Positions 1 to 64,000 of a stretch of DNA of 64,000 nucleotides are shown here, piece after piece. Source of the stretch: an uncultured Verrucomicrobiota bacterium (lineage in GTDB: Bacteria > Verrucomicrobiota > Verrucomicrobiia > Methylacidiphilales > CAMAQI01); assembly GCA_964555235.1 (NCBI GenBank), contig CAZKRU010000001.1, forward strand, positions 7,915 to 71,914, given 5' to 3'. The first letter of the stretch is position 1, and every line of letters starts with the position of its first letter. Below the pieces are notes generated by a model. The model saw nothing but the letters and a program-made list of their open reading frames with translations. It ran no database searches and was not told where the DNA came from. The position numbers were made by a program, and so were the translations under genes.

Positions 1-1006
1 CGTGAAGCTTTTCCCTCAGTTTTTCGGCAAAATAACGATCGATCTCCACTGAGACGGTTCCTCTCTCACCGGGATCGAGAGCGATCTTTCCCCCGTTTCT
101 GTTGGATCTACCGGTCGCATTGGGATTCTCCACCCGAGCCACTAATGCAACCGACTCATCGGTATTATTGGTGAGATCAAACTCAACATTGGTATACGCG
201 GCGAGATTCCATGCCTCGGTCGGGGCTTTGAAAGTAATATTGGGATACGGATTTTTACAACCGGTCTTGACCCGAGCCACTTTAGCGCCATTTACATCAA
301 TGATCTCAAACGTTGAATCATTCGTCGTAATGAGAGATTTCACGTCGGCATTGGAAAAGTCCAATAAGAGAGGCTTCGTCCAAGGATCCCTTTTCACCGA
401 TGGCGAAACGGCAGCCCCGACTGCCGCTGACTTGGGTGATCCGAACGCCTGCAGGCTCTTCACCACCAATGAAACGGGAGACTTCGGTTGATTTAAGAAA
501 ACGTGGATGGCTTTTACCTCCGCCGGATTCAAAACATAAGAAACTTTGGCCTTACCCTCTTTCCCTTTCCCCGCATCAACGAAATCGACCTCAATCACTC
601 GTGTTCCCCCGGGTTCGATTTCTCCAGTGCCAGTGATCCACTTTTTTTCGGTTGCCGTTCCGGCATTATCCACACGAACAGCGACCTTTACCGCCGCGCT
701 TCCCGTGTTTGTAATTTCCGCACGAACTCCGCCAAATGAGCTCAAATCCCACGATCCGGTTGCAGACTCTAATGCAATATCGGGATACTTGGAGCTGGCC
801 TGAAAATCGACCTTCAGACACTTTTTCCCTTCAACATCAACCAGGCTGACTTCCGACTCTTTGGTCTTAACCTTTTTAACATCCTCTTCCCCCTCTATCA
901 CCATCAGCGACTTCGTATTCACCTCCGATTTCGTTTCCTGAGCTGAGATCATTCCCGCGAAAACCGCGAGAAACGAGATAGAGAGAGTTATTGAGATTTT
1001 TTTCAT
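1..1006 (-). CDS. Secreted GH-A-like glycoside hydrolase paralog, array copy 1 (5' 335 codons; 3' part lies beyond window edge)
   Basis: The reverse-complement ATG at 1004-1006 opens MKKISITLSISFLAVFAGMISAQETKSEVNTKSLMVIEGEEDVKKVKTKESEVSL..., colinear with ORF 1111..3804. Nt 1-1006 are ~93% identical (by eye) to 2769-3804, with one in-frame 30-nt indel. The ORF has no stop in the window, so it is absent from the ORF track. Confidence 0.8.
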   Translation of the reverse strand, partial: MKKISITLSISFLAVFAGMISAQETKSEVNTKSLMVIEGEEDVKKVKTKESEVSLVDVEGKKCLKVDFQASSKYPDIALESATGSWDLSSFGGVRAEITNTGSAAVKVAVRVDNAGTATEKKWITGTGEIEPGGTRVIEVDFVDAGKGKEGKAKVSYVLNPAEVKAIHVFLNQPKSPVSLVVKSLQAFGSPKSAAVGAAVSPSVKRDPWTKPLLLDFSNADVKSLITTNDSTFEIIDVNGAKVARVKTGCKNPYPNITFKAPTEAWNLAAYTNVEFDLTNNTDESVALVARVENPNATGRSNRNGGKIALDPGERGTVSVEIDRYFAEKLREKLH

Positions 1007-1110
1007 AGGGAGGGCATTCAATTTAACACTGAGGCTCATTCAAAGTAATTGGTAGGCGGCCGCAGCGGCTCCCCACGCAAAATATTTCGAAAAGGATGAC
1101 ATCCTCTTTT

Positions 1111-3804
1111 TCATTTTTTGGACCGAATCGGATAAATTTCGTGTGCGACCTTACGGGAAGCTTCAATCATTTCCAAATAAGGGGTATCGGTAACACTTAA
1201 AAAACCAACCCCATGATTCTCTCCATCACTGGGGCGCCCCGTCATACTTTCATCCTTTAAGCAAAACCAATGCACTCCAACAATACTCGGATTAGAGGCG
1301 GCACCCATCACATAGCGGGAAAACTTAACCGCGCGATCCTCTGCGCTCTTTGCTTTACATAAACCAGGCCCGAATACCCCCCGATCCGTGGCTCCAAAAT
1401 GAAATTCTCCGATCATCACTGGTTTATTAATCTCCACCACTGGCTTCCACGCGGCAATCGTATCTCGATAGATGTTAAACGAGACCACGTCACAATATTC
1501 AGCAGCGATTTTAACCACTTGAGCGTTATGGTCAGCAAAACGGCATCCCAGATAGAGTTTTTTAGGCGCAACCTCTTTAATGGCTTTGCTCACGCCTTGA
1601 AAATACCGGTGTGCAATTTTCGCATTGAATGCCCTCAAGTCTTTGATTCCCGCCTCCGTTTTGGGAATCTCTTTGTATCCATGCATCTCTTCCCATTTCG
1701 AAAGTTTGACGCCCCAAGCCGCATTCAACTTTTCTATCGTCCCGTAATTCTCCTCCAAATGCTTGACTAATTCCACCTTGGAAAAATTTGCCTTCGTTCC
1801 AGCCAATGCCGCCTTGGCTTGAAAAGTGTCATCACGCCAGCTCAACTCATTATCCACAAAATACCCGATACACATCGGATCATTGAGAGTATCTCTGGTA
1901 AACCGGACGGTTGCCTTTTTCACCTCCTCATCGAATTCTGGATTAAATGGATCCGGAATCGGATTGCGGGTATTTGCCTGCCATGGCAGATTTTTGACCT
2001 GAAGAAAGACCCATCCGGTGTAAGGAATGCCACCTTTTGCCAAAACCTTGGGCTCTGACCAATTTCCAATGGTGTTAAAGCCCCAGTTCATGAGTCGTTT
2101 CGGCATCAGTCCTTCCCAGGTGCTTTCCCAATCCGGCCCGTACTTCCTCAAGAGATTGGCTTCGTAGAAGTTAAAGGTTTTGAGCTTCATTCCTTTATAA
2201 TCACCGTGCCTTGATTCCTTTCCCTCATCGAGAAACGCACCAAACTCTTTTGAATTTTTCCAGGGCTCATCCGCAAACCAACCCTCTCGTTGCTCAATCG
2301 GAGTGGCATTCTTCGTCACCACAACATCCATCCCGAGCGAGAAGAAGAGTCGACCCTCTGGATCAACCAAGTGCCATTTTCCTTCGTGCTTGGCAGTATA
2401 AAAACTTCCAGTCGCCGGGAGCTGCGGGCCATCGACCCACCCTCCAAAACGATTCCAGCTCGAAGGGCGCGGATTGGTATCAATATACTTTAACTCCGCT
2501 GCTTTCTCCCGTGCAAAATCACTCTCCGCCTTTACCTTTCCTGGCCAATCTTGATGCATGTATTGGCCGTAACGATCAACAAATGGAAAAAAGGGGTCTG
2601 GAATCACCTCGCTCTTCGGATCAAAGACCCCAGTCGCCTTGATGCTATGAATGGTGACATCATAGGATCTCGCCGGATTACTCAAAAAAATGCTGACTTG
2701 AACAATATTGCCCGGATCAATCATCGCCCCATGCGTACCTCGCCCACCCCAAGGCGTGTGATGCATCCCCTTAAGGCTTTCCCTCAGTTTTTCGGCAAAA
2801 TAACGATCGATCTCCACCGATATGCCCCCTCTTTCCCCGGGATCTAAAGCGATTTTCGCCCCATTGCTGTTAGATCTACCAGTCGCATTGGGGTTATCCA
2901 CCCGTGCCGCTAATGAAATCGACTCATCAGTATTATTGGTGAGATCAAACTCAACATTGGTATAGGCGGCGAGATTCCATGCTTCTGTCGGGGCTTTGAA
3001 AGTAATATTGGGATACGGATTTTTACACCCGGTCTTGACCCGAGCCACTTTAGTCCCATTTACATCAATGATCTCAAAGGTTGAATCGTTCGTCGTAATA
3101 AGAGATTTCACGTCGGCATCGGCAAAGTCCAATAAGAGGGGCTTCGTCCAAGGATCCCTTTTCACCGCTGGCGGGCGTTCCGTTTGTTCGACCGCCGCTT
3201 GCGAAACAGCAGACCCTGCCACCGCCACTTTGGGGGCTCCAAACGCCTGCAGGCTCTTCACCACCAATGAAACGGGCGACTTCGGTTGATTTAAGAAAAC
3301 ATGGACCGCCTTGACCTCTGCCGGATTCAAAACATGGGAGGCCTTCGCCTTCCCCTCTTTGGCCTTCCCTGGATTAACAAAATCGACCTCAATCACCTGC
3401 GTCGCTCCGGGCTCAATATCCCCACTGCCGGTAATCCACTTTTTTTCAGTTGGCGTTCCGGGGTTATCCACACGAACCGCGACCTTAACCGCAGTGCTTC
3501 CTGTATTTGTAATTTCCGCACGAACCCCGCCAAATGCGCTCAAATCCCATGACCCGGTTGCGGACTCTAGTGCAATGTCCGGATACTTCGGGCTCGCTTG
3601 AAAATCAACTTTTAGACATTTTTTTCCTCCAACATCAACCAAGCTGACTTCCGACTCTTTGGTCTTAACCTTTTTAACATCCTCTTCCCCCTCTATCACC
3701 ATCAGCGACTTCGGATTCACCTCCGGTTTCGTTTCCTGAGCGGAGATCATTCCAGTGAAAAACGTGACCACCAAGAATGAGAGAGCCGTTGAGATTTGTT
3801 TCAT
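1111..3804 (-). CDS. Secreted glycoside hydrolase-like protein, array copy 2 (2 CBM-like repeats + clan GH-A-like TIM barrel)
   Basis: 897-aa ORF with signal peptide MKQISTALSFLVVTFFTGMISAQE and two ~190-aa beta-sandwich/CBM-like repeats. The C-terminal ~500 aa carry YFVDNELSW (candidate acid/base NE) and MIGEFHFG (candidate nucleophile E), as in clan GH-A enzymes. The CAZy family (GH50/GH42-like?) cannot be assigned by eye. Confidence 0.9.
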   Translation of the reverse strand: MKQISTALSFLVVTFFTGMISAQETKPEVNPKSLMVIEGEEDVKKVKTKESEVSLVDVGGKKCLKVDFQASPKYPDIALESATGSWDLSAFGGVRAEITNTGSTAVKVAVRVDNPGTPTEKKWITGSGDIEPGATQVIEVDFVNPGKAKEGKAKASHVLNPAEVKAVHVFLNQPKSPVSLVVKSLQAFGAPKVAVAGSAVSQAAVEQTERPPAVKRDPWTKPLLLDFADADVKSLITTNDSTFEIIDVNGTKVARVKTGCKNPYPNITFKAPTEAWNLAAYTNVEFDLTNNTDESISLAARVDNPNATGRSNSNGAKIALDPGERGGISVEIDRYFAEKLRESLKGMHHTPWGGRGTHGAMIDPGNIVQVSIFLSNPARSYDVTIHSIKATGVFDPKSEVIPDPFFPFVDRYGQYMHQDWPGKVKAESDFAREKAAELKYIDTNPRPSSWNRFGGWVDGPQLPATGSFYTAKHEGKWHLVDPEGRLFFSLGMDVVVTKNATPIEQREGWFADEPWKNSKEFGAFLDEGKESRHGDYKGMKLKTFNFYEANLLRKYGPDWESTWEGLMPKRLMNWGFNTIGNWSEPKVLAKGGIPYTGWVFLQVKNLPWQANTRNPIPDPFNPEFDEEVKKATVRFTRDTLNDPMCIGYFVDNELSWRDDTFQAKAALAGTKANFSKVELVKHLEENYGTIEKLNAAWGVKLSKWEEMHGYKEIPKTEAGIKDLRAFNAKIAHRYFQGVSKAIKEVAPKKLYLGCRFADHNAQVVKIAAEYCDVVSFNIYRDTIAAWKPVVEINKPVMIGEFHFGATDRGVFGPGLCKAKSAEDRAVKFSRYVMGAASNPSIVGVHWFCLKDESMTGRPSDGENHGVGFLSVTDTPYLEMIEASRKVAHEIYPIRSKK

Positions 3805-3876
3805 AGGAGGGATTATTCGATTTAAATTACCTGACGATCGTTGGGTTAGACAGCAAACAAAGAGTCAATTCGAAGC

Positions 3877-3913
3877 ATGATCACACGATAAATCTTAGCG
3901 TGTGATCTGTCAA
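3877..3913 (-). promoter_or_regulatory. Conserved promoter/operator-like motif upstream of array copy 2
   Basis: Coding strand reads TTGACA-gatcacacgctaagatt-TATCGT-gtgatcat: a -35 box, a 17-nt spacer and a TAnnnT -10-like box. A 9-bp inverted repeat GATCACACG (3879-3887) / CGTGTGATC (3899-3907) brackets the core. The motif lies 73 nt upstream of the ATG, and the same architecture recurs at 7323, 13984, 16551 and 17775. Confidence 0.5.
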
Positions 3914-3999
3914 ATTAAATTTCATCAGTCATCGAAAGAACTCTCTTTTCCCCCAACCCTTCGAACGTCAGTCCTTGAAGTCGTCGAGGTCAGATCTGT

Positions 4000-4605
4000 C
4001 TAAAATGCCTGCAAGTTTTTGACGAGAATCGTTACCGGCTCTCCAGGCTGATTCACAAACAAATGGATCGCACTCACGGTCGTCAGATCGAGCTCGTATT
4101 GAGCTGTTTTTTTGCCCTTTTTTTTGCCTCCCTCAAAGAGGACCTCGATCATTTTGGTATCCCCGGACTCAATTTGAACCGAACCGTTGATCCATTTCTT
4201 CTCATCGGGTTTGCCCGGATTATCAACCCGGATGGCCAACTTTACAGAACCTTGTCCGCTATTCGTAACCTCTGCACGAATGCCACGGAACGCGGACAAA
4301 TCCCAACTCCCCGTCTGGGGAGGAAAGTGGACATCAGGATATTTCTCACTGACCTTGAATTCGATTTTTACCGCTTTCTGGCCATTGGATTCCGCCAGAC
4401 TTACAGAGGATTCCCTTAATTTTAATCTTGAGAGGTCCGCCTCGCTTTCAATGGTGAAAAGCGACTTCGGCTCGAGCTTCGATTCCTCCGCCAAAGCCCC
4501 TCCGAAGTGGCTCATGAGGTAAAGAAATGCAATTACAGTGGCTTGGATCATCTTATTTTGAACGTGTGACATAAATCTCCTGGGCTGCTTTTCGTGAGGC
4601 TTCAA
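4000..4605 (-). CDS. Truncated array paralog: signal peptide + first CBM-like repeat only (stand-alone module or deletion remnant)
   Basis: 201-aa ORF, roughly 55-60% identical by eye to the N-terminus of 8550..11252. Its start (MSHVQNKMIQ...) overlaps the stop of 4553..7249, exactly as at the 11233/11252 junction. It ends ...LVKNLQAF*, where full-length copies continue. Confidence 0.6.
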   Translation of the reverse strand: MKPHEKQPRRFMSHVQNKMIQATVIAFLYLMSHFGGALAEESKLEPKSLFTIESEADLSRLKLRESSVSLAESNGQKAVKIEFKVSEKYPDVHFPPQTGSWDLSAFRGIRAEVTNSGQGSVKLAIRVDNPGKPDEKKWINGSVQIESGDTKMIEVLFEGGKKKGKKTAQYELDLTTVSAIHLFVNQPGEPVTILVKNLQAF

Positions 4606-7249
4606 TCATTTCAAGATAAGGAGTGTCTGTAACACTTAAAAAACCAACCCCATAGTTCTCGCCTTTGAGCGCGTTTCCGATTGCCGGTTGATCCAGCAGA
4701 CAAAACCAATGCACTCCAACAATCGAGGGATTGGATGCCGCTCCCATCACATACCGGGAAAACTTAACGGAACGGTCCACGGCGTTTTTTGCCCGTACAA
4801 GCCCGGGCCCGAAAACACCCCGGTCAGTTGCGCCAAAGTGGAACTCGCCGATCAGGATCGGCTTTTCAATTTCAACAAGAGGCTTCCAGGCTGCAATGGT
4901 TTCCCGATAGATGTTAAAGGATACCACATCGCAATACTCTGAGGCTATTTTTTCCACTTGTGCATTGTAATCGGCGAACCGACATCCCAGATAAAGTTTT
5001 TTGGGGGCAACCTCTTTAACCGCTTTGCTAACAACTTCAAAATACCGCCGGGCGATTTTGGCGTTAAATGCCCGCAAGTCTTTAATCCCCGCTTCCGTTT
5101 GGGGAATCTCCTTGTAGCTGATCATCGCTTCCCAATTCGACAGCTTGGAGCCCCAAGCCTGGTTCAATTTTTCAATCGTGCCGTAGCTGCTCTCCAAATA
5201 CTTCACGAACTCTACCTTGGCCGGATTGTCTTTGTTGCCGGCTAATGCCGCCTTGGCTTGGAAAGTGTCATCGCGCCAGGAGAGCTCATTATCGACAAAA
5301 TAGCCGATGCACATGGGATCATTCACGGAGTCCTTCGCAAACCGCTCCACCGCCTTTTTCACCTCCGCATCGAATTCTGGATTAAATGGATCCGGAATCG
5401 GATTGCGGGTATTTGCCTGCCATGGCAGGTTTTTAACTTGGAGGAATACCCAATCAGTATAAGGAATCCCCCCTTTTTTCAATACTTTGGGCTCGGACCA
5501 GTTTCCGATGGTATTAAAGCCCCAATTCATCAGCCGCCTGGGCATCAGATCCTCCCATACATTTTCATAATCCGACCCGTATTTCCTCTGAAGATTGGCT
5601 CCGTAAAAACTGAAGGTTCTCAGACTCATCCCCTTATAATCGCCATGCTTAATCCCGTTCTCCTTGGTTTTGCCCACGAACTTGCCAAACTCTTTTTCGT
5701 TTTTCCATGGCTCTTCGGAAAACCAGCCCTCCCTCCGATCGATGGGAGTGTGATTTTTCATTTGGACAACTGCCATCCCAAGGGAGAAAAAGAGCCGTCC
5801 CTCCGGATCCACCAAGTGCCATTTCCCATTGTGCTTTGCGGTATAAAAATGACCGGTCGCATTGAGCTGTGGTCCATCCGCCCATCCCCCATACCGATTC
5901 CAATTCGAAGGTCGCGGATTGGTATCAATATATTTTAATTCCGCTGTTTTCTCACGAATAAGATCACCATCCTCCTTAACCTTGCCCGGCCAATCCTGAT
6001 GGATATATTGCCCATAGCGATCAATGAACGGAAAAAAAGGCTCTGGAATAAACTCGCTCTTGGGATCAAAGACCCCCGTCGCCTTGATGCTGTGGACGGT
6101 GATATCATAAGGTCTGGAAGGGGTATTCAAAAACAGGCTGACCTGAACAACATTGGCAGGATCAATCATGGATCCCCGTTCGCTTCTCGGCCCCCATGGG
6201 GAAAAATACATCCCCTGAAGTTTTTCCCTCATTTCTTCTGCAAAATAACGATCGATCTCCACGGATGCAATTCCGCTTTCTCCAGGATCAAGACTGATCT
6301 TTCCCCCGTTGCTGTTGGCTCGACCGGTCGCATTGGGATTATCCACACGTACCGCAAGGGTGATGGACTCATTAGAATTGTTTGTTAATCCAAACTCGAC
6401 ATGAGTATAGGCCGCAAGATTCCAGGCCCCCTCGGGAGGCTTAAAGCTGATATTTGGATAGGGACTTTTGCATCCCATTTTCACACGTATTGCCTTAGCC
6501 CCATTGACATCGACGGCGTCAAATGTTGAATCGTTCGTCGAGATGAGGGATTTTGCATTGGCATCGGCAAAGTCCAATAGGAGAGGCTTTGTCCAAGGCT
6601 CATTTTTCACCACGGGCACAATCCCCATTTGCTCGGTCACTTCTGCTGCTGCAGGTTTGACCGCCGCTTCCCTAGGCGCACCAAAGGCCTGAATGCTCTT
6701 GACCATCAAGGAAACATCATTCTTGGGCTGGCTAATAAAAATATGAACTGCCGTCACTTCTGCAGGATTCAAAATATAGGTCGCTTTTTCTTTCCCTTTC
6801 TTGGATTTTTCAACTCCCGAAAAGGAGAGCTCGATCATTCGTGTTGTCCCCGGTTCTATTTCACCACCACCGGATATAAATTTCTTATCGGTTGAAGAGG
6901 CTCCCGGATTATCCGCGCGAATGGCGATCTTAACAGCCGCTTGTCCCGGGTTTATGATTTCCGCACGAATGCCGCCATAACCACTTAGATCCCATGTCCC
7001 AGACGGGGCTGAGAATTCAACGTCCGGATACTTCGGACTAGCTTTGAAATCAACCTTTAAGACTTTCTGTCCACCAGACACCGATAAGCTGACCGCCGAC
7101 TCCCGGGTTTTAACCTTTTTAACATCCTCTTCTCCCTCTAGCGCCACCAACGATTTTGTATTTAGCTCCGGCGTCGTTTCCTGAGCGGAGATCATTCCAG
7201 TAAAAAACGTGACAACCAAGAGCGAAAGAGCCATTGAGATTTGTTTCAT
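4553..7249 (-). CDS. Secreted glycoside hydrolase-like protein, array copy 3
   Basis: 898-aa ORF with signal peptide MKQISMALSLLVVTFFTGMISAQE. The domain order matches copy 2, with YFVDNELSW and LIGEFHFG motifs. Confidence 0.9.
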   Translation of the reverse strand: MKQISMALSLLVVTFFTGMISAQETTPELNTKSLVALEGEEDVKKVKTRESAVSLSVSGGQKVLKVDFKASPKYPDVEFSAPSGTWDLSGYGGIRAEIINPGQAAVKIAIRADNPGASSTDKKFISGGGEIEPGTTRMIELSFSGVEKSKKGKEKATYILNPAEVTAVHIFISQPKNDVSLMVKSIQAFGAPREAAVKPAAAEVTEQMGIVPVVKNEPWTKPLLLDFADANAKSLISTNDSTFDAVDVNGAKAIRVKMGCKSPYPNISFKPPEGAWNLAAYTHVEFGLTNNSNESITLAVRVDNPNATGRANSNGGKISLDPGESGIASVEIDRYFAEEMREKLQGMYFSPWGPRSERGSMIDPANVVQVSLFLNTPSRPYDITVHSIKATGVFDPKSEFIPEPFFPFIDRYGQYIHQDWPGKVKEDGDLIREKTAELKYIDTNPRPSNWNRYGGWADGPQLNATGHFYTAKHNGKWHLVDPEGRLFFSLGMAVVQMKNHTPIDRREGWFSEEPWKNEKEFGKFVGKTKENGIKHGDYKGMSLRTFSFYGANLQRKYGSDYENVWEDLMPRRLMNWGFNTIGNWSEPKVLKKGGIPYTDWVFLQVKNLPWQANTRNPIPDPFNPEFDAEVKKAVERFAKDSVNDPMCIGYFVDNELSWRDDTFQAKAALAGNKDNPAKVEFVKYLESSYGTIEKLNQAWGSKLSNWEAMISYKEIPQTEAGIKDLRAFNAKIARRYFEVVSKAVKEVAPKKLYLGCRFADYNAQVEKIASEYCDVVSFNIYRETIAAWKPLVEIEKPILIGEFHFGATDRGVFGPGLVRAKNAVDRSVKFSRYVMGAASNPSIVGVHWFCLLDQPAIGNALKGENYGVGFLSVTDTPYLEMIEASRKAAQEIYVTRSK

Positions 7250-7322
7250 AGGGGGGGATTATTCGATTTAAATTACCAGACGATCGTTGAGTTAGATAGC
7301 AAACAAAGAGTCAATTCTAAGC

Positions 7323-7359
7323 ATGATCACACGATAAATCTTAGCGTGTGATCTGTCAA
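7323..7359 (-). promoter_or_regulatory. Conserved promoter/operator-like motif upstream of array copy 3
   Basis: Contains GATCACACG (7325-7333), CGTGTGATC (7345-7353) and the reverse complement of TTGACA (7354-7359). The surrounding ~135 bp (7250-7383) nearly duplicate 3805-3940. The motif lies 74 nt upstream of the ATG. Confidence 0.5.
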
Positions 7360-7493
7360 ATTAAATTTCATCAGTCATCGAAAGTCCCCACTGCTTTCCA
7401 GAAAAATCAACCCAGCCCAAACCCAAAAAGAAATAACGCCGACTTTTTCAGTAGAATCGAATCGTTAGATACGTCCCCATCGCCCGTAGCGCG

Positions 7494-8267
7494 CTAGCGC
7501 GTGTGCCGTAACAGCCAAGTGTAGAGTTCCGGGTTTGCGTAGGTCTCGGTCCACGAATTGTGATTTGCCTCGGGATAGACGGTGAGCTGCACGTCGGTCA
7601 CGGCGACTCTTTTCAGCTCCTTGACCATAAGTTCCGATTCTTCGAGCGGGACCTTCGTATCCTTGGCGCCGTGGAAGGCCCAAACGCCCAGACTCGTTAG
7701 GGCGGATTTGTGTCTATTGCGGACAATATCGAGACGCTGACCCCCACCGCAGATTGGGACGACAGCCCCGAAACGCTCGGGGTACTTCATGGCGACGCTC
7801 CATGTGCCGTAGCCGCCCATGCTGAGACCCGTGAGGTAGATTCGGTGCGGGTCGACTTTGTGCTTCGCGGCGATTTCGTCCGCGAGCACCAGCACGCCGT
7901 CGTCGTCCCACCAAGCGTCTGCGGGGCACTGCGGCGAAACGACGATGAAATTCTCCGCGAGCGCCTTGCCGGCGGCGGACAGCGGCGACTCTCGCAGGAG
8001 CTTCGGAGGCCCGTGCTTCGCGACGAGAGAAGGATCACTGCCACGTTCGCCAGCTCCGTGGAGAAATACGAGCAACGGCCACGTTTTGCTCCCGGTGGCC
8101 TCGTAGCCGGTCGGTAGCGAAAGCAGGTAGGTGTAGCCGACTTTCTTGGTGATCGTGCGCTCGAAGGAGGCGACCGGCTGCGACTCGGCGGCGGAGACCG
8201 CGAGCGCGCCGGCTAGGACAAGCAGAAATAATAGGGACGTATCCCGTTTAACTTTTGAGTTCTTCAT
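7494..8267 (-). CDS. Secreted alpha/beta-hydrolase (carboxylesterase/phospholipase-type, CE1-like)
   Basis: 257-aa ORF with a signal peptide and the motifs LVFLHGAGERG, GLSMGGYG (GxSxG), FHGAKDTKVP and ANHNSW. A GAGGGG Shine-Dalgarno-like element lies 4 nt upstream. Sampled 60-mers are 55-70% GC, against ~35-45% in neighbouring sequence. Confidence 0.85.
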   Translation of the reverse strand: MKNSKVKRDTSLLFLLVLAGALAVSAAESQPVASFERTITKKVGYTYLLSLPTGYEATGSKTWPLLVFLHGAGERGSDPSLVAKHGPPKLLRESPLSAAGKALAENFIVVSPQCPADAWWDDDGVLVLADEIAAKHKVDPHRIYLTGLSMGGYGTWSVAMKYPERFGAVVPICGGGQRLDIVRNRHKSALTSLGVWAFHGAKDTKVPLEESELMVKELKRVAVTDVQLTVYPEANHNSWTETYANPELYTWLLRHTR

Positions 8268-8509
8268 AAACCCCTCTTAACTTCGCTTCTTTCTTGATTC
8301 GTTTTCGAATGCGTTTCAGTGCTGCTGTCACCGCCCTTTCTCCGCTCATTCCACATCTTCGACTCATCTCTTCAAGCGTTTCTCCACTTCGGACACCGCT
8401 TTCTCCCACTCCCATCCTCTTTCCATCCCGCGCAAAGCCGTCTGCTCCTTCCGATTCCCTTTCGCTGCCTTTTTGACTCGCGCCGTAAATTCTTCTCCGC
8501 CGAGATAAC

Positions 8510-8569
8510 TCATGAGGAAAAAACGACCATTAAACTCGCTTGAACCATCTTATTTTGAGCGTATGACAT
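8510..8569 (-). pseudogene. 5' remnant of a further array paralog (about 20-25 codons)
   Basis: The reverse complement reads MSYAQNKMVQASLMVVFSS*, homologous to the MSNVQNKLIKASSMALLFLMGHLGG and MSHVQNKMIQATVIAFLYLMSHFGG starts. It overlaps the stop of 8550..11252 as in the other junctions. After a 1-nt frameshift the homology continues to ...LMSYLGG (~8496) and then ends. Confidence 0.55.
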
Positions 8570-11252
8570 AAATCTCCTGGGCTACTTTTCGTGAGGCTTC
8601 AATCATTTCCAGATAGGGAGTGTCCGTGACACTTAAAAAGCCGTAACCGTGATTTTCGCCTTCCAGAGTGCGTCCTGCCGCATTTTCATCCACCAACGCG
8701 AACCAATGAACACCAACAAAATTAGGATTCGCTGCGGCTCCCCTGACATAGCGGGAAAATTTTACCGCGCGATCCTCCGCATTCTTCGCCTGGACCAGCC
8801 CACCCCCGAAAACACCGCGATCTGTGGAACCAAAATGAAACTCACCAACCATGCAGGGCTTGTCAATTTCAACTGGAGGTTTCCAAGCGGCGATGGTGTC
8901 CCGATAGATATTAAACGAAACCACATCGCAGTATTCAGCGGCGATTTTTACCACTTGCTCATTGTGGTCGGCAAAACGGCACCCCAAATAGAGTTTTTTA
9001 GGGGCAACCTCTTTTACAGCTTTTCTAACACCTTCAAAATACTGCCGGGCAATCATGGCGTTGAATGCTCTCAAGTCTTTAATTCCTGCTTCCGATTGGG
9101 GGATCTCCTTGTAGCTGATCATTTCCTCCCATTTCGACAGTTTGGATCCCCAAGCCTGATTCAGTTTTTCAATCGCTCCGTAGTTTCCCTCGAGATACTT
9201 GACGAACTCGACCTTCACGTAATTGTCTTTGTTGCCGGCCAGCGCCGCCTTGGCTTGAAAAGTATCATCCCGCCAGGACAATTCATTATCAACAAAATAG
9301 CCAATACACATCGGATCATTGATCGAGTCTTTTGTGAATCGAAGAGTTGCCTTTTTTACCTCTCCAACAAATTCTGGATGAAATGGATCAGGAATCGGAT
9401 TGCGGGTATTTGCCTGCCAGGGCAGATTCTTGCACTGCAGAAATACCCAATCGGTATAAGGAATTAGGCCCTTATGGATAATTTTGGGCTCAGACCAATT
9501 TCCAATGGTGTTAAAACCCCAGTTCATCAGTCGCTTAGGCATCAAACTTTCCCAAACATTTTCCCAGTCATTCCCGTATTTCCTCTGAAGGTTGGCACTG
9601 TAAAAACTGAACGTTCTGAGTTTCATTCCCTTGTATTCTCCGTGTTTGATCCCACGTTCATCCGTCGTCGTGATGAACTGACTGAACTCTTTTTCATTTT
9701 TCCAGGGCTCATCTGCAAACCAGCCCTCCCGGCGATCGATTGGAGTGGCAATGCCCTTTAATTTCACGACGTCCATTCCTAGCGAAAAAAAGAGTTTCCC
9801 CTCGGGATCAACCAAGTGCCATTTATTGTTATGCTTTGCTGTATAAAAGGAGCCGGTCGCATTAAGTTGGGGACCCTCAGCCCATCCTCCATAACGATTC
9901 CAGTTAGAGGGACGTGGATTGGAATCAATATACTTTAGTTCCGCCTCTTTTTCACGGGCGATGTCGCCGTCCGTTTTCACCTTACCTGGCCAATCCTGGT
10001 GGATGTATTGTCCGTATTTGTCAATAAATGGAAAAAAGGGCTCTGGGATCACCTCGCCCTTGGGATCAAAGGAACCAGTGGGTTTGATGCTATGGATGGT
10101 GATATCATAAGCTCTCGCCGGGTGGCTAAGAAAAAAGCTTACTTCAATAATATTACTCGGGTCAATCATAGCTCCATGGTTTCCTCTCCCCCCCCAGGGA
10201 GTTTTATGCATCCCCTCGAGTTTCTTCCTCAGATTTTCAGCAAAATAGCGATCCATCTCAATGGATACGATTCCGCTCTCTCCCGGATCAAGACTGATTT
10301 TCCCATTGTTCCTGTTGGATTTACCCGTGGCATTGGGATTATCCACTGTGGCCAACAGCTGGATGGATTCATTCGTATTGTTGGTTAATGCAAACTCAAC
10401 ATGTGTATAGGCCGAAAGATTCCAAGCGCCAGAAGGGGCTTTGAAAACTATATTGGGATAAGGGCTCTTAAATCCCGTCTTTACCCTCACCGCCTTGGCT
10501 CCGTTGATATCAGCAATTTCAAAGACAGAGTCATTGGTTGTGATGAGCGATCTCACATCAGGAGAGGAAAAATCAACCAGCAGAGGCTTTGTCCATGGCT
10601 CATTTTTGACGGTCGACACTGCCGACTTCCGCTCTTCATCCTGAGTTGCCGCTGCCGCCACTGAATTAGCGGTTCCCCCCGCAGGGACTCCGAATGCCTG
10701 AATATTTTTCACGATGAGCACCCCATCCTCTTTCGGTTGAGTGAGAAAAACGTGAATCGCAATAATCGCGGTACGATCGAGCGGATATTGAACTTGCTTC
10801 CCTTTGCTCTCACCAAAAACCACTTCGAAAACTCGCGTTTCACCAGGAGCCAGCGTATCACCTCCCACGATCCATTTTTTCTCTGCAGGAGTTCCTTGAT
10901 TATCAACACGAAGCGAAATCTTTTCCAGGTTTTTTCCCGCATTCGTAATCTCCGTACGAATCCCCGCGTATCCACTTAAATCCCAAGTCCCCGAAGGAGG
11001 TGAAAACTGAACATCGGGATATTTCTGACTTGCCTTAAAATCGATCTTTAAACACTTTTGTCCTCCCACTTCAGAAAGACTGACGTTGGCTTCGCGCGGC
11101 TTTAGTTTTGAGAGATCTGCATCACTTTCCATGTTAAACAGAGATTTCGGCTCGGGTTTCGTCTCCACCGCAAAAGCTCCTCCGAGGTGACCCATGAGGA
11201 AAAGAAGGGCCATTGAACTCGCTTTAATCAGCTTATTTTGAACGTTTGACAT
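8550..11252 (-). CDS. Secreted glycoside hydrolase-like protein, array copy 4
   Basis: 900-aa ORF with the same architecture, including YFVDNELSW and MVGEFHFG motifs. Its start overlaps the stop of 11233..13923 by 20 nt, which suggests an operon. Confidence 0.9.
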   Translation of the reverse strand: MSNVQNKLIKASSMALLFLMGHLGGAFAVETKPEPKSLFNMESDADLSKLKPREANVSLSEVGGQKCLKIDFKASQKYPDVQFSPPSGTWDLSGYAGIRTEITNAGKNLEKISLRVDNQGTPAEKKWIVGGDTLAPGETRVFEVVFGESKGKQVQYPLDRTAIIAIHVFLTQPKEDGVLIVKNIQAFGVPAGGTANSVAAAATQDEERKSAVSTVKNEPWTKPLLVDFSSPDVRSLITTNDSVFEIADINGAKAVRVKTGFKSPYPNIVFKAPSGAWNLSAYTHVEFALTNNTNESIQLLATVDNPNATGKSNRNNGKISLDPGESGIVSIEMDRYFAENLRKKLEGMHKTPWGGRGNHGAMIDPSNIIEVSFFLSHPARAYDITIHSIKPTGSFDPKGEVIPEPFFPFIDKYGQYIHQDWPGKVKTDGDIAREKEAELKYIDSNPRPSNWNRYGGWAEGPQLNATGSFYTAKHNNKWHLVDPEGKLFFSLGMDVVKLKGIATPIDRREGWFADEPWKNEKEFSQFITTTDERGIKHGEYKGMKLRTFSFYSANLQRKYGNDWENVWESLMPKRLMNWGFNTIGNWSEPKIIHKGLIPYTDWVFLQCKNLPWQANTRNPIPDPFHPEFVGEVKKATLRFTKDSINDPMCIGYFVDNELSWRDDTFQAKAALAGNKDNYVKVEFVKYLEGNYGAIEKLNQAWGSKLSKWEEMISYKEIPQSEAGIKDLRAFNAMIARQYFEGVRKAVKEVAPKKLYLGCRFADHNEQVVKIAAEYCDVVSFNIYRDTIAAWKPPVEIDKPCMVGEFHFGSTDRGVFGGGLVQAKNAEDRAVKFSRYVRGAAANPNFVGVHWFALVDENAAGRTLEGENHGYGFLSVTDTPYLEMIEASRKVAQEIYVIRSK

Positions 11253-13923
11253 AAATCTCCTGGGCTAATTTTCGAGAGGCCTCCACCATTTCAAGATAGG
11301 GCGTATCCGTAATACTTAAAAAACCGAAACCGTAATTTTCACAATCACTGACTCGACCCGACGTGGGCTCATCCACCAAAGCAAACCAATGCGCCCCCAC
11401 GATCAGAGGATTTGACGCCGCTCCCGTCACGTAGCGCGCAAACTTCACGGCACGATCCGCGGCATCTTTTGCTTTAGCAAGACCTGGCCCGAAAACCCCT
11501 CGATCTGTGGCACCAAAATGAAACTCTCCGATTATCACTGGCTTATCAATCTCAGCGACCGGCTTCCATCCGGCAACCGTGTCGCGGTAGATGTTGAATG
11601 AAACGACATCACAGTACTCGGCCGAAATCTTAACCACCTGGGCATTGTGATCGGCAAAGCGACAGCCCAGATATAGCTTCTTGGGAGCGACTTCTTTCAT
11701 CACCTTACTGACAATCTCGAAATATTTCCGGGCGATTTTTGCATTAAAATCTCTCAAATCCTTGACCGCCGCATCCGTGGTTGGAATCTCTTTGGCTCCG
11801 AGCATTTTTTCCCATTGGGAATACGATGTTCCCCATGCCGCATTTAATTTTTCGATCTTGCCGTAGCTCGCCTGAAGTTCCTTGATCAGCTCTACTTTGA
11901 CCGGTTTTGAAGCGTCACCCACCATGGCTGCCTTCGCCTGAAACGTGTCATCGCGCCAAGAAAGTTCGTTATCAACAAAGTACCCGATACAGAATGGATC
12001 CTCGAGACTTTCACTGGTGAATTGAACCGCATTTTTTCTGATTTCTTCCTCAAATGTCGGATGAAACGGATCCGCGATGGGATTACGGGTATTCGCCTGC
12101 CATGGAAGGCTTGGCGAACGATGAAAGACCCAATGAGTGTAAGGAATTCCCCCTTTTTTCAGAATTTTCGGATCAGACCAATTTCCAATCGTATTAAAAC
12201 CCCAATTCATGAGCCGTTTGGGCATCAGGTCGCACCAAGTGTTCTCCCAATCTGCCCCATATTTTCTTTGGAGATTGGCACCGAAAAAATTAAACGAACG
12301 GATCTTCTGCCCTTTATATTCTCCATGCTGAACCGCCGTTTCTTTAACCGTCGTCACTAATTCACTAAATCCCTTTTCATGCTCCCAAGGGGCATCCGCA
12401 AACCATCCATCTCTATGATCAATTGGCGTCCCATTCTTCGTCTGCACCACATCAATCCCCATGGAAAAGAATAAACGACCTTCGGGGTCGACAAGGTGCC
12501 ACTTTCCTTCGTGCTTCGCCGTGTAGAAATGTCCGGTCGCTTTCAATTGCGGGCCATCCGCCCAACCTCCGTAACGATTCCAGCTCGAAGGGCGAGGATT
12601 CGTATTGATATATTTTAATTCAAGTGCTTTCTCACGAGCAAAATCGTCGTTCGACTTCACCTTCCCCAGCCAATCCTTGTGAATGTATTGTCCGTAACGA
12701 TCAATGAAGGGGAAAAAGGGCTCGGGAATGACCTGAGTGGATGCATCAAAAGCGCCCACCGCTTTAATGCTGTTGACCGTGAATTCGTAAGGCTTTGCAG
12801 GAGTATTTAAAAAGAGACTGACTTGCACGATATTCGAAGGATCAATCATCGGGCCGTATTGAGAACGAACGCCCCACGGGGTGTAGCGCATTCCGGCGAG
12901 CTTCTCTCTCAATTTCTCAGCAAAGTAACGATTGAAGGTAACCGTGAGTGTTCCACTCTCACCCGGATCGAGACTCAGCTTCCCTCCATTGGAGTTGGAT
13001 TTTCCTGTGGCTCCCGGATTATCGACTCGTCCATTTATCTGAAGCGACTCTTGGCTCTTGTTCGTAATACCAATCTCAATTTGATTGTAAGCTTCGAGAT
13101 TCCAACTGCCATTCGCTGCGTTGAACGCGACGTTCGGAAAAGGCTTCGCGAAGCCGGTCGTGACCCGAAGCGCCTTCTGACCATTCACCTCAATAAATTC
13201 CTGCTTTGAATCGAGACCGGTAATGCGAGAGATGGCATCAGGTTCAGCGAAATTAAAGAGCTCAGGTTTCGTCCAAGGCTCATTTTTTACGGTCGGCCCC
13301 ACTGCGGCACCCGTCCCCTTAGGCTCGGAAGCCGCTTTGACAATCGGCGCCCCCTTCTCTGCGGTGGAACCTCCGAATGCCTGAATACTTTTCACGATGA
13401 GCACCCCATCCTCTTTCGGTTGAGCGAGAAAAACGTGAATCGCAATAATCGCCGCACGGTCGAGGGCATATTGAGCTTGCTTCCCTTTGCTCTCACCAAA
13501 AATCACTTCGAAAACTCGCGTTTCTCCAGGAGCCAGCTTATCACCTCCCGTGATCCATTTTTTCTCAGCAGGAGTCCCTTGATTATCAACACGAATCGAA
13601 ATTTTTTCCAGGTTTTTGCCCGCATTCGTAATCTCCGCACGGATCCCGGCGTATCCGCTTAAATCCCAAGTCCCGGAAGGAGGCGAAAACTGAACATCGG
13701 GGTACTTCTCACTTGCCTTAAAATCGATCTTTAAATATTTTTGTCCACTCCCTTCAGAAAGACTGACACTGGCTTCACGCGGCTTTAATTTTGAGAGATC
13801 CGTATCACTTTCAACCGCGAAAAGAGATTTAATGTTGCCTTCGGGTTTCCCCTCCTGCGCTGAAACTTGAATGTCATATCCTCCCAAGAGAAGGAGTGAG
13901 AAGAGTAAGGATTTTAATTTCAT
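11233..13923 (-). CDS. Secreted glycoside hydrolase-like protein, array copy 5
   Basis: 896-aa ORF with signal peptide MKLKSLLFSLLLLGG. The first CBM-like repeat is ~88% identical to that of copy 4, while the rest is ~60-65% identical. YFVDNELSW and IIGEFHFG motifs are present. Confidence 0.9.
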   Translation of the reverse strand: MKLKSLLFSLLLLGGYDIQVSAQEGKPEGNIKSLFAVESDTDLSKLKPREASVSLSEGSGQKYLKIDFKASEKYPDVQFSPPSGTWDLSGYAGIRAEITNAGKNLEKISIRVDNQGTPAEKKWITGGDKLAPGETRVFEVIFGESKGKQAQYALDRAAIIAIHVFLAQPKEDGVLIVKSIQAFGGSTAEKGAPIVKAASEPKGTGAAVGPTVKNEPWTKPELFNFAEPDAISRITGLDSKQEFIEVNGQKALRVTTGFAKPFPNVAFNAANGSWNLEAYNQIEIGITNKSQESLQINGRVDNPGATGKSNSNGGKLSLDPGESGTLTVTFNRYFAEKLREKLAGMRYTPWGVRSQYGPMIDPSNIVQVSLFLNTPAKPYEFTVNSIKAVGAFDASTQVIPEPFFPFIDRYGQYIHKDWLGKVKSNDDFAREKALELKYINTNPRPSSWNRYGGWADGPQLKATGHFYTAKHEGKWHLVDPEGRLFFSMGIDVVQTKNGTPIDHRDGWFADAPWEHEKGFSELVTTVKETAVQHGEYKGQKIRSFNFFGANLQRKYGADWENTWCDLMPKRLMNWGFNTIGNWSDPKILKKGGIPYTHWVFHRSPSLPWQANTRNPIADPFHPTFEEEIRKNAVQFTSESLEDPFCIGYFVDNELSWRDDTFQAKAAMVGDASKPVKVELIKELQASYGKIEKLNAAWGTSYSQWEKMLGAKEIPTTDAAVKDLRDFNAKIARKYFEIVSKVMKEVAPKKLYLGCRFADHNAQVVKISAEYCDVVSFNIYRDTVAGWKPVAEIDKPVIIGEFHFGATDRGVFGPGLAKAKDAADRAVKFARYVTGAASNPLIVGAHWFALVDEPTSGRVSDCENYGFGFLSITDTPYLEMVEASRKLAQEIYVKRSK

Positions 13924-13983
13924 TGGGAGGGATTCTGTTAAGTGTTGGTAGATCGAAAAGCCATTTACTCTGCAAATTGGATT

Positions 13984-14020
13984 ATGATTACACGTTAAAT
14001 CTTTAAATGTGATCTGTCAA
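13984..14020 (-). promoter_or_regulatory. Conserved promoter/operator-like motif upstream of copy 5/copy 4 operon
   Basis: Coding strand reads TTGACA-gatcacatttaaagatt-TAACGT-gtaatcat, 61 nt upstream of the ATG at 13923. Confidence 0.5.
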
Positions 14021-14164
14021 ATCGAACGATTGGAAACTTCAAAGAATCTTTTTTGAATCGGAAAAGTGCACGTGGTTCTCGCTCCATCCTGACCTGACAC
14101 TGATGCGCCCGTGATTCTAATCATAGAGGAAGTTCTCAATCCTCCCCGATTCGATGTAAGATAG

Positions 14165-14206
14165 CAACAAAATGCAACCCGCGCCCTCTTGTGAGGACGC
14201 GGGTTG
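14165..14206 (-). terminator. Rho-independent terminator-like hairpin downstream of S8 protease gene
   Basis: The stem is CAACCCGCG / CGCGGGTTG (14175-14206) with inner CCTC/GAGG pairing. On the minus strand it is followed by CATTTTGTTG. Confidence 0.55.
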
Positions 14207-14269
14207 ATCAAGTTTGTTAGAATTTAAGGAGAGCAGCTGAATGCCCACTCACGCCTTCAAACTCACTCT

Positions 14270-16492
14270 TTATTTCAGAGGAACTGCTCCCTCCGGATAG
14301 ACCCGAAGGAAGGTACTCCCCACGGCGCCATTCCACCCATCGACTGAGATTTGGTAGGTAGTCCCCATGACAACAGGAATCGTCACCAGTGACTTCCGAT
14401 CTGTAGGTGCCGACGACGTCCCTCGATCGTCATTGCTCCCCTTTTCGATCAAGGTCGTTAACTGATCTCCCTCATAGACTCCCAGCATCGTGTCAAATCC
14501 CTTAAGACCTCCATAAGTCTCAAAGAGATAGGTTCCCGTACTCGGAGCAACCCACGAAAACCAAATCGATCTCGCCGATGGAAATCCTGCTTTATCCGGT
14601 TCTCCCACTTCCACCGATGCCCCCGAATTATCAACCGCAATCTTGATGTTCGCTCCTGAGATCAACTGACGATTTGAGAAATCGTCATTGGGAGGAGGCA
14701 GATCGACGTGAACCGCAACGGTTCCAGTCTCACCGCTTTTACCATCAACTGCAATCAGGTAGCCCTTCCCTGATTGAACCGGAATGGTGACGTAACTGGT
14801 CTTTTTGCCATTCGCGTCATCATTACTTCCCAAAGGTAAGCCTTTGGGATTGCTCGCAGAATAGACTGCCATCACCGTATCCACCGCACTTCCTTCGGTA
14901 GAGATTCTGACGTTCCCACTTGCTTTCGCTACCCATCTAAACCAAACCGAGTGACCTCCCGCCACCCCCGCATGATCCAACTCCCCAACTTCTTTGGTCG
15001 CCCCTTGATTGGAAGCACGACCCGTTGCTGAGTTCTTCGTCAGCACAATCGCTTCAGCGATATCATCTCCCAACGGCCGTGTGTTCGTGCAAACTAATGC
15101 CTTCGCCACATTTAATCGTCCTTTCGATTGAACCTGGGCCCCATACCTTGCTTGAAGAGCAGCATCCGTCGATGTCTCGACCCCTCGACACAACCGATTG
15201 ATCAATTGGCTATAACTGTCAGCGGGGAAATGCGCCTTCATCAATGCCAACGCTCCTGCGACCTGAGGAGTCGCCATCGAGGTTCCACTCCATGCCGCAT
15301 ACGCCGTGTCAGAGCTTTTGATACAAGAAACAATTTCGTTTCCGGGAGCAAACAAATTCACGGTTCCCGAACCGTAATTGCTCCAGCTCGGCCTGGTCCC
15401 ATCACGAGAGATGGCTCCCACGGCAACGATGTTATCGAGCAAATACGATGACGGATAATGAGCCGCCACATCAATGTTCTGACCATTGTTTCCAGCCGCG
15501 GCAACAAAGATGATTCCAACCTGCCGCGCAGATTCAATTGAATCACGAAGTGCTTGAGAATAACCACCTCCACCCCAACTGTTACTCATGATATGGGCGC
15601 CCATTTTGCGAGCATACTCCACACACTCAATTGCATCAGAGGTAGTTCCACTACCCGATGCACTCAAAAACTTACAGCCCATGAGCTTCACCTTCGGCGC
15701 AATCCCTGTCATCCCTAACCCATCATTCGAAGAAGCCCCGATGACTCCGGCACAATGACTCCCGTGGCCATGATCGTCTTTCGGGTCTCCGTTCTTGCTT
15801 TTGATGGAGTTAATTCCATAAACGTCATCGATATATCCGTTCCCATCATCATCGACTTTGTTCGTCGCCTTGTCTCTCCCTTGAGCATCTAATCCCGTCT
15901 CGCCCGGATTCTTCCACATGCTGTTTTTGAGATCCTGATGCGTGTAGCGAATCCCCGTATCAATCACCGCCACAATAATATTCTCAGCAGAGGGCTGAAT
16001 ATCCCATGCTTCAGACGCATGAATATCCACACCGAAAACCCCGACCTTCGGATCGTTTTTTCCAGCCTGACCGGTATTCCGCAATGCCCATTGGCTCCCA
16101 TCCAAAAAGAGAGGATCATTGGGTGTCGCATTCAGTGAAATTTCAAAATCGGGCTCTGCAAAATCAACCGCGCCGCTCTTCCGATACTTCTCAATCATAC
16201 TCTCGACCGATTCCCCTGCCGGTACCTCAACCAAATGCGCATTCATTCGTTGAGAGAGAACTTTTTTAGATTGAGTCCTCAGCTTTTTATTGAGCGAATC
16301 AATTTCACCCAACTGCTTCCCTTTTTTAAATTTAACAATCAGCTGATTTTCCTTGAAAACAGGAGGCGACGGAGGCGTCGCCAAGTCGCTTGCTTCTTCT
16401 TGAGCTTGGAGTGGCATCCCAATCAGGAGGCTACATCCGATGGCTGCCAGCCAGGATTTCACGGTCTTTCGGTTCAATTTGAGCTTTTTCAT
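14270..16492 (-). CDS. Secreted subtilisin-like serine protease (peptidase S8) with C-terminal PPC-like domains
   Basis: 740 aa with a signal peptide and an I9-like propeptide. Triad motifs are VAVIDTGI (D), HGHGSHCAG (H) and SGTSMATPQVAG (S). Two C-terminal beta-domain repeats follow. Confidence 0.92.
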   Translation of the reverse strand: MKKLKLNRKTVKSWLAAIGCSLLIGMPLQAQEEASDLATPPSPPVFKENQLIVKFKKGKQLGEIDSLNKKLRTQSKKVLSQRMNAHLVEVPAGESVESMIEKYRKSGAVDFAEPDFEISLNATPNDPLFLDGSQWALRNTGQAGKNDPKVGVFGVDIHASEAWDIQPSAENIIVAVIDTGIRYTHQDLKNSMWKNPGETGLDAQGRDKATNKVDDDGNGYIDDVYGINSIKSKNGDPKDDHGHGSHCAGVIGASSNDGLGMTGIAPKVKLMGCKFLSASGSGTTSDAIECVEYARKMGAHIMSNSWGGGGYSQALRDSIESARQVGIIFVAAAGNNGQNIDVAAHYPSSYLLDNIVAVGAISRDGTRPSWSNYGSGTVNLFAPGNEIVSCIKSSDTAYAAWSGTSMATPQVAGALALMKAHFPADSYSQLINRLCRGVETSTDAALQARYGAQVQSKGRLNVAKALVCTNTRPLGDDIAEAIVLTKNSATGRASNQGATKEVGELDHAGVAGGHSVWFRWVAKASGNVRISTEGSAVDTVMAVYSASNPKGLPLGSNDDANGKKTSYVTIPVQSGKGYLIAVDGKSGETGTVAVHVDLPPPNDDFSNRQLISGANIKIAVDNSGASVEVGEPDKAGFPSARSIWFSWVAPSTGTYLFETYGGLKGFDTMLGVYEGDQLTTLIEKGSNDDRGTSSAPTDRKSLVTIPVVMGTTYQISVDGWNGAVGSTFLRVYPEGAVPLK

Positions 16493-16550
16493 CGTTCCTA
16501 TCTCCTTTTATTATTTCAACTGACTTTTTACTTTCAATTCCGATAAATGA

Positions 16551-16584
16551 ATGATCACAGGTTAAATCATTTAATCGTTCAAAG
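16551..16584 (-). promoter_or_regulatory. Conserved promoter-like motif upstream of S8 protease gene
   Basis: Coding strand reads ...gattaaatGATTTAACCTGTGATCAT, 59 nt upstream of the ATG at 16492. It shares the GATTTAACnTGTGATC core with the 17775 site and overlaps the 3' end of the SGNH gene. Confidence 0.4.
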
Positions 16585-17670
16585 ATTCGGCAAAATGCGC
16601 GTATAAAGGCCGTCCGCAAAGATTTGAGCGCCCTTGGGAGTCAGATGGACCGCATCCACTAAACTTTTTTCGGTCGTAGCAGTGATGATCTCCTCCCCAT
16701 TGACGACAAAGATATTGGCGTCACCTGCTGCTTTTCGTGCCGTTACGATCTCGGTGACCGCATTTCGATAAGGCTCAATCGTCACTCCATTTCCATTCAC
16801 AACCGTCTTCGTGTAAGTTTGGCGAATCAAAAAGATCTTCGCATCCGGATGACTCGTCCGAATCGTTCGAACATCCTCATCCAATCCCTTTTTGTAATCA
16901 GCCACACTCTTCTCCCCCTGCCAATCATTGTAGCCAATCAGATAGGTGATCATGTCAACTTTGGTCCAGTTGTTTACCAATGCGGTGATCCGGGGAGCAA
17001 TCTTACTTCCCCCACTGGCAAGATTGAAAAGCTCATATCCCAGCTTTTCCGATAAGAGAAAGGCGTAGGTCTTGTAGGCTGCCGATGACTGACCTGTTCC
17101 ATGCGTAATCGAATCCCCCAGCGCGAGGTAAACCTTCTTCTGAGGCACCACCAGCGGCACCAAAGGTTTTCCTGGGACCAGATCAATTCCTGTCAGAAAC
17201 GGATTCGACCAGCTCGGCAATACAATGTCATAGGTCGACTCACCCGCCACCGCACTTGTCAGCGACACGGTCATCTCATGCTGTGTGTTGGGAAAGTTGA
17301 ATGCTTGGAGCCAGACGCCATTCACATAAACCCCAAAACTTGAACCTTTATTCACTTCGCCAGCGATCGTCTTAAAATTGACGTTGATCGTCGGACTGGC
17401 AGTGCGAAAGAGAATCCGAACCCCCGAGGTCGTTCTCGCACGGGTTCCAAATGCCTGAAGCTGTCCAACCGGGATCGAAAGAATCTCTTCGGGCATCCGA
17501 AGAAACTCGACCCCCAAGGCGTCATTGACTGCAAACTTCGAACCCTGAATCAAAATGTTGGGATCCGTCGGTGCGACAGAGACCAAACTCTGAGCCATCC
17601 CGTAAAACGGGGTCAATGCTAAAAAGAGAATCGCTACCATACTACGTTTAAGGATCGATTGTATTTTCAT
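16579..17670 (-). CDS. Secreted SGNH/GDSL hydrolase (CE2-like esterase architecture)
   Basis: 363 aa with a signal peptide and an N-terminal beta-sandwich. LALGDSITHG supplies the block I Ser and DAVHLTPKG the block V DxxH. Confidence 0.85.
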   Translation of the reverse strand: MKIQSILKRSMVAILFLALTPFYGMAQSLVSVAPTDPNILIQGSKFAVNDALGVEFLRMPEEILSIPVGQLQAFGTRARTTSGVRILFRTASPTINVNFKTIAGEVNKGSSFGVYVNGVWLQAFNFPNTQHEMTVSLTSAVAGESTYDIVLPSWSNPFLTGIDLVPGKPLVPLVVPQKKVYLALGDSITHGTGQSSAAYKTYAFLLSEKLGYELFNLASGGSKIAPRITALVNNWTKVDMITYLIGYNDWQGEKSVADYKKGLDEDVRTIRTSHPDAKIFLIRQTYTKTVVNGNGVTIEPYRNAVTEIVTARKAAGDANIFVVNGEEIITATTEKSLVDAVHLTPKGAQIFADGLYTRILPNL

Positions 17671-17774
17671 AGGATTTGGATTGAGTTCTAATTTATCGAA
17701 CTGTTTTTCTGATGATTGCCCCTCGAACTTGCGGACAGATTTCCCTCATGAGCTTCAATAAAGGTAAATTCATA

Positions 17775-17811
17775 ACGATCACAGGTTAAATCATTAAATA
17801 ATCTTCGTCAA
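17775..17811 (-). promoter_or_regulatory. Conserved promoter-like motif upstream of SGNH hydrolase gene
   Basis: Coding strand reads TTGACG-aagattatttaatgatt-TAACCT-gtgatcgt, 105 nt upstream of the ATG at 17670. Confidence 0.45.
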
Positions 17812-17850
17812 CACTAAAATATTGTAATTGTGATTTATTTTTAAAATGTG

Positions 17851-18156
17851 GATACCCCTTTCTGGATTAGCGACACGTGAGGCCCAGGCGGCATATCACC
17901 GGGTATCTTAAAGCTTCCGAGCGACGATCTTAACTTGGGAAACGCAAAGTACGATTTCTCCGGAAGTGTGGTTAATGAGTATTTTTAAAGCTACGCTCGA
18001 CGATATAGGCCGGCGGAAGGGATGCTCAAAGAGTTCCTTCATGAACTTCCCGTCAGGGGCCGATTGCTCTCAAGGCGGCGAATGCTGCCGCCATGGCAAT
18101 CGCTGTCACCGCAAGAGAACGGTACGAGATTGAGTCCGCCACTAAGGGGGCTCAAG
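17851..18156. other. Structured non-coding segment of unknown identity (possible ncRNA or decayed element end)
   Basis: No convincing ORF. Nested stems include GATACCC 17851-57 / GGGTATC 17901-07, CGATTGC 18061-67 / GCAATCG 18096-102 and an inner GGCGGC 18074-79 / GCCGCC 18087-92. The segment abuts the 42-bp arm-like repeat. Confidence 0.25.
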
Positions 18157-18198
18157 AAATTCCAAAAACGATCCCCCGTACTGGCAATTCTACTGGCA
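18157..18198. repeat. 42-bp repeat shared with the integrase-proximal arm of the island (contains TACTGGCA-N4-TACTGGCA)
   Basis: aaattccaaaaacgatcccccgtactggcaattctactggca matches 58136-58177 at 40/42 positions. The flanks are unrelated on both sides. Confidence 0.65.
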
Positions 18199-18261
18199 CG
18201 AGCCCGATACCGTAGGAGTTACAAAAAATCATTATTTCCGTCAGCACCATAAGTTCAGATA

Positions 18262-18870
18262 TCAACTCTTCAAGCCTTCACTAATCGTTTTTGCTCGAAA
18301 ATAAAGTGCATCATTACCAATGGCTCGCATCCACTCAAGCGCTTTGGATATTTCTGAAGTAGTCGCATCCAGCGCAATCAAGTCTTGGACGTGACGCCGC
18401 CCCTTTTGTCCCTCACAAGCCGCATACAATTTCAAACTGATTAGATCCTGACGACTGGCAAAACATATCGTTAAACAAGGGCCATAATCGACCCTCTTTG
18501 CTCGAAATTGAATTCCCTCGGGAAGCGGCAAATCCAAAAGCGACATCGCTTGATGATTCACCCAATCGGACTGGGCGTTCAAATCCCGGGCAGTTTCCGT
18601 GACAAGATGACAAAAACCTTCAGGCAACGGATTGCGTGTGATTTCCCCTTGATCAAGAACCGCGATAACATCCACATCACGGGTCGTCCTTGAAATTCCA
18701 TGTTGAAGAATCAAATCCGCACCACCCACCACCAGTAATGAAAGCGGAGAATGATCCACAAGTGCCATCTTTCGACCCAAACGAATCAGGAGAGCCTCGA
18801 TCTCCTCCCTGGAATGAACCTCCCGCATTGACTCAAACCCGTTCCACAGGCTTGAACGAACCATCAACAT
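18262..18870 (-). CDS. Nucleotidyltransferase-fold protein (AbiEii/DUF6036-like), cassette copy A
   Basis: 202 aa with the polymerase-beta NTase signature LLVVGGADLILQHGISRTTRDVDVIAV (hGG...DxD). The downstream SRQDLISLKLYA...HVQDLIAL region resembles AbiEii/DUF6036-type NTases. The likelier start is M15 (18828), 4 nt after the stop of the upstream ORF. Confidence 0.75.
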   Translation of the reverse strand: MLMVRSSLWNGFESMREVHSREEIEALLIRLGRKMALVDHSPLSLLVVGGADLILQHGISRTTRDVDVIAVLDQGEITRNPLPEGFCHLVTETARDLNAQSDWVNHQAMSLLDLPLPEGIQFRAKRVDYGPCLTICFASRQDLISLKLYAACEGQKGRRHVQDLIALDATTSEISKALEWMRAIGNDALYFRAKTISEGLKS

Positions 18871-19072
18871 CCCAATGTTTTTCTTGCTTCATACGCACCT
18901 GTCGAGTAGGCGCCTCAGGAAACCGCTTGGGATTTGGAAAATCATTAAGGGCAATCACCCAAAAAGCAGAGGACTGGCGATCCCACAATCCAATATGGGA
19001 ATTGCGCCCTTCCCCTCGATACCAAACTCCATCCTCCAGAGCTTCCATCGAAAAATATGTCTCGGTTGCCAT
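18833..19072 (-). CDS. Small protein of unknown function coupled to NTase gene, copy A
   Basis: 79-aa ORF (MATETYFSMEALEDGVWYRGEGRNSHIGLWD...) tightly coupled to the downstream NTase gene. Both cassette copies are identical at nucleotide level. No family is recognisable by eye. Confidence 0.6.
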   Translation of the reverse strand: MATETYFSMEALEDGVWYRGEGRNSHIGLWDRQSSAFWVIALNDFPNPKRFPEAPTRQVRMKQEKHWDVDGSFKPVERV

Positions 19073-19466
19073 ACTCAGACTCTAACATAGCCTTTGAGAA
19101 GTGTCGAGCCGATCAAAAACATCTTCAACCCAATCGATTATACGTCTGCCGAAGTGCCAAAGTCTCTTTCTGGTAACTCCGGGAGTTTCATTTTGAACGC
19201 ACGAAAGGTGATTTTCGGTGAGAAGCATACTGCCACACGTGAGATCCGCATTCCGAAAATAACCTTCACGGATGAAGATTAAGATAAAATTCGCCCGCCC
19301 GATTATTTTAAATCCAAGTCGATTTTTGGCCTTTGAAAGCCATTTTCAGAAGAAAATCCATTGATCATAGCGATTTTCACGGACCCCTTCCTTATTCAAA
19401 ATAAGGTCGGCGCGATCTAAGATTTGTTATGGCTTTTGTTATGACTTTTCTATTTTTAGAGACTCA

Positions 19467-19484
19467 AAATGACGCAAGTCATTT
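19467..19484 (-). terminator. Hairpin that may be the displaced original tRNA-Cys terminator
   Basis: On the minus strand, directly after the tRNA-3'-end repeat, the sequence reads TTTTTTATTTAC-AAATGAC-TTGC-GTCATTT-TGAG. The stem is 7 bp and the T-run is weak. Confidence 0.35.
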
Positions 19485-19496
19485 GTAAATAAAAAA

Positions 19497-19516
19497 AGGC
19501 GGGAGCCGGAATCGAA
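19497..19516. repeat. Distal att-like direct repeat (copy of tRNA-Cys 3' end)
   Basis: aggcgggagccggaatcgaa is identical (20/20) to 58221-58240, i.e. the T-loop through the discriminator of the tRNA. Identity stops at 19517. Confidence 0.75.
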
Positions 19517-19609
19517 AGATCTTGCTTAATTTTTTGTTACTATAAACTATTTTTGAGAGGAGAACAAGCCATATAGTACGCTTAACAAAACTTAAAATCA
19601 CATAGCCAA

Positions 19610-19629
19610 TACTGGCAAATTTACTGGCA
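19610..19629. repeat. TACTGGCA-N4-TACTGGCA arm-like site at distal island end
   Basis: tactggcaaatttactggca lies 94 bp inside the distal att repeat. Related copies are at 18179-18198 and 58158-58177. Confidence 0.55.
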
Positions 19630-19692
19630 CGAACCCGATGCCGCAGGAGTTACGAAAAATTATTATTCCAGTCATCACCATAAGTTCAGAGA

Positions 19693-20301
19693 TCAACTCT
19701 TCAAGCCTTCACTAATCGCTTTTGCTCGAGAATAAAGCGCATCATTACCAATGACCCGTATCCACTTAAGTGCCTCGGATATTTCCGAAGTAGTCGCATC
19801 CAGCGCAATCAAGTCTTGGACATGACGCCGCCCCTTTTGTCCCTCGCAAGCTGCATACAATTTCAAACTGATGAGATCCTGACGACTGGCAAAACATATC
19901 GTTAAACAAGGACCATAATCGACCCTCTTTGCTCGAAGTTGAATTCCCTCAGGAAGCGGCAAATCCAAAAGCGGCATCGCTTGATGATTCACCCAATCGG
20001 ACTGGGCGTTCAAATCCCGGGCCGTTTCCGTAACCAGATGGCAAAAACCTTCAGGCAGCGGATTGCGTGTGATTTCCCCCTGATCAAGAACCGCAACAAC
20101 ATCCACATCACGGGTCGTCCTTGAAATTCCATGTTGAAGAATCAAATCCGCACCACCCACCACCAGTAATGAAAGCGGAGAATGATCCACAAGTGCCATC
20201 TTTCGACCCAAACGAATCAGGAGAGCCTCGATCTCCTCCCTGGAATGAACCTCCCGCATTGACTCAAACCCGTTCCACAGGCTTGAACGAACCATCAACA
20301 T
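19693..20301 (-). CDS. Nucleotidyltransferase-fold protein (AbiEii/DUF6036-like), cassette copy B
   Basis: 202 aa with 9 substitutions relative to copy A, all from residue 69 onward. The hGG...DxD signature is the same. Confidence 0.75.
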   Translation of the reverse strand: MLMVRSSLWNGFESMREVHSREEIEALLIRLGRKMALVDHSPLSLLVVGGADLILQHGISRTTRDVDVVAVLDQGEITRNPLPEGFCHLVTETARDLNAQSDWVNHQAMPLLDLPLPEGIQLRAKRVDYGPCLTICFASRQDLISLKLYAACEGQKGRRHVQDLIALDATTSEISEALKWIRVIGNDALYSRAKAISEGLKS

Positions 20302-20503
20302 CCCAATGTTTTTCTTGCTTCATACGCACCTGTCGAGTAGGCGCCTCAGGAAACCGCTTGGGATTTGGAAAATCATTAAGGGCAATCACCCAAAAAGCAG
20401 AGGACTGGCGATCCCACAATCCAATATGGGAATTGCGCCCTTCCCCTCGATACCAAACTCCATCCTCCAGAGCTTCCATCGAAAAATATGTCTCGGTTGC
20501 CAT
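20264..20503 (-). CDS. Small protein of unknown function coupled to NTase gene, copy B
   Basis: 79 aa, identical to 18833..19072. Confidence 0.6.
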   Translation of the reverse strand: MATETYFSMEALEDGVWYRGEGRNSHIGLWDRQSSAFWVIALNDFPNPKRFPEAPTRQVRMKQEKHWDVDGSFKPVERV

Positions 20504-20790
20504 ACTCGAACTCTAGCATAGCCTTTGAGAAGTGTCGAGCCGATCAAAAACATCTTCAAGTCAGTGTGGATATGATCCGGCGAGTGCTGAAAGGCCTTCA
20601 AAAAGAAAAATCCGTGATCTGCATCGAAAAAGGACAGCAGGCTAAATGGAAAAAGGCCAATTAGGTAATGAATTGGGTAATGAGCAAGAAGAATCCCGAG
20701 CCTTTAAGGATTTTTCGACTGAAGGATTGATTTTGATTTAACGGAATGCCCGAGAAACATTTGACGAGGGGAGATCTCATCCATCACAAT

Positions 20791-20878
20791 ACGTAGCAGG
20801 CCATGACCTGCGGAGTTTTCCTTTTTTGAGGAGCTTGCCGACGAGATCGTAAAAATGGGCCCCATTTTTACTATGCTC
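20791..20878. repeat. Left arm of ~88-bp imperfect inverted repeat
   Basis: acgtagcaggcc...gtaaaaatgggccccatttttactatgctc matches the reverse complement of 21694-21778 at ~75-80% by eye. It contains the palindrome GTAAAAATGGGCCCCATTTTTAC (20849-20871). Confidence 0.6.
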
Positions 20879-21140
20879 ATTGTTGACAAAATGGGGCATT
20901 TTTTGACCCATTTAGCAGGCTTCCGGTTCCTGTTCCACACCTCTCTCCGAAGCCAAAACGGGCAACTTGCCCGCTCCCTCCACCTCGGCCGCAAGAGGCG
21001 AGACGGAGCGGTTGCCAATCATCCGCAACAGGGCAATACCTCGAATTCACTCTTTTTCAGCCTTGTGAAAGACTGATAAAAAATCCTCAGACGTCTCTCC
21101 TAAGCTCCCGCTTGAGGGGCGGAACCACATCCACAAAAGA

Positions 21141-21221
21141 CTTCGAACAGAGATCGAACGAACTTCGAACACCGTTCGAGCTTCGTTCGAAGCTTGTTCG
21201 ATCTTCCCGGAAAAGTCCGGG
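21141..21221. repeat. TTCGAAC-rich imperfect palindrome cluster plus CCCGG/CCGGG hairpin
   Basis: cttcgaacagagatcgaacgaacttcgaac-acc-gttcgagcttcgttcgaagcttgttcgatc has about 22/30 arm complementarity. It is followed by cccggaaaagtccggg (21206-21221). Confidence 0.5.
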
Positions 21222-21693
21222 ATTGAGAATTTTCATCACCCTGAAAATCGACGCCGCAAGCAATTGACACCGGGAGTTGGTTCGCTTTTCTAAGTGATTC
21301 TAACGATGTCAAAATATCACGTACCATCCCGATCACTCACTTGAAAACCACCCTCCATCCCGACCCTGGCATTGAATCACGACATCTCCGGTCGGGAAAG
21401 AACCTGCCGACCCAACCCCTCTGGAAGGAGTTTTCCACCAACCCTCTTCCCCTTGAAATTCCAACCGCCAAGGAATGGAACGAGGATCTCGTTCATCGCG
21501 TTGGCATGAAAAAGAAGCTCTTTGTAAGCCACTCACCCTGCCCGGCATTCCAGCCCGCGCCTTCATCCATGAACCCTTTCCCCCTTGCCATCAACCACGC
21601 CCCCATCCGGGCAAATACCTATTTATCCCGTGTCGGTTCCATACGTCAGGACTCGGCTCAAAACCAAGAAATGGTCACCATTTCTTTTGAAAT

Positions 21694-21778
21694 GAGCATA
21701 GCAAAAATGGGCGCCATTTTTGCCTTCTCGTCATTCCTCCTCAAAAAACCGGACTCCACAGGTCTGGGCCTGCTACGT
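21694..21778. repeat. Right arm of ~88-bp imperfect inverted repeat
   Basis: Contains GCAAAAATGG-gcg-CCATTTTTGC (21701-21723). AGAAATGGT-c-ACCATTTCT lies just upstream (21667-21685). Confidence 0.6.
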
Positions 21779-21927
21779 CCACAACTTAAAAATCCAATGA
21801 AAACCAAACGCTATAACATCACTTTTGATACGTCCGAAAAGATCCCAGCAGCCATCCGGGCTCGGGAAATCAAAGCCAAGCTCAAACTTTTTCACGAAAA
21901 TTTTTCCAAAAAGTTTGAGTTAAATCC

Positions 21928-22614
21928 CTAGCCAACCGCTAATTCTTGTAATCGATCGAGGACCATCGGAATCCGATTTTGATTGCCGGGCCCCGCCGGA
22001 AAATGTCCCGGCAGAGCTTCACGAAAAGCATTGTTCTTCAACAAAATTGAAAATTCCGCCGCCAAATAGAGCCTTAAATCGGCGGGACCTTGACGGACTT
22101 CGGCAACAATTCCTGAGCGACCATCGACAACAGCCAAGAGATCTTCCAGATCATGACTGGCAAAATAGTCTCCCTCGCCGCGATCTTTGAACGCCTCCAG
22201 TTTTGTCGCCAGAAAGTATTTCGCTTCAATAATTGGAGCCATTTGGTCCGGGCTCACCTGTTTATTTGAAGCACTTGCCAATGCTTCCCGAAACCAGCGA
22301 GACCGTAATCCCAAAACAGTGGAATCAATCGGCATCACATCCACTTTGCAATTTTCGATCAGGTAACGGCAAATCGGAGCCCCTTCAGAAGTGTCGTTCA
22401 CGAAGCCATCCCTCCTCAATCGCGATTCAAGTTTGGCGTAGCTCGCCTGCGTTGTGACTTCGACAATTGCATCCACATCTTTGGTTGGACGAATCTCGTG
22501 CAGTTCCGGATGATCCATCAGCAACGGAACAATGCTACCACCCAAAAAGCCATGAGGAACCTCGAGCCGTTGCAAACGGCGGGTAACAATGGCAATGGAT
22601 TCAACCGGACTCAT
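21928..22614 (-). CDS. Nucleotidyltransferase-fold protein, AbiEii-like toxin candidate
   Basis: 228 aa with the NTase motif FLGGSIVPLL...RPTKDVDAIVEV and KLEAFKDRGEGDYFASHDLEDLL near the C-terminus. A 4-nt ATGA overlap links it to the upstream gene. Confidence 0.8.
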   Translation of the reverse strand: MSPVESIAIVTRRLQRLEVPHGFLGGSIVPLLMDHPELHEIRPTKDVDAIVEVTTQASYAKLESRLRRDGFVNDTSEGAPICRYLIENCKVDVMPIDSTVLGLRSRWFREALASASNKQVSPDQMAPIIEAKYFLATKLEAFKDRGEGDYFASHDLEDLLAVVDGRSGIVAEVRQGPADLRLYLAAEFSILLKNNAFREALPGHFPAGPGNQNRIPMVLDRLQELAVG

Positions 22615-23162
22615 TCAGACACCGTCTGGGCTTCTCCTAACGATTCCAATCGTTGGCGCAATTCCGAAGCAGCCATGTTCCGTTCACGCGCTCGACCCTC
22701 CCTCAAGGCATCCACTAAGGCCAATAATTCATAAAGCTTTGAATCTCGACGGGCGGCATAAGGTACATTCGAGAAGAGCGGTTCCAAGGCATAACCACGA
22801 ACCTTGCCTTCCGCATCAGGCCAAACAGGGGACAGATCTTTTCCTTTCTCTTGCTGAAGCTGGTCACATAAGGGTGGAGCGGCATAGGAGGTCGGCATTC
22901 CTCGGGTGGGAGCGCCACGACGCGCCGGGAAAGCATATTTGACCCCGTGAAGTAGATATTCGAGGAGCGCACTGACTCGAGGCCTTTTTGCCTTTAAATC
23001 AAACAACCCGGCCTCAGAAGCCCTGCGGCTAGCTCCATGAACTTCTCCCACGCTCATTCCCAATTCTCCTGCCATTTCGGCATAGGTTCGCAACGTGGGC
23101 ATCGAGAGCCACTTGAGCAGAACTACCACATCTTGAGATTTCGCAGTCACACTTATATTCAT
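22611..23162 (-). CDS. Winged-HTH-like partner protein, AbiEi-like antitoxin/regulator candidate
   Basis: 183 aa. The N-terminal segment TYAEMAGELGMSVGEVHGASRRASEAGL looks like an HTH. The gene is translationally coupled to the NTase gene. Confidence 0.65.
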   Translation of the reverse strand: MNISVTAKSQDVVVLLKWLSMPTLRTYAEMAGELGMSVGEVHGASRRASEAGLFDLKAKRPRVSALLEYLLHGVKYAFPARRGAPTRGMPTSYAAPPLCDQLQQEKGKDLSPVWPDAEGKVRGYALEPLFSNVPYAARRDSKLYELLALVDALREGRARERNMAASELRQRLESLGEAQTVSE

Positions 23163-23183
23163 AATTCATGAATTGTGAATATA
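23154..23183. promoter_or_regulatory. 30-bp near-perfect palindrome over the start of the wHTH gene (candidate autoregulatory operator)
   Basis: tatattcataattcatgaattgtgaatata is 28/30 self-complementary and includes the start codon at 23160-23162. Confidence 0.55.
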
Positions 23184-23225
23184 CAAGGCATTTCTATCAC
23201 TTTTTGCCCCCTTCAGGACATTCAA

Positions 23226-26200
23226 CTAAAACCGACTGGTAACGCCCAAATCCAACTGATGAGAACAAGACTCTAAGTTGACGCGGGCTTCATAGCCAAA
23301 GTTGAGTGTTGTCGTTTCGCTAAATCTGAGTTGGAATCCGGCTCCCGGAATGATCATCTCCCGCCCTGCTCCTTCTGGATGCACGGTAAAGGCATCGCCT
23401 CCTGCGGCAAACTGGGCGCGAATCTCGTTTGGTTTCTCCCATTGATGCGAACCCATCAGTCTAAGTTCCGGGATCCATTTCCAGCCGTTGTAGTTAAACG
23501 GACGACTCACTCGCATTCCGGCTCCCGTCTCTGCGGAGGCTCCCGCTTGAGAACCAAGATTCAATCGCGCTGCGGAGCCCCGCTCCTTGTATTTCTCAAT
23601 CCATTGATACCCGTAGTCTAGTTTTGCGATTGGGCCCCAGACCCATTCCTCCGCCTGAAAATCGACTCCTCCGACGATTTGTCCTGATAAATCATACCCT
23701 TGCGTTGAGCCTGATGCGGTCTCTCCGATAAATCCAATATTTCGTTTCGTATCAAAGCTCGTTGTTCCTGCTCCGAGACTTCCATTCAAATAATACCCGT
23801 TCTTGTGGTACCCTCCGTAGATTCCGATTCTTCCGGAATTTGCCTCCACCGATCCTCCGCCCCCTCCAAGTTTCGTGTCGGCGTACCCTTGACCTGCAAA
23901 GAACCCGGCCGTTACTTCTTTCGTTAGTTCCTGATCAATCCCTGCCGTGATTCCTCCCAATCGGTTCTCATACCCGATCCTTCTTTCATCCGAATCGACA
24001 TCCGAGTAGCTCCCGGTCGTATTCACAAAGAATCCGGTCTTTCCTGAAAACTTCTTCTTCGGGATCAGGATTGCTCCCTTTTCGACGGCGAGCAGTTCAT
24101 TTTCATAATCTCCATCGAGCGTTTGAAGGGTGATTCCATTCAGACTGACTCCTCGATCTCCCCATCGGATCTGACTTAGTCTTTGGTTTGTTCCGCTGTT
24201 ACTGATGCTTCCGAACTGTTTCACCGTCGCACTCATCGCCGTTAACTTTTCAGGACTCAATTGATCGTAGGCCGTCTTTAATCCGCTGTTGTCTTGCCGC
24301 ATCAATCCATTGAAGATCTTTCCGACATCACTCGTTGCGGTGACTCCCGAACTTCCTGCTACCGTTCTGGCATCAATCGCTGCCGGACGAAAACTTTGCA
24401 AGGCTCGACCGACGGAGTTCTGGTTTGAATTGAATCCGGAGACATTTCCAAAATCTGCAGGAACTGCGAAGAGATTCACTTCCGTGTTCCGATACTCCGG
24501 CATCCAGCTCACTCCGTTGCCATTGCCTGAAAAGTCATACGACTGAAACGAGCCTGTCACCGAGGAGGCCGTCAGGAAGGTGACTTTCGTTCCGAACTGA
24601 GGAACGAAGTTTGTTGAACCAGAGAAGATCGTGAACCCTTGCAAGGTTCCTCCATTGATGACAGCAGCTCCTCCGACTTGCGTTTGATCGTAAAAACCAC
24701 TTCCGTTTCCAGCGGTCGCTCCGTCGATTTCAATCAGAAGCGAGCCTCCGGGATTGATGGTGAGAGAACCGACTTGTTGGATCCCGGGGGAATTTCCCGG
24801 ACTGTACAGTGCTCCGCTATTAATCACGAGATCTCCGGAGATCGTTCCACGTCCCTTCAGGGTTCCTCCGTTCGCCACGACGTTCCCTGCCCAATTCCCA
24901 CCCGCTGACGTTCCGATCGTGAGCGTTCCTGAGTTGACCGTCGCCATCCCCGTTGAGGTGTTTGCTCCAATGAGCGTTTGAGATCCCGTTCCGGTTTGCG
25001 TAATTCCAGTGGTACCCCCATAAGCGGTCGCGTCAGGCGCGAGCTCCAAGTTATTCGCCGACAAACTTACGGTTAGACTGATCGTATTTGCATTGTACAC
25101 CAGTGCACCCGAAAATCCTCCTCCCGCGATTGTGACCGCCCCCAGTTCATTGGTAAATCCATGTGCAGTTGCCGTGGTTCCAGAATCACTGAAAAAATCG
25201 TAAAGGGTAAAACTCCCGGCAGCAAAACCAGCTCCTTGATTGATCGTGATCGCATTACTGTTCAATACGACTTCGCCATTACTGTAATTAAAGAAGCGAA
25301 CTTTATCGCTCGTCGTTCCCAACGTGAAAACAAAGGTGGAGCCTGAATCAAAGGTCGTTGATCCTGCCAGCGCCGCTGCAGCATTATCGAAAACGAGCGA
25401 CTGATTTCCATTCCCCGGGGTTACGGTTCCTGAAAAATGCAACTGCCCAGTACTCCCATTCGCTACCGTGATCGTGCGACTTGTGTTACCGGTCGAAAGA
25501 TTGCCCAAGGTCATATTCGCTCCTGTTAAAGTAAAGGTCGGATTACCGGTGAGTGTGGTTGCGCCAAAAATAAGCCCGGCGGTTCCTGAAGTGACATTCG
25601 CTCCTTTGTTCACCGTCAACGGATTGGTGCCGACGGAGAGCGTCCCCATCGTGTGATTAATTCCGGCTCCTGCAGTGGCCCGATCAATGGTAATCGTGGT
25701 ATCTCCTGAGCTTGCCGCATTGACGGTAGTATTATTCCCAAAAGTCGTCGCCGTATCATTCGTTAAAGTTAACGTCCCCTTATTCAGAGTGAGTACCCCT
25801 TTCGTCCCCGTTTGCCCGAGTGAGTTTCCATCCCGAAGATCGATTTGATCCCCGGTATTCACTCCATTCAGCACGAGTGTCCCCGTAAAACCGGTATTGG
25901 CGGCGCCAATCAACATCTTCACGGTATTTGTCCCATTCGTCGACCCGCTAAAGGTCAAGGTATTGCCGCCCACCAATTGCCCGGCGGTGTTCAATTGAAA
26001 GACCGTTCCCGCGAGAGAGGTAATTTGAATCTCTCCATTGCCCCCTGAAAAATCGAGCACACGACTCGCCCCCAAAGTAAAGTTGTTCGCGCGAAATCTT
26101 CCCCCACCAAAAATCAAATCATTGGCGGCATCTCCCAACCGGCCATCATTCAGAGTAACTAGCGTCCCCCCATTGAGGAGCCAGTTTCCGGTGAACGTAT

Positions 26201-26690
26201 GCACGGCCGCTGTCGTAATTAACCTCGCGGTTGAGGTCCCTTGAATGGTCACATTGGCCGCATTCGATAGAATCCCACCAATATTGACATTCCCAGTCCC
26301 CGTACTGTTAAAAGTGACATTCCCTAAAAGCGAAATGGCTTGGTTAATTTGAAAAGTACCAGCGGTATTGCTCACCACGCTCCCTCCGCTCGCGAGCGAG
26401 AAGGTGTTGCCCGTTAAAGTAAGCCCTCCACCGGTTGAGAGCGTGAGACTATTCAAAGTAAGTCCAACAAGATCCTGTGATGTCGGATCAAACGTTGCCG
26501 CACTTGAATCCAAGGTAACATCATCCCCATTCGCCGGCACACCGCCCGTCCAGTTTCCACCCGTCGACCAAAGGGAATCAGTGGAAACTAAAGGATTCCA
26601 AGTTACCGAAGCCGCATTCATTGGAACATTAAACCCTATGAGGCAGAAAACAGACCAAAAAAGGGGCTTACAGCTTCGATACGTGATCAT
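23226..26690 (-). CDS. Autotransporter adhesin-like protein (beta-strand-repeat passenger + C-terminal beta-barrel)
   Basis: 1154 aa with a signal peptide. The passenger carries many G/T/N-rich repeats of autotransporter-associated beta-strand type (e.g. TGNWLLNGGTLVTL, GGTLKGRGTISGDLVINSG). The C-terminal ~280 aa have alternating-residue barrel character and end ...LDLGVTSRF. Confidence 0.9.
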   Translation of the reverse strand: MITYRSCKPLFWSVFCLIGFNVPMNAASVTWNPLVSTDSLWSTGGNWTGGVPANGDDVTLDSSAATFDPTSQDLVGLTLNSLTLSTGGGLTLTGNTFSLASGGSVVSNTAGTFQINQAISLLGNVTFNSTGTGNVNIGGILSNAANVTIQGTSTARLITTAAVHTFTGNWLLNGGTLVTLNDGRLGDAANDLIFGGGRFRANNFTLGASRVLDFSGGNGEIQITSLAGTVFQLNTAGQLVGGNTLTFSGSTNGTNTVKMLIGAANTGFTGTLVLNGVNTGDQIDLRDGNSLGQTGTKGVLTLNKGTLTLTNDTATTFGNNTTVNAASSGDTTITIDRATAGAGINHTMGTLSVGTNPLTVNKGANVTSGTAGLIFGATTLTGNPTFTLTGANMTLGNLSTGNTSRTITVANGSTGQLHFSGTVTPGNGNQSLVFDNAAAALAGSTTFDSGSTFVFTLGTTSDKVRFFNYSNGEVVLNSNAITINQGAGFAAGSFTLYDFFSDSGTTATAHGFTNELGAVTIAGGGFSGALVYNANTISLTVSLSANNLELAPDATAYGGTTGITQTGTGSQTLIGANTSTGMATVNSGTLTIGTSAGGNWAGNVVANGGTLKGRGTISGDLVINSGALYSPGNSPGIQQVGSLTINPGGSLLIEIDGATAGNGSGFYDQTQVGGAAVINGGTLQGFTIFSGSTNFVPQFGTKVTFLTASSVTGSFQSYDFSGNGNGVSWMPEYRNTEVNLFAVPADFGNVSGFNSNQNSVGRALQSFRPAAIDARTVAGSSGVTATSDVGKIFNGLMRQDNSGLKTAYDQLSPEKLTAMSATVKQFGSISNSGTNQRLSQIRWGDRGVSLNGITLQTLDGDYENELLAVEKGAILIPKKKFSGKTGFFVNTTGSYSDVDSDERRIGYENRLGGITAGIDQELTKEVTAGFFAGQGYADTKLGGGGGSVEANSGRIGIYGGYHKNGYYLNGSLGAGTTSFDTKRNIGFIGETASGSTQGYDLSGQIVGGVDFQAEEWVWGPIAKLDYGYQWIEKYKERGSAARLNLGSQAGASAETGAGMRVSRPFNYNGWKWIPELRLMGSHQWEKPNEIRAQFAAGGDAFTVHPEGAGREMIIPGAGFQLRFSETTTLNFGYEARVNLESCSHQLDLGVTSRF

Positions 26691-26846
26691 TGTGGTGGCT
26701 TTCTACAGCTTAACCGATACTAACCTAAGCCTTTATCTCAGCACTTTCAAGCCATTCAAATTATCTTCCCCCAGCCCGCAGCCTCCCCCCCCCTCATCAT
26801 GAATACTTGCGAAGTTGATGGCACTTACACCAATGAAAAAAGATCA

Positions 26847-27485
26847 CTACCGCCGAAATGAGCGAATATTTCCAGTAAGGGAGTCGATCTGTATGGTAAA
26901 AAAATTAACGAGTGTCGATGCCCGCTTATCGCGATCCACCACCAACGTCACATAGTTTTCATTGCTCCCCAAGTCCGTTGAGCCATTGGGATTGAAGGAA
27001 AAACTCCGATAGCGATAGTTGCTCCCATAAACCCCTACATTGGGCGAATTCCGATCAGGAAACATCTCAGGATGGAGATTAGAAAAAAGGAGCGGCGACG
27101 CTTCCTCCCAAAGAGCGATGATCACTGGAGGGGGGAAATATTCCACTTTGGTCAGTGGCGTCGGCCGCTTCTCTTCCGAAAGAAAAAGCTGAAATGCAGC
27201 GTAGCCGGCCGGAGGAGCTGAGACCGCCTTTCCTGACTCAGGAAGCATGTAAAATCGCACTTCCACCGGCAAGCCGCGAGCCACTGCCGTTTGATGCGCC
27301 AAGTTGAGCTGATCGAACAAACGACGCCCACTCTGATTTAATTGATATGCCCTCATGACCCCTCCGATTGAAGGAACTGTCACTGCGGCAATCACTCCAA
27401 TAATCACCAGTACCACCAGCAATTCAATTAACGTGAAGGCGCTCCTGCATCGCCCTCCTGCCTGTTTTTGAGAAATCCGATTCAT
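26847..27485 (-). CDS. Prepilin-type N-terminal methylation-domain protein (GspH/FimT-like minor pseudopilin)
   Basis: 212 aa with RSAFTLIELLVVLVIIGVIAAV, followed by QLNLAHQTAVARGLPVEVRF. Confidence 0.8.
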   Translation of the reverse strand: MNRISQKQAGGRCRSAFTLIELLVVLVIIGVIAAVTVPSIGGVMRAYQLNQSGRRLFDQLNLAHQTAVARGLPVEVRFYMLPESGKAVSAPPAGYAAFQLFLSEEKRPTPLTKVEYFPPPVIIALWEEASPLLFSNLHPEMFPDRNSPNVGVYGSNYRYRSFSFNPNGSTDLGSNENYVTLVVDRDKRASTLVNFFTIQIDSLTGNIRSFRR

Positions 27486-27488
27486 TGC

Positions 27489-30400
27489 TTACTGAGTAAA
27501 TCGTTTCGTGGAAACCGTCCTAAACTTGTAGAACCGACTAATCGGAAGCGGAGTCGATTGATTAGGGTCGGCGTAGTCAGGAATAGAAGTATTGCTTAAA
27601 TCTAAATAGCGTTCCACCGTTTGACAGCCTCGATATTCTGCTTGAATCAGATCCTCGCCATCGACCCAAATCGAAGGATTTCCCTTCTTCTGTTTCTGCA
27701 GAGACTGCACCCTCGCATAAATCGTAAACGTATTCGACTTCGTCGTCAGTCGAGGATAAATCGTCGCGTAGGGCCGCTCACGGGAGTTATCTCCGGTCAC
27801 CCGTTTATCATTCCAATACGTGGACATCGACGAGTACGTTGCCCCTCCCTCTTGAGGAACAATCGGAAGGGTACAGATTTCACTCGCTGAACGGAAAATA
27901 TCCTTTGTTGTAAATCGATTTTTGAAGCCTTTGAGGGTTTCATCCATGTTAACAGGATATCGAAATTCCGTTGACGTCAATGCGGCCGCCTGCCCCTTCT
28001 GCTTATATTCATGCGCCAACGATTCGGGAATCGAAATCACTTTTTCAGATTTTAAGATCGAACGTATCCCCGTCTCGCGGGTAATGTAGGTAAACGGAAC
28101 AATCTGATAATTCATATTAATACGACCGCCCGTCGAAAGCGGCTCACTAATGGCATAAGGCTCCACGACAGGCATATTGAATAACTCCAGAAGCAAGTGA
28201 TCCGCTGGCGCTCCAGTACTGGCGACACCACTCCCGTTTCGATCCTTATTCCCGGGATGTGTTCCACTCGGGTCTGGACGAAACAAGAGCGTCTGCCAGG
28301 GCCGAAACGACCAGACGCCCGTCGGCAGCGACCCTAACATCACAGGTGATGGCATAATTCGATTCGGAGAAAAACGCGCACTCCCCACCAAGGTATTTGC
28401 TGTATAATAAGGAGTCGCCCCGTCGGCCCCCTCGTCCGGCTTGTTGATGTACGGACCATCCGGATACCACGATACTCCGTTATCCCAGTCACCTGGCAGG
28501 TCCGTCGCAGCGTTATAGGCAGTCGTTTTCCCCATCGCCACCCCAGTCGTAAACGTATCCGGAACCACCGAAGAATCACGAGGCGCTAAGTTGTCGATTT
28601 TGTTTTTTAGAATTGCCTGATTGAAGCGTGCCTTACACTCACTATACGTTCCGTTTCCGGTATTCGGCAAGCCGACCAATTTCCCGACAGTCGATTGATA
28701 GAAAGGGTGATTCTGCCCGGCCCTCATGTTGTGAGCCCAAAAATCCGTGGATGTAGAATAGAGACTGTGAGGCATATACATTAAATTATAATTGGCATCC
28801 GAAACCTGAACCGTTTCGCGCACCGCAATCAAGCGCATGTCTCCCACCGCAGGAACGATCGCTCGGACACGATCCTCCTCTTGAACCCATGTCGGCTCCT
28901 GATTTCCATCCGTACAACTCAATCGACAGTTTGAGCCGATTAACTTTCGATAATTGAGTGGCGCGGACACTCCCGCTTTGGTCTCAATCGAGAGCAGGGG
29001 CACTGGAAAAGTCGCTGTCGGAAATTTCAATTCTATCGATTGCAACAACACTTCAGGGGTTGCTGAGCTCCAAAGTTCAAATTTAACAATTCCATTTGCT
29101 GACGGATTGAAAGGGAATGTCGGCGGCGCCGCTGATTTGTCCATGTTGATTGGAATACTGATCAGTGGATAAGCGGTATTTTTGGCCGCTGCCGAAACGG
29201 CTCCGATCCCTCCGCCATAAGGGTGATCACCGAACATCCGATTCGGTGAAGGTTGTCCGGCGGTTCCTGATCCGTTCATGGTGACCGTTGCGGCATCCGA
29301 TTTAAACATTGGCACTTCTCCCACGATCCCTGTCCACTTCATGCTCAATAATCCACTGACTTTGACGGTGTATTCAGGAAAATTTCCAGGAAACCCATGG
29401 GAGGGGTCAAAAAATTGAGGAATCAATACCGCCATCACTGTTTGCTGTTGTCCCACCGGATCTGCCACAGTTGGAAATCCATTGGCAATCAGATCCGCAT
29501 TATTAAGATTGGTTCGGTTCGCAATCAAGGGAGCATCACCTGAGGCAACCCCTACAAATAAAAGGGTTGCTCCTTGGAGCGTCGGAAACCGTCCAAAGCC
29601 TCGAGTTCCCGTGGTTGAGTCCTTGATGGGAACCACCTGCCCGGACCGTTTAATCAACTGCTGATTCACAAAATCATACGGCGTATAGGTCGTCATTCTT
29701 GCCACAGAGGTATCAATGAGATTCACACAGCGAATATAATCAAAAATCTCTGTTAAAATCTGATCCCGGTCCGTTCCACCGGCAGGATTCGTGGTGGAAT
29801 ATTTTTCAGAAAACTTGCCACCAAACCCAGGAATTCTCTGAGAGGTCAACTGACGAAGGTATTCCAGAAGCTGCCGATTCCGTCCCAAGCCCGTGACGGA
29901 GCCAGTGACCGGAAGATCCGTGCTCGGGCTGTTCGCATTCTCGCGTTGAAAATAATAGAGCTTTCCATTCACCGTAGAACAGAGCGCAATCAATTGATCC
30001 AACGTCGTTCGATATTCTTTCGAATTCGTAAGCGAAATGGGCCACATTGAAACGCGAGGCTGGTTAAAAAGATTCACATCCGGCGCTCGACTAAACGCCG
30101 TTAAAAAGAATTTGGCCTTTTCCAACGTTTCTCCCGTCAACTTCACCGTGTCATTTTCGAGTCGGGTTGATTCATCAATCGATTCCTCAATGATGGGGCT
30201 GAACGCCAATTCATCAACACTGGCGAAAAGTCGATCTGAGTCCGGTGTCACTCCACTTCCCGCCACCGTCCCTCCCAGCGAGGTTCCGGTTCCCCCTTTG
30301 ACACGGGGAAGGATTTGATAAAGCTTCTCCCTCCATTGATCGTCTGAAAAGCCCTGCGGTTTTTTTAAGACTGTCGAGAGCGAGGTCATCGACGGATGTC

Positions 30401-31304
30401 CAGGATACCGCTGAAACTCATGCTGTCCTGGCTGACGACTTCCGTAGTACGAATCCTGATTGCTACTCAAAAGCGGCGTGCTCCAATATGTCCCCTCGGA
30501 AGCCGTATTGATATTCACCTTGCACGTTTCGTCATCCGCCCAAAATGCAATACGACCAATGATCGGATTCGATGCCGTTGCGGATTTGATAATTGCCTCT
30601 CCGGGATTCGAGCCTGCTTCGGCTTGCACAATCCGCCCATCCGCGAGAACATAAAGCCATCGCACTGGCATCGGAATCTCATTATTCGAAGAAATCGGAG
30701 CATCTTTTGCCACGGAAAAACCATCAATATCAGGAACCTTGTCGCCATCGGAATCGTAGGTTTTGACCCCATTCATTTCCACCAAATGATTGGCATCGAG
30801 GATCGGATAATAAGATTTACCATTCACTCGATAAGGCTGATTGAGATCCGTAAATAAAGCACTCTGGTCCTTCCAGCTCTCAGGAACTCGCTCCAATTCA
30901 TGGCTCGGATCAAATCCTCCTTTTTGACTCATGGTGCTCCAAGAATAGAGCTTGTAGCAAGTAGCGACCGCGCCACTCTGGTCGTAAGTTCGAATCATCC
31001 CCGGCTGTGAAGCCCAGGCCAAAGGGGCGTCCCCCTCCTCCGTTACTCCACGCGTCGCTTGAGTAATTTGGGAGATGCAGAAATGATAAGCTGATTGAGT
31101 GAGCAACTCAGCACGGGCCCCCTCCGAATATCGCTTGGAGGACTGCATTTCCGTGGAAACACTTCCAACAAAGGCCATCACCAAGGCCACCAAAAAGACC
31201 AAGCTGGAGAGAACAATCAGTAGCGCCATCCCGCGACGATCAGAAAACGTTCTCCTTGGAAAAAGCGAAAAGACCTTGTTCCATTTTTTCACAACGGACT
31301 CCAT
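27489..31304 (-). CDS. Giant pseudopilin-operon protein with GspK-like N-terminal anchor
   Basis: 1271 aa. The N-terminus RRGMALLIVLSSLVFLVALVMAFVGS resembles minor pseudopilin K. The remaining ~1200 aa match no family recognisable by eye. A 16-nt overlap links it to the upstream gene. Confidence 0.8.
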   Translation of the reverse strand: MESVVKKWNKVFSLFPRRTFSDRRGMALLIVLSSLVFLVALVMAFVGSVSTEMQSSKRYSEGARAELLTQSAYHFCISQITQATRGVTEEGDAPLAWASQPGMIRTYDQSGAVATCYKLYSWSTMSQKGGFDPSHELERVPESWKDQSALFTDLNQPYRVNGKSYYPILDANHLVEMNGVKTYDSDGDKVPDIDGFSVAKDAPISSNNEIPMPVRWLYVLADGRIVQAEAGSNPGEAIIKSATASNPIIGRIAFWADDETCKVNINTASEGTYWSTPLLSSNQDSYYGSRQPGQHEFQRYPGHPSMTSLSTVLKKPQGFSDDQWREKLYQILPRVKGGTGTSLGGTVAGSGVTPDSDRLFASVDELAFSPIIEESIDESTRLENDTVKLTGETLEKAKFFLTAFSRAPDVNLFNQPRVSMWPISLTNSKEYRTTLDQLIALCSTVNGKLYYFQRENANSPSTDLPVTGSVTGLGRNRQLLEYLRQLTSQRIPGFGGKFSEKYSTTNPAGGTDRDQILTEIFDYIRCVNLIDTSVARMTTYTPYDFVNQQLIKRSGQVVPIKDSTTGTRGFGRFPTLQGATLLFVGVASGDAPLIANRTNLNNADLIANGFPTVADPVGQQQTVMAVLIPQFFDPSHGFPGNFPEYTVKVSGLLSMKWTGIVGEVPMFKSDAATVTMNGSGTAGQPSPNRMFGDHPYGGGIGAVSAAAKNTAYPLISIPINMDKSAAPPTFPFNPSANGIVKFELWSSATPEVLLQSIELKFPTATFPVPLLSIETKAGVSAPLNYRKLIGSNCRLSCTDGNQEPTWVQEEDRVRAIVPAVGDMRLIAVRETVQVSDANYNLMYMPHSLYSTSTDFWAHNMRAGQNHPFYQSTVGKLVGLPNTGNGTYSECKARFNQAILKNKIDNLAPRDSSVVPDTFTTGVAMGKTTAYNAATDLPGDWDNGVSWYPDGPYINKPDEGADGATPYYTANTLVGSARFSPNRIMPSPVMLGSLPTGVWSFRPWQTLLFRPDPSGTHPGNKDRNGSGVASTGAPADHLLLELFNMPVVEPYAISEPLSTGGRINMNYQIVPFTYITRETGIRSILKSEKVISIPESLAHEYKQKGQAAALTSTEFRYPVNMDETLKGFKNRFTTKDIFRSASEICTLPIVPQEGGATYSSMSTYWNDKRVTGDNSRERPYATIYPRLTTKSNTFTIYARVQSLQKQKKGNPSIWVDGEDLIQAEYRGCQTVERYLDLSNTSIPDYADPNQSTPLPISRFYKFRTVSTKRFTQ

Positions 31305-32311
31305 TTCGAGTTTTTCAACGAAATCACCGTTCTAAAAATCCGGTAGGAAATCTTTCTTTGGGTCAAATTTTCGCCAAATCGTTTCACGTCCTCATCCAAT
31401 TTTAATGCATCTTGAAAAAAACCATCATTCAATCCGATCTCGGGAGGAGTTTCACTCTCACCCAATCTCACAATCGAAGCTTCATCCACGGCCACCAGAA
31501 CCACCTCAATCGTCGGAGGTAATTGATTCTCCGTCACCTGCGGCGGCGTGCTCGATCCAGGAACCGGACGCGTATCGTATTGATAGTTGCGAGTCAGCGG
31601 AGCTCCCGCACTACCATCGGACGAAGCCAAACGAGGTAACACGATCAAGGCAACAATATTCTCGGCGAGCTCACGCACTGGAGGATGCGATTCCTCAAAG
31701 GGCTTACTGAGCCAGAGATTATTCGCTCCACGGACTTTGTCATAAATGGCCAAACTCTCTGACGGCTGTATGAATTGCATCAACCGATAGCGGTATTGAT
31801 GAGGAAACGGTTTGGATAATTTATCCAAAAAAGTGGGCCTTAGCAAATCCTTATCATATTTTACATAAAATCCACAAACATTCAGGAGTGACTCCATGTG
31901 TTTGTATCGACTGTTGTTAGAGACCCCAAGAGTTGTCTGAAAAAAAATCGAGTGAGTCATTTGATCGGGAACCAACCCCTTTCCCGAGACGAGACAGAGA
32001 TCGGATTTCCTCACGTAACCCTCAACCTCTCCGGAGAAAGAATTATATCGATAGTCATAATAGGTATTGAGCGTGGCATTCCCCAAAGTCGCCGTAATCA
32101 CATCAAAAGAATTGCGCGCCGCCTGAAAGGCTTCGATTTGCGTCGTGCACCGCTTCCAGACCGTGGAGACTTGCTGCGTAATTTGAAAAATGATCCCCAT
32201 GATCACAACCAGAATCGTCGTCGCCACAAGCATCTCGACCATTGTAAAGCCACGATGCCCTGGAGAACTTCCAATCCTTGCACTCCCGACTAAAATCATC
32301 TTAAAGCTCAT
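31289..32311 (-). CDS. Prepilin-type N-terminal methylation-domain protein (GspJ-like position)
   Basis: 340 aa with HRGFTMVEMLVATTILVVIMGIIF. Confidence 0.8.
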   Translation of the reverse strand: MSFKMILVGSARIGSSPGHRGFTMVEMLVATTILVVIMGIIFQITQQVSTVWKRCTTQIEAFQAARNSFDVITATLGNATLNTYYDYRYNSFSGEVEGYVRKSDLCLVSGKGLVPDQMTHSIFFQTTLGVSNNSRYKHMESLLNVCGFYVKYDKDLLRPTFLDKLSKPFPHQYRYRLMQFIQPSESLAIYDKVRGANNLWLSKPFEESHPPVRELAENIVALIVLPRLASSDGSAGAPLTRNYQYDTRPVPGSSTPPQVTENQLPPTIEVVLVAVDEASIVRLGESETPPEIGLNDGFFQDALKLDEDVKRFGENLTQRKISYRIFRTVISLKNSKWSPL

Positions 32312-32321
32312 CGAGTCACGA

Positions 32322-32780
32322 TTATTCCCGGGAAACGATCAGAGGATAGGACCTCTCTCCCGTCCTGCCTAGCTCTTTGATCTTAATAAAAACCGTTTTA
32401 CCGGCGGTTGGTGAGACTCCCCCTTCCACATTAAAATCGCCAATCTCAATCTGGACGGTAAAAATACACTGCGGATTCCCCGCCTCAACCCGCATTCCTT
32501 GATGATCAAAATAAGCAGAGTAAGCCCTCAACTGGTCATAACTCGTTCGACCAATGTCATTCGACAGCGCTTTGATAATATTGGACTCAGAAGTGAGCGA
32601 CGTCGCCTTGCGAAAATGACCCAAGCCGACCGGCACCATTCCGACAATTCCAACGAGAGCAAAGCCGACAATTCCGAGAGCAATGGCGGTTTCGACCAAG
32701 CTGAAGCCCGCAATTTTTCGATTTCTCCGTTGGAGGAGCCCCTTAAACTTGGAACTTCGAGTGGCATTCAAATGATTCAT
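32322..32780 (-). CDS. Prepilin-type N-terminal methylation-domain protein (GspI-like size)
   Basis: 152 aa with IAGFSLVETAIALGIVGFAL. Confidence 0.8.
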   Translation of the reverse strand: MNHLNATRSSKFKGLLQRRNRKIAGFSLVETAIALGIVGFALVGIVGMVPVGLGHFRKATSLTSESNIIKALSNDIGRTSYDQLRAYSAYFDHQGMRVEAGNPQCIFTVQIEIGDFNVEGGVSPTAGKTVFIKIKELGRTGERSYPLIVSRE

Positions 32781-32853
32781 GGCTTTTTCCTAAACCCAAC
32801 ACTTCGCTTGCTTTCCAAAAACTAGCAAAGATTCAACTTGCTGACAAGATAAA

Positions 32854-32868
32854 TTTATCATATACTAT
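32854..32868. promoter_or_regulatory. Weak copy of TTATCATATGATAAT palindrome in the divergent pseudopilin/sulfatase intergenic region
   Basis: tttatcatatactat is essentially the left half-site only (11/15). Confidence 0.3.
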
Positions 32869-33124
32869 ATTTTATGAAATCAAAATATTCTCAGATTTAC
32901 ATTCTTAATTACAAGTCAATTACAACCCAAGGCGAAACTCATTCCGATCATTATTTATCCTATGCGAATTAATTGTAAAATTGGCAGCCAACCCTTGCGG
33001 AGTCTTCTTTGAAGACGAGATCCCCCTTCCATGAAGCCATGATTCTGGAGCCTTTACGAGGAGTAATTTACAGAATTGCCTTACCAACTTTACCCACCCA
33101 GACTTCAACGTCAACCGAACCCTC

Positions 33125-34447
33125 ATGAACCCTCCCCTTGTTACACGCCCCAATCTCATTTTCTTTTTTACCGATCAGCAGCGCTGGGATTCCACAGGCC
33201 TCCACGGGAATCCACTCGACCTCACTCCCAATTTGGACCGGATTGCTCGAGCTAACACTCACCTGAGTCACTGCTTTACTCCTCAACCGGTTTGCGGCCC
33301 CGCACGCGCCTGCCTTCAAACCGGCATGTACGCCTCCTCTCATGGATGCATCAGCAATGGCGTCCCCCTCCCCGACAACCTACCCCTTCTGGCAAACTCC
33401 TTTCGCGAAGGCGGCTATGAAACGGCTTATATTGGAAAATGGCATTTAGCAGGACGCCAAAATCCACGAGGACCGGTCCCCGTCGAAAAACGGGGCGGCT
33501 ACGAATATTGGCTCGGCGCAGAAGCGATCGAACTAGTCACCGAGCCGTACCGCTGCAACGTTTATAATCAGGAAAATCAGGAGGTCATTCTTCCCGGCTA
33601 TCGCGTCGACGCACTCACAGATGCCGCGATCCGCTATGTCTCCACCCCAAAAGAAAAACCGTTCTTTCTATTTTTCTCTCTCTTGGAGCCACACCATCAA
33701 AACAACACCGATGACTACCCTGCCCCCACCGGATACGCAGATCGTTATCAAGGAAGATGGACTCCTCCCGATCTCCAAGCACTTGGAGGCACTTCTCCGC
33801 AACACCTCGGAGGCTATTGGGGAATGGTCCGGCGCATTGACGAAGCCTACGGACGACTGATGGACTCCCTCCAAAGCCTAAACCTTCTGGAGAAGACCGT
33901 CGTGGTCTTTACCTCCGATCATGGCTGTCACTTTAAGACGCGAAACAGCGAATACAAACGCTCGTGCCACGACGCCTCCCTCCGGGTTCCCGGAGTGATT
34001 AGCGGCCCCGGATTTTCGGGGGGCGGACAAATCGACAAACTCATCTCTCTCGTCGACCTCCCTCCCACCCTGCTAGAAGCCGCCGGACTTAAAGTTCCCG
34101 AGACCATGCAAGGCCGCTCACTCCTTCCCCTCCTTCGAGGAAATGCCGCTCCATGGCCGGAAGAAGTTTTCTTTCAAATCAGCGAGGCCTCTTTGGGTCG
34201 GGGAATTCGCACGCGGCGTTGGAAATACGCCGTCACAGCCCCCGCCCACATCAATACCCGTGATCGCGATTCCTCACTTTATCTGGAAACCGAGCTCTAC
34301 GATTTGAACTCCGATCCTTACGAACTCACGAACTTGATTGATAAATCAGGAATGGAACCGATCCTTTCTCCGTTACGCGAAACCTTACTCAAAAGAATGC
34401 GCGAAATTGGCGAACCCGAAGCAGTCATTCAAACCCGAGTGAAATAA
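33125..34447 (+). CDS. Sulfatase (formylglycine-dependent, S1 family)
   Basis: 440 aa with LIFFFTDQQRWD, CGPARACLQTGMY (the C-x-P-x-R motif) and VVFTSDHG. Confidence 0.9.
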   Translation: MNPPLVTRPNLIFFFTDQQRWDSTGLHGNPLDLTPNLDRIARANTHLSHCFTPQPVCGPARACLQTGMYASSHGCISNGVPLPDNLPLLANSFREGGYETAYIGKWHLAGRQNPRGPVPVEKRGGYEYWLGAEAIELVTEPYRCNVYNQENQEVILPGYRVDALTDAAIRYVSTPKEKPFFLFFSLLEPHHQNNTDDYPAPTGYADRYQGRWTPPDLQALGGTSPQHLGGYWGMVRRIDEAYGRLMDSLQSLNLLEKTVVVFTSDHGCHFKTRNSEYKRSCHDASLRVPGVISGPGFSGGGQIDKLISLVDLPPTLLEAAGLKVPETMQGRSLLPLLRGNAAPWPEEVFFQISEASLGRGIRTRRWKYAVTAPAHINTRDRDSSLYLETELYDLNSDPYELTNLIDKSGMEPILSPLRETLLKRMREIGEPEAVIQTRVK

Positions 34448-34459
34448 CGAGAATCAACC

Positions 34460-35491
34460 ATGAATCCCTCTCAAAACCGTGCTTTCGCTTTTCTTAAAAG
34501 ATGGACCGCTTTTTTTTGTTTTCTCCCTGGACTCGCCATCTCGCAGGAGGCCCCATCCTCCGAAAAAAACACCAACAGCCCTTATGTCCCAACGGACTAT
34601 ACCCAGGTTTTTGCGGATGAATTCAACGAGTCCAAGCTCGATCTCACGCAATGGTGGACGCGCTACATTTATAAAAACGGAATGCAGGACACCTTGAACA
34701 ACGAAAAGCAGCGCTACCGGGAAAACGAGAACCATCAAATGACCGGAAGCGCTCTTAAGCTCATAACCAAAAAAGCGACTGCCGATTCGACCCCAGAAGC
34801 GCCTTATGACTCCGGCATGATCCGTTCGAAAAAAACCTTCAAATATGGTTATTACGAATCCCGAGCAAAGATCCCGGAGTTTCTGGGCGTCCGAGCCTCC
34901 ATGTGGCTGACGAGCGACGCCACTCCTGACGGGGTTACCAGCTGGCCACCGGAGATCAACATCTTCTCCGTCGTCATCAATGTCAAAGAGGATATGGGGC
35001 CGCAAAAAAATGATTCTCCCAATATGGTTTTCACGGGAGTCGCCAATCGCAACAAGCAATATCCGAACCTCTGTCCGTGGGGCGTTACCAATCTCTTTCT
35101 GGATCCAAGTTATTCCGTCGCTCCCAAAGATCCCGGGGCCGGCTCCTACCATGCCCCCTTCAAGTTCACCGAGGACTTTCATGTTTTTGGAGCCCTATGG
35201 GAAGAGGATGACACGGTCACTGTTTTTATCGACGGCAAAAAGATCGTAAAACGAAGTTACCGCTGGGTGAATAAAGAAGGAATTGAAGCTCCTTTCGCAC
35301 ACCTCATGTTTACCCTTGCCGTCGGTGGATCGTGGGCTGGACGTTTCGGAATTGAAGATGCCAGCTTTCCTCAATCCATGGAAATTGATTATGTCCGGGT
35401 CTATCAGAGGAAAGATAAAATTCTGACCGGACAAAGCACGATTGGACGTGATCTTCTTTATCTTCTAAAATCAAGTAATCCCGCTCCATGA
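34460..35491 (+). CDS. GH16-like protein lacking the catalytic E-x-D-x-x-E motif
   Basis: 343 aa with a signal peptide, ~55% identical by eye to the next gene. The position of the catalytic motif reads SWPPEINIFSV. Confidence 0.8.
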   Translation: MNPSQNRAFAFLKRWTAFFCFLPGLAISQEAPSSEKNTNSPYVPTDYTQVFADEFNESKLDLTQWWTRYIYKNGMQDTLNNEKQRYRENENHQMTGSALKLITKKATADSTPEAPYDSGMIRSKKTFKYGYYESRAKIPEFLGVRASMWLTSDATPDGVTSWPPEINIFSVVINVKEDMGPQKNDSPNMVFTGVANRNKQYPNLCPWGVTNLFLDPSYSVAPKDPGAGSYHAPFKFTEDFHVFGALWEEDDTVTVFIDGKKIVKRSYRWVNKEGIEAPFAHLMFTLAVGGSWAGRFGIEDASFPQSMEIDYVRVYQRKDKILTGQSTIGRDLLYLLKSSNPAP

Positions 35492-36501
35492 AATCCATTC
35501 GACATTCCCTCACCCGAATCATCCTCGGCTTTCTCCTTCTGACAAACTTCATCCTGGGTGATGAAACGCCGACCGACAGCCTGTACATTCCTGAAGGATA
35601 TCTCAAAGTCTTCGAGGACAACTTTAGTGAATCCAAATTGAATACCGCCAAATGGTGGACCCGCTACATTTATAAAAATGGAATGCTGGCAACGCTCAAT
35701 CAGGAGCGTCAACTCTTTCGTGACAACGAGAATCATCTCTTCACCGGCAAATCACTCCAACTCACCGCTCGAAAAGTGAAAAATGAAAAAAATCCGTATT
35801 TTCTTTATGAATCCGGAATGATTCGATCGAAGATGACGTTCAAATATGGCTATTACGAATCCCGCGTCAAAATGCCGGGTGGCTTGGGTGTCTGGCCTGC
35901 CTTCTGGCTCAACAGTGATTCGGATTCAAACGGGAAGGCGGAGTGGCCTCCGGAAATTGACATCTTCGAGTTCGTGATCGATGGAAAAACGGAGCTACCC
36001 AACATGGTTCACACCGGGGTGATCAACAATACGCACAAGGATAAAAAATCACATCCCTGGAAGGCTGAAAATCTCTATGTCGACCCCGATTACAAACCCG
36101 GGAAGTCCCTCTCTGGAGGCGCCTACACCGCTCCGTTTAAATTCCCCGACGACTTCCATACCTTCGGTGCCTTGTGGGATACGGATGATACCGTGACCAT
36201 TTTTATTGATGGAAAGAAGATCGTGCAACGGCGTTATCTTTGGATCCATAAGGACGGCCGCGAGGCCCCGTACGCCCACGTACTACTAAATCTTTCCATT
36301 GGCGGAAACTGGGCCGGTCGCAATGGAATTGACGACTCCGCTTTTCCGCAATCCTTGGAAGTTGATTATGTTCGGGTCTATCAGAAAAAGGATCAGATCA
36401 AAACCGGCCAAAGCACGATTGGACATGATTTGATTTATAAACCTCCTCAAGAGGAAGAGGTTCCCGCCCCTTCAAAAGCGAATAGCGTCACTGAGGATTA
36501 A
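35488..36501 (+). CDS. Glycoside hydrolase family 16-like enzyme
   Basis: 337 aa with a signal peptide, GVWPAFWL and EWPPEIDIFEF (the GH16 E-x-D-x-x-E motif). An ATGA overlap links it to the upstream paralog. Confidence 0.85.
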   Translation: MKSIRHSLTRIILGFLLLTNFILGDETPTDSLYIPEGYLKVFEDNFSESKLNTAKWWTRYIYKNGMLATLNQERQLFRDNENHLFTGKSLQLTARKVKNEKNPYFLYESGMIRSKMTFKYGYYESRVKMPGGLGVWPAFWLNSDSDSNGKAEWPPEIDIFEFVIDGKTELPNMVHTGVINNTHKDKKSHPWKAENLYVDPDYKPGKSLSGGAYTAPFKFPDDFHTFGALWDTDDTVTIFIDGKKIVQRRYLWIHKDGREAPYAHVLLNLSIGGNWAGRNGIDDSAFPQSLEVDYVRVYQKKDQIKTGQSTIGHDLIYKPPQEEEVPAPSKANSVTED

Positions 36502-36513
36502 CTCAGCAACGTC

Positions 36514-37311
36514 ATGTATCCCCTCACCATCTCCCGCCTGATCGAGCAGATCCAACAGCAAATGCCGCCTCCGTTGGAAAAGACAAGCGTCGACTCCTTT
36601 AAATGCGGAGATCCGACACAACCCCTTCGAGGCATTGTAATAACCTTTCTGGCAACCTACGCCGTATTGGAGCAAGCCGTCTCACTCAATGCTAATCTCA
36701 TCATTACGCACGAACCCACATTTTTTTCGGGTCGCGATGCCTCCGATTGGCTTGAAAGCGATTCGACCTATCAAGCGAAGCGGGAGTTTTTAATAAAACA
36801 TCAACTCACGGTTTGGCGCAATCACGACGGAATTCATTACCGTCGACCGGATGGAATTTTCACCGGAATGATCGAAAAGCTCGGATGGAAGAATCGAATG
36901 ATTCCCGAAGACCACTCCTTGATCGAAATTCCGTCCCTCACCCTTGAGCAGCTTGCCCACCACTGCAAGGAGCGGCTTGGAATTCAAAAAATTAAAATCG
37001 CGGGAAATCCCCTCCAACCGTGCGAGACCCTCGCCCTTCTTCCGGGAGCCAGCGGAGGAAAATCGCAAATTGAGCAACTCCGCCGAAAAAATGTCGATGC
37101 CGTCATTTGTGGGGAGAGCCCGGAATGGGAAACCTGCGAGTACGTCCGGGATGCCACACGCCTTGGAAAACGAAAGGCACTCATTGTGCTCGGTCACGCG
37201 AATAGCGAAGAAGCCGGAATGGAATGGTTTGCGAACTGGTTAAGACCGCAGGTTCCCAAGGAAATCCCAATCACCCATATCCCCACAACCGATCCGTTTC
37301 AATTCATTTAA
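36514..37311 (+). CDS. NIF3/YbgI-family dinuclear metal-centre protein
   Basis: 265 aa with LIITHEPTFF, WRNHDGIH and LGHANSEEAG motifs. Confidence 0.75.
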   Translation: MYPLTISRLIEQIQQQMPPPLEKTSVDSFKCGDPTQPLRGIVITFLATYAVLEQAVSLNANLIITHEPTFFSGRDASDWLESDSTYQAKREFLIKHQLTVWRNHDGIHYRRPDGIFTGMIEKLGWKNRMIPEDHSLIEIPSLTLEQLAHHCKERLGIQKIKIAGNPLQPCETLALLPGASGGKSQIEQLRRKNVDAVICGESPEWETCEYVRDATRLGKRKALIVLGHANSEEAGMEWFANWLRPQVPKEIPITHIPTTDPFQFI

Positions 37312-38381
37312 GACGTTCGTCCTTGAAAAATTGCGGTAGATCCCCGCTGAATCAACTGCACAGGAAGCGTATAATGCCGGGGCTGACCGGTCAAAAGGCC
37401 GCTTCCGCGCTCCATATTAATTTGCGCCGCCTTTTGTCCCATCTCATACCCATTTTGCTCAATGGTTGTTAAGGGCGGAACCATCACCTCGGCATTACTG
37501 GAATTTCCGACACCGACCACACTCAAATCGCGTGGCAACGAAAGGTTCAAACGCTTTGCCGCACGATAAACTTGTTGCGCCAATCCATCGGTGCAGGCGA
37601 TAACGGCGCTGATGGAAGCGTCTTGACGAAGCGACTCCAATATCTGCTCCGTCACATCCGAGTCAATCGGCACGCGCATTAAACGAACCACTGTATTGGG
37701 AATTGGCTTGACCTCACTAAGCAATGCCTCACTTCGATGATCGGCCCATCCGAGATTTTCTGGACCCGAAACCACTAAGAAATTCCGATGATTCAAAGCC
37801 GCAAGATGCGAGACGATCAACTTGGCGATCATGAATTCGTCCGAAGCGAGTGTATCCGCAGACAACTGAGGCATCGCATGATCAATGGAGACCAATGGAA
37901 TCTGTCGGCTCTCAAACTCCTTCAAACAGTCTGCATAAAGCGAGGTGAAACGAGGCCAGAGAATCACTCCATCCACCCAGTGATCCAACAACCGATGAAT
38001 CTGCTGAATCGCGTAATCCTCACTTTTGATTTCAGGGCGAATACTATCCCACAAAAAGATTGGAAGATGATCCGCCTCTATGAGGCGATCGTGAATTCCG
38101 TGAACCACCGCCGTCCAAAATGATCCTTGAGGATGAACCAAAACTCCTATCATCCGGCTTTTACCACTGCGAATTCCACGGACCAGCGCATTGGGACGAT
38201 AGCCCATTTTTTTAGCCATCTCAATTACTTTGGCCTGCGTCTTCAAGGCGGCCCCCTTGTCCCCTCTCAAAATAAGAGAAACCGTCGCCCGGGAAACCCC
38301 TAGAGCTTTCCCAATGGCTGCCTGACTGACTCTCTTGGGGCGAAGTCCCTGCCACGATTTTGAAGGCTTAATTTTACTCAA
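37308..38381 (-). CDS. LacI-family transcriptional regulator
   Basis: 357 aa. The N-terminal HTH is VSQAAIGKALGVSRATVSLILRG, and the rest is a periplasmic-binding-protein-like core. Confidence 0.88.
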   Translation of the reverse strand: MSKIKPSKSWQGLRPKRVSQAAIGKALGVSRATVSLILRGDKGAALKTQAKVIEMAKKMGYRPNALVRGIRSGKSRMIGVLVHPQGSFWTAVVHGIHDRLIEADHLPIFLWDSIRPEIKSEDYAIQQIHRLLDHWVDGVILWPRFTSLYADCLKEFESRQIPLVSIDHAMPQLSADTLASDEFMIAKLIVSHLAALNHRNFLVVSGPENLGWADHRSEALLSEVKPIPNTVVRLMRVPIDSDVTEQILESLRQDASISAVIACTDGLAQQVYRAAKRLNLSLPRDLSVVGVGNSSNAEVMVPPLTTIEQNGYEMGQKAAQINMERGSGLLTGQPRHYTLPVQLIQRGSTAIFQGRTS

Positions 38382-38413
38382 GTTTAATACTCCATTTTCA
38401 ATAATTTAGCTTA

Positions 38414-38428
38414 CTATCAGATGATAAT
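38414..38428. promoter_or_regulatory. TTATCATATGATAAT-type palindrome, copy in LacI/GH130 divergent region
   Basis: ctatcagatgataat (13/15), 33 nt upstream of the LacI-family start. Confidence 0.45.
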
Positions 38429-38528
38429 TTTTTTACAACGTTTTTGTTCAAAAAATTAAAAAATGGATCAAACATTGATTGCTTTCTATCAAAAATAATC
38501 GCTTTGATTATTTGGCTAAATTACAAAT

Positions 38529-38556
38529 TTGACATATGATAATTTTTTGCTTTAAT
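38529..38556 (+). promoter_or_regulatory. Near-consensus sigma70-type promoter overlapping a TTATCATATGATAAT-type palindrome
   Basis: TTGACA (38529-34), a 16-nt spacer and TTTAAT (38551-56) end 6 nt before the ATG at 38563. The palindrome ttgacatatgataat (38529-38543, 13/15) covers the -35 box and spacer. Confidence 0.5.
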
Positions 38557-38562
38557 TGTAAC

Positions 38563-39561
38563 ATGAATTCATCCAATTCAAAAATCCAGATTGTCAGCAA
38601 CTCAATCCCCAATATCCCTTGGCAGGAACGTCCTATCGGAGACATCTCGGTTGTATGGCGCTACTCAAGCAACCCAGTGATCCCGAGAAACCCCTTTCCA
38701 ACAGCCAACAGCGTCTTTAACAGCGCAGTGGTTCCCTTCAATGGGAAATTCGCCGGCGTCTTCCGCTGTGATGACACCTCCCGACTTCAGAACCTCCACG
38801 CGGGCTTTAGCGATAACGCCATCGACTGGAAGATCAACCCGGAGCCCATCCGATTTATCGGAGCGGATTCGGAAATCGCAAAATGGAACTTCGGCTACGA
38901 TCCCCGCGTTGTATGGCTCGAGGATCGATTCTATATCACCTGGTGCAATGATTATCATGGTCCCACCATTGGTGTGGCGTGGACCCAGGATTTCAAAACC
39001 TTCCACCAGATTGAGAATTCATTTCTCCCTTACAACCGAAACGGCGTTCTCTTTCCTCGCAAGATCAACGGAAAGTATCATCTCCTCAGCCGCCCCAGCG
39101 ACGGAGGACACACCGCATTCGGGGATATTTTTGTCAGCAGCAGCACCGACATGGTTCACTGGGGCTGCCACCGTCACGTCATGTCGAAAGGGGGAACTCC
39201 CTGGCAGGGAACCAAAATCGGCGCTGGCCCAATTCCCATTGAAACTACCGAGGGCTGGCTGATGTTTTATCACGGCGTTCTCAGTTCCTGCAATGGCATG
39301 GTTTATGCCTGGAGCGCAGCACTGCTGGATCTCGAAAAGCCCTGGAAGGTGATACACCGCCCAAAACCCTATCTTCTCGCACCCTGGGAAATTTATGAGT
39401 GCGTGGGAGATGTCCCAAATGTCACCTTCCCCACTTCCGCCCTGACGGATGCAACAACCGGTAGAATCGCCATCTATTATGGCTGCGCAGATACCGTAAC
39501 GGGAATAGCATTCTGCCAAGTAGATGAAGTAATCGCTTGGCTGAAATCAAATTCCCTTTAG
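38563..39561 (+). CDS. GH130-like glycoside phosphorylase/hydrolase (beta-mannoside type)
   Basis: Motifs FGYDPRVVWL, YNRNGVLFPRKINGKY, WLMFYHGV and IYYGCADT are typical of GH130 five-bladed propellers. The ORF-track start at 38536 lies inside the promoter palindrome, so M10 (38563) is preferred. Confidence 0.82.
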   Translation: MNSSNSKIQIVSNSIPNIPWQERPIGDISVVWRYSSNPVIPRNPFPTANSVFNSAVVPFNGKFAGVFRCDDTSRLQNLHAGFSDNAIDWKINPEPIRFIGADSEIAKWNFGYDPRVVWLEDRFYITWCNDYHGPTIGVAWTQDFKTFHQIENSFLPYNRNGVLFPRKINGKYHLLSRPSDGGHTAFGDIFVSSSTDMVHWGCHRHVMSKGGTPWQGTKIGAGPIPIETTEGWLMFYHGVLSSCNGMVYAWSAALLDLEKPWKVIHRPKPYLLAPWEIYECVGDVPNVTFPTSALTDATTGRIAIYYGCADTVTGIAFCQVDEVIAWLKSNSL

Positions 39562-39636
39562 TAGCCTTTGGACTTGCTAAGCCCTACAGACTGCTAGGCT
39601 TTTTCTACAAGAAAAAGCTCCCAACCCGAACACCTC

Positions 39637-41184
39637 ATGAGAATTCTCTACATTGATATTGATAGCCTGCGCCCAGATCATCTGGGCTGCTACGGATACC
39701 ATCGCAACACCAGTCCGTCGATCGATCAGATCGCTCGTGACGGAGTGATCTTTCGAAAAACATACACCGTCGACTCCCCCTGTCTTCCTTCCCGTTCCGC
39801 ACTCTATTCCGGACGTTTTGGAATTCAAACTGGTGTCGTCGGACACGGCGGAATCTCCTCACAGCCAAAAATCCAAGATATGAATACCCGCCGCTTTCGT
39901 GACACTTTTGTGGAGCAAGGCTTCATCCGAGAGCTTACCCGCAAAGGCTGGCACACGGCGATGATCAGTCCTTTTGGCCAACGTCACGCCGCCCACTGGT
40001 TCTACGCCGGCTTTTTGGAGATTCATAACACCGGCCACGAAGGAATGGAATCCGCAGAACAAATCCAGCCCTACGTCGACAAATGGATGCATGAAAATGC
40101 AAAGCATGACAATTGGTACTTGCACGTGAATTACTGGGATCCGCACACTCCTTACCGGGTTCCCCTTGAATATGGGGATCCCTTCGCCAACGATCCGCTT
40201 CCAGCCTGGCTCACCGACGAGAAGCTCATTGAGCGACACTCAAAAAAAGTCGGCCCTCACACTGCCCAGGATATCGGAGGCATGTACGATGACCGCGAAG
40301 ATCCCCGCTACCCGCGTCACCTCGGAAAAATCTCCAACCTGAATGATGTTCGCCGCTTGATTGACGGCTACGACACCGGCATCCGATACGCCGATGATCA
40401 CATCGCCAAGATCATCGCGACCCTCAAAGCCGCAGGCGTTTACGAAGAGACCGCCATCATTATTTCCGGGGATCACGGAGAAAGCTTCGGAGAACTCGGG
40501 ATCTACGGCGAACACGCCACCGCGGATGAATCCGTCAACCACATCCCGATGATCATCAAATGGCCCGGAGGAAGAAAAGGAGCGGAGGAAAATGGGCTTC
40601 ACTACAATATCGATCTCGTTCCCACTCTCATGGACCTGACGGAAACCAGAAAACACGAAATTTGGGACGGAAAATCCTTCGCTGAATCCATCACCAAGGA
40701 GAGCGAAACCGGGCGGAACGAGTTGATCCTGAGTCACTGCGCCATGACCTGTCAGCGCTCGGTTCGCTGGAGCCAATGGCTCTACATCCGCACCTATCAT
40801 GACGGATTCCATCTCTACCCCCAGGAGATGCTCTTTGATATCGAACGTGACCCCTACGAACAAAATGATCTCACCGCGCAGCATCCCGAACTGTGCAAGG
40901 AAGGAGCATGGCGGCTCCTTCGCTGGCATGATGAGCAGATGCAGAAAATGGCAAAGTATTCTACGGACTCCGTGGATCCGCTCTGGAGCGTCATGCGAGA
41001 AGGCGGCCCTTTTCACGCCAACCTTCAAGAGCAGACCCGCGACCCCGGCGGCATCGACGGCTTTCTTAAATACCTGAAGCGCCTAGATGAAACCGGCCGC
41101 AAAGAGGGAAGCGACGCTCTGCGCAAAAAATACGCCGCATTCCTCCCTTCTGAAAAAATTAATCCCCGTCGATCGGATTCCTGA
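39637..41184 (+). CDS. Sulfatase (formylglycine-dependent, S1 family)
   Basis: 515 aa with ILYIDIDSLRPDHLGCYG, SPCLPSRSALYSG (C-x-P-S-R) and IISGDHGE. Confidence 0.9.
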   Translation: MRILYIDIDSLRPDHLGCYGYHRNTSPSIDQIARDGVIFRKTYTVDSPCLPSRSALYSGRFGIQTGVVGHGGISSQPKIQDMNTRRFRDTFVEQGFIRELTRKGWHTAMISPFGQRHAAHWFYAGFLEIHNTGHEGMESAEQIQPYVDKWMHENAKHDNWYLHVNYWDPHTPYRVPLEYGDPFANDPLPAWLTDEKLIERHSKKVGPHTAQDIGGMYDDREDPRYPRHLGKISNLNDVRRLIDGYDTGIRYADDHIAKIIATLKAAGVYEETAIIISGDHGESFGELGIYGEHATADESVNHIPMIIKWPGGRKGAEENGLHYNIDLVPTLMDLTETRKHEIWDGKSFAESITKESETGRNELILSHCAMTCQRSVRWSQWLYIRTYHDGFHLYPQEMLFDIERDPYEQNDLTAQHPELCKEGAWRLLRWHDEQMQKMAKYSTDSVDPLWSVMREGGPFHANLQEQTRDPGGIDGFLKYLKRLDETGRKEGSDALRKKYAAFLPSEKINPRRSDS

Positions 41185-41225
41185 CCCTCCCTTCACTCTG
41201 GAGTGATTCGAGCGGAACGAAGTGG

Positions 41226-42566
41226 TCACACCGATTCCTTTTCTTTTAAAAGCCGGGCGGGAACTCCGACAATTAAAGTGATTGCTCCAAGGAGAAGGAT
41301 TCCTCCAATCACCGCAAAGCCCGCATAGTAACTTCCCGTAGCCGCTTTGACTTGTCCAATAATCACCGGACTAGCGAATCCACCGAGCCCGCCGAGACTG
41401 CTCACCAACGCAATCCCTGCCGCCGCAGCCGAGCCAGACAAATAGGCCGGAGGAATTGTCCAAAAAACCGCAAATCCGCTGTAAATTCCTGAAGCCCCAA
41501 CCACGACAAGAAGAAACGCCAGTCGCGCATCATACGCCGCCGTCCAACCGAGCAATCCGAAGCAGAGCGCTCCCACCACCATCCCCGTCGCTACATGCCA
41601 TCGGCGCTCCATCGTTCGATCCGAATGTCGTCCCACGAAGTACATCGCCACCGCTGCAGCGGCGTAAGGAATCGCTGAAAGCCAGCCAATATTCCCAACA
41701 CTCTGCACTCCCATCGTTTGAATCAGCGACGGCATCCACAGGGTCATAGAATTGTTTCCGCAAAGAATTGCAAAATAGACAACAACGACGACATAGACCT
41801 TCGGATCCAAAAATGCCTGACTCAGTCCGCCCCCTGAACGACGGTTCACTTTCTTTCGATGATCTGCCTCAATCTCCGATAAAACCATCCGCCGCTCCCG
41901 CTCCGTCAGCCAATTCACTTCTTCCGGACGATCATGCAGATAAAAATAGGCGTAAATTCCAAGCGCAACCGTCGGAAGTCCTTCCAACAAAAAAAGCCAC
42001 TGCCAGCTTTTGAGAATTGTCACGCCGGACATCCCCTCCATGATCCATCCGGAGAGAGGGCCGCCAATGACTGCCGCCAGAGTGTTCCCAATTAAAAAGA
42101 GCGAAGTGATTCTTGCCCGACGACTCGCCGGAAACCAGTAGGTCAGATAAAGAATCAACCCCGGAAAAAAACCGGCCTCCGCAGCTCCGAGCAAAAAACG
42201 GGCGACATAAAATTGCATCGGAATCGTCACAAAAGCCATCCCCGCAGAAATCGTCCCCCAAATCACCATGATTCGAGTAAACGTAATCCGTGCCCCGACT
42301 TTTTGCAGATAGAGATTGCTCGGCACCTCAAAAAACATGTAGCCTATAAAAAAGAGCCCAGCCCCCAAACCATAAGCCGCATCCCCAAGACCGAGATCCC
42401 GCATAAATTCGAGCTTCGCAAAACTCACATTGATCCGGTCGAGATGACTGAAGAGATAGCAGACAAAAAGCAGTGGAAAGATTTTGAAAGTAATCTTGCG
42501 AAAGACCAGATCTGCCTCACGAGGAGTATGGGCCAATTCCATCGATGAATGAGAAACAGCCTTCAT
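41226..42566 (-). CDS. MFS transporter (anionic sugar/sugar-acid type, ACS-like)
   Basis: 446 aa with about 12 predicted TM helices and a composition like hexuronate/galactonate transporters. An ATGA overlap links it to the upstream gene. Confidence 0.8.
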   Translation of the reverse strand: MKAVSHSSMELAHTPREADLVFRKITFKIFPLLFVCYLFSHLDRINVSFAKLEFMRDLGLGDAAYGLGAGLFFIGYMFFEVPSNLYLQKVGARITFTRIMVIWGTISAGMAFVTIPMQFYVARFLLGAAEAGFFPGLILYLTYWFPASRRARITSLFLIGNTLAAVIGGPLSGWIMEGMSGVTILKSWQWLFLLEGLPTVALGIYAYFYLHDRPEEVNWLTERERRMVLSEIEADHRKKVNRRSGGGLSQAFLDPKVYVVVVVYFAILCGNNSMTLWMPSLIQTMGVQSVGNIGWLSAIPYAAAAVAMYFVGRHSDRTMERRWHVATGMVVGALCFGLLGWTAAYDARLAFLLVVVGASGIYSGFAVFWTIPPAYLSGSAAAAGIALVSSLGGLGGFASPVIIGQVKAATGSYYAGFAVIGGILLLGAITLIVGVPARLLKEKESV

Positions 42567-43723
42567 GATGAGACTCCGTATCGATGTCCGACTTGAAAGG
42601 ATTTCAACCTCTTCAGGTCCGGAGCCACCCCCAGTCCCGCCTCATCGGAAAGCTGAATGCCCCCTTCCTTTAACGTTGAGATTGCCGGAGCTAGCAAATC
42701 CCGCAGCGGATTCGGGTTTGCATCCACCTCCACAAAGCCATTTCCGCCAAGGGCCGCTTTCAAATGAAGTGACGCCATCAATCCCATCCCGCTACCGAGC
42801 CAATGCGGACAAAAAAGTCGCCCCGCTTCCAGCACCGCTTTTCCCACCGGAAGACATCCACTAAATCCTCCCCACTTTGCCAAATCCGGCTGAATCACGG
42901 ACAACGCCCCCGCCTCTGTCGCCTCTCTGAAATTTTCAGCACCTCGAAGATTCTCACCCGCCGCCAAAGGAATCGGAGAGTGGCTTGAAAGTTTTTTCCA
43001 CTCATCGATCGTAGAATCCGCCGCAATCGGTTCTTCAAGCCAGAAGAGGTTAAATTCCTCCAAAACGCGACTCATTTCTTTCGCCTCTTCCAGAGTCCAT
43101 CCTTGATTCGCATCCGCCAATACTCGCGTCTCCGCTCCGAGTTCACGACGCAATCCCTGCAAATTGGCTGAATCGCGATCCACTCCAAAACCGATTTTTA
43201 ATTTAAAGGCACGATACCCCTCCTCATATTTCAAGGCCGCCAGTTTTTCCGGCTGAGTCGGATTCAATCCCGAGGCATAGACGCCGATCTCCGGACTGCC
43301 GCCGAACAATTTCCACAACGGCATTTTCATCCGTTTCCCCACCATATCCCACAAAGCGATATCCACTCCGGCGATGACCTGCGCCATGGTCCCCGGCTCT
43401 CCACATTGAATTCCCAAAATTCTCAACCGTTTTGAAAGCTCCTCGAAAACTTCCCGGGGCCCGCTCCACTCACGGCTCAATAAAAACGGGGCCACATTCG
43501 ATTCGAAAACCCGCGCCCGATGCTCTGCGCCAACCCCTGGAAAATTACACCAGACTTCCCCCCACCCGAAACACCCCTCTGAATCCTCCACCCGAACCAA
43601 AACCGCAGGGCGGTCCGTCATGATTCCAAATGACGTCTGCACGGGCGTTTCAATCGGCGCCCTGAAAACCAGCGCTTCAACCCGGCTCAGCCGGAACGGA
43701 AACTGTCCTTCAAATCCACTCAT
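42563..43723 (-). CDS. Enolase-superfamily enzyme (mandelate racemase/muconate lactonizing family; sugar-acid dehydratase or cycloisomerase)
   Basis: 386 aa with AFKLKIG (KxK), ADANQGWTLEEA, LFWLEEPI and VIQPDLAKWGG. Confidence 0.85.
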   Translation of the reverse strand: MSGFEGQFPFRLSRVEALVFRAPIETPVQTSFGIMTDRPAVLVRVEDSEGCFGWGEVWCNFPGVGAEHRARVFESNVAPFLLSREWSGPREVFEELSKRLRILGIQCGEPGTMAQVIAGVDIALWDMVGKRMKMPLWKLFGGSPEIGVYASGLNPTQPEKLAALKYEEGYRAFKLKIGFGVDRDSANLQGLRRELGAETRVLADANQGWTLEEAKEMSRVLEEFNLFWLEEPIAADSTIDEWKKLSSHSPIPLAAGENLRGAENFREATEAGALSVIQPDLAKWGGFSGCLPVGKAVLEAGRLFCPHWLGSGMGLMASLHLKAALGGNGFVEVDANPNPLRDLLAPAISTLKEGGIQLSDEAGLGVAPDLKRLKSFQVGHRYGVSS

Positions 43724-43730
43724 TCATCCC

Positions 43731-44543
43731 TTACTGAATCAAGTTGATGGATTTTAGAAATTTCTCCATTTGATCCATCGTCCTGGGTTTTTCCTGCGCA
43801 TAATTGAAAAACCCGTGTTTTTTGTTTTCATAAGAAAAAAGCTCGCACCGATTTCCACTCGCCTTCATTTTTTCACCAAAAGACTGCGCGGTTGCATAGG
43901 GAACCACTTGATCCGCCGTCCCATGAAAAACTGCAGTCGGAGGCAGTCCAGCAATCACCTGGTGGATCGGAGAGTATCGGCGGGCAACGTCCTCCTCCCC
44001 AAAAATAGACACCTTCTTCGTCACATCTAGCGCAGGGTTAAACAATATCATCGCCCGTGGAATTTTATAAATCTCCTGCGGATCGATTTCAGCCTCCCGG
44101 AGCATCACCGTGCAAGCCGCAAGATGGCCGCCGGCGGAACCTCCCGCCACCACAATTTTTTCCGGATCGATTCCCAGTTCGTCCGCGTGTTCTTTCGTCC
44201 ACAGAACGGCCGCTTTCGCATCGGCGACCGCATCCATGCCGTTGGTTTTGTGTCGGCTGGAGACGCGATATTCAGGGGTCAGACCCACGACCCCCTTTTC
44301 TGAGAGAAACTCACATTGATCTTTGAACTGCTCCCGGCTTCCCCCTACCCACCCTCCTCCAAAAAAGAATATGACTGTTGTTCTCTTGTCCCCCGGCTTC
44401 CATTCTTTTGGCTTATAAACCGACATCGGAAGCTGGATTCCATTCACCTCGCGATAATTGATGTCGGAGCTGGTAGCGTCGGCTTTCGACGCGACACACC
44501 CCAATCCCATCAGCATCAACATGGCCAGCGCCGGTATTGTCAC
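43731..44543 (-). CDS. Secreted alpha/beta-hydrolase fold-3 esterase
   Basis: 270 aa with IFFFGGGWVGG (oxyanion region), AGGSAGGHLA (GxSxG) and FHGTADQVVP. Confidence 0.82.
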   Translation of the reverse strand: MTIPALAMLMLMGLGCVASKADATSSDINYREVNGIQLPMSVYKPKEWKPGDKRTTVIFFFGGGWVGGSREQFKDQCEFLSEKGVVGLTPEYRVSSRHKTNGMDAVADAKAAVLWTKEHADELGIDPEKIVVAGGSAGGHLAACTVMLREAEIDPQEIYKIPRAMILFNPALDVTKKVSIFGEEDVARRYSPIHQVIAGLPPTAVFHGTADQVVPYATAQSFGEKMKASGNRCELFSYENKKHGFFNYAQEKPRTMDQMEKFLKSINLIQ

Positions 44544-44558
44544 AGTAATGATACTCCT

Positions 44559-46541
44559 TTAGAATTCGTAAATCCGGACATCAAATTTTTTGAAAGTATC
44601 CTTGAATACATTGCCGGTTGGCTGAAGACTTCTTCCCTCGGCAGGCACCAAAACCTGCAGCACTGGATTCCCTCCAATCGTGAAGGTGGCTTCCCCTTCT
44701 GCATCTCCATTGTTAGCCACAAACAGATACCGCTTCGTTCCCACCCGCTTGACCAGCAGATGCAGCCATTCCGGATTTTCAGGAATGCAATCCACCGTTA
44801 CTTGTGGCGTTGAAAGCTGAGAAAGTAAGGCCGGCGCCGCCTGATCAATCTCTGCGGCAATCGCCTTGAGGTCCTCCCACTCCTGCTGCTTTTGAGCCAT
44901 CGTGGCACCCTTTTGATTCCAAACATCAAACCATGAATAAAACAGAATGCCTGTCGCCCCTTCACAAATCGCCTGCCAGGACATACTTCTCATTTCCGCA
45001 TAGGTGGGAGGACGCGAATTGGTTCCGCCAATCCCATAGTTGGCCAAATTAAACGCCTGGATCACCTGCCACATCGGCCGGGCTTTGCCCACCTGCTTAA
45101 ACGTCTCGATCGTCCAATCGGCCGCCATCGACGCCGGCTTGGTGGTCACCGGATAGGGATCCGATCCGATCACATCAAACGCTTTGATATAATCCGCCGT
45201 TGCCGGAGGATTGGTTAATACCATCCAGCTCGGATGATCCGGGTCATCTTCCATCACCCAGCGCTGATGGGCTTCCATTGCCGGTATAAACGATTCCGTC
45301 AGTTCATCATTCAAATACCAGGTCAACAGCGCGGGGTGCGACCGGAAATTCCGGATCAGCTGCCGAACCACCGTTTCCTCCGTCGCCTTGCTCGTAATGG
45401 TCTTCGGGCACCACGGAGAGCCAAAATAATGATCTTTCAGCGAAAAGATCACCTTGATCCCGTAGCTCTGCGCCGCATCCAACTGTGTCTGTCCCGGAAC
45501 CCAGTAAGGCATCAGACAGTTGAATTTGCTGTCCGCATAGAGCCTTAAATCATCCGTGATTCCATTTCCTTCATTAATGCCATTGCAATACATCCCGATC
45601 GGAAAAAAAGGCTTTCCATCCACCTGCAGACGTCGGTTGACATCAATGGCCACCTTCGGCGCAAAGGTATCCGCCATCCGCACCACTTCATGTCGGCTTT
45701 CCGATAAAATATTTCCTGCCGTATCTTTCAGATAGACAACCGCCGTGTAATTTCCAGGGGTCAGATCCGTCGAGGGCATCACGACGTGATATTCATTCTG
45801 GATGGCTTTGACACCGGGCGCCGTCGCCGGATGCAACAATCCCCCGGAGTCATCGAGCAGTTCCCCGGAGAGCCTGACCCCCGAAGCCTTGAGGTTGTAG
45901 TCCGCTAAATTCAAAAGGGCGCGCACCCGGATTTTTTCAGGTCCGCTGGCGGTAATTCGGCCTCGATACATCGGAGCCGTCATCAAGGTCTGCAACACAG
46001 GTTCAACCCGTCTCACCAGCTGAACATCATCAAACCAGGCCACTCCCACCCCCCCTTTTTGCACATAGCAAGTCACCGAGCATCCATTGGCCTCCACCGG
46101 CAAGCGCACCAATCCCGATACATACGTCCAATTTTTGGTTCCCTTGACTCCATCAAGATAAACCCCATTCATATAGTTTCCCGCCCGATCCCTCCACTCG
46201 ACGCAAATGGTGGCATTCTTATACAGAAGCCCCTCGGTTTTGATCCATCCCCCCACCTGGTAGGTCACCCCGCCGGGAACATCCACAAACTGGGAGCAAA
46301 GCTCATAGCGTGTTTTGAGTGTGTTGGAATATTTGAGCGATCCGGATCCCGCATGAGAGACCCCGTCATCCCGAGAATAAACCACGTTGGATCCCGTCCA
46401 ACTCAGAGGAATCGGACCTCCGTTTTCAAAACTATGATTAAGCAGACTGTTGGGAACAACAGGAGCCGGTAATTCCGCTAAGGCAAAAAGGGCAAACATT
46501 TGAAGAAATACAAGAACTCGAACGCATCTTCCGGGAATCAT
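44559..46541 (-). CDS. Secreted putative glycoside hydrolase with N-terminal CBM4/9-like domain
   Basis: The ORF runs 44559..46613. The preferred start is M25 (46541), which gives signal peptide MIPGRCVRVLVFLQMFALFALA with AGGA 8 nt upstream. Other elements are LLNHSFENGG..., WYLNDELTE and DVIGSDPYP. The family is unassigned. Confidence 0.78.
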   Translation of the reverse strand: MIPGRCVRVLVFLQMFALFALAELPAPVVPNSLLNHSFENGGPIPLSWTGSNVVYSRDDGVSHAGSGSLKYSNTLKTRYELCSQFVDVPGGVTYQVGGWIKTEGLLYKNATICVEWRDRAGNYMNGVYLDGVKGTKNWTYVSGLVRLPVEANGCSVTCYVQKGGVGVAWFDDVQLVRRVEPVLQTLMTAPMYRGRITASGPEKIRVRALLNLADYNLKASGVRLSGELLDDSGGLLHPATAPGVKAIQNEYHVVMPSTDLTPGNYTAVVYLKDTAGNILSESRHEVVRMADTFAPKVAIDVNRRLQVDGKPFFPIGMYCNGINEGNGITDDLRLYADSKFNCLMPYWVPGQTQLDAAQSYGIKVIFSLKDHYFGSPWCPKTITSKATEETVVRQLIRNFRSHPALLTWYLNDELTESFIPAMEAHQRWVMEDDPDHPSWMVLTNPPATADYIKAFDVIGSDPYPVTTKPASMAADWTIETFKQVGKARPMWQVIQAFNLANYGIGGTNSRPPTYAEMRSMSWQAICEGATGILFYSWFDVWNQKGATMAQKQQEWEDLKAIAAEIDQAAPALLSQLSTPQVTVDCIPENPEWLHLLVKRVGTKRYLFVANNGDAEGEATFTIGGNPVLQVLVPAEGRSLQPTGNVFKDTFKKFDVRIYEF

Positions 46542-46607
46542 AGAGGAGTCCTTTTGTTGCAACTTAAGATGAGTTTGCGAGAAAAACCCAACGCAGTCAA
46601 TATTAAC

Positions 46608-46622
46608 TATCATATGATAATT
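46608..46622. promoter_or_regulatory. TTATCATATGATAAT-type palindrome upstream of the GH/esterase/dehydratase/MFS operon
   Basis: ctatcatatgataat (14/15), ~70 nt upstream of the preferred start at 46541. A TTGACT lies 6 nt downstream on the coding strand. Confidence 0.5.
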
Positions 46623-46643
46623 TATTCTGTTTTTCGTGATTAT

Positions 46644-46682
46644 CCCCGGCCTTGACGGTTTTTTAACCGTGCAAGACCGGGG
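46644..46682. terminator. Long imperfect hairpin between S8 protease gene end and next operon
   Basis: The structure is CCCCGG-c-CTTG-a-CGGTT-tttt-AACCG-tg-CAAG-a-CCGGGG. A T-rich tract follows on the plus side only. Confidence 0.4.
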
Positions 46683-46720
46683 AGGATTGTTTGTTTTGAC
46701 TTACTATTGGATTTCCAATT

Positions 46721-49576
46721 TTACTGGGTCAAAGAGAACCCGTCCACCGTGGTCGTGAACGTATTGGTAATCGCTGGCGTCCAATCGGGATCATCATAGT
46801 GAACCAACCCCGAGCCACAGGTCGCCACCCCAACAAAGATCTTGTTGGAGAGATCAACCGTAACCGTTTCACCCACTTGCTTCCAAGTCACTCCATCTAC
46901 GGACAGGTAAGAGGTGAATTGATTTCCCTCACGCACCAACCGGAGCCATTGAGGCTCGACATCCACCGGTCTGAATGTTTTGCCATTAGCCACCTGCTGA
47001 TCCGCACCCCAGACGCTGCGATGAAACATCCGCCCGCCCATATAGCCACTCCAGCTGGACCCCAAATAACGGGCTGAGCTTTTGATCGCCACGCCAACGC
47101 ATTTATCGAGCCCAAGAGCGGATTCCCGCGCCATCAGACCAACGTTACCGTAATTATCCGTACGGATTCCACTCGATGTATTAACCGTTTTCCAGCTGGT
47201 CACTCGAACTTTCATGTCAAAGTTGCCCTCAATATACCGGCAGTTGAAGTAGAAGTCATCGCCACTTCCTCCACTCGAATTGGTATATCCGCCGCCCATC
47301 GTGGAGAGGGTGCCGGAGCCTGTTGATTCATTCATGACTCCCGAAACATCGCCAATCTGCCCAACATTCAGGGCATTCCATCCGTAGATGCGATAAACGG
47401 AAAGATTGATGTTCCCAGCTTCACCGCCGTAACCATCCACGGCAATCTGGTAGGTGACTCCCCCTTGAAGTGAAACAATTAACTGACTCTGACGTAACAC
47501 TCCATCCTGGATATCATCATTCTCCGCGACCAGTTGCAGAGCCGAGAGACTCCCGCCGGTATAGATCGAAAGAAGCGTATCGAAATTCGATCCGTTCGTA
47601 TCGATGATATAGTCGCCCGAAACCGGAGCTGTCCAAGAATACCAGACCGAATGAATTCCCCCTCCACCAGGGAACTGGGGCTCACCGGCTTCCGTAGTTG
47701 CCGCTGCATTGGTCCCGGTGGTCGCAAATCGATCTCCACTCAGAATCATTCGATTCGCAAAGCTGTCATTCGCCGGAGGAACCCCAACGGTCACCAAAGC
47801 CATCCCTGTCACCCCTCCCACCCCATCCACTGCGATTTTGTAGATCGTATCCTTAACCGCATTGAAGTTCACAGAGCTGGTCACCCCACCGCTCGGGTCG
47901 TTATCGTTGGCCGCGATGAGCTGATACGGTCTGCTCGCGGTTCCTTTTTTGTAAAGGCCGAGAACGGTATCAAAGGTACTCCCCTTGGTGTTAACATAAG
48001 CAACCCCCGTTGCCGGCGCTTTCCAGAGGAACCAGACCGAGTGACCCCCGGCTTGACCCGCAATCGCCGGCTCACCCGATTCCTTGGTCGCCTCGCCTGT
48101 CGCCACGCGTGTCGTGATCCCGTTCACCGAACCGAGATTCATTGGAGCATTATGGTCATCATTGATCGGACGAAAATCCGTGGATTTCAGTGCGTTCAAG
48201 ACATTCAGCTCCCCCGTCTGACAATAGCGATCGAGATAACCGGAGGGGACCGCGCCACGAAGCATCCGGTTGATCAGCTTCTGATAGGACTCATTCGGAA
48301 ACTGCGCTTTCATCAACGCAAAGGTTCCCGTGACATGAGGGGCAGCCATCGAACTTCCACTGCAGAACAGATAGGCGGAATCCGATGCCGTTCCTGTCGA
48401 ATAGATATTTTCGCCCGGAGCAAAGAGATTCACCGCTCCCATGCCGTAATTCGAAAAATAGGATTTCTGACCCTTGAGATTCATGGATCCCACCGTCACA
48501 ATATTTTCCAGCATATAGTCGCCTGGATACGATCTCCGAAGATCGAGATTTGTCTCACTATTCCCCGCGGCAACGACCACAATAATCCCTTGATCACGAC
48601 AAGCCCCGATCGCATCGCGCAGAGCCTGAGAGTAACCGGCACCACCCCAACTGCAATTGATCGCTTGAGCTCCCATTTTTCGAGCATATTCGATTCCCTC
48701 AATATTATCAGAAACATAAGACCTTCCATTCGAATCAAAGGTCTTTACCGCCATCAGCTGTACCTTCCAGGCCACGCCAGCAATCCCTACTCCGTTATTG
48801 GCCACCGCACCAATGATTCCCGCGCAATGGGTTCCATGGAAATGATCTCCCATACAATTCCCGGCATTTGGACTCTTCGGGTCCACCAGACAATTGACCC
48901 CATAAAAGTCATCCACATAGCCATTCCCGTCATCATCAACCCCATTCCCAGGAATTTCCTTTGTATTTTTCCACATGTTGCCCGCCAGATCCTGGTGTGT
49001 GTAGCGAATCCCGGTATCCACCACCGCCACCACCACGGATTCTGCCGAGTTACGAATATCCCAAGCTTCGGGAGCATCGACATCTCGATCCACAATTCCA
49101 GTCCGACTTTCTCCACTTCCCTCGTCAAACACCGTTTGTCCGATGTTATGGAGGCCCCACTGCTTCAGATATTCACCATCGTTCGGAATGGCGCTCAAAG
49201 AGATCGCATAGTCCACCTCCGCATACTCCACCGATGGATCCTTACGCAGACGGGCTAGAACCACTTCAGGCTTTTCTCCCTTTGCCGTCTCCAACAGCTG
49301 AATTCCCAGACGACGTGAAAGCATTTTCTTGCTTTTGGTTTGATGGCGCGCATTCACAGACGCCACCTTGGCATCGGTCGCCTGAGCCGTTTCCCCCGCC
49401 ACCCGCTTATACTTCACAATGAAGTGATTTTCACGAAGTGGCATAGGAGCCTCGGATTCGGCCGAAAGACCTTCAATTGGGGACCCCGAATTCGCCAATT
49501 GGGCAGAAAGCGGCATCGCCAGCATTAGCCATCCCATCAAGACTCCTGAAATTATCATATGGTAATTAATCTTCAT
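46721..49576 (-). CDS. Secreted subtilisin-like serine protease (peptidase S8), long paralog with extra C-terminal lectin-like domain
   Basis: 951 aa. Triad motifs are VAVVDTGI (D), HFHGTHCAG (H) and SGSSMAAPHVTG (S). PPC-like repeats are followed by a ~220-aa beta-sandwich-like tail. Confidence 0.92.
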   Translation of the reverse strand: MKINYHMIISGVLMGWLMLAMPLSAQLANSGSPIEGLSAESEAPMPLRENHFIVKYKRVAGETAQATDAKVASVNARHQTKSKKMLSRRLGIQLLETAKGEKPEVVLARLRKDPSVEYAEVDYAISLSAIPNDGEYLKQWGLHNIGQTVFDEGSGESRTGIVDRDVDAPEAWDIRNSAESVVVAVVDTGIRYTHQDLAGNMWKNTKEIPGNGVDDDGNGYVDDFYGVNCLVDPKSPNAGNCMGDHFHGTHCAGIIGAVANNGVGIAGVAWKVQLMAVKTFDSNGRSYVSDNIEGIEYARKMGAQAINCSWGGAGYSQALRDAIGACRDQGIIVVVAAGNSETNLDLRRSYPGDYMLENIVTVGSMNLKGQKSYFSNYGMGAVNLFAPGENIYSTGTASDSAYLFCSGSSMAAPHVTGTFALMKAQFPNESYQKLINRMLRGAVPSGYLDRYCQTGELNVLNALKSTDFRPINDDHNAPMNLGSVNGITTRVATGEATKESGEPAIAGQAGGHSVWFLWKAPATGVAYVNTKGSTFDTVLGLYKKGTASRPYQLIAANDNDPSGGVTSSVNFNAVKDTIYKIAVDGVGGVTGMALVTVGVPPANDSFANRMILSGDRFATTGTNAAATTEAGEPQFPGGGGIHSVWYSWTAPVSGDYIIDTNGSNFDTLLSIYTGGSLSALQLVAENDDIQDGVLRQSQLIVSLQGGVTYQIAVDGYGGEAGNINLSVYRIYGWNALNVGQIGDVSGVMNESTGSGTLSTMGGGYTNSSGGSGDDFYFNCRYIEGNFDMKVRVTSWKTVNTSSGIRTDNYGNVGLMARESALGLDKCVGVAIKSSARYLGSSWSGYMGGRMFHRSVWGADQQVANGKTFRPVDVEPQWLRLVREGNQFTSYLSVDGVTWKQVGETVTVDLSNKIFVGVATCGSGLVHYDDPDWTPAITNTFTTTVDGFSLTQ
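49552..49566. promoter_or_regulatory. TTATCATATGATAAT-type palindrome overlapping 5' end of S8 protease ORF
   Basis: ttatcatatggtaat (14/15). It lies within codons 4-8 of the annotated ORF and contains an alternative ATG (M7). Confidence 0.35.
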
Positions 49577-49672
49577 ACTTTTGTCCTATTTTTGTTGCTT
49601 GGGTTTTTAAAATTGCAATGACTTCGTTCAAGAAATAACAAAAAAACGGATTCGGTCAATAAATATATTTTT

Positions 49673-49687
49673 TTATCATATAGTAAT
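49673..49687. promoter_or_regulatory. TTATCATATGATAAT-type palindrome in S8/GH36 divergent intergenic region
   Basis: ttatcatatagtaat (13/15). Confidence 0.4.
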
Positions 49688-49877
49688 GAAGCCCTCCCTC
49701 AACTCCTCCCAGCGCCCCTGCGAGATTTAAAAAATCAGGAACGAGGAGCCCCTCAAAAAACGACGGAGGAAGCGAGAACTCCGGATTTGGCGAGAGAAAA
49801 GATCCACCGATCATCCCGCCGACTCGAAAGAAATGGTGAGATAAAAAATCTTTTCTAAGCTGCATTATCTGATATTG

Positions 49878-49892
49878 TTTTCATATGGTAAA
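49878..49892. promoter_or_regulatory. Degenerate TTATCATATGATAAT-type site at GH36 gene start
   Basis: ttttcatatggtaaa (12/15). It contains the ORF-track ATG at 49885. Confidence 0.3.
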
Positions 49893-51858
49893 TTCCTCCC
49901 ACTTTCCTTTCCTCGCACTCAACCGCAACAGCCAAACCCGACGACAGCGCGCCCCCCAGGGCGACTGGATCCATGTTCGGAAGGATTTCAACTCAACAAA
50001 AACCTCCCGACTTTTTTCTCTTCCCCCCTCCTGTCGTTGGATGGCGCTGCGACGAACCAATCTCTACTGGATGCAACCCGCATTTGGCTCCGCCCTCGAT
50101 ACAATCCCCCCAGAGACTCAATTTCTTCTTTTCCAACAAAAGAAGACCTACACCCTTTTTTTGCCGCTCATCGAAGGAGATCTGCGCGCGACCCTGAAAG
50201 GAAATGGCCCTCACGTGGAGATCGCCTTTGACGGGGCACTTCCCGACTCAGTACCAAAATCAATGCGCGCCCTCTACATGGCCTCCGGTCGCGAGCCTTT
50301 TACACTGATCCGCGACTCCATGAGCACGCTTTCGAGAGAGATGAAGTCATTCCGGCTCCGTGAAGAGAAGCCGGCTCCGGAATTTCAAGATTACTTCGGC
50401 TGGTGTACCTGGAACGCCTTCTACGACAAAGTCGATGAGCGAAAAATGGACGCCGGACTTCAATCGTGGAAAAAGGGCCGTTTCATTCCCAGCCTCGTTC
50501 TCCTCGATGACGGATGGCTCGATCGCAAGGTCGATCTCCTCAACGATTTTCCCGCCGACAAAAAAAAGTTTCCCCGAGGCCTCGCTTCGCCCGCCCGAAT
50601 GCTAAAAGAGAAATATGGAGTCAAGCGATTCGGAATCTGGCACGCCTTTCAGGGCTACTGGGCCGGATTAAATCCAGACGGGGCCCTGGCCAAACGCTAC
50701 CGGACGACCCCCAATCAGGGAAAAATGCGACCGTGGGAGAAAGAAAATGAGAAAGTCATGGAATTAAACCTCGTTCATCCCGACGAGATCTATCGCTTTT
50801 ATCATGAATTTTATCGTTACCTCAAAAGTCAGGGCGTAGAGATGGTTAAAGTCGACGGACAATCGTCACTTGAAGTTTTTTGTCGAAATGTTCTAGGGCG
50901 AGTCAGCGCCATGCGCGCCTATCAGGAGGCATTCCAAAGCGCCGGCGCTTCCGCTTTCGGATCAAACCTCCTTCACTGTATGTCCCACAGCAGCGACGTG
51001 ATTTATCACTCAAATCTCTCCAACTGCATCCGCAATTCAGACGATTATTTTCCCCAAAAAGAGAATTCCGCACAACAGCTTCACCTTCAAATAAACGCCT
51101 ACAATGCCCTCTGGATCAGCCAAGTGGCAGTTCCGGATTGGGATATGTTTCAAAGCCATCATCCTCATTCCTCCTACCATGCTGCCGCCCGCGCCATCAG
51201 CGGCGGACCGATTTATGTCTCAGATAAACCAGGAAAACAGAACTTCCGCCTCCTCGAAAAACTCGTCTGGTTTGAAAATGGAGACACCCGAACCCTCCAA
51301 TGCCCTAATCCGGCATTGGTCACTCGCGATCGACTGATGACCGATTGCACCCAAGAGCCCAAGCTCTTAAAAATCTTTAATCAGGTCCACGGAATCGGAC
51401 TCCTCGGATTTTTTCACACAAATAAATCGGGAGACCGAATTCAGGACTCATTCAAACCGACGGATGTCGAGAATCTCAAGGGAGCTCTGTTTGCCGTCTG
51501 GCGACATCGGGCTGAGACCTTGGAAATCCTCACTCGCCGACAAGCCTCCAAGCAAATTTTAAAAAATACCGAGTGGGAACTTGCCATCATCTCCCCAATC
51601 CATCACCAGACCGCAATCCTGGGGCTTTTGGACAAATATAATAGCCCCGCTGGAATTGAAAAAGTCGAGTCGTCCAAAAGCTGTCTTAAATTCGAAACGA
51701 AAGACGGAGGAAGAGTCGGCATTTATTGTCGCCATAAACCCCTCCAATTGATGCTTAACGGCTGTAAAACAACGTTCAACTATCATCCCAAAACAGGACT
51801 TCTTGTCATTTCACTTCCTAAGCGAAAATCATCCACGGTAGTCGTGATACTAAAATAA
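49885..51858 (+). CDS. GH36-clan raffinose synthase/Sip1-like alpha-galactosidase
   Basis: 657 aa with YFGWCTWNAFY, VLLDDGW, MVKVDGQ, RNSDDYFP and VPDWDMFQS, all characteristic of the raffinose-synthase/Sip1 branch. The exact start is uncertain. Confidence 0.85.
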   Translation: MVNSSHFPFLALNRNSQTRRQRAPQGDWIHVRKDFNSTKTSRLFSLPPSCRWMALRRTNLYWMQPAFGSALDTIPPETQFLLFQQKKTYTLFLPLIEGDLRATLKGNGPHVEIAFDGALPDSVPKSMRALYMASGREPFTLIRDSMSTLSREMKSFRLREEKPAPEFQDYFGWCTWNAFYDKVDERKMDAGLQSWKKGRFIPSLVLLDDGWLDRKVDLLNDFPADKKKFPRGLASPARMLKEKYGVKRFGIWHAFQGYWAGLNPDGALAKRYRTTPNQGKMRPWEKENEKVMELNLVHPDEIYRFYHEFYRYLKSQGVEMVKVDGQSSLEVFCRNVLGRVSAMRAYQEAFQSAGASAFGSNLLHCMSHSSDVIYHSNLSNCIRNSDDYFPQKENSAQQLHLQINAYNALWISQVAVPDWDMFQSHHPHSSYHAAARAISGGPIYVSDKPGKQNFRLLEKLVWFENGDTRTLQCPNPALVTRDRLMTDCTQEPKLLKIFNQVHGIGLLGFFHTNKSGDRIQDSFKPTDVENLKGALFAVWRHRAETLEILTRRQASKQILKNTEWELAIISPIHHQTAILGLLDKYNSPAGIEKVESSKSCLKFETKDGGRVGIYCRHKPLQLMLNGCKTTFNYHPKTGLLVISLPKRKSSTVVVILK

Positions 51859-52101
51859 ACGCGATTGGAACTTGAAGCCATTCCTTGCAAACGGATAGAC
51901 CAAGAAAAGAAGGGCTCAAGAGATAATATTAGGAGTTGGAGTCCCCGTTACAAAAGCGACGAAAGAAACACTCCCGCGTTCAAAATGACGAATAAAAATC
52001 GGTGTTTTAAAACCTCACTCATTGACTCTTAGTGTAACACGCAAGCCAATGATGGCAATTGCGCTATGATTGAAAATCCGAGTCCTCTTCCTACCTCCCT
52101 C

Positions 52102-52881
52102 TCAGCTTCCACCCCTATTCAATGGCTCCATAGGCGTCTCATCCGCAATTTTCTGCAACCGCTCCGCTTCTTCCTTTTTCAAGTCCGGCAATACCCCTTT
52201 TTTATTGATCTTCGGCCCCACAATCTGATGGGGCATTCCGACACTGGGCTGTCCAAAGAACGAACGGTAAAAAACACAGGCCGCCAAATATCCCCCATGC
52301 GTCGTTGGATGATGGCTATCCCGATACAACTGAAACGGAGGATTCTTCCCCGGCCCCATAAAAGCCAGCCAAGCGGGCCCCACTGGCACCACTCCCACAT
52401 TCAACTCTTTTCCGAGCGAGGTGTAGGCCTCCTGAAGGGGAGCCATCTCCTCCTGCTTAATTTCCGTCGGCACCTGATTATAGACCGGCCAGGTCATATA
52501 TAAAACCGTCTGAGCCCCGGCTTTTTTAATTTCTGCATCAAACATCCGGACATATTTGTTCATATCCTCCCGATGATCCTTCGGGTAGGTCGCCTTCTCC
52601 TGCAATACCACGTAATCCCATTTCTCACTCTTGATTTTCGCCAACGCCTCCCCTTTCTCCCAATGCTGCTGCAAACAGGATGCCCCGATTAAACTTGTAA
52701 AAAACTCAAACTCTCGCCCGGAGGATTTCGCCATCGCCGCAATGATCGGAGGAATCTCCCCCGCGCCAATGAGACTGTTCCCAATAAACATCACCTTGAG
52801 TTTTTTGGGAGCGGAATCCTCAGAATATCCCGAGAGCGGAAGAAGCCACAGGAGAAGCAATACGAACGATGTTATTTTCAT
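52102..52881 (-). CDS. Secreted SGNH-like hydrolase (DUF4886-like)
   Basis: 259 aa with a signal peptide, KVMFIGNSLIG (GNS in place of GDS) and YRDSHHPTTHGGYLAA (DxxH region). Confidence 0.7.
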   Translation of the reverse strand: MKITSFVLLLLWLLPLSGYSEDSAPKKLKVMFIGNSLIGAGEIPPIIAAMAKSSGREFEFFTSLIGASCLQQHWEKGEALAKIKSEKWDYVVLQEKATYPKDHREDMNKYVRMFDAEIKKAGAQTVLYMTWPVYNQVPTEIKQEEMAPLQEAYTSLGKELNVGVVPVGPAWLAFMGPGKNPPFQLYRDSHHPTTHGGYLAACVFYRSFFGQPSVGMPHQIVGPKINKKGVLPDLKKEEAERLQKIADETPMEPLNRGGS

Positions 52882-52908
52882 GAATGTGATTTCGCCTAAA
52901 GTGAACGG

Positions 52909-53505
52909 TTATTCTGAAAAATCGACCGTGAACTGGGAGTTCGCAGGATTTTTTACAAAGTCACAACGCATCTGATAGACGAATTTTTTAGATCCCTTTG
53001 TCCGACTATCTTGCAGCCCAAACCAAGCAGCTGAGGTCTGAATACTGAAATGCGCTCCCATGGCGTCCGTAATCGTAATCCGACGAGGCTTGCCCTGTTC
53101 CAAATACTGATCATTACTCTCAATCGGAAAGGGAACCGCCTCTTTGCCAGCAATCGAATATTTTCCACCGAGATTAAATTTGGAGGGAAGATTGACCTGC
53201 CACTTAAAAGCCTTCGATCCTTCCGGAACGCCAGAGTAGGTAAAAGTGATTCTAGCACCATCAATTTTGGCATTGAGTTTCGCTCCACACGGATAAGTGG
53301 CGTCACCCGTCGAAGGATCAAATGCGGGTTGCTCGATCTTCGTCTCCCCCAACATCAAATTAGGAACCGTCATCAGAAACTCTCCCATTCCTGGAGCACT
53401 CAAAACGATTCCTTTTCCTCCGAATGAGAGCTGGGGAGATTCTGCAAAAAGAGAGCTTACCATTAAAGTAAAGCCGCCGATGACTGCCAGTAGTATTTGC
53501 TTCAT
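52909..53505 (-). CDS. Secreted hypothetical protein
   Basis: 198 aa with signal peptide MKQILLAVIGGFTLMVSSLFA. It sits in an operon position between a GH gene and the SGNH-like gene. Confidence 0.6.
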   Translation of the reverse strand: MKQILLAVIGGFTLMVSSLFAESPQLSFGGKGIVLSAPGMGEFLMTVPNLMLGETKIEQPAFDPSTGDATYPCGAKLNAKIDGARITFTYSGVPEGSKAFKWQVNLPSKFNLGGKYSIAGKEAVPFPIESNDQYLEQGKPRRITITDAMGAHFSIQTSAAWFGLQDSRTKGSKKFVYQMRCDFVKNPANSQFTVDFSE

Positions 53506-53557
53506 TTTATTTTCCTTGATTGTAATTGAGCTGTTATCTGACCTCGATCAAAACCGA

Positions 53558-55804
53558 TTAATTCGTTGCCAACTTTGCCCGCCCCCATTTACCTCGATCC
53601 ACTGAATTCTTTCCCGTTCCATTCCAAACCAAAGCCTGTTTGCGGCGCTCCCCATCGTCACTATTATTCACCGCCACATCAAAGAGGAGTTCCTTCCCAT
53701 CCGCAGGAGTGATCCCCATCACTTTCCACGGAATCGTCGCCACCAGTGTATATCCGTCACCGGAGACTTCCCTCACCACCAAAGCACTGCAGTCTCCTGC
53801 ACCTGCCTCATTTCCTGCAACGAAGATCTCAGGTTTCTCACCGCTTGCGCTGATGCTAATATGCCGATCCGTAAATAACATCGGCCCCCCTTCATCGGGT
53901 TTCTGGTCGCCGACAAAGATTTCAATTCCATCGCCCAGCCAAAGCTTCTTCCCCTTTTGTTGATTCTTCATCGGGATCGGATCCTTAACCAGAATATGAA
54001 GATATAAATTCGTCACATCCCAACATAAACGAAAATCCGCTCTAAAATCATCGGATGGCTTTCCTTCAACAATACGAGTCCCATCAATGGAATCCGCCGG
54101 ACGTCCCGGCCAATTTGCCGTGGTTCCATCCAGTTTGATCCCAGGAAGCGATTGCGCAATGGAAAGCACCTTCCTGGAAGTCCCCATCTCCTTGGCAGTA
54201 AACCGCGGATCATCAAAATGAAACGGCGCCTTCTCCCCCATCATAATTGCATAAATCTGATCATTCGACAGCTTCGCTTGGGATACCAGCTCTTCATAGG
54301 GACGATCCACCACATTAATCAGTCCGATATTATTCCCCTCTCCATTAAATCCCTCAAAAAAGCGTCCTGTGATTGATTGATCCATATAGCTGAACCATTC
54401 GGAACCGACGACATAAGGAAGTGCAGCGGAAGATTCCAAATAATTGCGATAGGCCAGTCCACGCTCATTCTGATTTCTAACTTCCTTGCGCGCCAGCAAC
54501 CCCTGATCATCCGCACAGAAATGCCACTCACTCAAAATAATCGGCTTTCCCCCACTACGCTCGTGAACCTTCTTTAAAAACGATTCCTCAATCGCATAGG
54601 TATAATAATTAATACTCAGCACATCCAAATATTTCCCTCCCGCACGAACCACAATCTCACTCCCCGCCGTTCCCGCCGTCCAGCGACTTCCAATCAGCAA
54701 ATGATTCGAATCGTGCTTGCGGTAAACCCGATGAATCAATGAGTAGTAAGTCTCCATGAAAAGCTCAAAGAATTCCTTCATGTCCTGAGCCCCTGCCTCC
54801 GTACGAATGAACAACGGCTGATCTTTTAATTCATCAAAGCTTGCAAACGGTTTCGCTGGATTCCATGCCTCGTTAAATTTTTGGATCTCTCCATATTTTT
54901 TCTGGAGCAACTCAACCAACCGTAACTTTGATGCACAGGTGCTTTTGTAAGTCGGAATCAACTTCGGAATATTTTCAAAATGCTGTTCATTTCCCAAAAA
55001 GTATCCGATGAGCAGCGGATCCGAAGCACCGGGAGCAAGGGCCTTGGCAAAGGCGTCATCCAGCGCTTTTTCATTCCCGGGCGCAAACGGATCTAATAAT
55101 TTGGACGCCCCGATCTTATCCGGAAACAACTGAATCCCTGGAATTTTTCCCGACGGCAAATGCGCCACGTACGGAAAGTTAAGACCCTGCATCACTCCAG
55201 GCGAATAGCGGGAAAAGGCCCCCGCGCTGTTAAATCCCCAGGCACGAAGCCGTTCTACCGTTTGACGGCCAAATTCCTCGGGGTCATACGATTTCCCAAA
55301 TTTACGAATCCAATTCGCAATATAAAATGACATCACTCCCGCAGGACCTTCCGGTCGCCAGACCCTCGCAAACTCCCCCTTCTTTTCCGGAATCCACTCG
55401 TACGTCGTCTCCCGACCATCAACCAGCGTGTAATCATCAATATTGGCATTCACTCCACACGGTCCAAGGTGAAAGAACACATTCCCTTCGGGAGTCACCA
55501 AAACCAGACGCTCTCCTGCCTTTTCAACATGAAAAAAACCGGTCTTTTTTAGCTTATACTTTTCACCGCTCCCAGAGAGCCCACCAAACTTATCCAATGC
55601 CGTCGGTCCTGCCTTGGGGAGCTCTCGCTTCTGCTTCTCCACATCCGCTTTTAATTCCTCCTCACTCGTAATCTTATCAGGATAATTTTTCCTGACGCTC
55701 TGACCAAAGCGATCCACAATAAAGCTACCACTTGGAGCGGATTGCGCGAATTCCGCACCCAAAATAAGCCCGACGACCCCCAAAAGGAGCGCATTATTTA
55801 TCAT
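53558..55804 (-). CDS. Secreted GH-A-like glycoside hydrolase (same catalytic family as the tandem array) with C-terminal CBM9-like domain
   Basis: 748 aa. LIGYFLGNEQHF and PIILSEWHF are colinear with the NE and E motifs of the array paralogs. The C-terminus has FRLCWDVTNLYLHILVKD...GDGIEIFVG. Confidence 0.88.
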   Translation of the reverse strand: MINNALLLGVVGLILGAEFAQSAPSGSFIVDRFGQSVRKNYPDKITSEEELKADVEKQKRELPKAGPTALDKFGGLSGSGEKYKLKKTGFFHVEKAGERLVLVTPEGNVFFHLGPCGVNANIDDYTLVDGRETTYEWIPEKKGEFARVWRPEGPAGVMSFYIANWIRKFGKSYDPEEFGRQTVERLRAWGFNSAGAFSRYSPGVMQGLNFPYVAHLPSGKIPGIQLFPDKIGASKLLDPFAPGNEKALDDAFAKALAPGASDPLLIGYFLGNEQHFENIPKLIPTYKSTCASKLRLVELLQKKYGEIQKFNEAWNPAKPFASFDELKDQPLFIRTEAGAQDMKEFFELFMETYYSLIHRVYRKHDSNHLLIGSRWTAGTAGSEIVVRAGGKYLDVLSINYYTYAIEESFLKKVHERSGGKPIILSEWHFCADDQGLLARKEVRNQNERGLAYRNYLESSAALPYVVGSEWFSYMDQSITGRFFEGFNGEGNNIGLINVVDRPYEELVSQAKLSNDQIYAIMMGEKAPFHFDDPRFTAKEMGTSRKVLSIAQSLPGIKLDGTTANWPGRPADSIDGTRIVEGKPSDDFRADFRLCWDVTNLYLHILVKDPIPMKNQQKGKKLWLGDGIEIFVGDQKPDEGGPMLFTDRHISISASGEKPEIFVAGNEAGAGDCSALVVREVSGDGYTLVATIPWKVMGITPADGKELLFDVAVNNSDDGERRKQALVWNGTGKNSVDRGKWGRAKLATN

Positions 55805-55812
55805 ATGATAAT
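55798..55812. promoter_or_regulatory. Perfect TTATCATATGATAAT palindrome containing the start codon of 53558..55804
   Basis: ttatcatatgataat (15/15). Upstream on the coding strand are TTGACA (reverse complement of 55835-55840), 16 nt, TAAGTT, 8 nt and then the ATG. Confidence 0.5.
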
Positions 55813-55917
55813 AACTTATCTAAAAGACTGATTCTGTCAAATTGAATTGTGACTCAAAACTTCGTCGTCACCCCTAAATCCCAGTGAAACAGCTAAATCG
55901 GCATATTACAGTCTCAA

Positions 55918-56163
55918 CTATTGAAGCACAATCGTGGCCAAGACGCCGCCAGATTCATTCAAAAATTCGGGTTTATTTTTTGAATTACGGAGTGTGAATA
56001 AAATATTTTTCCCTCTCAATGCCCTCACAACAGCCTTTACCGCCTTGCTCTTGTTCGAATGGGTAAGCTGTTTCAATCCCCATTCGGAAGACGCATAAAC
56101 TGGCACTTGTATTTTGTACACTTTGACATTCATATTAGTTGAACCACTCCTCGATTCTTTCAT
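55918..56163 (-). CDS. Small hypothetical protein (weak call)
   Basis: 81-aa ORF, or 71 aa from MNVKVYKIQ.... It has no recognisable motif and lies between the island cargo and the excisionase-like gene. Confidence 0.3.
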   Translation of the reverse strand: MKESRSGSTNMNVKVYKIQVPVYASSEWGLKQLTHSNKSKAVKAVVRALRGKNILFTLRNSKNKPEFLNESGGVLATIVLQ

Positions 56164-56634
56164 TTCCCGTCATCGTATTTTCCTAGCGGGCCTAGGCAGA
56201 TGTTACCCTCATGTAACTCAACCTGTAGCGGGAAGATTATGTGTCAACGATATTATCCAGCGCGATTCATTCCCTTTCGCTCCTCAAAATCCTCAAGGCA
56301 TTTCTAAATCTCTTCCAATTCACCTTTGATGATCAGCAAATTATTTTTATGCCCTTTACTCAAGTGATGTTTCGAGGTCAAGAAGCCGTGTTGATCCTCG
56401 GCTTGAAATGAAATAATTTTCTTCCGTCATACAAAAATTTTACATAAATCATCTTGATTGCCGACGTAATGCCTTTGAAGACATGAATCCACGCATCTCT
56501 TCGTTGACAATCTACTCGTTTAAGTTACCAGTAGCTATAGATACAAAGCGAAGTCACGCTTTCCTCCTCGAAAAATCAAGTTTTTCGCGGGTATTCCAAC
56601 CAACTACATTACAAATTAAAAATCGAGCAATCGC

Positions 56635-56964
56635 ATGTCAAAACAGTACGAAATTGAAGCCCACACCTTATTGACGGCGCAGCGATTGCCTGCCCAGCTT
56701 TATGCAAAAGAAGCCGCGTTTTTTCTTCGCATTAGTCCGGAAGATCTGAATCATCTTGCTGTAAATAAACTCATCAAACCGGTTGGGAAACCGACTCCGA
56801 ATGCGCCAAAGTACTATCTGACACAGGAAGTTCTCAGTAAATCCAACGATTCTGAATGGATGAATAAAATGAACGTCTTTTTAAGTAAACACCGTAGAGA
56901 CAAGAATCTCAAATATCGGAAAGACGAGCCCCAAGACGTAACTTCCGCAGAGCTTCCTCAATAG
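56635..56964 (+). CDS. Excisionase/AlpA-like HTH DNA-binding protein
   Basis: 109 aa. LYAKEAAFFLRISPEDLNHLAVNKLIKPVG resembles HTH_17/excisionase-type motifs. The gene is convergent with and abuts the integrase gene. Confidence 0.6.
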   Translation: MSKQYEIEAHTLLTAQRLPAQLYAKEAAFFLRISPEDLNHLAVNKLIKPVGKPTPNAPKYYLTQEVLSKSNDSEWMNKMNVFLSKHRRDKNLKYRKDEPQDVTSAELPQ

Positions 56965-56965
56965 C

Positions 56966-58060
56966 TTACATTGCCTCCACGATTCTCGTTGAAGCCGAGG
57001 GCTCTACTACACTCAAAAATGGAATGATTTTGGAGTTACCATTCTTTTCCCACTCCTCCAATGAGGGACAGATCACCTCCGCTCCTTCAGAATAGGCACG
57101 ATGAACGGCTTTTGAGCCGTGTCCCAGATTTGACATCGCCATTCGCTCTGGATACCCCGAAGTCTTGGCTCGCTGCGCCCAAGCATAGCGATATGAGTGA
57201 AGCGAAACCCCTTGAATTCCAAGTCCGGCGCAGCGCTGTTTAAATTCCGTGGAACGATCCCCGGCGCGGACTGAATTCAAATACGGGAAGAAATACCCTT
57301 GCGCGGGCAGTTTCCTCACAATTCCTTCCAAACGGGGCCCTATGCGGACTTTGGCCGGAGGCTGATCCTGCCCCGCGAGCTTCTTCCGATAAATAACCAA
57401 TATGTTCTCCCTCCAATCAATCGCCTCAGCGCTTAAACGGGCCGCGTCTCCTTGCGATGCTCCAGTCTCCCAAAGAAAATCGTAATACAACCGACGCTCT
57501 GAATTTCTTTCTCGATCGATAATACGAAAATGTTCGTCCAAAGTAATGGCTCGCCTCTTCTGGTGGCGAACCTTAGGCCATAGTTTCTTGGGCAAAACAA
57601 TCTTGGGAAGCCAATCCATATCGAGAGCAAAGTTATGGATTTTTCGCAAAAACATATTCGTGGAAATTCCGCCAAGACCCAAAACCTTGAGAATGTCCTC
57701 GCCCGTCGTATCGATTAATTTTTTGTGGCGAATCAGGTCAAACGCTGCGTCTTTCATGGCCGACTTTTTTCTCATCAGTGTCAATGGACCCCCGCTTTGA
57801 GCAAACGCATCCATGACCGTCTGCCAATTCCTTTGAGTCATCTCCGGATCGGAAACGCTCAGATAGGCAATGGCAATTTTCCGATTGATGATCGGATTGG
57901 CGTGCGCTTCGTTGTGAGAATGTAAAAGACGTTTGGCTTCTTCCTTGTCGGAAGTTTCCAAACTAAATTGCTTTCGAGTCAGGCAATCCTCCAAGTAGAA
58001 ACGTCCTGACGCTCTGCGGCGATATAACCGATATTTCGACATGATGCTCCCTCTTGTCAT
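56966..58060 (-). CDS. Tyrosine recombinase/integrase
   Basis: 364 aa with box II LHSYRYAWAQRA (HxxR) and LGHGSKAVHRAY (H...Y). The box I region reads WETGASQGDAARL, so the expected Arg appears to be substituted. The gene lies 160 bp from the 3' end of tRNA-Cys. Confidence 0.85.
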   Translation of the reverse strand: MTRGSIMSKYRLYRRRASGRFYLEDCLTRKQFSLETSDKEEAKRLLHSHNEAHANPIINRKIAIAYLSVSDPEMTQRNWQTVMDAFAQSGGPLTLMRKKSAMKDAAFDLIRHKKLIDTTGEDILKVLGLGGISTNMFLRKIHNFALDMDWLPKIVLPKKLWPKVRHQKRRAITLDEHFRIIDRERNSERRLYYDFLWETGASQGDAARLSAEAIDWRENILVIYRKKLAGQDQPPAKVRIGPRLEGIVRKLPAQGYFFPYLNSVRAGDRSTEFKQRCAGLGIQGVSLHSYRYAWAQRAKTSGYPERMAMSNLGHGSKAVHRAYSEGAEVICPSLEEWEKNGNSKIIPFLSVVEPSASTRIVEAM

Positions 58061-58135
58061 AAGCTAGAGCGATCACAGAAAAGCCCTTCATGGCTTCTGG
58101 CCGGTTAAACGCCGTTTGTGGGTGGTTTTATGGAA

Positions 58136-58177
58136 AAATTCCAAAACCGATCCCACGTACTGGCAATTCTACTGGCA
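58136..58177. repeat. 42-bp arm-like repeat between integrase gene and tRNA (contains TACTGGCA-N4-TACTGGCA)
   Basis: aaattccaaaaccgatcccacgtactggcaattctactggca matches 18157-18198 at 40/42 positions. Confidence 0.65.
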
Positions 58178-58220
58178 AACCAGCTCTTGGGGGCCATTTT
58201 TCCCTCTGGATCAGAGGGAG

Positions 58221-58292
58221 AGGCGGGAGCCGGAATCGAACCGGCGCATAGGGCTTTTGCAGAGCCCGGCCTTACCACTTGGCAATCCCGCC
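58221..58292 (-). tRNA. tRNA-Cys (anticodon GCA)
   Basis: The reverse complement is GGCGGGATTGCCAAGTGGTAAGGCCGGGCTCTGCAAAAGCCCTATGCGCCGGTTCGATTCCGGCTCCCGCC plus discriminator T. It has a 7-bp acceptor stem, anticodon loop CTGCAAA and T-loop TTCGATT. CCA is not encoded. Confidence 0.9.
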
Positions 58293-58424
58293 GTGAAAAG
58301 GGAGCGACAGATTCTCCTGATCCTTGAATTCTGGCAAGTCAGAAATCATATAATTCACTTGTCACGTGTTTGACATCTAATTGAAACAATTCACCATTAC
58401 AAAGCAATCTTAGGAGAAAAAATT

Positions 58425-58928
58425 ATGTCACAACGCCCCAAAATTCTATTTCTTTGTACTGGTAATTCTGCCCGTAGTATCATGGGTGAATATCTCATCC
58501 GTCAAGTGGCCCCCGGGCGATTTGACTCCTGCAGCGCCGGCTCTCAGCCGAGTGGCAAAGTCAATCCATGGGTTCAACGCTGCCTCAAAGAAAAATTCAA
58601 GATCGATACCTCCGATGCACGAAGCAAGTCTTGGAGTGAATTTAAGGATACCCATTTTGACTTTGTGATTACGGTTTGCGACAACGCCAAAGAGAGCTGC
58701 CCGATCTGGCCCGGTCAACCGATTATCGCCCATTGGGGCTCTCCAGATCCCGCTGATTTTCAAGGGACGGATGAAGAAAAGATTCACAAAATCTACGATG
58801 TCGCCCTCCAGATTCGGCGCCGCATTGAGTTGTTCTGCAGCCTCCCCATTGAAAAAATGGAACGTCTCAAACTTCAAAAAGCCATGAGTGATATTGGCAC
58901 GCCGCAGCCGCAGCCCGTGAACGCATGA
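58425..58928 (+). CDS. arsC: Arsenate reductase, LMW-PTP/thioredoxin-coupled type
   Basis: 167 aa with KILFLCTGNSARS (the CX5R P-loop) and a downstream Cys pair in VCDNAKESCP. AGGAG lies 9 nt upstream. Confidence 0.85.
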   Translation: MSQRPKILFLCTGNSARSIMGEYLIRQVAPGRFDSCSAGSQPSGKVNPWVQRCLKEKFKIDTSDARSKSWSEFKDTHFDFVITVCDNAKESCPIWPGQPIIAHWGSPDPADFQGTDEEKIHKIYDVALQIRRRIELFCSLPIEKMERLKLQKAMSDIGTPQPQPVNA

Positions 58929-59716
58929 AGCGAATGCTTCTGGGTGAATTTCTCGGCACCGCGCTTCTGGTTTTCTTTGGATGCGGATCCGTCGCTGCTG
59001 CGGTCACCACCGGAGCTCAAGTCGGAATTTTCGAAGTCGCCATTGTTTGGGGACTTGGAATTGCAATTGCGATCGGTCTCACCGCACCCCTCAGCGGAGC
59101 GCATTTAAATCCTGCCGTCACACTCGCTGCGGCGATTTGGAAGAAATTCCCTTCGCGCCTTCTCCTCCCGTATTGGTTCGCCCAGCTGACTGGGGCCTTT
59201 TTCGCGGCCATTCTCCTACATCTCATCTTTTCTGATTCGATTCATACGTTTGAAAAGAGACAGGGAGTGATTCGAGGAACTCCTGGAAGCGAAGCCAGCG
59301 CGATGGTTTACGGTGAATACTTTCCCAATCCCGAAGGAAAAGCACTGACTCCTGACTCCCGTGAACGAATGACGGCGTCACGCGCTTTTTTTGCCGAAGT
59401 CGTTGGAACGGCGCTGTTGGTTCTGGTGATTTTCGGCCTCGAATCCGGATCCCCTCCGGTCTATCCACCCGGATTTCGACCCGTCCTGATTGGACTCACG
59501 GTAACCCTTTTGATTTCCCTCTTGGGACCACTGACAATGTGTTGTCTCAATCCCGCTCGAGATCTCGGACCGCGCCTCTTTTCGAGTCTGGCTGGATGGG
59601 GATCCATTCCATTCACCGTCAATGGAAGCGGATGGCTCACTGTTTACCTGATCGCCCCGCTTTTGGGTGGAGTTTTGGGAGGAGCAATTTTCCAAAGACT
59701 CCTCGCTGAAAAGTAA
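58925..59716 (+). CDS. MIP-family aquaglyceroporin (arsenite channel candidate)
   Basis: 263 aa with two NPA boxes (HLNPAVTLA and CLNPARDLGPR). A 4-nt overlap links it to arsC. Confidence 0.88.
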   Translation: MKRMLLGEFLGTALLVFFGCGSVAAAVTTGAQVGIFEVAIVWGLGIAIAIGLTAPLSGAHLNPAVTLAAAIWKKFPSRLLLPYWFAQLTGAFFAAILLHLIFSDSIHTFEKRQGVIRGTPGSEASAMVYGEYFPNPEGKALTPDSRERMTASRAFFAEVVGTALLVLVIFGLESGSPPVYPPGFRPVLIGLTVTLLISLLGPLTMCCLNPARDLGPRLFSSLAGWGSIPFTVNGSGWLTVYLIAPLLGGVLGGAIFQRLLAEK

Positions 59717-59723
59717 TGCTGCG

Positions 59724-60113
59724 TCAAATCAACTGAAACGCGGCCTCTCTTAGTTCATTTAATGCCATCCGCATCCTCTCCAAATCCTTCAGCTCTCCTC
59801 TTGGAGTTTCACTCTCAGCACCATCAATCAACGCTCGAATGGTTTTTTGAAGACTCGCAATGTCGAGTTCCAGATGTGCATAGAAAATATAAAAAATCTC
59901 CTGCGTCCTCGGAACATCATCAGGTCGAATGGAGTCATCAACAAGAACTTGAATCTGGTCAACCGTCGTGATGATAAACCTTAAATGAGCTTCACGATTA
60001 CTGTTCGCCTCAGCATCTTCCAAGAGAAGCTCGGAAAACCCTCGAATGATTCCCAAAAAATTTCTCAACTGATGACGCCCCCGTCGATACTTCAGTTTCA
60101 ACTCCTCGCTCAT
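59724..60113 (-). CDS. Small HisKA-like (H-box) domain protein
   Basis: 129 aa. RHQLRNFLGIIRGFSELLLEDA resembles the histidine-kinase dimerisation/phosphoacceptor H-box. There is no ATPase domain. Confidence 0.45.
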   Translation of the reverse strand: MSEELKLKYRRGRHQLRNFLGIIRGFSELLLEDAEANSNREAHLRFIITTVDQIQVLVDDSIRPDDVPRTQEIFYIFYAHLELDIASLQKTIRALIDGAESETPRGELKDLERMRMALNELREAAFQLI

Positions 60114-60248
60114 TGAGCGTCACTATGCCGAGCCCTCCGCCTCGAGCAAGAAGATAGCCTCCAAAAAATTCCGAAAACTTGGCGTGAGAGGCATTCTTCC
60201 AAAGTCCTGGATTGATTCTGATTCAACTCCTGCTTAGGATACGCTCCC

Positions 60249-60863
60249 GTGATCGAACCGCCACCGGCCCCCTCCTCTCCGGAACAGGATCCCCCGGATG
60301 CGGAGCTCGTTCAACGAGCCCAGCAAGGGGATCCCTCGGCATTTGACGACCTCGTCCGTCGCTATCAGAAGCGTCTCTACAGCGTCATCCACAACATGAC
60401 ACATCACCATGCAGACACAGAGGACATCCTTTACGAAACCTTTCAGAAGGCTTACCAAAACATTCACGGATTCAAGGCCCAATCCGGATTTCACACCTGG
60501 CTCTACCGGATCGCCATTAACCGGAGTCTCAATTTTATTCGCTCCCGAAAGAATAAAATTCATATCAGCTTAAATGACGACGAAAGCGATACCGCTCCCC
60601 CTTTGGAAATCCAGGATGAAACGGCCGCTCAAGACCCGGAACAGCAGCTTGCCCTTCAAGAATTACAAAATAAATTGAACGAATCGCTCCAGAAACTGTC
60701 TGAAGAGCATAGAGCTGTGGTAAATCTTTTCGACATACAAGGCCTGAGTCACGCGGAAATCGCCAAAATTATGGACTGTTCCGAAGGAACCGTTCGCTCC
60801 CGACTCTTTTATGCACACAAACAGTTGCAAAAATCTCTCAAATCGTATATAAATCAGGACTAA
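60249..60863 (+). CDS. ECF-type sigma-70 family sigma factor
   Basis: 204 aa with a GTG start. Region 2 is FDDLVRRYQKRLYSVIHNMT...TWLYRIAINRSLNFIR. Region 4 is LSEEHRAVVNLFDIQGLSHAEIAKIMDCSEGTVRSRLFYA. Confidence 0.9.
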   Translation: MIEPPPAPSSPEQDPPDAELVQRAQQGDPSAFDDLVRRYQKRLYSVIHNMTHHHADTEDILYETFQKAYQNIHGFKAQSGFHTWLYRIAINRSLNFIRSRKNKIHISLNDDESDTAPPLEIQDETAAQDPEQQLALQELQNKLNESLQKLSEEHRAVVNLFDIQGLSHAEIAKIMDCSEGTVRSRLFYAHKQLQKSLKSYINQD

Positions 60864-60867
60864 ATCA

Positions 60868-61344
60868 ATGAACCAACCAGAATCCACCCCTTCGCTTCAG
60901 AAATTATTGGCTTACAAGCGCTTGGATATGCCAAGTTCTGCTTATTTTAACGGGGTTGTTTCCGAGTTTCATCGTCGCCAACGCGCGAATTTCCTTCAAC
61001 CAAAGTCCACTTGGTCCACTTGGATGGAATCTCTCTCAGATATAATCTTCTTTCAACCGGCCCGATGCCTTCAGATGGCGAGCGTGACCTGCGCTTTGAT
61101 CACTCTGACAGTGGTTGGACTTTCTCATGCGTGGAACTCTCCCACGGGCGACCTCTTTGCCACTCACATCCCATCGATTTCTGAAGAACACTATCTCGTT
61201 TCAAACGCTTCGGAGACCTTGGCCACTCTAGAGCTCAGCCCGAAGCTCGAAATGGTCGCCTCCCTTCAAGACTCCGATTTGGAGCGGGCTCAATACGTCT
61301 TGAACGAAGCGCCTGCCGCCTACGATGCGGTCATGGCGTTTTAA
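60868..61344 (+). CDS. Putative membrane anti-sigma factor
   Basis: 158 aa, starting 4 nt after the sigma gene, with a single TM segment (MASVTCALITLTVVGLS). No zinc-binding anti-sigma motif was seen. Confidence 0.45.
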   Translation: MNQPESTPSLQKLLAYKRLDMPSSAYFNGVVSEFHRRQRANFLQPKSTWSTWMESLSDIIFFQPARCLQMASVTCALITLTVVGLSHAWNSPTGDLFATHIPSISEEHYLVSNASETLATLELSPKLEMVASLQDSDLERAQYVLNEAPAAYDAVMAF

Positions 61345-61351
61345 TCACCGC

Positions 61352-62404
61352 ATGATCCTCTCCTTCTCACGCTCCTCGATGGTTTTAGGGGCGTGGTTTT
61401 GTCTCGGTTTCTCCGCACTCACCGCTCAAGGCGTCTTCGAGTCGATCGGGCAGGAAGTTAATAACCTCTTTGAAAAAGTAAAACCCTCCATCGTCAAAAT
61501 TCGCTCCGATAACGGTCTTCTCACGCTCGTCGGCAGCGGTTTTTATATTGATCAAAAGGGGACGATTTTAACCAGTGCCATGATTGTGGCTGACGATACC
61601 GCAACATCGGTGGAATTGGATGGAGTCAAGTTGGATGCACAGGTCATTGGAAAAGATGTTCGCAGCGGACTTGCCCTGCTCCGCGTTTATAATGATGGCA
61701 AAACTCCGTTTCTGACGTTTGGGAATTCCTCACAACTCAAACCGGCCACTGCCGTGGTCGGAGTCGGGTATCCCTACAATCTTCCCGTCGCCCCCAGCTT
61801 CGGACTCGTCGGCGGCTTTGATGTTCAATATCTCAACCGATTTTTTGCAACCACCCATATCCGCGTCAATCTCCCCATCAGCCCCGGTCAGGTCGGCGGC
61901 CCGCTCCTCAACACCAAGGGAGAAGTCATTGGGATTATGGTGATGTCCGTCGAAAATGGAAAATCCTGTTACGCCCTCCCTTCGCTCGCCGCACAAAAAA
62001 TTATCAACGAGCTCCAAACGACCGGAGCCGCACGGCAAGGCTGGGTCGGTGTCGGTGTTGCGGATCGGAACCCGGCGGAACCGAACCAAGGCGTCATGAT
62101 TTCAAAACTCTTCGATCACTCTCCTGCCCCGCAAAGCGGCCTTCAAATCGGTGACGTGCTTCTACGCATTGGCACCAAAGAAATCCGTCACCCATCCGAT
62201 GTCATCGATGTTTCATTCTTCAGTAAAGTTGGCGAGACCCTTCCAGTGGTCGTCTCTCGAAGTGGCAAGGTCATGAACTTCAAACTGGCCGTCCACGAAC
62301 GCCCGACCTCCCTCCCTGCGGTCATTCGCACGGAAAACCCGACTCCCGCCCCCTCCACGACTTCTCCGATCATTCGTCTGAATGACTCCACCCTCTCGCA
62401 CTAA
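61352..62404 (+). CDS. HtrA/DegS-like protein with PDZ domain, catalytic triad absent (pseudoprotease)
   Basis: The ORF runs 61325..62404. The preferred start is M10 (61352), giving signal peptide MILSFSRSSMVLGAWFCLGFSALTA. The trypsin-fold motifs read GSGFYIDQKGTILTSAMIV (His to Met), SGLALLRV (Asp to Gly) and ISPGQVGGPLL (Ser to Val). The PDZ region contains GLQIGDVLLRIG. Confidence 0.8.
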   Translation: MILSFSRSSMVLGAWFCLGFSALTAQGVFESIGQEVNNLFEKVKPSIVKIRSDNGLLTLVGSGFYIDQKGTILTSAMIVADDTATSVELDGVKLDAQVIGKDVRSGLALLRVYNDGKTPFLTFGNSSQLKPATAVVGVGYPYNLPVAPSFGLVGGFDVQYLNRFFATTHIRVNLPISPGQVGGPLLNTKGEVIGIMVMSVENGKSCYALPSLAAQKIINELQTTGAARQGWVGVGVADRNPAEPNQGVMISKLFDHSPAPQSGLQIGDVLLRIGTKEIRHPSDVIDVSFFSKVGETLPVVVSRSGKVMNFKLAVHERPTSLPAVIRTENPTPAPSTTSPIIRLNDSTLSH

Positions 62405-62471
62405 TCAAGACTGAAATTAAAAACCCTCTGTCTTCTCTGCGAACTCTGCGCGAGTAAAAGCATCGGGAGAT

Positions 62472-63014
62472 TTACGACATTCCGAGACGCTTTTTTCCCT
62501 CGGGAGAAATCATCGAAGGATTCCAGGCCGGCTCCCAAACGACTTCGACCTGTGCCTCCACAATTCCCGGCAACGTCAAAATTTTCTCGCGCGCATCCGC
62601 CGCAATCGCAGGCCCCATACCACACCCTTGCGCCGTCAGGGTCATCTTGACGTTCACTTGAATTCCTTTGTCTCCCGGATTCAACTCCAAACTGTAAATC
62701 AATCCGAGATCGACAATATTGACCGGAATTTCCGGATCGTAACAACTTTTCAACTGCTCCCAAATATCTTCTTCCTTCACCGCACCACTGGCGACGGGTG
62801 TCGAAGCGGAAACCTTTTCTTTTCCCAATGCATCTGCGTCCTGCCCGCTAATCCGATAAAGCCCCGGCTGCGTCGGAACCGTCACCGTATAGGAACCGCC
62901 AAGTCCTTGGGTAATCGTAACCGATGTTCCCGCAGGAAGTATCAACTTTTGACCGCTCGGAATTTGAATTACTTCAATTTCCCGACTCAACGCAATGGAT
63001 TCACCTGATGACAT
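62472..63014 (-). CDS. DUF59/MIP18-family Fe-S assembly protein (SufT-like)
   Basis: 180 aa with CYDPEIPVNIVDLGLIY and TLTAQGCGMG motifs. Confidence 0.8.
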   Translation of the reverse strand: MSSGESIALSREIEVIQIPSGQKLILPAGTSVTITQGLGGSYTVTVPTQPGLYRISGQDADALGKEKVSASTPVASGAVKEEDIWEQLKSCYDPEIPVNIVDLGLIYSLELNPGDKGIQVNVKMTLTAQGCGMGPAIAADAREKILTLPGIVEAQVEVVWEPAWNPSMISPEGKKRLGMS

Positions 63015-63169
63015 AAATCAATTCTCCTTGGCAGCGACCCTAACGGGCCTTGAAAACAAATGCAATGCGAACCCTTGAAGGAACTGTGGTTAAAAACTCA
63101 AAAATCACTCTCTATCAAAAACTTTGAACATTTTCTCTCCCCCTCCTGTCTAACCTTTTGTCTATTATT

Positions 63170-63239
63170 AGCGGATGCCTGTTTTCCTCCTTGGGGCTTG
63201 GTGGCCTCATCCTCCTTAAACAGGCATCCGCTCTTTTTT
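63170..63239 (+). terminator. Orphan intrinsic-terminator-like hairpin (15-bp perfect stem + T6) just upstream of the last ORF
   Basis: AGCGGATGCCTGTTT (63170-84) pairs with AAACAGGCATCCGCT (63218-32) and is followed by CTTTTTT. The 33-nt loop carries two TCCTCCTT repeats. No plus-strand gene lies upstream. Confidence 0.45.
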
Positions 63240-63278
63240 ACCATGGCACTTTTAAAATTCTGCGCTAAGTTTATCTCC

Positions 63279-64000
63279 ATGAGGGACTTCCTTCTTTTAC
63301 TACTTCTCAGTTCCAGCCTTGCCTGGAGCGCGGATGAGTCCTCCAAAGCCACCCCTTCGGAAAAGTCCGAAAAAGAGAAAAACTGGCTTCAAGAGACCCT
63401 CAAAGACCAACAACAAATGAGGGAGTCCCGTCAGGCTACTATGGACGAAAAGAAAAACCCGTACGAATCCCTGAGTAATACCAAAGAAGAGGGCCGACCG
63501 GTTTCGCTGTTAGATCGAAAAGAAAAAGCCCCTGCTCCAAAAACTCTCCCTACAAAATCTTCTGAGACAAGCCTCCGCGCGGATCCGCGAACTCCGAGCA
63601 CCTACCGTCCAGCCATTTCTGGTTTCTCCAAGTTTTCGTCCGCCCCCCTACACGACTCACCCGATCGAAAAGAATCCAATCCTCCAAGAAGCTCCGATTT
63701 AGCCAACGATCCATCCAACTCCGCACTCGATCCCCAAAATCCCTTCCAAATCCGGAAACCCCAGGAACTTTCCAATCAACTCAATACCCGGCGCGATAAT
63801 TTGAAGTTAGAAAATGCAGTGAATGTTCCACCTCCCACCCAGAATCTAGATCCCAACAATCCCTACACCCGCAATCCGCTTGATCCGAAAGAGCGACAAA
63901 ACTCCGGAAATTTTAATAGTGATCGATTCACTTCCGTCAACATTACCCCGAGCACGCTCCCCAACCAGCATTCCATCAATTCTCCCTCAGCCCCCAAACC
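63279..64000 (+). CDS. Secreted low-complexity (P/S/N/K-rich) protein, 5' part (continues beyond window)
   Basis: The frame is open from 63243 to the window end. The preferred start at 63279 gives signal peptide MRDFLLLLLLSSSLAWSA. The ORF has no stop in the window, so it is absent from the ORF track. Confidence 0.6.
   Translation, partial: MRDFLLLLLLSSSLAWSADESSKATPSEKSEKEKNWLQETLKDQQQMRESRQATMDEKKNPYESLSNTKEEGRPVSLLDRKEKAPAPKTLPTKSSETSLRADPRTPSTYRPAISGFSKFSSAPLHDSPDRKESNPPRSSDLANDPSNSALDPQNPFQIRKPQELSNQLNTRRDNLKLENAVNVPPPTQNLDPNNPYTRNPLDPKERQNSGNFNSDRFTSVNITPSTLPNQHSINSPSAPK

Follow-up and report, generated by a model that had tools for sequence, protein, structure and literature searches.

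The textbook example of regulated transmembrane proteolysis is the sigma-E/DegS pathway of E. coli (sigma-E/RseA/RseB/DegS/RseP). DegS, an active, membrane-anchored protease encoded elsewhere, uses its PDZ domain to sense unfolded porin C-termini and cleaves the anti-sigma factor RseA, which leads to activation of sigma E; PDZ domains of the DegS class recognise ...F-COOH peptides, and the PDZ domains of RseP have a size-exclusion role. In M. tuberculosis, the genes for an ECF sigma factor, an anti-sigma factor and an HtrA-family protein follow one another in the order sigE-rseA-htrA (Rv1221-1223). The RseA of this organism is cytoplasmic, and its HtrA retains the Ser-His-Asp triad, the deposited structures therefore being S-to-A mutants. 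The sigma operon of P. aeruginosa, algU-mucA-mucB-mucC-mucD, also has an HtrA-family gene inside it; the MucD it encodes is an active enzyme whose full-length form carries two PDZ domains. The PDZ-binding C-terminus of the P. aeruginosa system is found on a separate protein rather than on the anti-sigma factor MucA: the PDZ domain of AlgW binds the C-termini of OMPs or of MucE, a small dedicated protein that carries the C-terminal ...F signal (PMC8545111).

Loss of proteolysis within the HtrA family has been documented in other settings. MamO of magnetotactic bacteria is a repurposed inactive HtrA-like protease that takes part in the biomineralisation of magnetosomes and binds transition metals; it has no link to a sigma factor (PMC4794232). 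Plants and algae retain in their genomes inactive Deg/HtrA paralogues with mutated triad residues (PMC3473262); these are eukaryotic, are mostly single-residue losses or truncations, and have no known operon partner or C-terminal ligand. In the literature searched we found no described triad-less HtrA (hereafter pseudo-HtrA) in an ECF operon and no account of such a module in Verrucomicrobiota, and HtrA, PDZ, trypsin and Verrucomicrobia all go unmentioned in the main text of the ECF classification paper.

In this study, we describe a three-gene module that is a variant on the sigma-E/DegS theme. It shares with the E. coli pathway an RpoE-type ECF sigma factor, a single-pass presumed anti-sigma factor encoded directly downstream and a one-PDZ periplasmic HtrA-family protein. 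It resembles P. aeruginosa in having the HtrA-family gene inside the sigma operon, and M. tuberculosis in the gene order itself, mycobacterial HtrA structures being among the fold matches of the third protein. Unlike DegS and mycobacterial HtrA, that protein has no catalytic triad; unlike DegS, it also has a cleavable signal peptide and is encoded in the operon. As in MamO, to whose NCBIfam model it shows a weak match, a bacterial HtrA-family member seems to have lost proteolysis and been kept for another function. In this phylum-wide variant the sensor protease is conserved but unable to cut, and the ...F-COOH motif, the type of C-terminal signal that misfolded porins normally supply, is carried by the anti-sigma factor itself.

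Gene order and conservation of the locus

The three packed genes occupy positions 60249-62404 on the + strand of the window, that is, the whole stretch of 64,000 nucleotides that was analysed (Table 1). The sigma gene and the membrane protein gene are separated by a 4-nt gap (TAAATCAATG), and the latter overlaps the pseudo-HtrA gene by 20 nt, or is followed by a 34-nt gap if the pseudo-HtrA starts at Met19 (61379, as in the database entry P0001), which agrees with a preliminary description of contiguous genes with small gaps or overlaps. The link to the ECF pair made in that description withstands comparison between genomes: sigma factor, anti-sigma factor and pseudo-HtrA are encoded in this order on one strand in 70 of the 71 genome loci with sufficient upstream DNA, and in three of four loci examined in relatives of 28-38% identity, those of 37-38% identity included. 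The module is conserved phylum-wide in Verrucomicrobiota, and its three genes almost always adjoin in the same order. Two lineages (L050 and L090) carry a pseudo-HtrA gene without an adjoining sigma/anti-sigma pair, so that the protein can occur apart from it.

Table 1. Features of the three-gene locus and their positions in the window
Feature	Position	Strand	Description or basis
ECF sigma factor, RpoE/AlgU type (ORF 1)	60249..60863	+	204 aa, GTG start; Pfam Sigma70_r2, r4_2, Sigma70_ECF
Presumed anti-sigma factor (ORF 2)	60868..61344	+	158 aa; short cytoplasmic domain, one transmembrane helix, ~72-aa periplasmic tail
Conserved cytoplasmic motif LQKLLxxKRxxxPxxxYFxxxxxEFHRRQR, residues 10-39	60895..60984	+	Family alignments; presumed sigma-binding helices
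Transmembrane helix CLQMASVTCALITLTVVGL, residues 67-85	61066..61122	+	Read from sequence
Periplasmic C-terminal tail QYVLNEAPAAYDAVMAF-COOH	61291..61341	+	Conserved; candidate PDZ ligand
Secreted triad-less HtrA-family protein, pseudo-HtrA (ORF 3)	61325..62404	+	359 aa; alternative start 61379 gives 341 aa (P0001)
Signal peptide, residues 1-34, cut after ALTA	61325..61426	+	Sec-type N-termini of 60 family members
Met86 codon, catalytic His position (TSAMIV)	61580..61582	+	Alignments to solved HtrAs
Gly115 codon, catalytic Asp position, in DxRSGxALL motif (window RSGLALL)	61667..61669	+	Alignments to solved HtrAs
Val190 codon, catalytic Ser position, in SPGQ[VI]GGPL motif (GQVGGPL)	61892..61894	+	Alignments to solved HtrAs
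PDZ carboxylate-binding loop QGWVGVGV, residues 238-245	62036..62059	+	Aligned with rGWLGV loop of DegP-like chain
PDZ domain, Pfam PDZ_2, residues 242-322	62048..62290	+	Pfam match, AlphaFold2 model

The first protein is an ECF (group 4) sigma-70 factor, containing regions sigma-2 and sigma-4 only (Pfam Sigma70_r2, 3.8e-16; r4_2, 3.1e-14) and scoring 114.6 bits against the ECF superfamily model TIGR02937 (cut-off 42.9). The nearest equivalog models, PRK11922 and RpoE TIGR02939, both remain below cut-off. For the latter, which is ECF02-type, the score is 154 bits against a cut-off of 236.15, and the domain and family models detected no RseA_N, RseB or RseC in the operon or among its conserved flanks, a difference from E. 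coli. The closest solved chains are 6in7_B, which is the best PDB match, 8z6g_B and E. coli sigma-E (1or7); 6in7_B was deposited as 'RNA polymerase sigma-H factor', and we take it to be AlgU of the AlgU-MucA complex of P. aeruginosa.

Comparison of the flanks across 80 loci showed no conserved extra operon gene downstream. A polyprenyl synthase gene lies upstream in 48 of these 80 loci and is absent from the window. An RpoE-type promoter (GAAAACTT-N17-TCCAAA, at about 60173-60203) was considered upstream of the window sigma gene and rejected, as it is not conserved in the 69 other loci; two-block motif discovery gave clade-specific sigma-70-like elements only and no conserved ECF-type promoter.

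The triad-less HtrA-family protein

The third protein was expected to be secreted, and it carries a Sec-type signal peptide that ends in ALTA|QG; among 60 family N-termini, a conserved mature start, GVF[DE]SIG, directly follows AxA-type sites. It has a chymotrypsin-fold protease domain (Pfam Trypsin_2, 2.9e-21) followed by a single C-terminal PDZ domain (PDZ_2, 2e-8), and its AlphaFold2 model has the HtrA fold with a mean pLDDT of 88.5. The top Foldseek matches of this model are MucD (8k2y), DegP, DegQ and DegS, with E values of about 1e-25 and TM-scores of about 0.7-0.8. What stands of the earlier comparison with DegS is the architecture with one PDZ domain. Instead of an N-terminal membrane anchor there is a signal peptide with an AxA site, the protein falls below the DegS equivalog cut-offs (103.7 vs 422.95 for TIGR02038; 97.9 vs 408 for PRK10898), and the general Do/HtrA model TIGR02037 scores higher (153.3 bits, itself below the cut-off of 416.2); by structure, MucD, DegP and DegQ match as well as DegS. 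The carboxylate-binding loop of the PDZ domain is canonical, which is newly recognised here; its W and second G do not vary in 43 family members, and its H, G and V hardly do.

When aligned residue by residue with phmmer to the solved chains of DegP, DegQ and MucD, the protein has methionine, glycine and valine at the catalytic His, Asp and Ser positions, exactly as had been read before, and the motifs quoted at that time all occur verbatim in the protein. Not one of the 120 close homologues compared (the best 120 of 1410 proteins at E <= 1e-10) has kept the triad. It is missing as well from 95 of the 133 full-length sequences within the best 150 distant cluster representatives, which makes dead HtrAs common. 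Where those triad-less representatives have a source name, the databases still list them as 'S1C family serine protease' or 'serine protease Do'. Across the family the His position is taken by A, T, D, L, P, S or M, and the Asp position is Gly in 114 of the 120 homologues; the D, R and S of DxRSGxALL are invariant in the 43-sequence alignment. These comparisons indicate that the loss of the triad is ancient and under purifying selection, and is not decay, because DxRSGxALL and PGQ[VI]GGP are conserved and the HtrA fold is modelled with confidence. As there is no nucleophile, site-1 cleavage of the anti-sigma factor by the pseudo-HtrA is unexpected.

That the protein might be a cryptic protease with another nucleophile or a shifted triad is very improbable. 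The close family does have an invariant Ser96 in RSG and a nearly invariant His160 in TTH (mature numbering); however, no Ser, His or Cys of the protease domain is at least 80% conserved among the 95 triad-less representatives, RSG is replaced by TN in other dead subfamilies, and the nucleophile position in triad-less proteins is Val, Ile, Gly or Ala. The alignments contain no intact triad at shifted positions, so the protein appears non-catalytic, as the preliminary description had it. Almost no credence can be given to the idea that the gene is a pseudogene in decay or was annotated in error, for which only the missing triad would speak: the open reading frame is intact, common motifs are conserved in the best 120 of its 1410 homologues, the fold is confident and the gene order is kept in 70 genomes, which together refute this reading.

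The membrane protein and its C-terminal tail

The middle gene product is a single-pass membrane protein, as had been noted, with one hydrophobic stretch whose place is shared by all orthologues aligned. No family match was found in Pfam, NCBIfam or PDB sequences, profile queries included; a single-sequence database search returned only the protein itself, and a profile search returned 15 proteins, every one of them unnamed or 'hypothetical'. By hhalign, the profile of 26 orthologues matches residues 42-128 of a zf-HC2 anti-sigma factor of locus L091 (97.2% probability, E 2.9e-11), which occupies the same slot in its operon; residues 10-39 of the window protein are the segment common to the two. 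The protein thus has a homologue among recognised Class I (zf-HC2/ZAS) members at the same operon position, but it lacks the N-terminal HxxxCxxC zinc motif, beginning beyond the part that bears HLASCAAC in the L091 relative. On this profile evidence its homology is to the region that follows the zinc finger in a zf-HC2 anti-sigma factor, a relationship newly recognised here. We presume that it is a minimal membrane anti-sigma factor, for which binding and inhibition of the sigma factor are predicted.

The periplasmic tail of this protein has the consensus [YF]V-x7-YD-xx-[LVIM]-A-F-COOH with fixed spacing. Among 85 distinct orthologues, the terminal Phe (position 0) is present in all 85, Ala(-1) in 71, L/V/I/M(-2) in 81, D/E(-5) in 82, Tyr(-6) in 79, V/L/I(-14) in 79 and Y/F(-15) in 75. 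The window protein ends ...YDAVMAF-COOH, and its terminal peptide, NEAPAAYDAVMAF-COOH, is a candidate PDZ ligand. The terminal Phe is invariant despite synonymous codon change, its codon being TTC in 30 of the distinct DNA sequences of the tail and TTT in 20. Moreover, the anti-sigma factors of the relatives with a 37-38% identical HtrA likewise end in Phe (GDF, IPF, IVF). This tail looks suited to the PDZ domain of the dead protease, which had not been recognised before.

Possible roles of the module

We infer that the pseudo-HtrA binds the anti-sigma tail directly, and the reading we prefer, to which we give an even chance, is that it thereby serves as guard and sensor of the anti-sigma factor in a three-gene envelope-signalling module of Verrucomicrobiota. 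Its PDZ domain would bind the Phe tail in the way in which DegS and AlgW bind ...F-COOH peptides, and the conserved [YF]V, 14-15 residues upstream of the end, may sit in the dead substrate cleft. From such tail binding it would follow that the pseudo-HtrA acts as a detachable periplasmic sensor or guard for an anti-sigma factor without a sensor domain of its own. The bound protein would shield the short periplasmic tail from proteolysis until competing ligands, for example free hydrophobic C-termini of unassembled envelope proteins, cause the release of the tail, and the released anti-sigma factor might then be degraded by real proteases, including the site-2 protease, so that the sigma factor is freed. 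Should binding occur in this manner, the module would show how a switch driven by a protease can turn, in the course of evolution, into one driven by competition, and it would be a clear bacterial case among the few signalling pseudo-proteases. A tail of three residues and a single PDZ domain would also give a simple handle on how Verrucomicrobia, the methanotrophic Methylacidiphilum among them, sense envelope stress.

For the binding of the anti-sigma factor, already suggested in the preliminary description, the invariant Phe tail and the canonical PDZ loop hold up as a lead, whereas the two computational tests gave it no support. In an AlphaFold2 model that joined the mature pseudo-HtrA to the final 62 residues of the anti-sigma factor in one chain, built from an HtrA-only alignment, the tail was undocked and helical, with a pLDDT of 33-55. 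Covariation between tail and HtrA columns, taken as normalised mutual information over 69 pairs (Neff 39), looked suggestive on a first pass; however, for the PDZ domain and groove it did not exceed that of control positions in the cytoplasmic, membrane and linker parts. Since the controls show equal PDZ enrichment, the signal is phylogenetic and uninformative on contact. It is also conceivable, though we consider it unlikely, that reversible binding replaces site-1 proteolysis altogether. A trimer of the dead HtrA would clamp the porin-like ...YD-xx-hydrophobic-A-F-COOH tail, the added bulk denying the tiny periplasmic segment access to the site-2 protease; unassembled envelope proteins would compete for the PDZ domain with their free C-termini, and the unplugged anti-sigma factor would become a direct substrate for site-2 cleavage, with no site-1 protease.

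Two further readings leave the protein without catalysis and assign it other work. The dead HtrA could be a co-transcribed effector, a periplasmic holdase or chaperone for misfolded envelope proteins that does not touch the anti-sigma factor, and we regard this as possible, if somewhat unlikely. DegP has a protease-independent chaperone activity, MucD is the best structural match of the pseudo-HtrA, its peptide-binding loops are conserved, orphan copies exist, the docking and covariation tests showed no specific contact, and MucD in algU-mucABCD and HtrA in the mycobacterial sigE-rseA-htrA operon offer parallels. However, such an effector leaves unexplained both the gene overlap and the anti-sigma Phe tail, invariant in every lineage with an adjoining pseudo-HtrA, and the protein has one PDZ domain, unlike DegP-type chaperone cages, which use two. 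The same tail, PDZ and synteny evidence on which the guard and sensor reading draws would also suit an adaptor or activator, that is, a dead subunit which captures the anti-sigma tail and passes it on to an active protease, whether within mixed HtrA trimers or by way of a C-terminal processing protease, and is hence a positive regulator of sigma release. Here the [YF]V at -15/-14 could position cleavage in a neighbouring active subunit, as its spacing resembles the distance described in DegP between the PDZ1 pocket and the active site. We hold this to be distinctly unlikely, as the operon has no active HtrA gene beside it in the window, and none recurs among the conserved flank genes; L065 alone has a second HtrA-like match, which lies about 5 kb away on the opposite strand.

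Triad loss in an intact HtrA fold

Gene 3 encodes a protein with a Trypsin_2 domain followed by a single PDZ domain. Set against solved MucD, DegQ and DegP-like chains with phmmer, its TSAMIV, DVRSGLALL and PGQVGGP stretches align with TNNHVV, DPRSDVAVL and PGN(S/A)GGP, respectively, and these alignments, together with a check of the codons, bear out the replacements reported in the preliminary description, namely His to Met86, Asp to Gly115 and Ser to Val190. AlphaFold2, run on 43 family members, gives a confident model (pLDDT 88.5) that superposes on MucD, DegP, DegQ and DegS; the fold of this pseudo-HtrA is intact, and the triad alignment is not in doubt.

The search with the pseudo-HtrA returned 1410 proteins at E <= 1e-10, and the catalytic triad occurs in none of the best 120 of them. 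Among these 120, Gly replaces Asp inside a conserved DxRSGxALL and either Val or Ile replaces Ser inside SPGQ[VI]GGPL, while the His position varies (A, T, D, L, P, S, M). Such conservation of triad-less motifs rules out decay of the gene. A wider survey, in which representatives of 50%-identity clusters were searched exhaustively and the triad was then checked position by position, reached its first canonical His-Asp-Ser protein at rank 54 and found only 7 in the first 87 representatives; 95 of the 133 full-length representatives in the top-ranked set are triad-less and 38 are canonical. Among the cluster representatives (P0136-P0284), triad-less HtrA-like proteins are a large, diverse set with at least three motif subtypes, the 95 including RSG + PGQ[VI]GGP, RSG + QRGE[AG]GAP and TN + PGEGGSP, and some retain the Ser without His and Asp (e.g., P0186, SNS). 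Across the 95, no Ser, His or Cys of the protease domain is conserved at 80% or more; a shifted or substitute triad is therefore ruled out, an outcome that favours the earlier reading of a non-catalytic protein. Nearly all close homologues that bear a name are annotated as either 'S1C family serine protease' or 'serine protease Do'. The module lacks the triad that defines an active S1C peptidase, its HtrA is not DegS by score or anchor, and by scores and domains it is not RpoE/RseA.

A conserved operon with a shortened anti-sigma factor

The three reading frames are arranged head to tail on one strand, with a gap of 4 nt between genes 1 and 2 and an overlap of 20 nt between genes 2 and 3. In P0001, the 100% identical database copy of the gene 3 protein, Met19 (61379) is the first residue; however, 61325 is the likely start, because the longer form gives the positively charged n-region needed by a signal peptide. 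An N-terminus that looks conserved in many pseudo-HtrA gene calls, M..W[RH][FS][NK], results from reading the conserved ...[LM]AF-stop codons of the anti-sigma in the +1 frame (in the window, ATGGCGTTTTAA at 61325-61344 gives W-R-F-N); the overlap is therefore widespread and this "motif" its by-product.

Features of the operon and its surroundings in the window
Feature	Position	Strand	Remarks
Tyrosine-recombinase-like ORF	56966-58060	-	identified by eye
tRNA-Cys	58220-58292	-	
LMWPc/ArsC-like phosphatase	58425-58928		
MIP aquaglyceroporin	58925-59716		
129-aa ORF	59724-60113	-	weak HisKA match, 25.6 bits, under the 26.9 cut-off
Gene 1, ECF sigma factor, 204 aa	60249-60863	+	ORF
Gene 2, anti-sigma, 158 aa	60868-61344	+	ORF
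Gene 3, pseudo-HtrA, 359 aa	61325-62404	+	ORF
FeS_assembly_P (SufT/PaaD-like) protein, 180 aa	62472-63014	-	convergent, downstream of operon

Gene 1 matches Sigma70_r2 and r4_2, scoring above the TIGR02937 cut-off and under that of the RpoE equivalog; its nearest solved relatives are 6in7_B, which we take to be the AlgU-MucA complex, 8z6g_B and E. coli sigma-E. Gene 2 has no match in Pfam, NCBIfam or PDB. A profile of 26 orthologues aligns with the zf-HC2 anti-sigma of a related locus, L091 (hhalign probability 97.2%), over residues 42-128, which are the helices after the zinc motif and the membrane helix. Gene 2 is thus descended from a class I anti-sigma but is shorter, the part with HxxxCxxC having been lost; this motif is absent from the window family, and its predicted anti-sigma domain is naturally truncated to two helices at most. 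It retains the motif LQKLLxxKRxxxPxxxYFxxxxxEFHRRQR, one membrane helix and about 72 periplasmic residues, weakly conserved save the last 17. The gene in the same operon slot of L091 (3474-3992) has a zinc-binding zf-HC2 anti-sigma domain in full, whereas the window family begins about 40 residues later.

When a single genome from each species was scanned, 80 loci emerged, almost all of them labelled Verrucomicrobiota, chiefly Methylacidiphilales or 'subdivision 6'; a complete Methylacidiphilaceae chromosome and Methylacidiphilum fumariolicum SolV are included. Of the 71 loci with sufficient upstream DNA, 70 have sigma, anti-sigma and pseudo-HtrA in this order on one strand, the sole exception (L050) having an unrelated gene upstream of the pseudo-HtrA. 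The same order occurs at three dead HtrAs of 37% identity, P0159, P0153 and P0186, the last with a recognised zf-HC2 anti-sigma as its middle gene, so that the conservation beside the ECF pair on which the proposed link to ECF signalling depended extends to distant relatives. At the QRGE-type P0117 the middle gene is present and the contig stops before the sigma position. A 28%-identical dead HtrA (P0200, L090 2950-5026, GCA_021772565.1) lies directly after a polyprenyl synthase, the sigma/anti-sigma pair being absent there; the synthase-HtrA adjacency appears to predate the sigma pair or to be more stable. We know of no functional link between polyprenyl synthase and HtrA.

The Phe tail and its putative partner

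The periplasmic C-terminus of the anti-sigma is strongly patterned among 85 distinct orthologues. Its last residue (position 0) is Phe in all 85, preceded by Ala at -1 (71/85), L, V, I or M at -2 (81/85), D or E at -5 (82/85) and Tyr at -6 (79/85), with a [YF][VLI] pair at -15/-14 in 74. Phe-ended tails (GDF, IPF, IVF, LRF) also occur where the HtrA is 37-38% identical. Among distinct tail DNA sequences, 30 encode the Phe by TTC and 20 by TTT, and 23 encode the Asp by GAT and 21 by GAC; selection is therefore on the tail protein and not on the overlapping start of gene 3. The DegS PDZ recognises a free hydrophobic-x-Phe carboxy-terminus. The AlgW PDZ does likewise, as with MucE (PMC8545111). 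The carboxylate-binding loop of the pseudo-HtrA PDZ is canonical (GWVGV vs GWLGV) and nearly invariant.

On the simplest reading, the dead HtrA serves as periplasmic partner to an anti-sigma without a sensor domain of its own. We infer that its PDZ holds the Phe tail, and the [YF]V pair may sit in the dead cleft, its spacing being reminiscent of the distance from PDZ to active site reported for DegP. While bound, the tail would be protected; competing ligands, for example the C-termini of envelope proteins left unassembled, would displace it and expose it to real proteases, and the sigma factor would be released. We give this reading an even chance, because the binding tests were null and orphan copies exist (L050; P0200/L090). 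In a fused-chain AlphaFold2 model the tail was undocked, which is weak negative evidence because the tail is without alignment depth and the model is monomeric. Mutual information computed for tail positions against HtrA columns was PDZ-enriched at first pass; however, cytoplasmic, membrane and linker control positions show equal enrichment, so the signal is one of shared ancestry and not of contact. It is also conceivable, though rather unlikely, that the pseudo-HtrA is a chaperone effector, and a role as an adaptor seems more doubtful still.

The module would work in a way similar to the sigma-E/RseA/DegS and AlgU/MucA/AlgW/MucE/MucD systems. The mycobacterial sigE-rseA-htrA genes have the same order as the module. 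In the literature searched, neither conservation of a dead HtrA within an ECF operon nor an anti-sigma with a PDZ-type tail is described, and the main text of the ECF reclassification paper does not mention a dead HtrA module. Dead HtrAs in other settings are MamO (PMC4794232) and plant Deg paralogues (PMC3473262).

Neighbourhood and further observations

The recombinase-like ORF, tRNA-Cys, phosphatase and aquaglyceroporin stand directly upstream of the operon, whereas in 48 of the 80 related loci the sigma gene is preceded, at a distance of about 100 nt, by a polyprenyl synthase; the ancestral neighbour may therefore have been displaced in the window lineage by an insertion at the tRNA. The 129-aa ORF, divergent from the sigma gene, has no kinase catalytic domain and may be either a remnant or a phospho-acceptor-like helix protein that stands alone. 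The FeS_assembly_P gene is not conserved beside the module in other loci. An RpoE/AlgU-like -35/-10 pair, GAAAACTT-N17-TCCAAA (60173-60203), precedes the sigma start codon by about 45 nt; the other 69 loci examined do not conserve it, and some clades carry sigma-70-like CTTGCC-N17-GATAAG elements instead.

In one MAG locus (L008, 4540-5885) the sigma gene appears as two consecutive tblastn matches and the 'anti-sigma' ORF, of 261 aa, has a sigma-4-like N-terminal extension; duplication, a frameshift or fusion of sigma-4 to the anti-sigma could account for this. Several module-bearing MAGs (L001, L002, L004, L011, L022, L030, L034, L056 and others) carry implausible names such as Akkermansia muciniphila, Blastochloris, Aliarcobacter, Betaproteobacteria and Bacteroidetes, suggesting mislabelled or contaminated bins, since the module is clearly verrucomicrobial.
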